A stretch of DNA of 53,412 nt from Guillardia theta CCMP2712 (lineage: Eukaryota > Protista > Cryptophyta): positions 310,252 through 363,663 of the forward strand of contig NW_005434607.1 in NCBI RefSeq assembly GCF_000315625.1, written 5' to 3'. A program made the translations under genes and the position numbers. Below are positions 1 through 53,412 of this stretch, piece after piece. Within the stretch, counting starts at the first letter, position 1, and each line of letters starts with the position of its first letter. The notes beneath the pieces are model-generated. The model searched no databases and was not told where the DNA came from. It saw only the letters and a list, made by a program, of their open reading frames with translations.

Positions 1-306
1 TCCCCCTCCCCCTCGCCCTCCTCTCCTCTGCCTTCCTCCTCTCGTCTTTCCTCCTGTTCACTACTATGTCATATCTCCTCTCCGCCTCGTCTCTTACCTC
101 CCTCGCCTTCCATCTCCTTTGCTCCCCTCTCCTCCCCTCTCCTTTCCCCTCCTGTCCTCTCCTCTCCTCCTCTCCTCTCCTCTCCTCTCCTCTCCTCTCC
201 TCTCCTTTCCTCCTCCTCTCCTCTCCTCTCCTCCTCCTCCTCCTCCTCCTCCTTCTCCTCCTCCTCCTCCTTCTCCTCCTCCTCCTCTCCTCAACCTCCT
301 TTTCAG

Positions 307-1245
307 GGCGATCTTGCCACATCCATCTCTGCCTGCGAGAATTTTCGTTCCGTCACACTGCCGGTGATTGAAGGAGGAGGAGAGGAGAAGAGGAGGTCAA
401 GCACTGAAAAGAACGAGGAGGGAGAGGGCAGGAGGCCGGGGGAAGCAGGAAGCAGGAAGCAGGAAGCAGGCAGCAAGTAGAGGGAGGAGGAGGGGGCAGG
501 GAGGACAGAAGTGCGGCAGGCGAGGGGAGGAGAGTATCATGTTGTCTCCAGGAAGGCGATCCTATCAAAGTCTGGATCGAGACTCAAGGTTTTCGTCCTT
601 CCTTCCCATTTCTCAACTTTCCATCCTCCTCCTCTCCCCTTCTCCCCTCCAATAGTCAATCTCCCTCCACTTTCCCCCTCACGTCCTCCCTCTTGTTCTC
701 CCCCACTCTCCTCCTCCTGTCCCTCTGTCCAGTACGCTCCCTCCTCCTCCTCCTCCATCCCTCCCTCCTCCCTCCTGCCTTCTGCCCTCTTCTTTCCTCC
801 TCCCTCCTGCCCCCTTCCTCTCTCCACCCCCTTGCGCTCTCTCACAAATCTCTTCAGATCCCTCCACCGATGAGCAAGACGAGGTGATCTGCTCGCTTCT
901 CTTCTACTTCCCTCATGCTCCGGGCAGTGGGTGGACGAGGGAGCATGGGACGGCATCCTCGGAGTGCGCGACAAGTCCTTCCTCTCCACACTCCGTCCAT
1001 CCAAGGGGAAGGTGAGCAGGAGGAGCTGGAGCTGGAGCTGGAGCTGGAGCAGGAGCAGGAGCAGGAGCTGGAGGAAGGGGCAGGAGGAGCAAGAGGACGA
1101 GCAGGGGCAAGGGGCAGGAGCAGGAGCAGGAGCAGAGGGAGGGCTGAGCGTGTCGCAGGAACTCTTCCTGGTCATGTGGGGTTTGGCCTTTGATGAGGAG
1201 AACAGCATCCACCACCTCGTCTACCTCTCCCTCTCTCGGATCTGA
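307..1245 (+). CDS. 3' portion of a multi-exon hypothetical protein (begins upstream of the window)
   Basis: Five phase-compatible GT-AG exons (307-363, 552-588, 858-883, 928-1011, 1159-1245) read GDLATSISACENFRSVTLP/EGDPIKVWIETQ/DPSTDEQDE/WVDEGAWDGILGVRDKSFLSTLRPSKGK/ELFLVMWGLAFDEENSIHHLVYLSLSRI*. The introns are filled with simple repeats. No family recognised. Confidence 0.6.
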
Positions 1246-1500
1246 CCTCTTCCTCTTCCTCGCTCCTCCCCCCATGTCCTCCTACCTGTCCCTCTTGCCC
1301 TGTCGCTCCCTACTTTCATTCTCAACTCTTCCTCCTCCTCTCCCCTTCCCATCAACCTCCCACATGGTCTCTCAACTCTTATTGCCCTGCTTCGTCTCAT
1401 CTGTTTCTTGTAAAACCTCTATCACAGCTTTACCCTCCTCCTCTCCAGCTGCAGCCCTCCAGGGGCTGAGCTGGAAGGCAGCCACTTGTTCTCAGCTCGC

Positions 1501-2041
1501 TTACAGCTCGCCCTTGGGGTTGTTGTTGAGGCCCATGCTAGGAACTCTGCCCAGCTTCTTCTTCTCCTCAGTCCCACTGCTGCCTCCCTGCAGAACCGTC
1601 AGCTGCTGACATGGAGGGAGGGAGGGGTGGGGATGGCAGGGGAGAGGGGAAGGTGGAGAGGGGGGGGGGGTAAGTGAAGGGGAAAGTCAAGAAGCGAAGA
1701 AGAATGTAACTGATACGAGTTGAAAAGGAGGGGCAGGAGCAGGAGAAGGAGCAGGAGCAAGGAGCAGCAGCGGACCTCGACGGCGTTGGCAGATTCCTGC
1801 GCGTTCTCCTCGCGAGTGANNNNNNNNNNNNNNNNNNNNNNNNNNNNNNNNNNNNNNNNNNNNNNNNNNNNNNNNNNNNNNNNNNNNNNNNNNNNNNNNN
1901 NNNNNNNNNNNNNNNNNNNTGGAAGAGAGTCGAACACAGCAAGAGGAGGAGGAAGAGCAGCAGCAGCAGCAGCAGCAGCAAGAGAAGGAGCAGCAGCAGC
2001 AGCAAGAGGAGGAGGAGGAGGAGGAGGAGGAGGAGGAGGAG

Positions 2042-2093
<52 letters not shown>

Positions 2094-2659
2094 TCAATGA
2101 ATTTCACCTTGTCCTTGTCTCCTCCTGTCTGAAGGAGCTCGAGGACGTGAGGGTCCTGCTGGATTTCAGCTGGAGGGTCGGACCCAGCTCGTGCTCACCT
2201 TCTCCTTTCTCTCCTCCGCCCAGCTGAGAGGCGACTTGCCCTCCTTGTTCTGCGGGACGTCAGAGGAGGAAGAAAAGAAGCGGGAAGGGGAGAGGGGGGG
2301 AGAGAGAGGAGGGAGGAGGAGGAGGAGACGAGAAGTCAACCTGAATGTTGACGTCTGCGCCATGGCGGAGGAGGAGGATGATGACGTCATAGTGTCCCCT
2401 GCAGGCCGAAATGATGAGACGGGGCGAGGGGGAATGAAGAGGAAGAGGGAGGAAGTGGGAGCGAGGATGAACAAAAAGAGAGGGGGGGGGGAGAGGAGAG
2501 ACGGGGGACGAGGAGGCCGGCAGTAAGAGGAAGAGGAGAGAGGGAGGGAAGAAGGAGGAGGAGGTTGAGAGAGAGGAGGATCTCTGACCTGTAAAGCGCA
2601 AGGTGGAGAGGAGTGTCCTGGTCCTCATCCGCAGCGTTGACGTCCGCCTTCACCTGCGG

Positions 2660-2692
<33 letters not shown>

Positions 2693-3756
2693 GGCAGGGG
2701 CAGGGGCAGGAGATCTACCTTGTGCGTGTTGTTAAGGAGGAGGTCGACGCTTCCCCTCTGGCCGGAGGAGGAGGCGACATGGAGCGCGGTCCCTCCCTTC
2801 TTGTGCCTGAGCTCCAGGTCGGCCTTGGCCTTGATGAGCGCGTCGAGCACCTGGCGGGAAGAGCGTGAGGAGAGAGGAGAGGAGGGAGNNNNNNNNNNNN
2901 NNNNNNNNNNNNNNNNNNNNNNNNNNNNNNNNNNNNNNNNNNNNNNNNNNNNNNNNNNNNNNNNNNNNNNNNNNNNNNNNNNNNNNNNNNNNNNNNNNNN
3001 NNNNNNNNNNNNNNNNNNNNNNNNNNNNNNNNNNNNNNNNNNNNNNNNNNNNNNNNNNNNNNNNNNNNNNNNNNNNNNNNNNNNNNNNNNNNNNNNNNNN
3101 NNNNNNNNNNNNNNNNNNNNNNNNNNNNNNNNNNNNNNNNNNNNNNNNNNNNNNNNNNNNNNNNNNNNNNNNNNNNNNNNNNNNNNNNNNNNNNNNNNNN
3201 NNNNNNNNNNNNNNNNNNNNNNNNNNNNNNNNNNNNNNNNNNNNNNNNNNNNNNNNNNNNNNNNNNNNNNNNNNNNNNNNNNNNNNNNNNNNNNNNNNNN
3301 NNNNNNNNNNNNNNNNNNNNNNNNNNNNNNNNNNNNNNNNNNNNNNNNNNNNNNNNNNNNNNNNNNNNNNNNNNNNNNNNNNNNNNNNNNNNNNNNNNNN
3401 NNNNNNNNNNNNNNGGAGGAGGAGGAAGAGGAGGAAGAGGAGGAAGAGGCGAGGCGAGCAAGCAAGGAGCAAGGAGGATGTCGAGGACAAGGGCAGAGCC
3501 GTAAGAGGAGAGAAAACGAAAGAGAAAGGAAGGGGGCAGGAAAAGGGATGGGAGAGGAGAGGAGAGGAAAGAAGTACCTTCTCGTTGGTGGAGGATCCAG
3601 TAGCCGCAGCCATCATGAGAGCTGTGTGTCCCTTCTGGTTCGCCACGTTGGGGTCTGAGTAGCTTCGTCAGCTGGAGGAAGAGCGAAGAGAGACGAAGAG
3701 GAAGAGGAAGAAGTGCAGCAGGCTGAAGAGCAGGAGCAGGAGCAGAAGCAGGAGCG

Positions 3757-3805
<49 letters not shown>

Positions 3806-6800
3806 AGGCAGGAGCAGAGGCAGGAGCAGGAGCAGGAGCAAGAGCAGGAGAAAGACTGACCAGCCTTCCAGCGAAGGAGCTGATCAACAGACTTGTAGTT
3901 GGCGATGGCGGCGGCCTCGTGGAGAGCAGTGCCGCTTGCCTTGTTGATGTGGTTGGGATCGGCCTTGTTCTTGAGCAGCGTCTGACACGAGCAGTGAGTG
4001 GAGAAGGGCAGGGAGGAGGAGGAGGAGGAGGAGGAGGAGAAGTAACAGGAAAGATGAGGCAGAAAGAAACATCTGCAGAGGAGACCAAGTGGAGGAGAAA
4101 GAGGAGGAGAACGATGATGAGGAAGGGGAGGAAGAGAGGAGGAGAAGAGGAGAAGAGGAGAGGACGAGAGGACGAGAGGAGGAGGGCAGCGGCAGCGGCA
4201 GCAGCAAAGAGTGAAATCGTTTGCTCTTACAGTCACGACATCACTGTGTCCTCCAGCAGCAGCGACCATGAGGGCATCGAAGCCATTCTCATCCTGTGAT
4301 GAGGTGAGACACAAGATGAGGGAGGAGGAGGAGGAGGAGGAGGAGGAGGAGGAGGAGGAGCAAATGTAAATGAGTACAAGACGAAGGCGGGAGGAGGGGA
4401 GGAAGAGGAAGGGGAGGAAGAGGAAGGGGAGGAAGAGGAGACTTGATCTTACCTGCACATTGGGGTCGACCTTCTTCTTGAGGATATCGCCTACGACATC
4501 ATTCCATCCTTCTCCTGCGGCCTGTCCAGTCCCACCATCAGGACACGGCAAGAGGGACAAGGAGGAGGATGGAGGGGGAAGAGAAAGGACGAGGAGGATG
4601 AAGGGGAAGGAGGAGGAGGAGGAGGAGAGGAACCTCAATGAGAGCATTTCCTCCTTTCTTGTGCAGGACGGTGACGTCAGCTCCTGCCTTGATCAGCTGC
4701 TTTGCTACATCCTGAAGCAGACGTGAGAAATGTTGGTGAGCATAAGAATGCATAAAACACAGGAGGAGGGAGGAGACAGGAAGAGGAGGATGACAGGAGG
4801 ATGTGCCAGTAGCAAAATCGGCAGAATGGCAGGAAAAGGAAGAGGGAAAAGAAGATGAAAGGGGGGAAAGGATGAAGAAGGCTGAGCAAGATAAAGGAGG
4901 GGGAAGAACAAGAGGCAGGAGGAGAGGAGAGAAGAGAAGAGGAGAGGAGAGGAGAGGAGAGGAGAGGAGAGAAGAGGAGAGGAGAGGAGAGGAGGAGAGG
5001 AGAGGAGAGGAGAGGAGTACCTTCTTGGAGGAAGCACAAGCAACGATTAGAGGAGTCTCTCCATTGTCACCGATGGCATTGATGTCCGCCTTTAGCTTCA
5101 GAAGCTGATCCACCGCCTGCAGTCCTCTGTTAACTTCCCCCTGCCCCCGCCCTCGCCCTCGCTCTTCCTCTCACACCACTCCTCTTGCTCTTCCTTCTCC
5201 TCCCACCCCTCCTTTGCCGCCCTTCCTCCTCTTGCTCCTCCTCTTCCCGCTCCTCCTCCTCACCTTGGCATGCCCGCTGGAGGCAGCCACCATGAGGGGG
5301 GTCCATCCGTCCTTCCCCTTGGTCTCCAGGTCGAGCCCCTTGTCCACCAGCGTCTTGATGAGATCTGCTGCTCTTTCACAACCTTTCTTGCGCAACGGCA
5401 ACAAGAGGAGCCAGGGAGGACGAGGAGGATGGAAGGGAAGGAGCAGGAGCAGACCAGGAGCAAGGGAAGGGGTGAAGGCAAGAGCAGGAGCAGGAGCAGG
5501 AGCAGGAGCAGCAAGAAGATTTGACCTTCCCATCCTTCTCCAGCGAACTCAGTAAGGAGATTACCACCATCCTGAAGTCGAAGTGAGGGATTGAGTCAAC
5601 AGAAACCATCATCACCATCATCACCACTACCATCACCTCCTCCTCCTTTCTTCCCCTCTTCCCAACTTTCAGATGTCTTCCATCTCCTTATGCCACTACT
5701 ACACATGATCATCATCATCACCACCACCACCACCACCACCACCACCACCACCACCACCACCATCATCATCACCATCATCACCATCACCATCATAACCATC
5801 ATAACCATCATCATAATCATCCCCCAGCCGTCCCTGCTCATAGTTGCTTTCCTTGCTCCTGCTCTCACCTTGTGTGTAACATCGATATCTGCTCCTTTCT
5901 CAAGGAGGAAGTCGACGACTTTCCTCTGTCCAGATGCGGCAGCGTGCAAGAGAGGGGTAGCACCGTCGTCTCCTGATGTCACGCAGTGAGTCAAGGAGGA
6001 GGAGACAGCAGGAAGGCAGCGATCGAAGCGTGGGGGAGGAAGGGAGTAGAGCAGGAGGAAAGATGGCAGAGAAGATACAGCAGAAAGGAGTGCAAGAGAG
6101 GGTAGGGAGGAGATAAGGAAAGGGATGGTGACGAGAACAGACACAAACGGGGAGGAGGTGGGAGGGGAGGGCGGAAGAGGAGGAGGAGGAGGAGGAGGAG
6201 GAGGTGGGAGGGGAGGGCGGAAGAGGAGGAGGAGGAGGAGGAGGAGGAGGAGGGAGAGGAGGAGGAGGGAGAGGAGGAGGAGGAGGGAGAGGAGGACGAC
6301 GAGGAGAATTGAATCTTCTCACTCACCCTTGGATTCCATGTCTGCTCCTTGATCGAGGAGAAGCTACCAGAACTCTCATCTCCTCTTCTCCTCTCCTTCC
6401 CCGCAATCAACCTGCACTAGCTCCACAGAGCCGCTCGTTGCCGCAAGGATGAGGGCAGTGTACCTGGAGATCACAAGACAGACAAGTCATACCCCGCACA
6501 CAGCCCTCCTACTCCCACTTCTCCCCCCTGTTCCTCCGTTCAAGTACATACACCTGCCTGTGTCATCCATCTTCCACAACCCTGCCCTCTCCCTCCCTCC
6601 CCCTCTTCCTTTCAACTTCCCTCTGGATCCTTTCTCCCTCCCCACCCCTTTCCTTCCTCCTCCCTCTCTTCCTTACCCTCTGTCCGACTTTGCTTCAATG
6701 TCTGCTCCCTTCGTGATCAGCGCAGTCACCATGTCCTACTCCTCATTAAGCACATCCTTCCAGCACATGTTCAGCACAGCACCTGCTGTCCGCCGTAGGC

Positions 6801-7731
6801 AGCCCACATGAGCGCGGTGAAGCCCTCGGAGCCCTCCTGGTAACGCACAAGCTCGAACTTGATGAGGGAGCAGGATGAGACTGGACCTGCTGCCCGTCAA
6901 GCCTTCCGTTGACATCTGCTCCTTGAGCCAGAAGCAGGTTGAACTCCTTCCGAAGCACGTCAGGGGGGAAAGAAGCAGCGAGAAGGGGAAAGCGGCAGGG
7001 GAAGAACGAGCAGGAGGAGCAGGAGGAGCAGGAGCAGTTGCCCGTACTTGCATGTCGCCACTAGCGCAGACAGAGATGAAAGCAGAGTCGATGGCCTGGG
7101 GGAGAGTCAACCCCTCCCGCCTCCACCCCTTACTCTGCCACCTTCTTCTTGGCGGCATCATCATCAAAGGTGATGTTTGCGAGGCTGGCAGCGAATGCTA
7201 GAGGATCCGGTCAGTCTCCTCCTTCCATCCTCCATCTCCTTACGCTCAGCTGGATCTCCGCCGCAGGGGGGAGTCCCGCAGCTCTCGTTGGCAGTCTTGA
7301 CGGCATGCTGCAGGTACATCTCAGCCTGCATGATCCGAGCAGCCAGCACCTCCTCACCTGGGCTGCATACAGAACACGAATCGCGTTCACCTGCTCCTTG
7401 TACTCCTGTGCTCGCTAGAGGTTCGAAACGTGCCATCAGAAGCATGCAAAGAAAGAGAAGAAGGCAGGAGCATGCAAGAGCATGGAGACCATGCACGATC
7501 CAACACGGGCGAGGAGGAGCAAGGCAAAGGACAAGGAGCAAGGAGGAACATCAACCTGCTCCTGCGTCTTGTTCACTGCTTCTGCGGTAGCAGCAGCATT
7601 CTCGTCGGCTGCATGCGCTGCCAAAGGATCGTGAGCCCGCCAAAAACGTCGATGCGGGTCGCACCAAGATCCGACAGGACACAGAGGGACAGAGCGAGGG
7701 AAACGACCAGGAAACTCGACAGGAGTCGCAT
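1501..7731 (-). CDS. Ankyrin-repeat protein with N-terminal signal peptide and C-terminal KGEL (~25 short exons; spans two assembly gaps)
   Basis: ATG at 7731 gives MRLLSSFLVVSLALSLCVLSDLAHA-ADEN after splicing. Exons carry canonical ankyrin motifs: GFTALMWAAYGG, GYTALILAATSG, GATPLLHAAASG, GWTPLMVAASSG, GETPLIVACASS, GFDALMVAAAGG, GTALHEAA, GHTALMMAAATG, GGTALHVASSSG, QDTPLHLALYRG, GKSPLSWA. The last exon ends ...GLNNNPKGEL* (TAA at 1503-1501). Confidence 0.85.
1820..1919. other. Assembly gap (100 N)
   Basis: Run of N next to (CAG)n/(GAG)n repeats. Confidence 1.
1955..2092. repeat. Compound (CAG)n/(GAG)n microsatellite in an intron
   Basis: Seen directly in the sequence. Confidence 0.95.
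2889..3414. other. Assembly gap (526 N) inside the ankyrin gene
   Basis: Run of N flanked by GAG-rich repeats. Confidence 1.
5709..5820. repeat. (CAC)n/(CAT)n microsatellite in an intron
   Basis: Seen directly in the sequence. Confidence 0.9.
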
Positions 7732-8214
7732 GATTCCTGTATGGGGAGTCAGATGAGACGATGGTCAGCGCTGGACTCGGGGCTGGCTCGCGCAGACTGC
7801 AGACACATGAAGCCTCGAGCAGTCGTCGGTCATTAACATCAACCCACATCTCTCATGCGAATCCTTGTGTTTATCCATGAGAACGTCTGTCATTTGCATC
7901 TATCTACATGCTTTCCATTCATATTCACATTCATCACGATGCGTGCAGCGAGAAAACATCAGGGTATCAAGCATGTCCAATTCTACGGAATGCTACAACC
8001 CATGAATCCGACCACTCCCTCGGCACTGGCCCCGTCTGAATTCACGCTGTCATGCTGATCCTCGTGAGAAGCGATGCTGCATGATCCTTCATCCTCTCGC
8101 TCTCCTCCCTCCCATGCTCCCCCTCCTCCTCCCTTCTCGTCGTCCCTCCCTCGCTCCTCCGCATCCCTCGAGCCATGACTGGAGGCCGCTCTAAATAACT
8201 GTTACAGACGTAAC

Positions 8215-8600
8215 GCTAAATACCCCCACCCCTTCTCCCAACTACCCCCAGCAGTCATAGAGAATTTTTGACTACCCCACCATACAAGATAGACAGCAAA
8301 AGCCACCTTTTCCTCAAACCATCTAAGTACCCCTACATTTGTCAGCAAATTTGCTACGCAGGTACCCCTGGACTGCTCATCTGTACAGCGGGGCCACTTG
8401 CTTTCGCACCCACCCTACCTGAACGACTACCCTACCAGCCTCTGGCACGATCGCCCGGCCTGAAAAAAGGGCTGGCCCGAAGTTCAACTCAGTGCTCATC
8501 AGATCGGGCCGTGCGGCCCGTCAACTTTCACTTTCTCCGGGCCGGGCCCACACGCCGGGTGAACTTCCGAAGTTCCGAAGTTCACTGTCCGTCACAGAGA
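8215..8600. repeat. Intergenic TACCCC-motif segment followed by a GC-rich palindromic block
   Basis: Repeated (C)TACCCC(C) motifs at 8221-8435. Hairpins cgggccg-tg-cggcccg (8505-8520) and gtgaacttc-N9-gaagttcac (8559-8585). Confidence 0.5.
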
Positions 8601-8685
8601 GAAACTTGGTGTAGAGAGAAAGGGCTTGTGCTCTTGCTCCTGCTCCCGCTACAACTCAGAGTCGCGCGAGTCGTGCTTCTGCAGA

Positions 8686-8799
<114 letters not shown>

Positions 8800-9299
8800 C
8801 CGGGCCCTACCCCTGCCCCTGTACGGTCCTGCCCGGAGTCCTGCTCCTGCTCCTATCGCGAAGGAGGGCTCAAGAGATCAACTTGCAGCGATCGAGCAGC
8901 CCGAAGACATACTATGACACTACTGCGGCAACAGACCGTGAAAGGACGAAAGACAAACGACTGCGATGGAGGACTGGGCCCGGAGGAGCCCCCGGGGGCC
9001 CGAAGCGACTTCGGCGGACTGAGACGAGCAACGTAGGAGGAGGAGGAGGAGGAGAGATGAAGTTTGTGTGTTTGTGGCTCTAGAGTAAAGAGTTGAGGAT
9101 GTTGAACTAGCACATGTAGAAGATTTTAAAATACTTCCCGCAGAGAGGACAGTAGCTGTCCAAGGAATGAATGGACATAAAAAAGTCTTGATGCCTTCTT
9201 CTTTTCTATATTTGATTAATGAGGCGGACTTGTGTCATGTGGAAATGACTGCCGTTGCTTTCATGCCCAGCAGCGGCCGAGCTAGGGCGGGGGATCTCC

Positions 9300-12200
9300 A
9301 TGGCCAGGAGAGACGTCGGGACGACACTTAGGAGGAAGGACGGGCAGAGTGGAGACAAGACAACACATGGAAAGACAGAGAGGGAGGGAGAGAGGAAGGA
9401 GGAGGGAGGGAGGGAGGGAGAGGGAGGGAGGGAGAGTAACAGCAGCAGGCAGCAGCAGGATGACGCAAGTATCCCAACGCTACTAAAGTCTCCTTCCTAC
9501 TCCTGAATTTCCGACCGTCTTCATGCCTCCTCCACCTTGCAGAGATCACTCGCGCTGCTTCCCTTTCCTCTCACCCAAAGTCACACCAGAGGGAGGCGAC
9601 GATGCACCCAGATTCGAGGAGCTCAACAGCAGGATTCAGCAGCTGGAAGGGCAGGTGAAGGCCTTGTCAGCGAGGAACACAGAGCTCGAAGAGGCGAACG
9701 CAAGGCTGACAAACATCAGGGAGGAACGTGGCGAAACTGAGGACGAGCACGAGGACAGGAGGAGCGATTCCTGGCAGCTCCCTGAAGAGGCTCTGTCGAT
9801 ATTGGAGGAGCTCTATGAGAGACGCGACGACGTGGATGGGACCGATGTGCTCACGCGCCGGCTGCTGGTTGCCCTCAGCGTCGGTAGCGCCATAGAGGAA
9901 AAGGTAGCGGTGGTGGGCGGGGAGACGATGGAAACATATAGGATGAGAGTGGCGAGGGAGTGGGAGCTAGCGCACAAGAGCCTCGGCCTCGCTGAGCTGG
10001 ACCTGCTACGAGCGATGGCTGAGTGCGTTCCCGGAGGAGATGTGAACAATCCTCTCGCTGAGCTGCAAGGAGGAGCTGGAAGCCAGTCAGTAGAAGAGTG
10101 CATGAAGGCGATAAGCAGGAAGGTGAGGCAAGTCGTCTCGAAGCTCCGACCCCCGGCGACGGGGCAGGCGCAAGAGGATCAGCAGCTGCATAACAGCAAG
10201 TTCTCGCTGAACGAGGAGGCAAGCCAGGAGAGCGAGCAGGGGCTGCGCGAAGCTTCTTACGGGAGGATCGCAGAATTCTACGGGGGACTGACGGAGCGCA
10301 TCGGCCTGCCCCAGCCGAACCTGTACAAGGGCATGGAGGACGAGCACTGTAGATCAGGAGACTCTGAGGAGGCGTTCACCACAGGAAACTACTACATCCA
10401 GACAACTTCCAAGGAGGAGTGGTTGGCGGTTACCGATGCGAGGAGGCGGTCTGAGCTCTCGGACGGTCACAGGATCATCCGAGATGTGGAGGAGCTGATG
10501 CGTGATGAACTCGCTGTCAAAGCACAGCTGATCAAGGAGGAAGTCCTCGCCCTCCTGCTCTATACAGGTGTGGAAGAAGGAACACTGGAGGAAGAGAAGG
10601 AGGAGGGGGATGAAGGTGAAGTAGAGGAGAAGTATGAGGAAGACGAAGACGATGAGAAAGAGGAAGAGGAAGAGAAGGTACTCATACTCCTTTCGGCAGG
10701 TCCCATGTACCACAAGTACAACATGGCTCTGAGAGCGCCTGCTACGGTCATCAACAGGTACACGACGACCATCCACTGCATGGTGAGCGGGCTAGTCAAA
10801 CTATCCCGACACACTCCGCTGCTCGGAAACCGGAAGGTCCTCCGAGGGATGAGCGGGCTGAGGATGCCCGAGAGGTTCTTGAAGGAGGATGAGCTGGGAG
10901 TGTCGGGGGGAGTGGAGTACGGGCTGCTGAGCACAACGACTGACATCAAGACGGCCATCCAGTACGTGGGTCAAGGACTTCAGCCCATAGTCTTCGAGAT
11001 CAGCTGCGGGGCCATCGACCGGGGAGCGAGCCTGGAGTTCCTGTCTCAGTATCCCGGGGAGAAGGAGATACTGTTTCCCCCACTGTCCTACCTCGAAGTC
11101 GTCAGACAGCCCCAGAGCAAGGTGGTGGAGGGCCGGCGGGTAAGGCTGGTGAAGCTGAAGATAAATGCCAACGTTACGACGTCCACGATAGAGGACTTTG
11201 TAGGGAAGAGGAAGCAGCTGTACGTGGCTCTGATGGAGAACTTGGCCCGAGAGGTGGCGCGGGACCTTGACGATTGGGAGCCGGAGGTTCAGAGGCGGCT
11301 GAGACACGCACAGGGGGATGCGGCCTTTGGATACCACAAGGTCCTACTGAGTTCCATCATGGATGAGTGCGAGGGCCAGGTGCAGGGGAGCAGGAAGAAG
11401 ACAGACCGGTGGTACAACGACGAGAGCAACTACAAGGAAGCGATGGAGGAAGCGATGGTGATGATGGAGATGGCAACGAACAAGCTGAGGTACTGGATCG
11501 AGGATGTGGAGGGCGACTGGCAGTGTCGCAGCCTTGCAAAGCAGACAATGAAGGATATCTACTGGAAGAAAATGGCAGACTTGAGAAAGAAGATAGGTAG
11601 GACCCAGGGCCAGGATGATCAGGGGAGGCACGAGATGCTGAAGAGACTCTGCCGCATGCTGGGCATGTCAATAGAGCAGGGGGAGGCGGGGAAAGACCCT
11701 CCGACCGTCTTGGCTGTCCTGAGAGGGCAGGCAGACCTGATTTCCCTGCTGCACGCTGCTGGATGCGACTTGAACGCGCAAACCAAGGACGGGAGGACGG
11801 CGCTGCACGTGGCTTGCATGCTGGGGATGAAGGGCTGCATGCAGGAGCTGCAGGAGGCGGGGGCGGACGGGGATGCGAGGGATGAGAACGGCTGGACATG
11901 CGCGCACTGGGCGATGCAGCACGTGGACACAGCGAGGCAGCTGGTGAGGTTGCTGGGCGTGAAGGCGCTGGAGCAGAGGACTGGAGCTGGCGGGATGACC
12001 TGTGCGCACATTGCATGTGCGCGAGACAGCGTGGAGGTGCTGAGGTATCTGAAGGAGGCGTGCGGGTCGGAGCTGCTCATGGCGGAGGATGATCGAGGGC
12101 GGACGTGCGCACACATCGCAGGCTCCAGAGGCTACCTGGAGGTTCTCAAGTACCTTCATGAAGCATGCGGACCTGACCTCCTCCTCCGCATCGACCAGCA

Positions 12201-14310
12201 CGGCGCCAGCTGTGCACATGAAGCGAGCTCTGCTGGACACGTAGAGATTGTGAAGTACCTGCGGGAGGTATGCGGGAAGGAGGTGCTGCTGCTCAAGGCT
12301 CCCAACGGCTCCACCTGCGCGCTGCTCGCCTCTCTCAGAGGCCACCTGGAGCTGGTCCAGCTCATCGAGAACACGTGCGGGATGGACGCGCTGCGGCAGA
12401 AAGACGAGGAAGGCAAGACCTGCGCGCACATGGCGAGCATGGGAGGGCATGTCGAGGTCCTGAGGTACTTGGAAGGCACGTGCGGGCAGGAGCTGTCCCT
12501 CAGTAGGGTCGGCAACGGTCTCACTTGCGCCATGCTAGCAAGCTCGGGAGGTCGGGTGGAAGTTCTTAGGTATCTCAAGGATACGCACGGTGTTGAGGTG
12601 TTGCGGGAGCGAGACGAGGAAGGGAAAACTTGCTGCCATCATGCAAACGGGCACGTGAAGTCGCTGGAGTTTCTCGAGCAGGAGTGTGGGAGGGAGTTGC
12701 TGTTGGAGCGAGATGACTCGGGCAAGACTTGCGCGCATGAAGCTTGCCTGGGAGGACACGTAGAGACTCTCCGATACATCGAGGAGACGTGCGGGAAGGA
12801 GCTGCTGGGGCTGAGGGACCATCAGGGCTGGACGTGCGCACATCTCGCGAGCACTGGGGGGCACGTGGAGGTTTTGAAGCATCTTGTGGGGGCGTGCGGC
12901 AAGGAGACGCTGCTGCTGGGCGACAGCAGGGGAAAAACTAGCGCACACTTCGCAAGCTATCGAGGGCACGTTGAGGTGATGAGGTACCTGCAGGAGGTGG
13001 GGGGGCTTCAGCTGGAGCAGCAGCGCGACAAAGACGGGAAGACATGCGTGCATGAAGCATGCTCGCAAGGTCAGGTCGAGGTGCTCAGGTATCTGAGAGA
13101 GAGCTTTGGGAGGGAGCTGCTCCTGCTGGCAGACAAGGAAGGGAGTACCGGAGCTCATGAAGCGAGCATGGGGGGTCATCTCGACGCCTTGAGGTACCTC
13201 AGGGAGAGCTGCGGGCGAGAGCTGCTCATGGAGCAGAACCTCGTTGGCGAGACCTGCGCGCATGCCGCAACCTCGGCCGGCCACCTGACAACGATGACCT
13301 ACCTAGAGCAGGCATGCGGGCCAGAGATTTTTCAGCTCCCCGATCATCAGGGAAGGACGTGCGCACACATTGCAAGCGCGGAGGGGCATGTGGAGATAGT
13401 CAGGCTGCTGCGGGAGGCTGGTGGGCAGGAGCTGCTAGAGCAGGTGGACAAGGAGGGCAAGTCAGCTGGACATTACGCCAGCATGCAGGGGCATCTTGAC
13501 GTGGTCAAGTACCTCGGAGACTCCGGCGGGAAGGAGCTGCTGATGCTGAAGGACGCCTACGGACGTACGAACGCGCACCTAGCAAGCGTTGGGGGGCATG
13601 TGGAGGTTCTGCGGTACCTCAAGGAGGCGTGCGGTCAGGCGCTCCTGCTGGAGGTGACGGAAAAGGGCAAGACGTGCGCACACTTTGCGAGCGTGGGAGG
13701 GCATGGCGACGTGATCGAGTACCTGGTGGGGACTTGCGGCAGGGAGCTGCTGCTGCTGGCTGACGACCAGGGACGATGCTGCGCTCATCTTGCGAGCATG
13801 GGGGGTCACGTCGAGGTGCTGGGATACCTCCAACAAGCCTGCGGGCAAGGGATCTTACAGCAAAAGGACGTGCAAGGCAGGACGTGCGCGCACCTGGCGA
13901 GCATGGAAGGGCACGCAGGGGTCCTGAGGTACCTGCAGGCCACCTGCGGCATGGAGCTGCTGCTGGGCAAGGACGCACGGGGCACTACCTGTGCGCATCT
14001 TGCCAGCCATGGAGGGCACGTGGAGACGCTGAAGCAGCTGCTGGAAGCGTGCGGGAAGGAGCTGCTCTTGGTCAAGGACGTTCACGGCAGGACCTGCGCG
14101 CATTTCGCCAGCTCGGCCGGGCAGGTCGCCTCGCTCGAGTTCCTCAAGGAGGCGTGCGGGCCTGAGCTCCTGCTGGAGAAAGACAACGGAGGAGCGAGCT
14201 GTGACTACTTTGCGAGGTCGGGAGGTCATGTGGAGGTGGTCAAGCTCCTGCTGGAGAATCAGCTGCAGTCGGACATAGGCTCATACTCAGTAAATCCTTC
14301 AAGTGCCTAA
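9300..14310 (+). CDS. Coiled-coil + arginine-type (R-S-E clade) mono-ADP-ribosyltransferase domain + ~25 ankyrin repeats
   Basis: ORF 9523-14310 has the ART motifs LYTG-PMY..YN, VLRGM (R), LLSTTTD (S-T-T) and SQYPGEKEILFPP (E-x-E), then ankyrin repeats GxTCAHxASxGGHVEVLRYL. Probable first exon 9300-9468 joined by a phase-1 intron 9469-9580 (start uncertain). In-frame intron 10568-10699. Confidence 0.88.
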
Positions 14311-14324
14311 TATACGGTATAATA

Positions 14325-14855
14325 TCACAGGATCGAGCCCCCCAATCAGTTGAAGGGCCGCCGCCAGTCCCGGCGATCACGGTCGGGGCCTCCCTCACTA
14401 TAGGTATACGGGAGTCTTCATATCATCCGATCACCGTCACCTTGAGGATTCCGGGCAGCCTGCCGCGCGCGGCAGCTCCCGGCGAGCACTGTCCCGGTCG
14501 ACCGCCGCGCCATGTCCCGGCGAGCCGCAGTGACTGTCGGACGGTCCCAGTCGACCGCCATCACGGTCCTGGTCGCCAGGACTTCAAGGGCCATTCTGAG
14601 CGGCTCGGACCCGAGCCAGGTACTGGATCCGATCCGGCGCCGGATCAGAGGCCCACGGTAACCGCCGGGCCCGCGCACTGACAGTCACGGTGGCTGAGCC
14701 GTGCCGGATCGGATCGCCGCTCTCAGCGGCTAAGCCCTGAGCGGCTCCGGGAGTCCGACTCTGCCGCTAGTAAGCCCGGTCCCGGGCCAGGCCCGCCGCC
14801 GGTACGGCCGCCCGCCGCCGCGGCGCCGTCACCGGGTCTCAGCATTGATGACTAG
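14325..14855. repeat. GC-rich, palindrome-dense intergenic block (possible non-autonomous element)
   Basis: Abrupt GC-rich sequence with cggatcggatcg, gccgct-ctc-agcggc, ggctgagcc, cgccgcggcg and ccgggcc motifs. Bounded by A|TC at 14325 and CTAG|T at 14852-14856. Confidence 0.45.
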
Positions 14856-15089
14856 TACGTATTTTTGAAGCCGTTGGAATTCAAGAGTGCTCAAGGAATG
14901 GCAATGTTGAAATTTACCTCTTTGATTTCAAATATTCCTAGAGATATTTCCCTCGTCAACCCGTGCGCAGTAAATACCTCACTTCCCCATGTTTTTTTTT
15001 TTTTTTTATTCATCGTCACTTTGTACCAGGTCATGCGAGACCATCTAATATAAAACTGCTTTTAAAAAGTACTCCTTTGGCCGAGGCCG

Positions 15090-15445
15090 AGACTACCCCT
15101 CCTTTTCAGCATGTCACCCCTGGTCGGAGGAGCAAACTGTATGTAGTTACCCCTGTTCACATAGATCTCCCTACCCTACCCCTTATGGATAGGCTTGTTC
15201 CCTACCCCTGATCAAACTGAACTTCAACCCCACCCCACACTCGTATCCTTGTTCCCAATGAGCTTCTTCGCTACGACCGGTGCGTGAGGAAACTTCACGA
15301 GTACCCCTACCCCCCAGCCCCCTTTCGACAATAAAAGTTATCCACCTACCAAATTTTTACATCATTAGAAAACTTTTATTCTAAATTGGTTTTAGGACAG
15401 GATTCGACGTACAGATATAAAACTATATTGGAATTTACAATGCTC
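15090..15445 (+). repeat. TACCCC-motif-rich intergenic segment with AT-rich tail
   Basis: ctacccct, ttacccctg, cctaccctaccctt, ctacccctg, ccccaccccac and gtacccctacccccc motifs, followed by AT-rich sequence. Confidence 0.5.
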
Positions 15446-16057
15446 ATTTTCGTGTGAGGCTTTACTGCAGACATGGCAGGCGGAGGAGAAGAGGCGCGAG
15501 GGGAAGCTGAGAGGACGAGGGCGGGAAGAGGAAGAAGGGGCGGGAGGAAGAGGCAGCAGCAAGAGGAAGGAGGAGAGGGAGGAGAGGGAGGGGAAGAAGA
15601 GATTTTGGAGTCGGAAGGATACGCAAACTCTCCAAACTCCCATTAGAGATACTGCGCTCACAAATCCGTTCAACGTGTAGTAGTCCTGTTTTCCCTTCCT
15701 GTTCCCAAATTTGTTGTGTTTCTTCTCTTTCGTCCTACAACACCTATGCTTCAATGTGTTGGATTCGATGTTCAATTTTCATCTCCCCTATGATGTACGG
15801 AAATTCCCGCCCCCCCCCGCCCCCGCCCCCCCTTTACTCTTCTCAAATTTCGTACTGGTATCAAACTGACATGAGTCATGCCAGATCAAAAATCTCACAG
15901 GAACGGAGGAAATTCTTGTGTAAACACATCTTCGTAAGGAACGAGCATCGACGCTGAGGGAAAGCGATGGAGGATAACAACATTTCGCTGATGTTGAGCG
16001 CCATGATTACGTGACCGCATGTCTCCGTTCCCCCCGCCGATTGATTCCGGGAGGACC

Positions 16058-19000
16058 ATGGTGGCGGACGCATCTCTAGACTACAAAGTTCATGAAGAAG
16101 GCGCAGAGGAGGAGGAGGAGTTGAACGCTGAAGAGGATCCTATCAAGCAGCTCGACATTCAGCTCAGAGAGCACTTTACGTTGCTGTACATGTTGGAGCC
16201 AGGAAACCACCTGAACTCAAAGCTCGGAGTGAGAGAACTCTACAGGAAGGACTTGCTCACATCATTCTTCTACAAGGAGCCGCTGACAGCGCTCTACGCG
16301 CACAAGTTCTTCCAGGCGCTGTCGTTCATATATGGTGGATACCTGGTGACCATGGCGTACATGTCCACTTTGAAGTATCACGATTACGAGCATCGGCTGG
16401 TGAAGATCGATACTGTGCTGGTCGAAACTGATTACCAGAGAAACCCAACACGGATCGACTTCAGTCTGGCGAGCTGCAGTTGGAATGAGAACCTGAGCTT
16501 CGTCTTGGCTGCAGCCCAGGGTTTGTCATACATGCTGTCGTCGGTGTTTGCGTTCTTTGAGTGCATGAAGGCTCCGAGACGGGTGAGTGAAGATGTGCTC
16601 CGCTCCCTCTCGCTCTTGTTGACATCTGACTGATCCCATAGATCATTGTCCTCGGAGGGTGGATCGTTGGAATCGGGAACCTTGTTCTTGCCGTCGGGGC
16701 CAGGGATGAGATCTCCGAGCTTGACAACTCCCAGACCTTGACGTTGTTCTTTGTGGTGAGTTTGAAGCGTTCTTGTCGATACGATGTGACCTGACTTCAT
16801 GGCAAAGACAATCTTTGTGTTCCCCTGCCCCATCCTCTTCCTGGAGACGTTCGCCCTGGAGCTGCTCGTGGTTTCTCTCGTCATCAGGATCATTGGGTAC
16901 GCGACGGTCAGGAGCTACAGGATCGAGCTGCTGGTGGCCTTCGTGCTATTCTTCGCAGCCCTCCTGCACAAGATCTCCAGGAGGATCGCTGCCTCCAAGG
17001 AGCTGAGGGTGGACGCTGCCATGTTCGACAGCGCATGGAAGTCGATCACCAGCATGGGGCAAGCTCAGTCAGCCCTCCAGGAGACTGACAGGCTCATCAA
17101 CGAATTCTTCGTCTCCTTCCCCGGCAAGTCTACGCCTACCAGCAGGCACACGTTCATCATGCCGTCGTCGTCCATGGAGGCACCGACGGTCGACGGAAGC
17201 AACAGGAGGCTCAGCCGGATGAGCTCGAGGTCGAGGGTGATGCCGATCGACTCCATGATCTCGATCTCCGTCAGCTCATTAACGGACTCCATTCCTTCTT
17301 ACCCTGTTCACAACTTGGATCAGCTGTACGCCCGGTCTGTCGTCGTGCTCCCAATGCTCTTGCGTAAGGTGATGACGGTAGGGATAGATTGGAGCGGATA
17401 CTGCTGCATAGTGAATGCGGACGGGCAAGAGAAGCAGTACCTTTTGTACAAGGACCTGGAGAAGTCCCCAGCTGCCATGAGGAATGTCTACTTCTCCAGC
17501 ATCAAGAACATCAACCGGTCGGTTGAAAAGATCCTGGCCTTCCTGTACGGCGACGTTTCTCAGCTCACAGACGTGGTGCGGCAGAGCATCTTCTTCAACA
17601 GCCTGGAGGACCTGAATGGGGCGCTGAAGCAGCTTATGGAAGACACCGAAATCGAGATCGCGTACATTAGAAACCGACTGAGCAGGCCGTGCAGCGGGTA
17701 CAGAGACATCACTTTGAACATCTGCTTCACCAACGACCAGGCCATCCAGAACAACTTGCTGGGTCACATCTGCGAAGTCAGGCTTGCTCTGATTGAGCTG
17801 CACTCGCTCGTCTCTCCAGCGAGCCATGAAGCTTGCATCATGAGGAAGCTGATCCTGCAGACGCGCAAGATGGACAAGGGGAACGCCAGCAACGTGCTGT
17901 TCCTCATCAAACAACGGCGAAAGTTCCTTCAGACTTTTACGTTCGTCATGCAGTCAGGAATGATGGTCAGCGAAGGCGCTGCAGAGGGCGACACGTCCTC
18001 TGTCAGCTCTCTCCTTATGGCAGCCAAGGGGATGGTGCCGGGGGGGCTTTTGGACCACCTCGTCCACTCGGTCGAGGCAGGAGTGCACGACGCCAAGACA
18101 GGGAGCGTGATTTTCTCCTCCCGGCCTCTCAGCAACGTCATACACAAACGCATGTTTCAGATGGGGCTGGTGGTAGCTGGTGTTGTGATGATAGTCACTT
18201 ACGTCTTGGACGACTACCTCCCGATCATGGAGCTGGTCAGTCGCAGCCACTTCGCTGTCTCGCATGCCCGCATCAAGGTGTTGAGGACAAGGTCGCCAGT
18301 TGCCCCCAACGCCTCCCTTGAGCGCTTCAGCTTCCTAAGAGACTGTGTCAAGCTGACCCCTGAGCTGAAGGCGAGGAACGAGTCGCACTTCTACTTTTCC
18401 TTCCCCAGTCCGATCTCTGCCAACGGATGGGAGTTCTATACAGGCTCGCAGGATTCTTCCTACCAGCACGACCCCACCGCTCTCGAGCTGCACGTGACCC
18501 AGGACAGTGCCCAGCTCGACCCTACGAGCTTGAGCGAGGCGAGCTGGGCACTGAAGTCAAAGTTTGACTGCGGGTTGAGCCCAAGGACCGAACTCTGTGA
18601 GCCGAAGGAGGAGAACGTGACGAGGACTCGGAACCAGCGGTATCACTTCGACCTGAGGATCTCCTGGCAGTGCGTTGCCGAGTTAGTCAATATCTCCTTC
18701 CGGATGATCGCGACCTTTGGTACACCCATCCTCGCACAAGCAGGCTTCACTCTCCTGGGCAAGATTGCCGTCGCTTGCGCCTTCCATGCTACAGGAGTCG
18801 TCGATCTCATCGTCGCCACCTTCACGCCTCTGCCTCTGCTCGGATTCCTGCAATCTTTCCTCTGGGGACTCTTCGAGTTGGCGTATGGCTCGGTGATGCA
18901 GTTCAAGGAGCAGTACACGCTTACGCTGCTTCCTGTGTACTGCCTGGCCGGATCCTTCATGAACACGCTCCTCATCAACCTTAGGGATGGAGAATTCAGC

Positions 19001-19975
19001 GTCACGATCAGTACCCTGCGGCCCAACCACATCTTCCTCTTCTTCGCCTGGGTTTCCTTCTTCGTCTGGAGGAGGTATCTGCTGTACAAGTCATTCAAGA
19101 GGATCGAGCGAGACATCTTTGAGTACGACGAGCTCTGGCGGCAGGTAGCGCAGGACGAGCGCAACCTGGCGGAGCTCAACGACACCATGAACAGGCTCCA
19201 AGTCCACTGCTCTGCGATACAGCACCTTTCCCTCCCCTCCGATGGGATGAGGATACCGCGGACGCCCATCGGCCTCGAGAGCACCTTCAGGCCCCAGCTG
19301 GCTCTCCAGATCCAGGAGAAGCTCGCTCGCAAAAGCTCGCGACTGGTAACCATGATGGCCTTGACAAAGGAGCTCACTATGACCACCTCCCAACTGAGGG
19401 TGAACTCCCTGGAGCAGCTGTACGCGCAGGCTCTCGTCGTACAGCCCGTGTTCTTCGAGAAGGTGAAGGAGCTGGGCTCTAGGTGCAACTGCTTCTTCCT
19501 CCTCGACGACTTCCTGCGGGAGAACGAGCGGTACATCGCATGGAAGGAGATCACCGACGTCCCAGACCGCATCACCATGATCAAACGCCCGGCCCTCAAG
19601 AACGTCAGCCGAGCCATCCAGAAGGTCGTCCGATCCTACAACGGCGACGTGTCGCGGCTTACGGACATCGTGCGCTACGCGCTCGTCTTCGACGACATCG
19701 TCGAGCTCAGGAGGGCCGTCGAGCTCATCATGGAGGATTCCGACATCAGAGTGGTGAGGGTGAAGAACAGGCTGGACCCTAACTACAAGTCGATCAAGTC
19801 AGGCGGGTACAGGGACATCTGTATGAACATCAGCATCTCCAACCACTACACCCAGAGGCTCTTCATCGATCATCACCTTTGCGAGCTTCAGCTGGTGCTC
19901 AGGAGCTTCATGGACCTGAGGAACGAGAAAGGGCACAAGAACTATCGCGTCTTCCGCGATCAACGTTGTGAATAG
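16058..19975 (+). CDS. Multi-pass membrane protein with two RelA/SpoT-synthetase-like nucleotidyltransferase domains (6TM-RSH-6TM-RSH), ~1268 aa
   Basis: Exons 16058-16582, 16642-16755 and 16808-19975, with GTGAGT donors and all introns phase 0. Domain 1: IKNINRSVEK..YGDVSQLTDVVRQSI..IRNRL..SGYRDITLNI..HICEVRL. Domain 2: LKNVSRAIQKV..YNGDVSRLTDIVRYAL..VKNRL..SGGYRDICMNI..HLCELQL..GHKNY. These match RelA_SpoT Syn1-Syn4 motifs. Two clusters of six hydrophobic segments. Confidence 0.82.
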
Positions 19976-20011
19976 TCGCCGCATCTGTATGTACATATTC
20001 TTTCCCCTTCT

Positions 20012-20057
20012 CCCTCCCTCCCTCCCTCCCTCCCTCCCTCCCTCCCTCCCTCCCTCC
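20012..20057. repeat. (CCCT)n microsatellite in the 3' UTR region
   Basis: Seen directly in the sequence. Confidence 0.9.
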
Positions 20058-20699
20058 CCAAGTTGCTTTCTCTTTCTCTCGCTCTCTCCCTTCTTTCTCT
20101 TCCTCTCCTTCATTTCTTCTTTGGGTTTATTCATTGGTTTGTTATTAAATTGCTACAACTTTTAAATCACCGTGATCGACATCGGCAACATCAACCCCCT
20201 TCTTGGCACCATTCGCCATGAATCTCCTCCCCCTCAACTTGCGGTCGTCCTGCAACCCCCTGCAAGGGAAGAGAAGGACTGGAATCAAACTACTGTGCAC
20301 TTAGCATCGACTGGATCCTGATTCTTACAAGATGATGACAAAACTCTCAACAACCAAGCATCAGCGACGAGGGCTTGTAGTTCAATCGCAATCGTTGCAG
20401 ACATCTTTCCTTGTCGTCTCGATTGCAGCAGCTTTTCCGCTTTTCAGACCACGCCCTTTGAGCTGCCCCTGCCCTTTTCGTGTTATCGCCCTCACCAATC
20501 GTAAGACAAAAAGTTCCCGTGCCTGTATTCAAAGATGCAAGACCGGTATGGCGTAGAACAGTGATGGGAACGTAGATCGGCGGCTCTAGTCTTGTCCATG
20601 TTCTCGATCTCCCCCCTCCCCCTCCTGCCTCTTCCTGCCTGCTCCCTGCCCCTCCTGTCCGCCTGCTGCCGAATCGAGTCTACTACTGTCGTTCCGACT

Positions 20700-21140
20700 T
20701 TGTAACTTAGTACAATATTTGTATCTGGTATTTAAATTTATTACTAAGGAATTAAAAGGCACTTCCTCTGTGTACCTAGTAAAATATTTTAAATTAATAT
20801 GGTTTTCTTTCTGTGGGGTGGTAGACTAACTCACTATAAATATATTTTTGTAAATAATAACTAATTTTACAGTTGAACAAGGATTTAGATTTGTACCAGA
20901 TAGTGAAAGTGGTGTAAAGGACCACCACACCGAGGTACAGCCGTGCGCTGATGGGGGGTAGGGTCCTGCTATTGATGAGGGGTACAAGTAGCTAACACAT
21001 AAATGCAAAGACAGAATGGTGGGGTCAACATGTGATATATTAGGGGGGTAGGGGTAGTATCGAAATCTGAGGGGCGGGGTAAGGTTTGTGCATCTTTTTG
21101 ATGGAATGAAGGGAAACCAGAGGGAAGCGACGGAGGGGAT
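20700..21140 (-). repeat. AT-rich segment plus GGGGTA-motif segment (TACCCC family in reverse orientation)
   Basis: ggggggtaggggta (21043-21056) is the exact reverse complement of tacccctacccccc (15302-15315). Further gggggtaggg, ggggtac and ggtgggg motifs are present. Confidence 0.5.
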
Positions 21141-21165
21141 CGTGTAGGAGGAAGAGGAAGATGAT

Positions 21166-21205
<40 letters not shown>

Positions 21206-21402
21206 GGGAGCAGGAGGAAGATACGGATGTGAAGGAAGGCAGTTTGTCGCAAGCAGTCAAACCAACCATATTTGTCTTGCGATAGCTGATAGAAGAGTAG
21301 AAAGCGTGAACCCGCACAAACAGTAATACCTATGACATCTCCTCGGGTTTTGATCGTTTCTTTGCTCAGGCACTAAATTGAAGTCCATCCACATATCTCG
21401 TC

Positions 21403-22689
21403 ATGTTGAGAAAATGTCTCTTGTCAGCGGGACATAGTCTGAAGGCAAGTTTTCCTTACAGCAGAATCCTTGGCAGCAGGGGAGCAAAGGGACTCCCTTC
21501 CTCCCGAGCGTACGGCTCGCTGCCGATAGGAGGCTATGAGAGTGAGTCTGTAAGGCCGAAGCTCTTCATCCCCGGACCCGTCGAGTTCTCTCCTGAAGTC
21601 CTGCAGGCAGCTGGGTCGGGGGCGAGGGCGCATACAGACACGACCCTCATCGAGGACTTTGGGAGGTCAATCGAACTGGTCAGGAAAGTCTTCCTCTCCT
21701 CCTCCGCTCAGCCCTTCATCCTCTCTGGTTCCGGTGTGCTCGGATGGGATGTGGTCGCCTGCAACCTCCTGCGGAGGGGCGACAGGGTTCTACAGGTGAA
21801 CTCAGGGTTCTTCAGCACGAGGTTCGAGGACGCGTACAAGCAGTACGGGATGGAAGTGACGTCGGTCGCTCCCAAGGTTGTTGGTGCGAGGCCGCTGCAT
21901 GAGGAGGTGGAGAAGGAGCTGAAAGGAGCGAAGCAGTCTTCCCGCCCCTACAAGATCATCTCCATTACAGGGGTCGATACGTCCACGGGCGTGCTTGCCG
22001 ATCTCAAGGCCCTCTGCGAACTGACCAGGAGCGTCTCCCCCGACACGCTCATCGTGGTGGATGCCGTCTGCTCCGCTGCTGGGGAGGAGCTGCGCATGGA
22101 CGAGTGGGGCATCGACTTCGTCCTGACGGGCTCGCAGAAGGCCATTGGGGTACCTCCCGGCCTGTGCGTCATGATCTGCTCCCAGCAAGCTCTCGAGCGC
22201 ATCCCCGACAAGGCAGCGATCCCCAACTACTTTGCGAACCTCCGCAGCTGGATGCCCATCATGGAGAGCTACGAGAAGAGGAAGCCTTCCTACTTTGCTA
22301 CCCCGGCCGTGAACCTCGTCGGGGCCCTGAGGGTCGGGCTGGAGCAGCTCCTGGAGACTCCCGGAGGGATGGACGGGTACTTTGACGCGCACAGGCGGAC
22401 CAAGGACCGGGTCCATAAAAAGCTTTCTTCAGCTGGGCTGCAGCTGCTCACGGAGAGCTCTCAGGTGTCTTCGAACCTACTCTCCTGCATCCGCTACCCC
22501 CAGGGGAAGGCGGCGGGCGACATTCTTCCCCCCATGAAGGAGCGAGGATGGATCATTGCCGCAGGGCTGCACCCGGCCTGTGCCGGGGAGTACTTCCGAG
22601 TCGGGCACATGGGATACTCAGTGACGAAGAGGCCGGAGTGGATTGACAAACTCACCGACGACCTGGTGGAGATAGCATGCTCCAAGTGA
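21403..22689 (+). CDS. AGXT: Alanine--glyoxylate/serine--pyruvate aminotransferase (class V PLP enzyme, yeast Agx1-like), intronless, with a probable mitochondrial presequence
   Basis: Motifs LFIPGPVEFS, SGSGVLGWD, VDTSTGV, VVDAVCS, TGSQKAIGVPPGL (PLP lysine), YFATPAVNL and FRVGHMG. The N-terminal ~40 aa are R/K/S/L-rich and acid-free. No PTS1 (ends CSK). Confidence 0.93.
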   Translation: MLRKCLLSAGHSLKASFPYSRILGSRGAKGLPSSRAYGSLPIGGYESESVRPKLFIPGPVEFSPEVLQAAGSGARAHTDTTLIEDFGRSIELVRKVFLSSSAQPFILSGSGVLGWDVVACNLLRRGDRVLQVNSGFFSTRFEDAYKQYGMEVTSVAPKVVGARPLHEEVEKELKGAKQSSRPYKIISITGVDTSTGVLADLKALCELTRSVSPDTLIVVDAVCSAAGEELRMDEWGIDFVLTGSQKAIGVPPGLCVMICSQQALERIPDKAAIPNYFANLRSWMPIMESYEKRKPSYFATPAVNLVGALRVGLEQLLETPGGMDGYFDAHRRTKDRVHKKLSSAGLQLLTESSQVSSNLLSCIRYPQGKAAGDILPPMKERGWIIAAGLHPACAGEYFRVGHMGYSVTKRPEWIDKLTDDLVEIACSK

Positions 22690-22956
22690 GGAGGAGGGAA
22701 GGAAGGGATGGGGGAAGGAGGAGGAGACGAGGAGGTGTGGCGGGGCTTGTAAGATTATTTTGTGTGCTCGAAAAGATTTTTACCTTGAAACGATTAAAAC
22801 TTTCGGCTTGAAAACTCTGCAGCAGATTGGTGGAGGAGGAAGAGGAGAGAGGAAGTTGACTAACGAGGCAGGGGGCGGGGGAGGAGGGAGACAGGAGGAG
22901 GAGGAAGAGGAGACAAGAGGAGGAGGGAGACAGGAGGAGGAAGAGGAGGGACCAGA

Positions 22957-24493
22957 TCAAGTGCTGCAAGGAAGTCCAACGAGGACAAGGTTTCTCGCTG
23001 AGATGTCATCAGCAAATGACAGAATCCCGAGCTCCCACTGCCAAGTGAGTCAGAGAGGATGGCAAAAAAGAAGTCAAGCCGTTCGGACCTTGTCCTTGTC
23101 AAACTTCCCCAGCCGAGCTGAGCCGAGAGCTGGGAGAGGTGGAGTAGGGAGTCAGCAGGGCAGGAGGAGCAGGAGAAGGAAGCACCTATCATGGCCTCCT
23201 TCTGACACCTCACTGACTCCTCGTGCGGGTCTGTCAACTCCCCAAGCTTTGCGAGCTTCCTCCACCTGCACTTCCATTGAATCCTCCTCTCCCTCCCCCG
23301 TCCCCCATCTCCAATCCAACTGTCCTCCTCCTCCTCCTCCTCCTCATCATCATCATCATCATTATCATCATCATCATCATCATCCCTTCTCACCTCTCCT
23401 CCCACTCGTCGCAGCTCGTATCCCCTTTGCTCCCAGCTGCCTCCTCCCCGGGTCTACTTTCTCCTCTCTCCTCCTCTCGTAGCATGTTGCTCTCTTGTTC
23501 CGACTGCCCTGCATTGTGAGCCAGCTCTCGGAGGTGAAAGTGCTTCAGGAAGCAACACGGGCAGCACAGGAACGGAGCCTGAGAAGACGTGAGGAGGCGA
23601 AGAGGAGGATGACACGGGCGAGCTGAGCACGAGGAGGAGCAGGAAGAGAGACAACAAGAGACGTGGGAGGGAGGAACGAGGAAGGAGGGGCAAAGAGGTA
23701 TCAAAATGTACCTTTTCCCTCCTTGCCAACGAGAGGATGGCGTCCGTCAGGCCTCCACAGGCATGGAGTCCTACAAGTACCAGGCGCTCCTTCTCCCCTC
23801 CCCCCTCTACGATCCCACGTCTCGCCAGCAGCTCCGTCACGTTCTCCTCGCGGAAGCGGATCCTCTCCGCGATCTCCCTCCCCTCCGCATCCTTGACTTC
23901 CGTTGCCACCGTCCTCGCTGCTTCCAGGGATGGCAAGTTGACCTCCAGCTGCAAAGGAGTAGCAGCAAGTGAGTCAGCACGTGTCTCCCCCGCAAACTTC
24001 GCACCATCATACTCACCATCTCCACCTTCAACTTGGACATGTACTTGGCAATGTTCACTGTCAGATCCCCGCGCCCTCCTCCAACGTCCACGACTGTCCA
24101 GCCGTTCCCGTCCTCCCAGGCGATGTTCCCGTCTTGGTGTGCCGGCACCTCCCCGGCGAACCAAGAGCTCTTTGCTCTGCCACCGAACAGCTCGTTCAAC
24201 CTCTGCAGCATCCAACGCACCTGTGGTGCCTTCTTGCCATGCGCATACGCGTCTCGCCGCTTCTGCTCGCTCTCCTCGCTCTGGGAAGGGATGGTGATCA
24301 CGACGTCGAAGTCCCCGGTAGTCTCAATTCGCTTCATATGAAATTTCGCTTGAGTCTTACTCGCCTGCTCCAGCGCATCCAGGAGCTCCTTGTCAATCTT
24401 GCACGGGCGAAGCCTGCAAGCAAGTCACGCTGATATCGCTACCACGACCTCCTCCTCCTGCTCCTGCTCCTGCTCCTGCTGCTCCTGCTCCTG

Positions 24494-24525
<32 letters not shown>

Positions 24526-25316
24526 CCTCCTGCTCCTCCTGCTCCTCCTGCTCCTCCTGCTCCTCCTGCTCCTCCTGTCCCTCCTCACCTGCTCGCCTGC
24601 GCATTCCTTCCTTGGAGCAGCCTAGAGATTCTCGCTGCCTGCTGTCGCAGCGTCTTGTCTGACAGCTTCGAGAGCTGTGCGACCGCGTCCTCGGACATCT
24701 CTAGGCTCTCGGCAACCCTCTTGACCCCAACGCTCTCGTTCCTCATCAGCTCGATCATGCTTTGAATGTACACGGGATGCGGCTTAGCGCTGAGCATGCA
24801 GGCATCGAAGCAGTACACCAGCGCATCGCCGTGCCTGAGCGACTTGCCGCAGAGCCCTTGGAACCAAGCTTCCGCCTCCGGTCGCAACAGCGTCGCCTCT
24901 ACCTCGAAGGGAACGCTTCCTCGCCAGCGAGAGACGTCCAGCATGACTTGCAGCTGCGGCGTATCCTCCTCCATCTTCGAAGCTCCCTCGGGCTGCATGC
25001 ATCGTCGGAGAGGTTTGAGCTCGAGGAAGATGAGATGCTTTGACATCTCTCGACGAGCTACGATCCTCCCGTCGAACTTGACCGTCTCTTCACTCACTTC
25101 CCCGTTCTTCAACGGTTCACTTGCATGCGAGACTCGTTCACATATGGCCTTCCAGCTCGCGTTTGCCTGCTCCTGCTCTTCTTCACTCCATTGCTTCTTG
25201 GGAGGCAGGAGGTTCAGGTACGCCTCCGGGTCCTCCTGCCCTTATATGTAACCACACAATCCCGTCTTCACATCCTCTAGCACCTTAGCCTGCCTCTTCT
25301 TCGGAAGCGTTCTCAT
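22957..25316 (-). CDS. OB-fold + class I SAM-dependent methyltransferase (Methyltransf_32/Trm13/METTL25-like), ~8 exons
   Basis: Spliced product MRTLPKKRQAK/EDPEAY...VKFDGRIVARREMSKHLIFLEL (OB-fold-like)...VVDVGGGRGDL (motif I)...LVGLHACGGLTD...CCPCCF...ISARNLVLVGLPCST*. ATG 25316, first intron 25236-25283, TGA 22959-22957. Confidence 0.82.
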
Positions 25317-25813
25317 CGGTTTGACTGCATGGCAACTGAGATGCGGGAAGGGCACGAAAACATGCTTTACCCTCCATCAGAGACGTTTCAACCACCAGCA
25401 CAAGCAGGGCCAGAGCGAACTTGCAAGTCCACTTAATCTTCTGAGATGTACAAAAAGAGATCCTAGATCCTGTTGATCGAATCCTTCAGATATCTGTAAG
25501 ATGCCTGCATGTCAGAAGATATCTGTTCCTCTTCAATTTCGCTACCACCTACTTGCTCCTTTTAACCCCTGTTTCTGCACTGTATCCCCTCCCTGCTCCT
25601 TTTCCTCTCCTTCCATCTCCCTTCCTCTCCTCCTCTTGCACACTACGGAATCAATCCAGTACCCTCTTGCTCTCCATCCTCAACTTCGGCTCCTCCTCCT
25701 CCTCCTCCTCCTCCTCCTCCTCCTAGCCTCCACCTCTTGATCTTCACGTGCATATTTCAGTCACTCCAATCCGAGTCTGCCTCAGAGTCTTTTCGGAATT
25801 ACGTCAGCGCCAA

Positions 25814-27797
25814 ATGCTCAGCTCCCGGTCCTCGATTGCCATGCTGTTGGCGATGGCGGGTGATGATGCTGGCGGAAGCTGTTGGGTCACGTGTCCTCCT
25901 CCTTCCTCTCTCTGATCTCCCTCTGTCCTCTCCCTCCTCCTCTGCTTCCTCGTGTTCCACCTCACCCGGCCTGCACACAAGTATAGCAGAACTGCACTGA
26001 TCATGTTTCGAGCAGGGGCTTCGTTGGCAGATATGTGCGGGAGACCCAGCTTAGAGAGCTGGGAAGGAACATGTTTGAAGTCGGGAGTAGGAGGGTGAGA
26101 GGACATTTACCTAAATGATGCGATTCTCTGACACTTTCGGCAGGTGGGGGACCCCCGAAGGCGATGGCTTCTACATCATGGAGGACGGGACAAGGTTGGA
26201 AGGCTCGTATCAGAACGGCAAGCCTGTGCGAGCACGCGACTGACTTTCCTAGCGATGCTCTGAAGATGGTGGAAAGGTGGGTTTCGGCATCTTCACTTGG
26301 GCCAACGGACAGCGTTTTATTGGATACTGGGAGAACGGGTAACCAGTGCGATGAGGCTGAAAGGAGCTGAGAAATTCTTGCAGCAAGCCACATGGGAATG
26401 GAACATTCACATGGAAGAACGGGAAGAGGTGATGGGAGGGACGTGGAGGAAGTAAACAGTTGGCGATCAGCTGACACAGCGCAGGTTCGAGGGTTCGGTG
26501 ATCGACGGAGTCCCTCAAGGGAAAGGTAAAGACCCGCTCAACCCTGACGTGAGCATTTAATGTGGAGGATGGAAGGACGACTCGTCTGGCCGGGGGGTGA
26601 AGAGTACAAGGGGACGTTCGTGAATGGGAAGGAGGACGGCAGGTAGCCGAAAGGACGGGAACATGAACAGCAGGTTGACTCTGAATATGGACAGGGGGCT
26701 CTTTGTATCCTCGGAAGGATCTTACTTCTGTGGGGAGTTTAGACAGGGGAACGGATATGGAAGGTGGCGATCAATGCTGCTTCCATGTCTTTGTTTGCGC
26801 AAGCTGAGTTCGACCCCTCAGTGTCTTGGTCAAGTTCGAGGACGGGTCGGTCTACGCTGGTGACTGGAGCAACAGCAGGTGGGACAGTGTGGTTCACATC
26901 CTTTCTTGTCTGATGCTCCGACAGCCTCACAGGCCGAGGCGTCTCTTACTTTCGGGGGAACCGTACTCAGAGACATGTCAGAAGGGAGTATGCTGATCAG
27001 ACTTCGCGCAGGTTACGAAGGAGAGTTCCTGGAGGCGCTGCCAGGAGGTCGGGGAGTGATGTTCACGGAGAAGTCCGTCAAGTACTATGGAGATTGGAGC
27101 CAAGGAGCTCGCAACGGCTCGGGCGTCTACGTGTGGCCTGATGGCTCGGAGTATCGTGGATCCTTCAGAGGTGCACCTGCAGCTGACGCCTCGTCCCCCT
27201 CATGTTTATGTCCAGCTGGAGTTCAGCATGGTTGCGGAGTACAAGTGCTGCCCGGCATTCTGTGGGGAGGTAGACTTTGTGTTCGCTTCCATGCAGGAGG
27301 CTTGACACCTTGAATGGCAGAGGAGCTAGTGAAGGGCTTGTGGGTCAACGGGTCTCAGCAGCAGGAGGGACTGAGCTCCTGTGTGCAGCCGGGTGAGACT
27401 GACATCCTTGCCTTGCAAAGCGCCGAAGCTGCCAAGGAGTCGGTGAGTTCACTACACGAGCAGAGGAGAGAGTTGACGGCAGTGGTCTTAGGCTCAGGAA
27501 GCCCGGAGGAGGCTGGAGGAAGCGTTTGAAATCGCAAGGACTATCCCGGAGTGTGCCATAATGAACCTGTCGGGCTCGGTTGAGAACACCTTTCCTGCGG
27601 TTTCAACCTTTGTCTTCACGGAGAGACACCTGATAGCTGCTGCTCTCTTTGTTACTTGCCTCACTTCTATCGCTTGTTTGTACCTGATTGTTGCACCGAC
27701 GTCTCCACACGGTCAGCATGACAAACAACCCGAGAAAACGAAAAGTAAGGGCGAGGTCAAAGACAACAAAGGCAGCAAGAAAGAAAAGAATAATTGA
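25814..27797 (+). CDS. MORN-repeat type I membrane protein (signal peptide, MORN repeats, C-terminal TM, KxKxx tail), multi-exon
   Basis: Spliced N-terminus MLSSRSSIAMLLAMAGASLA-DM. MORN-like exons: GDGFYIMEDGTRLEGSYQNGKP, GFGIFTWANGQRFIGYWENG, HGNGTFTWKNGKRFEGSVIDGVPQGKG, GRGVMFTEKSVKYYGDWSQGARNGSGVYVWPDGSEYRGSF. TM LIAAALFVTCLTSIACLYLIV. Ends KKEKNN*. Confidence 0.8.
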
Positions 27798-28030
27798 TCT
27801 CTGTGTATATATGTACAAATAGTATATGAATTGAATCATTTTGAGAAAGCAAATTTCCCTGCCATCTCGTTATTTTCAAACGTTTCAGCCCGCGAAACAA
27901 TATCCTTTATCCGCGTTAAAGTATCCCTCCGGACGAGTTCTTCATTTCACTAAAGTAATGCACATCACGTAGCCAAAGCGATTTCAGAGATGTTTATGTT
28001 CCGTTCATTCATCATCCATTTGGAATCTGC

Positions 28031-28899
28031 TCAACACTTCATCAGAACTGTTTTGTCGATGCAAACATGGTTCTCACACCATCTCTGAGAGGTAACGAAT
28101 AGATTGCTTCCACCCCCCTGCACAATCCTTTCCAAGACATCGACTCGTGCATGAGCTCCTTGACCGTCACTGCATCTCCCGTTTGAATGAGAGACTGAAT
28201 GAGTAAGGTCAACGCAACATGGTGTATCGATTGAAACAGCTACCTTTTCTTTGCTCAGAAAGTGAAACCATGCGTTCTGATGGTTCAGACTGCCTTGCCA
28301 TCCCCAACTTCTTGTGTTGATCACCTCAATGGTAGCTCCAACAGCGATCTCAAACAAGTGTTTGACTTCGGTTGTCCGATCGGTTGTGTGCTCCCCTGCT
28401 GTTCCATGTATCATCTGAGTAGCGTTGACCTTGTCCGCGCTGCTTGACATTCTGAGCACTTTGAATCGTCGCAGATGGTATCTTTCCTGCTCGGAGAGCA
28501 GATCGGTCGGTTCAAACCCATATGGCGCTCCTGCACAATGAATTCCTCATAACATGAAAAAAAATCAAACAGGACAGAAGTTTCAATTCCACAGTTATGC
28601 AGAGCACTCAGGCAAGGATATGAAGAAGAGGAATATGGATGTCAGTACAAGCAGGCAAGAGCAGAAGGAGGCTGCAACTGCTAAACACGAGGGGAGCGCT
28701 TCTACAGGTTCAGATTCAAATTTTGCGCTTTCCTCTCGTCAAGATACATCTGTAGAGGCTGGAGATGGAGCTCACCGGGGTACCGCCTCCTCATCCGTCG
28801 TTCGATGTAGAAGAGCGCCAGGCATGTCATCATCATCAGCGCGATCACCGCTACCATGCCCCCCACGTAGCCGCAGTCAAGCTCCAGCATACAACCCAT
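28031..28899 (-). CDS. Small hypothetical membrane protein, multi-exon
   Basis: MGCMLELDCGYVGGMVAVIALMMMTCLALFYIERRMRRRYP (one TM followed by basic residues), then a GTGAG donor. Downstream open exons APYGFEPTDLLSEQERYHLRRFK... end at stop 28031. Structure uncertain. Confidence 0.4.
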
Positions 28900-28974
28900 C
28901 TTGCCGTTCCTGAGCAGAGACCACCCCTGGTTCTCCCCCACCACCTCCACTTCTGACCAACCGAACTACCTGTA

Positions 28975-29140
28975 ATGGCCCGGCCGGGCCCGAAGGCTCA
29001 AGATCGGACAGCACTGAGACCGTTTCAGTGCGCCCGGGGCCCCCAGGGAGACACACTCAGTGGTGACTCTGTCAGTCTAACTAAAGCGGCCTGAGCCTCT
29101 CGGAGAACAGCCCGACCCCGCGCGGCTTCAGTTCAACGGT
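28975..29140. repeat. GC-rich palindromic block (same motif vocabulary as 8440-8600, 14325-14855 and 47265-47410)
   Basis: ggcccggccgggcccg, gcactgag..tcagtgc, cccggggccccc, actcagtg and ttcagttcaac motifs. Confidence 0.45.
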
Positions 29141-29237
29141 TGTGGACGTGGTACTACAGTTACGGTTGAAGAATGGGAGAGGGTTGAAACATCAGTCATA
29201 CTTTAATGAAGACTCTTCAAGATTACTAGCTATCAGG

Positions 29238-32200
29238 CTACTCGATGATGGTCAGACGGTTTCCTGTTGCCAAGTACTCGAGAAGGGCCTGGCCTATCAG
29301 ACCCATCTCATCATCCGTGAGGAGCTGGTCCCAGATGTATATCTGTGACAAGGCGAAGTCTGATTCTTCATTAGCAGCTGTATTCACTGTCAGGTATGCC
29401 CCTCCTGATCCTCCTCCCGCTATCCCAGCGCTCTGCATCGTCGTGCTGTTGCCCAGGGCTCGTTGTATGTTGCCTGGTGTGTTGTTGTCGTTCTTCCCGC
29501 ACATCACCAGCCATGTTTCAGTGCTCGAGCTGCTGAGGCTGACATTCGCTTTCCATCCTTCGTAGTAGGCAACGCCGATCATGCCGTCTGCATGCCCATG
29601 GAACCAGCTCAGCACCGAGGGGTCGGCGGTCAAGACCTTCAGCTGGGAGGCACCGGCGTACCTGGAGACGGAGCAGATGGTGAACTGGGATGGTATGCTT
29701 CCGTTGGGCCACCTCATAACGCTCGCTGTGTTGCCGGAGACGAAGGACACTTGTGCGTTAGCACCGTTACCACTCTCGAAGCCCGTTACAAAGGTGCCGC
29801 TCTCGCATGTCACCGAGTCCTTGACCCCCCGCGATTCTTTCCAGCACTGAGTGCTCAGCGCGTCGAAATCTTCAGCATGGTAGATGCCCCATGGCTGCTT
29901 GTCCTGGATGACTTGAGCTGCAAGAGCATAGGCCGTGCTGGGATAGTCTGAGCCCAGTGAAAGGTAGTGTTGCTCCATATCGAACGATGTGAAAGGAAAG
30001 TCATACACGCGAAAGTCGTCGAGATAGCCGTCTAGTGGTCCATCTTCAGTCCAGTGCGACTTAGCAAGGTACAGAGTCCTCAAAGATTGATCCACAGACT
30101 GAACCTCGTTCGATATCTGATTGCTGTAGGAGAGGTATTGAACGGAGTCAACCCACACTTGCACTGTACTGGGATATGCAGTCGAGTTCGAATCGACCGA
30201 GTACACTACATGATGCCAATTCCCATCTCTAAAGTTGTTATCTGTCAACATTCTAGTCGCTGGCACTGTCCCTTCGTACAAGTCAAAACTCAATTTCCCT
30301 GTGCTCGGCTCTGACAGGCCGTCAAATCCAACTGCGATGTTGTTGTCAGGCGCTCCAGCTCCGAAGTCGAACAGCTTCGCGTGAACGCTGGTGTTGGGCG
30401 ATGCTTTGAAACTGAAGGAGAAAGTTATTCCACTCGTCCGTTGGACCTCCGCATAGTCAAGGGTCTTCGGCACAGTCATGTACTCCTGTCCAGCAGAGCT
30501 ACTGAAAGCTGCAGCCTGCTTTCCTTTGTTCGAGAGCGTTGACCCAGTCGCTCCAAAGTTTGTCAGAGTGTAGCCGTTGCCGGAGCTGTCGTTAAGGAAC
30601 TGACCGGGTTCGAACTGGTAGCTCAGGAGCGGTTGGTACGGCAGGCAATCTTCGACGCTGCTCTTCCCGGTGCCATTGGAGGTGGTTAGGGGAGGGCATC
30701 GAGTGCATGGCGAGCTCACAAGGTCTATCGAGTAGTAACCGACGACACAAGCGTCGCAAGAAGTGATAGACTTCAACCCGGCTTGACGAGTAGTCGTTAA
30801 GTTCGGACAGGACTTACATGGACAAGCAGTGCACACGTCGAGATCAAAATAGGACCCCACGTCGCATGAGCAGTTGTACTCGGTAATGATTTGTGTAACT
30901 AAACATTTTTGCGACCCTGTCACTGTTTTGCAAGAGTTAGAGCTGGTGCAATCTGACTGTTGCGTATCAAGAACGAGTGAACCCGTCTCAACAGAGAAAG
31001 TAGAGTTGCCTGCAACAAAAACGAGTTCCCCAACAGCACCGTAACTGTTGGAGAAGAAGGAGTTCCCTGAAACAGAAAAGATAGAAACTTCAGAGAGGAA
31101 AATTGCCCCACCGAAACGTGCAAACGAGTTTGAGATATTGCTATCCGCAAATGAAACAGAGGAAGCCTGAACAAAGAAGGCTCCACCGGAGTTGAGGTAC
31201 AAACTTGAAGACAACGGAATAATACTACAGGAATCAAACAGTGAAGACGAAACAGTAACCCACGAGTGACCTACAATGGCAACACAGCCACCAAACGAGT
31301 ATGACACACTGTTGAGGATACTCGAAAAGTACATGATCAAAGACGATCCAGACCCACTGTACACCGCCCCGCCCTCCTGCCCTGCCGTGCAGTACTCGAG
31401 TACGCTCCCCGTCGCCTGCACGCTCGACCCGTCGTACTGCGCGATGCACCCTCCCGTCGACCCCTCGGACGTGCCGTTGACGATCTTGCTGTCCTCGAGG
31501 ACTACCTTCGACTGCCCGGTGCTGTACACTGCCCCGCCCCCTCCTACCGACACGCATACCTCTACCACGCTCCCTGTCGCCTGTACGCTCGACCCTCCGT
31601 ACTGCGCGATGCACCCTCCCGTCGACCCCAGCGACCTTCCTACCGAGATGTTGCTGCTGCTCAGCACTACCGTCGAGTTGCCCCCGCTGTACACCGCCCC
31701 GCCCTCCTGCCCTGCCGTGCAGTACTCGAGTACGCTCGCCGTCGCCTGCACGCTCGACCCGTCGTACTGCGCGATGCACCCTCCCGTCGACCCCTCGGAC
31801 GTGCCGTTGACGATCTTGCTGTCCTCGAGGACTACCTGCGACTGCCCGGTGCTGTACACTGCCCCGCCCCCTCCTACCGACACGCATACCTCTACCACGC
31901 TCCCTGTCGCCTGTACGCTCGACCCTCCGTACTGCGCGATGCACCCTCCCGTCGACCCCAGCGACCTTCCTACCGAGATGTTGCTGCTGCTCAGCACTAC
32001 CGTCGAGTTGCCCCCGCTGTACACCGCCCCGCCCTCCTGCCCTGCCGTGCAGTACTCGAGTACGCTCCCCGTCGCCTGCACGCTCGACCCGTCGTACTGC
32101 GCGATGCATCCTCCCGTCGACCCCTCTGACGTGCCGTTGACGATCTTGCTGTCCTCGAGGACTACCTGCGACTGCCCGGTGCTGTACACTGCCCCGCCCC

Positions 32201-35200
32201 CTCCTACCGACACGCATACCTCTACCACGCTCCCTGTCGCCTGTACGCTCGACCCTCCGTACTGCGCGATGCACCCTCCCGTCGACCCCAGCGACCTTCC
32301 TACCGAGATGTTGCTGCTGCTCAGCACTACCGTCGAGTTGCCCCCGCTGTACACCGCCCCGCCCTCCTGCCCTGCCGTGCAGTACTCGAGTACGCTCGCC
32401 GTCGCCTGCACGCTCGACCCGTCGTACTGCGCGATGCACCCTCCCGTCGACCCCTCGGACGTGCCGTTGACGATCTTGCTGTCCTCGAGGACTACCTGCG
32501 ACTGCCCGGTGCTGTATATTGCACCTCCGTTGTGAAAGGACAGAGTGGAGTTGATCGTACTGAATTGCATGGTTACAATTGACATTCCCTGTAGATAGTA
32601 TGCCCCGCCTTTGTTTTCAGCCGTTGCCATTGTGATGATAGTGTTGCTTGTGAATGTTTGTGATTTCTCCGTGCTGTAGATTGCGCCCCCCAATTTTGCT
32701 CTGCAGTTCTGTAATGTGCAGTTTGTGAGATGGAGATGTGCACCCTGATATAGACTGAAACATCCACCTTCCTGGACGATGAAGTCTCCGGCATCAATGA
32801 TCAAGTTGGAAACATAAACTTCTCCCGTGTAGATTCGAAGGAAGTGAGTCTGATTGACGCAGGTCACTGAAGTGCTGTTTTGCACTGTCCCTATCCTCAT
32901 GTAACGGTACGGGAATGAGAAACCACATGTGTCAGAGTATACTTCATCCAGAAACAAAATTTGAATGATCCCAGTCAAATTCCTCCTTAGCCTAGCGTTC
33001 CAGTCGTAGATCGTATGCAGGCAGATGATCGTGCCTGAGTTGTCATATGGAATCACAAACGGAGATGAGGCAAAATCATTTTTGGGAAAGCACTTATCGT
33101 AGACAAGATACTCGCAGATGTGATCAGGGCACAGATGGTGACAGAAGGTATTTCCTGTAGTGTTGTAAGTCCCCATTGTTACTAGACATGGGGTACAGGA
33201 GAAATTTCCAGCCTCAGATTTGTAATAGTCTACAGGGCATTCCACGCATGTCCCTTCCATGTCATAAAACCCAGGCTTGCAGACGCAACTTTCCATTCCT
33301 AAAGCACCGCGGAGTCGATTCGATGTCATGTTTTCTGGGCACGAAATGCAGCTTCCATCTGCTATCTTCAGAGAATTGTCCGAGTATGCGTCAGTTGGGC
33401 AGGGAATACATGAAGGTTCTGTCAAACTTGGAAATTTCTCCAGACCTATGTAAGTCAGGTTGGAGTTCAAGTTCCAGTAGATATGCCGAAAGGGAGAAGT
33501 AGCGATAATCCATTCCTCTGCAATCAAGGTGAGCTATTCAATGCTACAGTGAAGGAGAAAGCAAACTTACCGAGTCCATACGACATGCTGATGCTTGAAA
33601 AATTTCCAAGTTCTCTCTTGTTGTTCAGGAAATCAACATACTGTCGCAGCGACGAAATCACAGCCAATTCTTCATCAAATCTGTCGAGTCGTCCCATCGC
33701 CATACCCAGAAACAAGGAATTCTCTAGAGACAGGGTGTCTGGGCTGTCTGAATACCCGAAAACGATATCCTGACTTCCGAACTCCTTGGCTGAAATCAAA
33801 GTTGTGCGTACATAGTCGATGATTGCATTCGAATCTCCTAAATTTCCTGATTCCACGAAGAACAAGGCACCGAACACTTGCGCCTGAAGGGTATCACAGG
33901 CATCCAGCGTCTGATCAACCTTCTTGAAGCATCTTTTTTCGGCGTCCCAGAGTCGTAGTATCGTCGCGTTGAGTCGCTCCAAAGTCCACAGGATACTGGG
34001 GTCCGCAGTAGAATGGAAGCTCTCCCGAAGGGCGAAGAAGCCAGGAATCATATTGTGAACGGTACAATACTGCCGAGAATCTTTGAGAAACTCACAGGAT
34101 TGTAGAGCCTGAATCAACCAAGGGATCAATCGTTCGACAGATGGTGTGAACATGCTAGATTTGAAGATGGCGGCATGAAGAGCAAAAGCATACAAGCCGC
34201 TTGCTGTGGAGTAGAGCTGATCCTGGACTTGTTGGTCATAGCTCGAGAAAAATGATGTGTTCAGTTCCCGTACGTAGTAGGAATCTGCAAATGGCCAGAA
34301 CGGTCCAGCATAAATCGCCTGTTGCTCTATTCGATTCTCCAACTCTCGAAGCATCCCTTCAATTGTTTCATTGGTGTCCTCTCCCAATCCTGAAAGCATC
34401 AATGCTGTCACTCGGATCGAAAGTCGACTTGTTGGTAGGTCTGAGTAGTTAGAGGCAGAAAGGTTGAAAACGAAGTCTGAATACCACTGCTCAGACTGCA
34501 GCTCGTCGTACTGGAATGTCATCTTCCGAGTTGGGGCCTTGGGAGCCAAGCAAGCGTACCCGTCAGTTGCTGAACAGCCGGACTCGCATCCTCCTCCAAA
34601 CTCTGGATTGCAGTAGTGCCACCTCCAGGCTGGAAGGATCGTCGTGAAGGCAGAGAACTTGAGCAGTTGACACGAGGTCCACTCTAGCGGAGCATTGTAT
34701 ACATAGTTGGTGTTTGACATGCGCCTTGAGAGAATGCCTAATGGAGGGACGGACGGGAAGAAGGTGGAAATGTTGGCCGCGACGCCCGGTTGCACTGATT
34801 TGACAGATAGCATCTGAAACTTGTAAGACATCCATGGGTACCAGGAACCCATGGCAAAGCTGACGCTGTAATCCACACTGCTGTAAGAGCCGACGGTGCT
34901 CTGCTTGAAATCTCCTGTGAACACTTTCAGGAACGATTCCTTCTTGGAAGTTCCCAACAACCCGCTGACTCGAAAATTGATGTCGTTCTGCAGAGGGAAG
35001 TTTGACATCAAATAGGACGACAAGTAGCCGTCCTCACTCTGCTCAATCTCACTGAAGTCGAACTCATTGAAGATAAAATGTGTATCGATCGCCAGGTCTC
35101 CCTGAGTTGAGACTGGTCGGATTCCCCTTGCAAGACTGAGCCTGTAATCATAATCACTTTGCATGTAAGGATGCGCAATAATGTCGTGAGTGCCGTCTGC

Positions 35201-38200
35201 TCTGTCTACCATGACCCAGAGCTCTACGATCGTGATGTTTGCGAATTTCTCCGGTTTCGAGATGATCTCATAACCGGAAGCCTTCTCTTCGAACCCCAGC
35301 GTCAATTGAGATCCAGCAAGTGCATACAAGTTGGTCCCCCTGTATAAGCCCTGGAAGGGTGGGTCTGAAGGGATGGCCTCGTGGATCGATACGAAACCTT
35401 TCGGCTTCGCTCCATCCTCCGTGACAGGGTTGCTCCTCTGCCTCCATATGTTGTAAGCCCAATCCCCGAGCTCTGGCCAAGAAATCTGCAGGGCGGCTAT
35501 GAGTTTGAGAGTTACAAGCAAAAGTCAAGACAACCTTGAAAGTGAACAACGAATCGCTCGATCTGAATGACTCGACCTGCTTCAACCTGCTGAAGGAAGA
35601 GGAGGATATGTTGTCATCGTTGACACGATCCAGCCACGTCAGTGGGTCGTAGACCGGAAGGGATGAGTCAATCGTTTGCCTGAACATTAGCATCCAAGAA
35701 TCCTTGCAGTTCTTCAGTGTGTTTGCAGGAGGCTGTTTCTGCAGGTACAAGAAACTTGCGTCCATTGCGACGATTCCCTCATGTGACGCTGCCCTGTAGC
35801 AGAATGGTGAGATATGCCACAAAGGTGATGATGGCAGTTATGATAATGACAAGGCTGTAGGCAATGATTCTATTGATGATGATGATGATGCTGATGATGC
35901 TGATGATGATGATGATGCTGAAGATGATGATGATGCTGAAGATGATGGCGATGATGAAAGTGCGACTACCTGCACACTGCAGTTGATTCATTGTAGACGC
36001 CGTATCCTCGACAACCGTGGACATCGATGGAAGCATGGTCTTCAACCCGGAGATCGATGTTCGAGAAGATGATGCTACCAGTCCTTGTGCTGGTGGCGTT
36101 TCCACTCACGTTGTACCTGTCCGCAGGAGACAGGATGTTGCAAGAACTGTCAATACCAAAGTTTGCAGTCGAGTTCAGATATATCGCGCAGATGGACATG
36201 TTGAAGGAGAGCAGAAGGGCCCGTTGTCCCCCAATGGTAATCAATGACATCTGATCCACAGCTAAATCTCCAGTTCGCTCCTGAGAAACCGAAGTCTGAT
36301 AGCTCTCGCAGGGGAGTGTCAAATTTACATCTCCTGGACCTGTACAGAACAGGTTGAGGTATCCTACTGGATTGAAACTTGTCTCGCTCTCGCGGATGAA
36401 GAGCATTACATCATTGGTGGAAGTTGAAAGTGCAATGACATCAATCAGAGTGGACGGATTCTCGTATTGGAAGGTCGCAATATCTCTGATGTCGAAGTCA
36501 ACTTGGATCAGCGGCTGTGAAATCGCAGTGCAGGAATCGAATCGAAAGATACTCGAAGAGCTGGAGGAAGCAGACGTGAGGGCGACGTAGTCCACGTTTC
36601 TGATCTGCATGAAATGGACTTTGTTGGCAGCAATGGTTGTTGTCGACCATAGTTGAAACTTGTCGTTCTTGAATTTGAGTATTTGAACATCCACAGCTGT
36701 AGACACAAACAAGAAGTGAGTCCCGTGCGTTTGAGCATACGTGACGTCGTAGATCTCCGCCTTCATGCTCAGCTGCTGCATGGAAACAAACTCCTGTATG
36801 TACCACTTGAAAATCTCTAGGGTAGCACCATTCGACTCCATAGCCTGCACCAACAGATATGTCACACATTCACACGTCAAGAAAAATGTCAAGGCACCAG
36901 GTAAGGAGTCGTGTCGAGGACGAACAAGGACGACGCTTGAGAGCCGTTCATCCTTCGATGGAGGATCAGCTGTGGAGTTACGAAATCGAGAATGAACAGC
37001 TCGCTGCTTGTCTTGGAGCGGCCGAAGACAAAAGTTCGATTGGAAATCTGAAACCAGGAGACAGACTCGGTCGAGTTGCTCCTTCCTTCGGCGATCAAGC
37101 TGTAACGAGCGAGCCTCGTACCCATCTTGTATACTGAGATCTTTCGATCTGACTGGAAGTCAACAGCAAAATCAAATCCAACAATGAGAAAGTTCTTGTA
37201 GTCATTGCGAATGTTTGCTGGAGGTATCCACGTGGATCCTGGAGAGAAGGCAGTCGTCAAGGAGCATTCCTCGTAGAAGAGATAGCACTCGGAATCTGCC
37301 CTCCAAAACAGTGCTTTGCACAAAGATTGTGATTGCATACATTTTTTCATACAATCTTGCACGTCCTGCACATGAAGATATTCTGGAATGGACTGAGAGC
37401 ATACAAGGTTCGGATACTCCATCCAACTGTCATGCTGATGACATCCTCCAGGGCAATGAACGACGTAAGATTCATTGAGATCCTGCGTGACGAAGCTTGA
37501 AGGCTTGCTGTCACAGTGCAAATACTTGACATCGAGCTCAAACAATCGCCTTGCAGTTTGGACGGGTTGGACGCAGAAAAAATCGAGGAAGTCACAGGAG
37601 GCGTTCCTGGTCTCAGAGCTGGTGAAGTATGCGTACGCCTGCTTTGTGGACAAGAATGACTGGTCAGGGATCACCACCATACTTGCATTGATGACGTGGC
37701 ATGCCTCCAATGACTGCGAGAACTGCAAGATGTGTATGACATCAAAAGATTCAGTAACTGTTCCGACCTGGTCGAACCCTTCTGTCTGCACGATCTTCAA
37801 GATACCCATGCCACCGATCCCAATCTTAGATGCGACTGGAAGAGGAGAGTTGAGAACGAAGGACAGGTGCATCTGAACGTAAGAGAGATTGTTGGTCCAT
37901 GTGTTGAGCTTCACTTTCAAGCTCACGATCTCGGGTTGATGATATGCTATTGAATCTGTTTTGAACATGTCAAGCGTCGCAGGTTCCATTTTAATCCAAC
38001 TAGTGTTGAGACTGCTCTTCATCTCTATGGACACGTTCAAATTTGCCAGATCGAAACAGTTCGATTCCAGAGCGAACGTGAACGTGGTATTCTGATTTGC
38101 CAGGATCGGGAAAGGAGCAGAAAACACAAGCCCTTGGTCGTCGAACCAGCTCGCAAAGATCGTTCTACTGACGACCATCTTACCTAACGCGTAGGTACCG

Positions 38201-41200
38201 AACGAGAGGTTTAGACTGGTAGAAGTTTGCCTGTACGCCACGTCCAACCCCTTCAATGTGATTGCAGAGTTGTTTGGTAGGTTGACGCTCGGTTGAAGGG
38301 TAACGTAGAAGTTGGTCCTCCCCGCTCGTATCACTTGCAAGTCTCGACGGACCCATCTTCCGACATTCCTGTTCCGCTCGATGAAGTACCGATCGCACTT
38401 AAAGACCATCGGATACTCCACAGACAAGAATCCAGTCCTCGTATTGTTCATTCCGATATCCGCCAGCTCAGCCGTGATTAACATGGAGAGGTTCTGAGCT
38501 GGGATGGAGCTGGGACCATTGGTGACGATGAAGTTTAACTCCATCATTCCAGCTGGAATGTTGCTTTGCGCCTTTGACTGTAACGTCAAGACTTTCATAT
38601 CATTCGACCAGAACGCCTCTTCGTCGAACACACTGCTGTTTGGTCCGCAGACAGTGACGTTAGGAGCAAGATCAAGGAGCTGGAAGTCATGTATAGCAAA
38701 AGAGAGGCGCTGGAGAGCTTCGGGAACGTGGACGAATAAGTTGAACTGTATGCTTGCCAACGGAGAGCAGGAGGAAACGACCACATCCGTTAATGCGGGA
38801 AGACCGGAGCATGCCATTGCGCTGCATGCGATAGAGTTGTGGTGAGTTGCAAAGGGTCCATAAGTGACGCTGTCTTTGACAAGATATGTTTCCAGCGACG
38901 GAAAGTTTGCAGAAAGATGATACGGAGGAGTGAGAACAATGTAGGCCGACAGGTTGAAAGTGTGTGTCTGATCAGGGAGAAGGCAAGTCGAGACTTGTAC
39001 CTTCAGAATTCTTCCGACCTCATTCCATTCAACCAAAAACTCAGAAGTACTGGTCGACGCGTCGAGCCCCAGAAAGCCTGGCAAGACAAGTAGCAGTTGA
39101 TCTCCGGGCTGCAGATCGACGTTCGATTGTATGGCCAATTTCAGCTCGTTGAACCCGAACGGCTCTCTGACCTCCATTGCAACCTCCGAGCGAAGGAGCT
39201 GGGGGAGGTCGTGCGAGTTGAAAACTGCAACTTCAGGAATGATGACGTCACCAAATCCTCTGGTAACCCCGGTAATCCTCACATCAATCTGGTTGGCTGG
39301 CTGGATCCTATCGGGATTTCTGACGTCAAACTCTAGCACGACGACAGGGTCTGAGATGAAAAAAGCATCCCCTGACGGCTCTGGGAAGATCATAAGGATA
39401 CCGTCGTCGTTCCAGACACCATTCCAAGAGGTTCGATTGTCCTGTGATCGCACCACTACTATGTTGTTGCTGGTCAAGCTATGAAAACCTCCAAGTCCAG
39501 ACAGAATGATTGAGAAAATGCTCTTGTCATCTCCGATTGGAGAGTTCAGCGCGATGCTCATAGTAAACTTGTTCACTCGGCGACATAAGGAGGTTTCCCA
39601 ATGCACTAGGACATTTCCGATCCCGCCTGTCGAGTCGCACGTGAAGAGGTTCGCCTGGATCTCAGCTGGACCTGCCATCGTCACATTCTCAGTCTGAAAC
39701 GCCCGGACTTGAACAAGGGAAGACTCGAGCATGGAGGGGATATGATTCTTCGCCTCAAAGCCGACGACGAGCTCCTCCCCCAGCTGGAGAGCTGAGAAGG
39801 GCCCGACTTGAATCTCCTTCTTGTACGGATCCCACGAGCCAGACACCTCAAAGGCCTGTGTGTTGCCGATCTTGACAGAAGCAGGCGCGTAGAGGAACCA
39901 ATCATCATGAGACAGAGTAGGGATAACGATGGACAGGAAGAAGTCTTGGAGAGGGTAAAGGTTGGGGGAGACAGTGATAGAGACGTAGTTTGAAGCTCCG
40001 CAAACGGTCGATACAGGGCAGGCACTCTGCTTGCACAGAGAAGAACTGAAAGAGAGGAAGAGGGAGTTCTGAACGACCTTGAGCACTCTCCCTTGAGGAA
40101 CCAACATCAGGTTTGTGACGTCAGCATTCTGAAACTCGGCAGACACCCAAGGGATCACTCCTTCCGAGGCCTCTAGCCCGTTGGTCAGAGTGAAGGAGAA
40201 GACAGTGTCCTCATCGATGGGCAGGGAGGACGGGGACGTGAGCTGGAACACAAGATTTCCCTGAGACTGTGACCACCACAAGGAGGTGTAAGAGAACCAT
40301 GGTGAAGAGTCTGAGACAACGACGTCCCCGTCGGGAGTGAGAGATGAAACAAGGCCGGAGACTGTCAGGTTCAAGGCATTTTGCAGTTCGAAGTTGGGCC
40401 TGAGAGTGACAGTGAGGATGTTTCGACTGCCAGCTATGTGATTGCTGTGCGTGATTGAGCGGACGATGAAGGTGGGAGCATAATGTGTCGAGCGGATGAA
40501 GAGTTCGCCCTCGTCAGCAAGAGGATCGATGGAGGCTCCGTCGTTCGTGTAGTGGAGTTTGATCATGAACCTTTTGACCTGTTGCCGCAAGTGAGATTGT
40601 GAAGCAAACAAACAATACAACTCTTACCATGTTGAGGTCAAGCGATACGCCCGGCAGTTTGATGTTCACCATCTGGACATTCTCGCTGTTGTCCTTCCAA
40701 ACAATCATCCCTGAAGTTGTGAAGAAGTTGACCCCTCCGATCGCAGAGTCGTCCAGCGTTGACCAGAAGACTGCCACGTCACCCACTTTGCATCGATGGA
40801 GCTCAACGCCGACTGAGATGAAAGTCTCATCCTCAGGCGCGTAGATGACAAGGTCTTCCTGCCTCAGCCGCACGTAGCCCAGTCCTGCTGAACAGTCCAC
40901 CACAGTGAACTTCTCCACGACCACCGAAGAGCTGGGGGAGCAAGAAGGCAGCTGGTGAAACGAGCGAGGAAAGAGATGAGCTGAGAAGTTCAGCTGGACT
41001 GTGTTAATGCTCGAGGTCCATGGGTGTAGCGCTGCGTCAAACTCAACGGCCTTTGACCGCATGGAACCCCACGAGAAGGTCAGCCTGTCAAGCAAGACGT
41101 TGCTGGTGACATCGGCAATCTCAAGTGTTGACAAGACATCAACTTGCGATCGGAGGTACTCGAAGGAATCCTGCGTGATTGTGATTTGCACCATGGTCGA

Positions 41201-44200
41201 GCCCCCGATGGTAACGGAGGAGGAGCTGGTCTGCAGGGTGAAGCGGAAAGGAGAACCAGCAAGAACGGATTGTCGGAGCATCGTGACCCTGGCGACCTGG
41301 TAGGGGGAAGACATGAGCAGGTCCAGCTTCGGCTTGTTTCTGCTGCAGTGAGACCTCCCGCAGCTTCACAGAAACATCTTGAACTTGCGTCGGCATGACG
41401 TCAGAGGCAGTGAAGATGGAGATGAGGGTCCTAGGGTCATCGAAGGCAGGAATGGTGATGTTGTTCGACGCCAACGGGGTGTCGGATCCGTACACGTCAC
41501 TGCCAACTATCTCATACCCGACAGTGAGCTCTGATGAGCTGCGCACGAGCTTCTTGAACGACAAGGATCCGACGCCGTCGCTCTCGGACAACTTTGAGTC
41601 TCCAAATGCCTGAAACAGACCTTCCCCAACATTCTTCGACACCTTGACAAACATGGAGGGAGTCAACACAGCCTCGTCTGTCGACACGTAGGGATTTCCC
41701 ACCGAGAAATTCAACAGATTGTCACAGTACGAGGAGGTGGAGATATCGTGCAGGTGGATCGTAAAGTTCGCTTCAAACGATTCTCCACACATCTCCTTGA
41801 ACAGCAACGGGATGAACCTTCTTGAGTTGTCACCGTCAAACCACATGATTCTCCCAGCTGTCTGCCCAGCATATAGGTCCCTCAGTCCCGGGCTCATGTC
41901 TATCTCATAGTCCACGATGAGAGGAGTCTCCGAGCCCGCCAGTCGGTCAACAGGAACAGAAAAGGCTTGCGGCGAATCAGGAGCAAAGAGGTATCTTTCC
42001 TGGCTGACAAGGATGAAGTTGGAGGCCTTTGCCGTAACTTCCCACCTGTGGTACTGAAAGTTGGTACAGGGACTTGGTCCATCAGCGACGATGAATACAT
42101 TGAAAAACCGATCGCTGGTCTTGTCCCAAAGCGAAATGACCTTGGCCTCATGCAGGAGCTGCACCGAGGTGCTGGAGCACAAGGGAGAATAGTCCTCCTT
42201 CCTTGAAGATTCTGCGTCGTCCAGTGACAGAAACAGATCGTCGAAGCAACCAGAACCAGTTGACGACTGGTAGGCAGCGTTGTACAGTGAGCAGTCGGAG
42301 GCATTCCATGCTAACCAGGAGGCTGTAGAGATCTTGTCAAATACTTGACTTGAAGGAACAGTAATGTTGAGATGATCCTTGTAAATGATCTGAGCAGAAG
42401 CGATGGTGAAGGGAGCTGTACGTGAGTAGGACGGGAGATTGTCACTCCATGAGATAATCTTGACATCCACGTAGAAATCGCCCTTTGCAACATACAGTGA
42501 TATTGATTTCCCGGGGAGAACGCTTGCATTTGAAATCAAATCAAAGGCCACATAATCCTGCATCTTGGAAGCTACATAAGGGCGTGGGGAGAAGAGAATC
42601 TCGTGCTCTAGGACGTTGAAAAATCCAACAGATTGATTCCAGGCCAACCAGAGATCATCATTGACGTAGTCGATCGCAAGGAAGTCAGCTGAGAAACTCT
42701 CGGAACAGTCAGGAGAAACCTGCAGGGAGCAGTTGTGAGCTGAGAAAAGGGCGAGCTGACAGCTGGAGGGAACAGCGTCATGAGAGAGATTAAGAGTGTC
42801 GAGACGCTGCTGCCCTTTCCCGGTGCTACAGCAGACATGGCGGGTGCTGGAGTACTGGTACGCCGGTCCGAAGTAGATCAAGGGATAGTTGGAGGGGTAA
42901 ACACCCTCAGCTGAGAATGAAACTTGGCCCCTGTTTCTGATGTCATCGTCAACAACAACTGTAATGGTGTAAGAATTTTTCTCGTCGATGGTGGACCTGT
43001 TTGAAGCGTCAAGTGCTACTTTCATACATCTTTTCAATCGTCCATGAATGTAGCTGTTGTCTCCGTTGACTGTGACCTCAACGACCTTGTCTGACTTGTC
43101 CTGGTCTGTCCATCGCACCTCAGCATGTAAAGGCAAGTAGTCTGTTCCCTCGATCGCAGCGACTGTATCATACTCAAACGAGCAGCCTGACGTGCTAACT
43201 GTCACACTTAGCTCTCCATTGGCTCCCCCGATCCTCTGAACGGTATAGAAAATCTTCTGCTCTCCATTTGTCTCCTGCACGAAGTACGAGCTGCTGAAGA
43301 TTCTCGCCTGCCCGCCTCCACTCACTCGCTCGATCATCACAACAGCTGACGTGCAGTTTCCCCCTCCCACACAGCCTGTCATCAGCTGGGGCTCCCACAG
43401 GGGATCAACCAGGTTCAGTCTAGCATCGAAGGATCTCACGTCGAACAGCTCGACCCCGAAGGCAAGGTGGGAATAGGAAGACTGCCAGGAAGTCTCATGC
43501 ACTCTGAAGCTGATGTGCTTGTCCGTTGACTCTGCTTCACTCCACCTCAGCTCGCCGTACACTTCGTCGACAGCCCCTGCTGCTGCTGCGTTGCTGTAGC
43601 TGGTGGGCACGTAAGTGACGCAGTCCTGCTTCTGGCACGAGGTACCAAGATAGCTGGAGTTGCAGGTGAGGCTGGCATTGGAGCCTTGGATTGTGCCAAA
43701 CATCGAGATGTCGCGGGAGATCTCCTGCTTTGGCATGTATATCCGAAACCGCACAGCAAGATTTGAATCTGCGCCGGAGATCCGGGACAAAGTCAAGGTG
43801 ACCTGTCGCACGTCCTCGTCTACCCACAGGAGCGAGTCACGGAACACGATCTTGCCCTGCCTCGCAACCGTCTCCTTGAAGACAACCCGAACCGAAGCCA
43901 CGTCGGGGTCTACCATCATCTCCCCCGTTGCGTTGTAGATGCTGATTGTCAGCTCGTTCAGCAGGCTGGTGTAGGTCGTCGAGCTGAGAACCTCAAGCTC
44001 GACTCTCTTCGCGCTCAGATCCTCCGCTCCCCACGTCAGCATCATTGTGGTATTGGCCACCTGAGCAGAGGACATTCGCGTCCGAACCCACACTGATGAT
44101 GGTCCACTGCCAGCGCTCCGGTTGACGTAGAAGAAGATCTTGCTGACGTCATCAGGCACAACACCTTGGAAGGCCACCGGGAGGAAGAGAGAGAAGAGGC

Positions 44201-47083
44201 CTCCTCGCCCCAGCGACTTCACGATGAGAATGTCGGAGGCGCTTTTTTCCGGGTTCGCGTATCCTCCTTTTGCATTCTGCATCTTCAGTTGAATCCAGAA
44301 GAGGGCAGAGGTAGGAGAGGAGCAGGAAGTCACGTTAAAGTACATGGACTGGTTCACCATCACATACTTGCTCGCTTCGTCTCCAGCATCCCAGGACAAG
44401 GTCTGGAGGAAGGTGTAGTTTGAGGAACATGACATTCTTGTCTCGTAGTCCATCAGCACAATCGAAACTTCAACGCTGGCAGCGCCCATTGCACCTCCCA
44501 CTCTGTTCACTTGCACTGCGATGCCCCCTGGCTCCGTCTCATCGAACCTGTACGACAGCCGATCGAACTCGAGGATTCCGTTCCCTGAAGTTGCCGATCG
44601 AAAGATCCTCACGACCGCGGAGCTCGTGGCGGCATCCTTCACTGCAGGAACTCCGTCCCTGACGTTTGCGAGGAACGCAGTGAACCGCAGGAACTGAAGA
44701 TTAGGGGGGAAAGAAACGCTGTCAGGGATGATGACATTGACAGTTCGACTGCTGTTGTCCTGTCCGCTCCACTTCAAAACTCCTGAGGCAGCCAGGAAGT
44801 CCTGAGGCTCCTCCGCTGTGTCCCCGAGGAACCCGTAGGCTACAGAAAGAGGTCCCTGAAACCCGTTGATTCGCTCCACCCTGAGCGTGACATTGTGGAA
44901 ATTGCTCGTGGAATAGAGGACATCGTAGGTTGAAGACGAGAACACAGCATGTCCTGAGATAGCATTGTCGTTGATGATAGTGAAGTTGAGGACCCTGTAG
45001 GCATTTTGGATCTGACCGCCAGCAGAAGATATAGAGACTGCAATATACGACGTGCTCTTGTCAAGACGATATATTCCATCATTCTTGAATTGCAATCGGA
45101 CTGAATGTGTAATCTGCCCCGAAGAAATGTTCTCAGTGGAACCAACGGTGACGTATCGATCGCTGGATCCGACGACCTCAACAACTTCTGATTGTACCAC
45201 AAAGCTCACATTGATCAACCTTGTGAACGATCCTCTCAACCAGAACTCAAGATCGAGTTGCTCCCGCGACTGCAGGACGTACAGGTTCGTAGGCATCAAC
45301 CCGACAACGGCAGTCCCTGTGTACAAGGTCACGTTCGCGTATTTGAGATGCGTGCGACCCTCCGGGTCAATCCATTGTAGGACGACGGCGAAGGTCAAAT
45401 CCCTTACTTGAGTCTCGTTCGCCGGGATCATTTGGAGGGGAATCAGTCTGTCAGAGCCATCGCTGGCGTTCCAGGTCAGTTTCCCACTGCTAGGAACGAA
45501 GTGACGGTCAGGAACTGCCGTTAGTCCGTCGACGCAGCAGAGAGTAGAGAAAGTAGCTTCTACAGCCATATCTGATGTATTGCGCATGACTACAAGGTAG
45601 AATTGATCTTGCAACCTGTTGAGATTGTACGAGACCACATCGTCCTTGAAGTACAGGGGCATCACGGATTCAAAAGTGCTTATGAGGACCCATGACCCAC
45701 CGACAATCTGAGCCCCCAACACGAAACCAACGTGAACTAGAAAAGATCTCTCGGGGATAAAACTTGGTTTTGAGTCATGGAGTTCCACTTTCGCCACAGT
45801 TTCGTTCTGATTTAGCAGCCTGAAAGTCACCAGGTTGGTGCTGGGTCCATACATGTCCCAGTGCAAAATTCCATCTGTTCCCTGAAAGTGTACCCCATTC
45901 TGATAGGTCGCGCTCAGGAAAAAATATTTCGCTTGAATCTGGCCATCCACTCCAAACATTCTTGTAACTGAGATTTGAAAATATCCTGAGGCATGTTCGA
46001 TTTGTGGACTAATCGTCAGATAGGTCGTATTGGAGGAGTTGACTATATCAACCCACAGGGTAGACTTTCCATTGTCTATGAGGAAAGGCGCAGGTAATCC
46101 ACCAAGAGTACCACTGCATAGCCTGATAGCTAAGGACGTCTTCAAGAAGTACGACTCCTGCAACTTTACATTGATGACTTGTTCTTGCCCTTCTCCATCT
46201 TTCCACGAGAGCTCATGTGTGGCCGACACTCCCTGACATGGAACATCTGTGCTTGAGGGAGATCCAGCGAACACGCCCACTATCAGTACAAGGTCGCCAG
46301 CTGTGCCTTGAACACGAGATACCTTGACGTTCAAACATTTCTGACCGACTCGTACGGAGGTTTCATTCAGCTGGAACTGAACTCTCCCAGGAGATGCATC
46401 CGGGTCCAACACATAAAAGGAATGCCGGTAAAATGGATGAGGGGAGTATGAGAATTTGAGGTTGACAGTGATCTTATTGTACAGAAGTTGTGTAACGTTG
46501 TTCATAACCCTTGAGAAAGGTATAGAAATCCTTCTATCCATCCCGTCCCAGACCTCCCAGTTCACCTTTCCGTTCCAATACTTGAGATCTGGCAGAAAAT
46601 TTGCGCTGAAGCCAGGGAAGACAGGAAGCCTCTGAACCCTCGCCTGGTCGAGCTTGAGGTACTGGAGGGACTCCTCCAGCCCCTCAATAGTGAACATGAT
46701 GTCTAGTTTCTGCTGAAACGATTCAGACCGTCTCAACGTGATCGTGGCTTGGAGCGAGTCTGACGTGTCATAGAGCAAAGACTGCGGCTCAAGGACGACT
46801 ATTTCGACACCTTCCCCATGGCACCACGATACATTGGGAGGACAGGAACCCGGTACATAACCCTGACACGCTGCGGAGCTCGGGGGGAAGTTAGATAAAG
46901 GGCAGACCACGTAGGAGGGATCAACTTCCTGTAAAGACAAGAACGTGAGATTGTGAAGAGAGAGAAGGCAGGATCAGGTTACACCAAGATCCCCCAAGCA
47001 TGAGAAAGGATCACCTGAGAAAGGCCGACCTCCCACAAGGACGAGATTACAAGCAGAGAGAGGAACTTGTGCCGCGTCTCCAT
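29238..47083 (-). CDS. Giant secreted multidomain protein, ~5773 aa, 8 exons: signal peptide, many Calx-beta repeats, beta-rich repeats, PAN/apple, EAR-like propeller, alpha-helical glycosidase-like region, Cys-rich (Ephrin_rec_like) repeats, Pmp-like GGA beta-helix, LamG/ConA, C-terminal lectin-like domain
   Basis: Exons 47083-47015, 46928-41355, 41296-40628, 40578-36898, 36844-35970, 35793-35535, 35485-33571 and 33517-29238 are joined by phase-matching GT-AG introns (17322 nt CDS). Signal peptide METRHKFLSLLVISSLWEVGLS. Calx-beta e.g. GILEFDRLSYRFDETEPGGIAVQVNRVGGAMGAASV..LSWDAGDEASK. PAN DCMKKCMQSQSLCKALFW..CYL. Cys-rich CKPGFY..CVECPVDYYK. GGAVYS/GGCIA repeats. LamG DGNWHHVV..LDGYLDDFRVYD. 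Confidence 0.88.
31357..32516. repeat. Near-identical 330-bp coding tandem repeat (3.5 copies; 110 aa, each unit made of two diverged 55-aa halves)
   Basis: ctgtacaccgccccgccctcc recurs at 31357, 31687, 32017 and 32347 (period 330), with only a few substitutions between copies. Confidence 0.97.
35825..35960. repeat. (GAT)n-rich repeat within intron 5 (35794-35969) of the giant gene
   Basis: Seen directly. It explains why this intron is 176 nt rather than ~50 nt. Confidence 0.85.
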
Positions 47084-47264
47084 GGCTTCACACTGTCAGG
47101 GCCTCGTACTGCACCTGCTCTTCCTCTTCAATCTCCTCGTCCCCTTGCACTGCATTCACGCGTTGCCACCATGGTCGAAGCGTCACCAATTTGTCAAGAA
47201 TTTTATATCGCTCCAAAAAAAAGGTCAAATCACCTCAATGTCTCCCTCATACAGCCCCAGGTCC

Positions 47265-47410
47265 AGGGGTTTCAACTCTGTTTCAACTGAGTTTCACTGA
47301 GGTTTTCGCCGCCGGGGGCCCTGCGGCGGCCCGGCCGGACTCGGCTCACAGTCAGCCTGACCGGATGGACGGCGAGGGTAGCGGAGCCTGACTGGGGCTC
47401 GCAGGCTATC
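47265..47410. repeat. GC-rich palindromic block upstream of the giant gene
   Basis: tttcaact repeats, the hairpin gccgccg-N9-cggcggc, and cccggccgg and cagtcagcctga motifs. Confidence 0.45.
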
Positions 47411-47578
47411 TGTTTCAGTTTAAACCCTCGGAAAGCTCTGATACTATCACATTCCTGGCGCCCAGGCTCATCGTCATGGAGAGATACAGCAAGAAATCGT
47501 TTGAAATTGAAAACATTTATATTATAACCATACAGTCGTTCTTTAAAGATTCCCGCGCCGCAAACAACTGCCCAAGGT

Positions 47579-50577
47579 CTATCTGGGGCTCAGGAGACGC
47601 ATATTCAGCTGCTCAGTCACTGAGCCATTATCAGCGTAAACAACTTTGCCAAGATCTGAAAGGAGCAAACAATAAGATGCCTTCAGAGCAGCGCCTTCAC
47701 CCTCGCTCACCGATATCTGCATTCTTCCCGGTCTTGTGATCTTTCTTGATCCACGAAGTGGGCGAGTTCACTTTCGGGGTGGAGTTGTTGGATAGCCCAG
47801 TGCTGTACTCGACAGCCTCCTCGTCCCGCGGTCCCTTCATCGCATGATGAGTCGACTAAACAGTAATTCGTCTACGATCTTCTCACCTCTAGTGCGCATT
47901 CTAGACGCTCGGCAATCTTGCTCGGCACGGGAAAGTCCCGGGAACCTGTTCGCTCACCATCAATCTCGAGGCCCCATCTCTCTCTTTTGGACTTACACAG
48001 GCGGGAGTGAAGGGTGGTGCAGAACTCTACACTCCCCACAAGCCACAGGAGACGGATCTGACGGCAGCAGGATTACAGACCAGGTAAAAGCCTCCTTGAT
48101 ACTCGACAACCTCCATGGCTCCAACCCGAGGCTTGCCGTCCTTGATGATGAAACAGAGGTTCCTGGAATGAATCATTTGGTCAACGGACCACCTTACATC
48201 ACAGTGGGTGTCACCAATGCGGATACAGAAGCGCTTCTATGGCATCACAGATTGTCATGTATAGCCTGTCGCCATGCAATCAGACAAATGGATTCATCGT
48301 CTGTCGAGTCTGCGCTACTTGTAGTATGGATTATCCAAGGGACTCTTCCCCGAAGTTCCGTTGTATCCATGTGTACAAAACTCGATTTCTACCGTCTGCG
48401 CCATGTCTCATCAAGAAAACAATCTTGACATGAAATGTCTTCACTCACCAGGATAGTATTGGCGTTCACGCGCCCCCTAGATAACTACTTCAGAATGTCT
48501 TAGTGGATCTGGTAAGGCATCACCTCAAGACGTGCTGTCTCAGCATGCTGAGCCCACCAAATCCAACCTGAACACTCGAGTGAGTTGGAATGAAGCAAAA
48601 GTGCTCAACATACACGAATGCCTCCTGATGGATCGAGCGTGTCCTTGCTGTAGAAGAACTCTCCGTACCTATCAACTCATTACCCACGCATCTCACCTTG
48701 ACAATGACAAGGTACATGGAGCTTGGAAGAAAAGGAGACTTCGGTGATTTTCTGAGATGTTCTACAAGCTCCTGCGCTTCGGTTCAGAAGAATCGAAGGG
48801 GCTGCAGAAACTCACCTTGTCCATCTCTGAAGTGGTGACAACCGTTGAGTTGGAAAGGGCTTGCGACACTGAAGACCGTACAGATCTGTGAAAGCTTTGA
48901 ATCTCGCAATCATCGCAAAGGTTTCCTCACCTTCTCGTCTGATACAACTCACTCGCATCGTCCGATCTACCACTGGTAGAATTCGCAGTTTGATCTAGCT
49001 CCATTGGGCCATTTCGCATCTTTTGCGAATCTTCCGAGTCCTGATTCACTTGCCCACTTGCGCTAGAATTCAGCATCTCCCCGCGTCTCTTATCATTTTT
49101 GTTGAGGAGCTCCTTGAAAGAAGCAAGCATCTGCAGATCTTCGTTGTTCATCTCTGAATCTTGAAGAGTCGAGTCCGAGCTCGTGGCAGCGTTTGCTCCA
49201 CGTTTGCATCGATGAGTGAGCGTATCCCTGCAACAAAAAAGTCAGCAAAAATCGAGGTGGAGTAACATTCATTCCTGATCGAGCTTTTGCTTTGGAATAT
49301 CGCATTCTCTGCTCTTGGAAATTGCTCAGGTGGGCCTGTGTTCAAATCACTTTTACTAGCACGGCGAGCTATGGGTCAAATATGGAGCAATATGCAAAGG
49401 AGATGAACATGTACAAAGCCAACATGGCTTGATATGGAACAATTTCCAAAAGGAATCAAAGGAAAGTTACCCGCGCTTGAAAGCGATCGAGGCGAGCTAT
49501 TCGCTTCGCTGGTGTGTGGTCTTCTCGGCATGGGAGAGGGCGAGCGCCGTGAAACCTTCCTCAGAGATTTCTTCATGGTCTCAGAAAGATTTGCCGGGTC
49601 CGTGACCTGATGAACAAGGTGACTTTTGCGACCAAGGCTGTGATGTCTCATGTACGTTGAAGGAAGGGAGATCGAGCTCACGGTCTTCCAAGCTTCGGCT
49701 CAGCTGGAAGGAGGTCTAAGGTGGACGGAGGGGATTGAAATCACAAGGCTCCTCCAGTACCAGAGATCGGCTTGTTGACATAGATCGGTAGCTCGGTGCT
49801 CCAATTGAGCTGCAAGTCTCTGAAATCGTGAAATCCTCTCTGAAGACCATGTCAATGAACTGAATGAAATTTCGCTCTTATATTCCACCTATAAGTCCGT
49901 GAGAGGACTGGGCTACAAGATGATCGCGTCCTTGCCGGCTGCTCTATCGATCCCCACAAGGACATGTGGGGGTTCACCTGTCCAACGTTTAAACTCGAGG
50001 CCTCAAGGTACAGCTGCTCTGCTTTCAGAGCCGCCGTCCCCACCCGCCATTTGACAGAGTCCTCTCGCAAGCTGCTGGAGGTAAGGGTGGTGGATGCATC
50101 TTGGTTGAAGTGTCAGCAGAGACTGCAAGGAAGCTTGAAGCTTACAGGATGGCTGACGGGAAAACACTTCCATCTCTTCCTTCCTGCGAAGATCGCTGTT
50201 GACGATAATCTCAGGTCCGGACTTTGGAATCGTGACACGTCACCTGAAGTATGGGAACATCTTTTCAACGTTCTTAGCGGGTGATATGCACTTTCGGGCA
50301 TCTCCAACATGCGACAACGGCTGGGAAGACATGTTAAATGAACGATCTCGATGATCCTCGTTCCAACCTGAGTCTTCCATGGAGATAAAAGTCTCTTGGA
50401 CACAACATCTGATAACCGAAAAGTGATTCCCGGGTCAAGTTCAACTCTCAGAACAAGAGTTTGCAGAAGTCATTCCATTCATACGAATGTTCTCATTCAG
50501 TCATGGAGAGGTGAGCCAAACTTGCGTCCAACTTTACCTGGGCCTGCAGCAGAGTTGTTCTTGCTGCCGTTAGGCAT
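47579..50577 (-). CDS. Hypothetical protein with many short exons (5' structure uncertain)
   Basis: 3' exons that splice plausibly: KRFCIRIGDTHCDVR/NLCFIIKDGKPRVGAMEVVEYQGGFYL/.../STHHAMKGPRDEEAVEYSTG...NADI/DLGKVVYADNGSVTEQLNMRLLSPR* (TAG at 47581-47579). Internal exons such as MNNEDLQMLASFKELLNK. No family recognised. Confidence 0.45.
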
Positions 50578-51187
50578 GGTGAACCTGACAACAGCAGAGA
50601 GCAGATCAGTGCTCTGTCTCTTGTCCATCTAGATTCATCCACATGATCGTGATAGTCTATCAATCTCTCGCCACCTTCTCTTTCTCCTCTTCCTCCAATT
50701 CCTCCCCCTCCAGCTCGACCCCAATCCGCTCCCTTGCCCTGCTACCAGTTCTAATCCTGGCACATCCACAACTTCAACCATCGCCAATCTTTGCTTCCTC
50801 CTGTTCTTGTTCCTTGTTCCCTCCCTGCATCTTGGTATTCACACTGCACCTCCTCTGAATCTCCCTCTGCACCCTGCATTTTTTGTGATCGCAAACTGTC
50901 GGGATTTTTGCGTCGGAGGCACCTATTTTTGAAAATTAAATACAGAATTTGGAAAAATGTCTTCGAAAAGTAAATTTTTCTAAAATCAATTTCAAATCAT
51001 TATTGAATTTCACATGCGAGAAAGGTCCTGTTGAAAATGGATCAGAAGTCCCCTAAAATTCAAACTTTGTTTTCATATTTGAACTTATTTCGAAACATTT
51101 CAAAATCGAGATGATTTACGTTCGGAAACTCAGGATCTCTGATCACTGAAGAGCAGGGCAAGACGAGCACGAAGCGACTGACGTGAA

Positions 51188-51263
51188 GGAGGAGGAGGAG
51201 GAGGAGGACGAGGACGACGAGGAGGAGGACGAGGAGGACGAGGAGGACGAGGAGGACGAGGAG
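51188..51263. repeat. (GAG/GAC)n microsatellite
   Basis: Seen directly in the sequence. Confidence 0.9.
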
Positions 51264-51325
51264 GGAATCCTTTGTCCTCTTTCACGGACAGAGAGTTTCA
51301 AACTTGATCTGCCAAACTGAAACGA

Positions 51326-53019
51326 ATGACGGATCCACCTGGTGTAGATGAAGCAATGCCAAGGTACGTGGACATTGGCATGGTCAAGTAGGCTTCAGTT
51401 ACGTGACTTTTCGCAGCGAGCCTTTTGCTCTGAAGACCCCGCCTGAGAGGGCAGAAGAAGATCCTGTGCTTGTGAGCCGTTGTTTCTGACCTCGTGGTCA
51501 TATGACTCTCGGAACGAATTCAGGAAGGTGAGGCGGTGCCAGCAGATAACGAGCTGGAAGGTGTCGGACTCGACGGGTAGCTCCTTGCAGTCACGTTCGT
51601 GTCAAGATTGACTTGTTTGCACTATCAAGGAATGTTCACAGCTCCGGCGAAGACCAGTCGAACTGCGCCCCCACAGGTACAGAAATCGTCGCTGCCGCAT
51701 GATGACGGAAGTTCGTGCAGAAGAGAAGAAAGAAAGCGGGGGGCAGATGTCATTCTTGACGCCAGTGAGTGTAACTTGCAACCATCCCGTCGCTTCTTGT
51801 TGCATTCTCTGACGCGTCTGTTGACTCGTCTGTTGACTCGTCCTCTCCTCTGACTTCAATCCACCCAGGTTGAGCCAACGACGAGGGCCCGTCGTGTCCC
51901 CAAGAGGATAGAGTTGGATCAAGACTCCAGCCTGAGCGAAGGAGAGAGTCAGAGCTCTTCCCTCGTCCTGGACTGCGAAGGCAGCGATGACAGGCCGAGA
52001 GGCTCATCTACCTTATTTGTTGGTGAGCCTCCTTCCTAAGGACGCACGTATTGCAGCTCCTGACGTTTGGATCAGAGGTGAAGTGCTGGGGGCTGCCAGC
52101 CGGGTGGTCCTGCACTGCTAAGGTGTCGTTGAAGAGTGAGGGCCAGGATCCGTCAGATTCTGTTCAGCCAGACTTGAACAATCAGGGAAAGAAGGACGAG
52201 GATGCCAAGGTTGAAGGGAGCGAAGAGGATGCGAATCGACAGGGGTCCATGGCGGGAGCGCGATCTGGGCTGCACGACGACGATCAAAGTTCTTTGCCTG
52301 GTGAAGGCAAGATGAAGAGCGAGGAAGACGTTTCTGTGCATGGAGATGTCGAGGACGAGCAGGGCAAAGGCGATGAGGTAGGAGTGGAATCAGGAAAACC
52401 ATCCAACTCTTCAGAAATTATCCCCGAGGTGTCACAAAAGACGTTGAAGGTGAGGACTTGGCTCATCCTATCAGCATGTGAAGTCTGTCTGTGATTTCCG
52501 AATGATGCGTAAGACTGCAGGTGAAAGGCAAGAAGACCTTGCTGAATCTAGTCGACAGCCATTTCGAGTTTGTTGCTCCAGACGGAACGCGCATGGGCAG
52601 TTTGGAAGAGGCAAACACCACCGTACCGACCACTTTGACATGCTAATGACATCAGTTCAGGTCTCTCAGTGGTTTTCTTCCCGACAAGATCTGGAGTATG
52701 ACGAGGTCTGCAATCTCCCAGCAGATGCTCTGACAGCCGCCTGACGGGTTTTCACCCAGGAGGCCTTCAGGACGAGCTTGCAGAGGTGAGTAGCCCCGCG
52801 AGCTGCCCAGGCATGACTCGACCGAGCAGAAGCAAGGAGGACGCATACCACCTGCTCAAGGGCAAGGAGCGAAGGATCGCTTCCATCTGCCGATCAAAAC
52901 AGGTCCGCGTTGATCCCTCCGGTCCCTCTGATCCTGACTGGCAGATGGACGAGCGGGATAGGGAGGCATTGCAGCTCATTATCGGTACTCACTTCAAGAT
53001 TCTTTCGTGTCGCGGCTAG
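51326..53019 (+). CDS. Hypothetical acidic, largely disordered protein, multi-exon
   Basis: MTDPPGVDEAMP followed by a GTACGT donor. Exons VEPTTRARRVPKRIELDQD..., EVKCWGLPAGWSCTAKVSL...EVSQKTLK, EDAYHLLKGKERRIASICRSKQ, MDERDREALQLIIGTHFKILSCRG*. No family recognised. Confidence 0.45.
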
Positions 53020-53318
53020 TCGTCTGCGCAGACGTCACTTTATCTTTTCGTCCCTGTCTCCATCACCTTCCTCGCATCCTGTGACGTTGGTTTTTCAACG
53101 CAGACACTCCTTTACTATGGTGTCGAGTCTGTGGGACGTTGCGCTCTACAGGTGAAGAGAGACGTTGATATCTTTGTAATCTAAGAATCGGCCAAGGATG
53201 GCAAGGGAGCACGTACGGAGAAAGGACGATCTGCGGGTCTGTAACATTGCAATGAGGGTTGAAGCTCTGACAGAAGGCTGATAGCCTGTGTGATTTCTTT
53301 GTACGGTCTAACCGGTAC

Positions 53319-53327
53319 GATGATGAC

Positions 53328-53393
<66 letters not shown>
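53319..53393. repeat. (GAT)n microsatellite, ~25 units
   Basis: Seen directly in the sequence. Confidence 0.95.
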
Positions 53394-53397
<4 letters not shown>

Positions 53398-53412
53398 ATA
53401 GGAGATAACGAG

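Follow-up and report, generated by a model that had tools for sequence, protein, structure and literature searches.

RSH enzymes form the core of stress signalling in bacteria and plastids. To our knowledge, the eukaryotic cytoplasm has no established synthetase dedicated to (p)ppGpp or (p)ppApp. The long RSHs of plants and algae (RSH1-3 and CRSH) are eukaryotic members of the superfamily; they carry an HD hydrolase domain, together with further regulatory domains and plastid targeting. Eukaryotes also possess hydrolases such as MESH1, and ppGpp has been reported in trace amounts from animals (reviewed in PMC10107265). Divergent synthetase-only proteins ('divRel' SAS) were described by Atkinson et al. 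in 2011 in fungi, Dictyostelium and diatoms (PMC3153485).

The gene presented here lies in a window of 53,412 nucleotides of Guillardia theta CCMP2712 DNA (contig NW_005434607.1), which is the whole stretch that was analysed. In contrast to the long RSHs and divRel, its product has twelve predicted TM helices, two synthetase domains and no signal peptide, an architecture of 12 TM helices and two synthetases that is absent from the survey of Atkinson et al. (PMC3153485). The N-terminal HD_4 and C-terminal regulatory domains of a long RSH are missing from it.

Gene structure and duplicated module

The gene is spliced from three exons and encodes a product of 1268 aa. Its features, in window positions, are the following:

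16058..16582, + strand: exon 1 (ORF, translation; spliced contigs; hydropathy)
16583..16641, + strand: intron 1, 59 nt, GT..AG (GTGAGT...ATAG)
16642..16755, + strand: exon 2, 38 codons, TM3 and the next outside loop (translation, spliced contigs)
16756..16807, + strand: intron 2, 52 nt, GT..AG (GTGAGT...AAAG)
16808..19975 (stop included), + strand: exon 3, 1055 codons and stop (ORF, translation, spliced contigs)
17300..17890, + strand: C1, first RSH-synthetase-like domain, protein ~378-574
18149..18208, + strand: TM1' of module 2, protein 661-680 (AlphaFold secondary structure, hydropathy)
18251..18652, + strand: beta-sandwich domain between TM1' and TM2', protein ~695-828
18665..19093, + strand: TM2'-TM6', protein 833-975 (AlphaFold model)
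19388..19972, + strand: C2, second RSH-synthetase-like domain, protein 1074-1268

Both exon joints, 16582/16642 and 16755/16808, are present in transcript contigs of runs X1, X2 and X4, each from a different study, and a single 4011-nt contig corresponds to the spliced form of 15900-20002. Both junctions are also spanned in alignments with the G. theta paralog P0001 (60% identity), whose residues ~170-207 align with exon 2, and by the Hanusia phi transcriptome protein P0002. The sequence-only reading had described a spliced protein of 1268 aa and was prepared to fall if transcripts did not join the exons; the gene model returns the same length, and the contigs do join all three. An in-frame ATG at 16019, 13 codons upstream of 16058, provides an alternative start. 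In the open frames of many paralogs, the large last exon begins just before the conserved 'FPxP' of TM4, consistent with a paralog intron at the position equivalent to intron 2.

Exon 1 supplies TM1 and TM2, which are separated by a short outside loop of 44 aa and preceded by an acidic, cytosolic N-terminus of ~80 aa. The product of exon 3 comprises, in order, TM4-6, a linker, C1, an inter-module segment, TMD2 with the ectodomain, a second linker and C2. As the earlier reading had it, no plastid presequence is apparent: the acidic N-terminus is without a hydrophobic signal sequence.

The protein is a tandem duplication of one module. A BLASTP alignment of the C1 half with the C2 half gives E=3e-31 and 27% identity over 331 aa; besides the final TM helix it takes in the 'DxxxFDxxW' helix and the 'LDQLYA/LEQLYA' segment. 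On their own, the TM parts are only weakly similar in a pairwise comparison (E=0.16); compared as profiles, TMD1 and TMD2 align with an hhalign probability of 99.8% (E=3.2e-29, 247 columns), TM2'-TM6' being homologous to TM2-TM6 of module 1. Hydropathy gives ~6 + 6 hydrophobic segments, and the AlphaFold model of module 2 contains six TM helices, a beta-rich domain between TM1' and TM2', and a TM6' that extends into a long juxtamembrane helix. Both the internal duplication and the count of about six hydrophobic segments per half, first noticed in the letters alone, are thereby borne out.

No convincing structural relative of the TM domain was found, and 'receptor' is therefore used here as an analogy. 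The ectodomain is a beta-sandwich with generic matches only, which neither confirm nor exclude the idea of a discoidin domain.

Both soluble domains probably lie on the cytoplasmic side, because the number of TM helices per module is even, the juxtamembrane segments are basic and the domain between TM1' and TM2' carries sequons and Cys. The basic segments KAPRR, the loop with the single K913 and WRRYLLYKSFKRIER fall on the domain side of the membrane; the TM1'-TM2' loop (protein 681-832) holds 3 N-x-S/T sequons, at N714, N737 and N816, and 3 Cys. The beta-sandwich domain of module 2 would accordingly be placed outside the cytoplasm. This orientation, which agrees with the cytosolic placement of the domains proposed before, was derived from hydropathy, one AlphaFold model and the positive-inside rule rather than from a dedicated topology program. 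One short 'outside' loop, RSYR, disagrees with the positive-inside assignment.

Fold and active site of C1 and C2

The soluble domains have the fold of RSH synthetases, as distinct from other Pol-beta-type nucleotidyltransferases. Among 177,635 PDB sequences, the A2 profile matched only YwaC (E 1.7e-4), with the motifs in register, and Tas1 (E 4.7e-4), over only ~40 residues. The AlphaFold model of C2 has a pLDDT of 93.2, and its top 50/50 Foldseek matches are RSH synthetases. A mismatch with the RelA/SpoT fold had been named as fatal to the idea; profile, Foldseek and AlphaFold all lead to RSH synthetases, and the synthetase motifs that had been noted are found in both halves.

At the gathering score, the protein is not a member of Pfam RelA_SpoT (PF04607): C2 reaches 15.6 bits (E 0.02) with the gathering score at 27 bits, and C1 has no match. 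E<=0.01 is attained by 12/75 family domains, the best at 8.6e-5. Given the full-length protein, and also exon 1, Pfam matched no family, including the HD domain, whose absence had been noted earlier, and the guanylate/adenylate cyclase domain; nor did it detect a toxSAS antitoxin/immunity or pseudo-Zn-finger domain in the protein. NCBIfam gave chance-level matches only, and PADLOC one weak, uninformative match to the candidate family PDC-S33 (E 0.005).

Counting residues from 19388, C2 holds the full family-invariant set: K71-x3-R75-x3-K79-x2-R82, D93-x2-R96, G140-Y141-R142-D143, H163, E166-x-Q168 and H183-x2-Y186. Throughout the family, the C-terminal end reads R-x-x-R-C-E. Across 75 domains no substitution occurs at K71, R96 or E166, and conservation reaches 90% or more at R75, K79, D93, G140, Y141, R142, H163, H183 and Y186; the same active-site residues are retained in C1 and C2 of 20 paralogs.

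The reference donor-ATP motif of SAS and toxSAS is R-x-K-x3-S-x3-K-x2-R. Its basic residues have their counterpart in K71-x3-R75-x3-K79-x2-R82, present in C2, C1 and the 20 paralogs; the first Arg of R-x-K is missing throughout the family, and likewise in the aligned block of Tas1. The presumed Mg2+ ligands, D93 (beta2) and E166 (E-x-Q, beta5), occur in 41/41 paralog domains and align with the D and E-I-Q of YwaC. Judged by sequence, the residues predicted to bind donor ATP and metal are conserved in the two domains of the protein alike. K66/S70/K74/R77, D90, Y128 and E145 of FaRel2, whose roles have been described (PMC11782079), are spaced in the manner of K-x3-(R)-x3-K-x2-R ... D ... Y ... 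E.

G140-Y141-R142 is conserved and aligned to the G-Y-R of YwaC, but the His further downstream in the canonical G-Y-x-S-x-H, whose Tyr is the G-loop Tyr stacking on the acceptor base, is absent. In (p)ppGpp synthetases, the His of G-Y-R-S-L-H contacts the phosphates of the guanine nucleotide. Since both this His and the first Arg of R-x-K are missing, the site for the acceptor would differ from the one in canonical (p)ppGpp synthetases.

C1 retains the equivalents of C2 K71, R75, K79, D93, R96, N127, G-Y-R-D, H163, E166 and H183. It deviates in having R for Q two residues past the Glu and C for the final Tyr, and five residues are deleted ahead of G-Y-R-D. Position 168 is Q in 19/20 C2 domains of the paralogs and R in 17/21 C1 domains, that of this gene among them, giving E-x-R instead of E-x-Q; C1 also evolves more quickly than C2 in all subfamilies examined. 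Most probably C2 is the principal catalyst, and C1 a copy that is modified or has a regulatory role. Simple degeneracy of C1 was rejected for this gene, as it retains the two metal ligands and G-Y-R-D along with the basic motif. In the tree, C1 and C2 of one gene group together, yet most C1 have the C1-specific substitution; this asymmetric evolution makes a small evolutionary puzzle. A complex prediction for C1 + C2 returned a score of 0.00, no answer, which counts neither way on pairing.

Family and proposed function

The family comprises ~50 paralogs in G. theta, with ~105 domain matches in the genome, and 3792 environmental cluster representatives are related with E<=1e-3. Single-module relatives occur as ~680-aa frames with one domain. 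Compared with distant paralogs, identity is 43-46% in C2, 19-26% in the ectodomain and 23-29% in the TM part: the membrane and ectodomain part diverges far more than the catalytic domains, the pattern to be expected if the family consists of receptors that share one output. A protein search with the domain profile yielded 13 short proteins, uninformative on taxonomy.

Genome-wide, PF04607 finds only the two long RSH genes. Detectable HD_4 hydrolase genes in G. theta number only two, on C47 and C24, both long RSHs, and this search of the genome did not turn up a cytosolic hydrolase dedicated to alarmones that could complete a signalling cycle. The gene is flanked by an ankyrin-repeat giant upstream and a class-V aminotransferase downstream; nothing was found linking them functionally, and the idea of a 'defence island' was not adopted. 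A TIR-like 'FFLSYR' start in the distantly related G. theta protein L035 was dropped for want of Pfam support. We found no study of this family in the literature, in line with the earlier description of the system as possibly undescribed, a term weakened in so far as the automatic annotation of UniRef already names one paralog 'RelA/SpoT domain-containing protein'.

We propose, with slightly better than even confidence, that the protein is a duplicated polytopic membrane protein with an active, membrane-controlled pyrophosphokinase in C2 and possibly in C1. Each module would consist of a bundle of six TM helices that is joined through a juxtamembrane helix and a linker to a cytoplasmic domain of RSH synthetase fold, module 2 bearing in addition an outward beta-sandwich. 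In C2, the putative active pyrophosphokinase, and possibly in C1 too, ATP-Mg2+ would be held by K71/R75/K79/R82 and D93/E166. A purine nucleotide stacked on Y141 would receive the beta,gamma-pyrophosphate on its 3'-OH, giving a (p)ppGpp- or (p)ppApp-type nucleotide at the cytoplasmic face, and the membrane and ectodomain part would control the output.

A broader proposal is tentative, and we would rather doubt than assert it: receptor-type alarmone synthetases in cryptophytes and possibly other protists, in which C1 would partner C2 allosterically or as a pseudo-enzyme. A stimulus or ligand at the variable ectodomain and TM module would then yield a cytoplasmic 3'-pyrophosphorylated purine ((p)ppGpp, (p)ppApp or a new relative), and the ~50 receptors of one genome would supply one second-messenger system.

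Alternatively, the target may be a macromolecule, such as the 3'-CCA end of tRNA in the case of CapRel, FaRel2 and PhRel2, and the protein a membrane-sensor system of immunity or cell arrest in which detection by the ectodomain leads to translation shutdown; we hold this reading unlikely. The C2 loop before G-Y-R-D is rich in K and R, and by its sequence would fit the positive acceptor patch that has been ascribed to alarmone synthetases and not to tRNA-modifying toxSAS (PMC11782079). It is quite unlikely that the RSH-like domains are nucleotide-binding modules that regulate or energise a transporter or channel and make no messenger. Their layout is analogous to the (TMD-NBD)x2 of ABC transporters, but both Mg2+ carboxylates and the acceptor-stacking Tyr are near-invariant in thousands of relatives, which favours two-substrate catalysis over mere binding. 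Moreover, we know of no RSH-fold domain that energises transport. Finally, the domains could be active enzymes of the nucleotidyltransferase fold with another chemistry, nucleotidylating a protein or small molecule or producing a different messenger; to this we give little credence.

The protein belongs to a large, expressed membrane family, whose predicted cytoplasmic domains combine the alarmone-synthetase fold with the catalytic residues. The family is a testable candidate for a eukaryotic cytoplasmic alarmone synthetase and for a new receptor-enzyme class. Under standard annotation most of its members sit as 'hypothetical protein', and the Pfam RelA_SpoT model overlooks a clade with thousands of environmental members. 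If the broader proposal is true, eukaryotes would have a membrane-initiated second-messenger system built on the fold of the bacterial stringent-response enzymes.

Comparison with known systems

RelQ/SAS1 and RelP/YwaC/SAS2 (PDB 5ded, 6fgk, 6ewz) are bacterial, soluble, single-domain enzymes that form tetramers via C-terminal helices. The G. theta domain, in contrast, belongs to a eukaryote and occurs twice in the protein, each time attached to a 6-TM module; it has D-x-x-R for D-x-x-G-x-R, and neither the first Arg of R-x-K nor the G-Y-R-S-L-H His is present. Tas1 (PDB 6ox6) is a (p)ppApp synthetase of Pseudomonas aeruginosa type VI secretion, a toxin neutralised by its immunity protein, whereas no immunity partner is evident for the G. 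theta protein.

The animal class III membrane adenylyl cyclases are alike in layout, with two 6-TM bundles that each lead through a helix into a nucleotide-converting domain in the cytoplasm. As in the cyclases, the two soluble domains are homologous but asymmetric, and the single-module relatives parallel the bacterial 6TM-cyclase homodimers. Of the likeness to adenylyl cyclases first proposed, the 6TM-domain-6TM-domain arrangement stands; the analogy is not unique, because (TMD-domain)x2 is also the layout of full-size ABC transporters, and the catalytic fold is the unrelated one of RSH. The protein does not belong to class III, Pfam finding no cyclase domain in it. Unlike the half-sites of the cyclases, each RSH domain of the G. 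theta protein has a complete set of active-site residues.

Gene structure, transcripts and surroundings

The gene at 16058-19975 lies in a reading frame that holds two open frames, 16019-16633 (204 codons) and 16799-19975 (1058 codons), interrupted as follows.

Exon-intron features of the gene
16583-16641, + strand: intron 1, GTGAGT donor at 16583 and AG acceptor at 16641, 59 nt
16756-16807, + strand: intron 2, GTGAGT donor at 16756 and AG acceptor at 16807, 52 nt
Between introns 1 and 2, + strand: middle exon, 38 codons

Translation of the joined exons gives the spliced product of 1268 residues claimed by the sequence-only reading, which had left the joining of exons in transcripts to be checked. 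Both GT..AG joints are present exactly in contigs from three sequencing runs of three studies, and a single 4011-nt contig spans 15900-20002 in spliced form. The RNA origin of these runs is a guess only; since a contig without introns is what cDNA gives, we read the spliced contigs as transcript despite the guessed run type. Both junctions are also bridged in alignments to the closest database protein, the G. theta paralog P0001 (“hypothetical protein GUITHDRAFT_104621”, 1257 residues, 60% identity), and to P0002 from the Hanusia phi transcriptome (1253 residues). The best paralog in the G. theta assembly that we searched (87.1 Mb in 669 contigs, the window being nuclear DNA of this cryptophyte, contig C67:310252-363663) sits on contig C17. 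An alternative in-frame ATG at 16019, 13 codons upstream of the 16058 start, would add 13 residues; this candidate start and the stretch 16019-16057 fall within the transcribed region, as the contig begins at or before 15900.

Upstream, a 1595-codon open frame (9523-14307, + strand) carries at least 11 ankyrin-repeat stretches (Ank_2, E 1e-95). It had been described as an “ART-ankyrin” protein, but a single Pfam scan gave no ADP-ribosyltransferase family at E<=1e-3. Downstream, 21403-22686 (+) matches a class-V aminotransferase (E 1e-17) and 23454-24212 (-) has a weak, below cut-off match to Methyltransf_32 (E 1e-5); no link of these two frames to the RSH-like gene is evident.

Duplicated module and predicted membrane topology

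The protein consists of two modules, each with a transmembrane part (TMD1, TMD2) followed by a soluble domain (C1, C2). From the last helix of module 1 through C1, the first module matches its counterpart in the second with a BLASTP E-value of 3e-31 (27% identity, 331 residues). The transmembrane parts alone have diverged beyond the reach of pairwise BLAST (E=0.16), but hhalign of a TMD1 profile (18 regions) with a TMD2 profile (39 regions) gives a probability of 99.8% (E=3.2e-29, 247 columns), the aligned stretch running from the end of the outside domain through TM2-TM6 to the “ED...FD.AW” juxtamembrane helix. Together, the two matches bear out the proposed duplication of the entire module. 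About six hydrophobic segments appear in the hydropathy of each half, also as proposed.

We modelled residues 616-1082 with AlphaFold from an alignment of 39 sequences (mean pLDDT 78.9, about 90 in the core).

Elements of module 2 in the AlphaFold model
Protein 661-680: helix TM1'
Protein about 695-828: beta domain of roughly 10 strands
Protein 833-975: five further transmembrane helices, with a long helix extending on from TM6'

With its TM1-TM2 loop of just 44 residues, module 1 lacks the ectodomain, which only module 2 carries. Structure comparisons found no convincing relative for either the helix bundle or the beta domain. The helix count is even in each module; basic residues (KAPRR, a single K913 loop, RRIAASK and WRRYLLYKSFKRIER) are found on the soluble-domain side; the TM1'-TM2' loop (residues 681-832), including the beta domain, contains three N-x-S/T sequons and three cysteines; and the N-terminus is acidic and lacks a signal sequence. 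Taken together, these features favour a cytoplasmic N-terminus, C1 and C2 and an extracytoplasmic beta domain, although the short loop RSYR runs counter to this orientation.

Fold and active site of the soluble domains

Pfam matches no family on the entire 1268-residue protein, in agreement with the claimed lack of an HD domain, and RelA_SpoT on C2 alone stays sub-threshold (E 0.02, 15.6 bits against a cut-off of 27). Profiles built from 8 and then 75 family domains, searched against all PDB sequences, match solely RSH synthetases: YwaC/RelP at E 0.0047 and 1.7e-4, and Tas1 at E 0.11 and 4.7e-4, respectively. In residue numbers counted from window 19388, the start of C2, D93, G-Y-R, E166-x-Q and H183 align in register with D-I-A-G-V-R, G-Y-R-S, E-I-Q and H-K-x-Y of YwaC. 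RelA_SpoT is reached in Pfam at E<=0.01 by 12 of the 75 domains, and the automatic UniRef name of one paralog, “RelA/SpoT domain-containing protein”, shows that the domain can be recognised in part of the family. The soluble domains thus have the RSH-synthetase fold, C1 sharing it through its homology to C2, and the RelA_SpoT-type assignment stands even though C2 is below the Pfam cut-off. Its fold and active-site pattern place the catalytic domain in the RSH synthetase superfamily as a divergent member, below the Pfam sequence threshold.

K71, R96 and E166 are invariant in the 75 domains; R75, K79, D93, G140, Y141, R142, H163, H183 and Y186 are at least 90% conserved. The series K71-x3-R75-x3-K79-x2-R82 ... 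D93 ... Y141 ... E166 is spaced like K66/S70/K74/R77, D90, Y128 and E145 of FaRel2, which hold the ATP triphosphate, a Mg2+ ion and the acceptor base in its structure (PMC11782079). As in Tas1, the first Arg of R-x-K is absent and a D-x-x-R block is present. The His of the canonical G-Y-R-S-L-H is missing, and N127, D143 and H163 are conserved specifically in this family, so the acceptor pocket differs from the one in textbook (p)ppGpp synthetases.

A census of the window gene with 20 G. theta paralogs shows C1 and C2 alike to retain, almost without exception, the basic motif, D93, G-Y-R-D and E166. Position 168 is Q in 19 of 20 C2 domains and R in 17 of 21 C1 domains, and H183 is kept in 20/20 C2 against 11/21 C1. 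C1 of the window gene has R168, H183, C186 and a 5-residue deletion ahead of G-Y-R-D. C1 is thus modified but not obviously inactive.

In a maximum-likelihood tree of the 42 domains, C1 and C2 domains do not form separate groups. In five genes, C1 pairs with its own C2 as a well-supported sister; three more subfamilies have a C1 clade whose sister is their own C2 clade. Throughout, C1 sits on the longer branch (stems of 1.87 for C1 and 0.87 for C2 in the subfamily of the window gene). Either the tandem layout arose repeatedly, or intragenic gene conversion evens the copies while a few C1-specific residues persist. The sisterhood stands beside an R at the E-x-Q position common to most C1 domains; gene conversion would imply asymmetric constraint.

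Family, proposed role and known systems

About 105 domain matches occur in the G. theta genome, most of them paired about 2.1 kb apart within open frames of 1000-1100 codons, giving roughly 50 tandem genes; about ten single-module frames have about 650-750 codons. In the paralogs, the large last exon opens just ahead of the “FPxP” TM4 segment. Identity to distant paralogs is highest in C2 (43-46%) and C1 (31-35%), and lowest in the ectodomain (19-26%), transmembrane part (23-29%) and linkers (18%). Nearly all 20 paralogs and the window gene (19955-19972) end in R-(D/N)-x-R-C-E right before the stop, possibly a signal for sorting or interaction. Among 1.84 billion representatives, a profile search found 3792 clusters at E<=1e-3 and 1062 at E<=1e-10, including two-domain (1000-1700 residues) and one-domain (500-900 residues) membrane proteins. 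Named members are all cryptophytes (Guillardia, Hanusia, Rhodomonas, Teleaulax), the others being metagenome or transcriptome sequences; look-alike ESM-Atlas clusters carry a eukaryotic label, and a few of their records come from ciliates and diatoms.

One single-module relative, L036 (G000:C48:466000-470500, frame 1723-3771, minus strand, 683 codons), has a beta-rich outside domain, transmembrane helices and one RSH-like domain, which is C1-like, with E-V-R and with G-R-R-D replacing G-Y-R-D. Another G. theta family, more distantly related (L033-L035; G000:C4:1071678-1071887, C16:429721-429921 and C71:208811-208960), has frames of 800-1000 codons, several transmembrane segments and an RSH-like block K-x3-R-A-x2-K ... 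D-L-V-R, which either covers the first half of the domain only or is split by a long insert. L035 also carries G-Y-R-D and E-V-Q further along and begins with “FFLSYR”, reminiscent of TIR domains; Pfam gave no match on it, TIR included. In a metagenome, an uninterrupted two-domain homolog of 1236 residues (P0015; ENA scaffold L037, gene 3006-6716) adjoins a DUF8234 protein on a 17.5-kb contig, and the recurrence of 15 near-identical copies across different samples points to an environmentally abundant protist.

The gene is thus expressed, and its product is an internally duplicated, polytopic membrane protein that carries two RSH-synthetase-fold domains; the donor-site and metal-binding residues of these domains are strongly conserved. 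We favour, with moderate confidence, a reading in which at least C2 is an active pyrophosphokinase that would produce, on the cytoplasmic side, a purine nucleotide pyrophosphorylated at its 3' position, its output controlled by the membrane and ectodomain part, with C1 as its modified partner. Adenine nucleotides are slightly favoured as acceptor by the block resembling Tas1 and by the absence of the guanine-side His, although the best global matches of the domain are (p)ppGpp synthetases. Pyrophosphorylation of a macromolecule (tRNA) within an immune-type system seems unlikely, a non-catalytic nucleotide-binding module belonging to a transporter or channel slightly less likely still, and a different nucleotidyltransferase chemistry the least probable. 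Sequence, structure prediction and transcripts support, as far as they reach, the RSH-type membrane enzyme first proposed, whose nucleotide product, receptor function and C1-C2 cooperation are putative.

In our literature searches we met no eukaryotic RSH protein described as membrane-anchored or tandem; Atkinson et al. (2011, PMC3153485) list only divergent synthetase-only proteins, scattered over fungi, Dictyostelium and diatoms. Two long RSH genes of the ordinary kind, with HD_4 and RelA_SpoT domains, also lie in the G. theta genome, on contigs C47 and C24. The protein described here is not a long RSH, having no HD domain, nor a SAS in the usual sense, being neither soluble nor single-domain, and it is not a demonstrated toxSAS. 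With adenylyl cyclases, ruled out as well, it has only the layout in common, and the layout is likewise that of ABC transporters.
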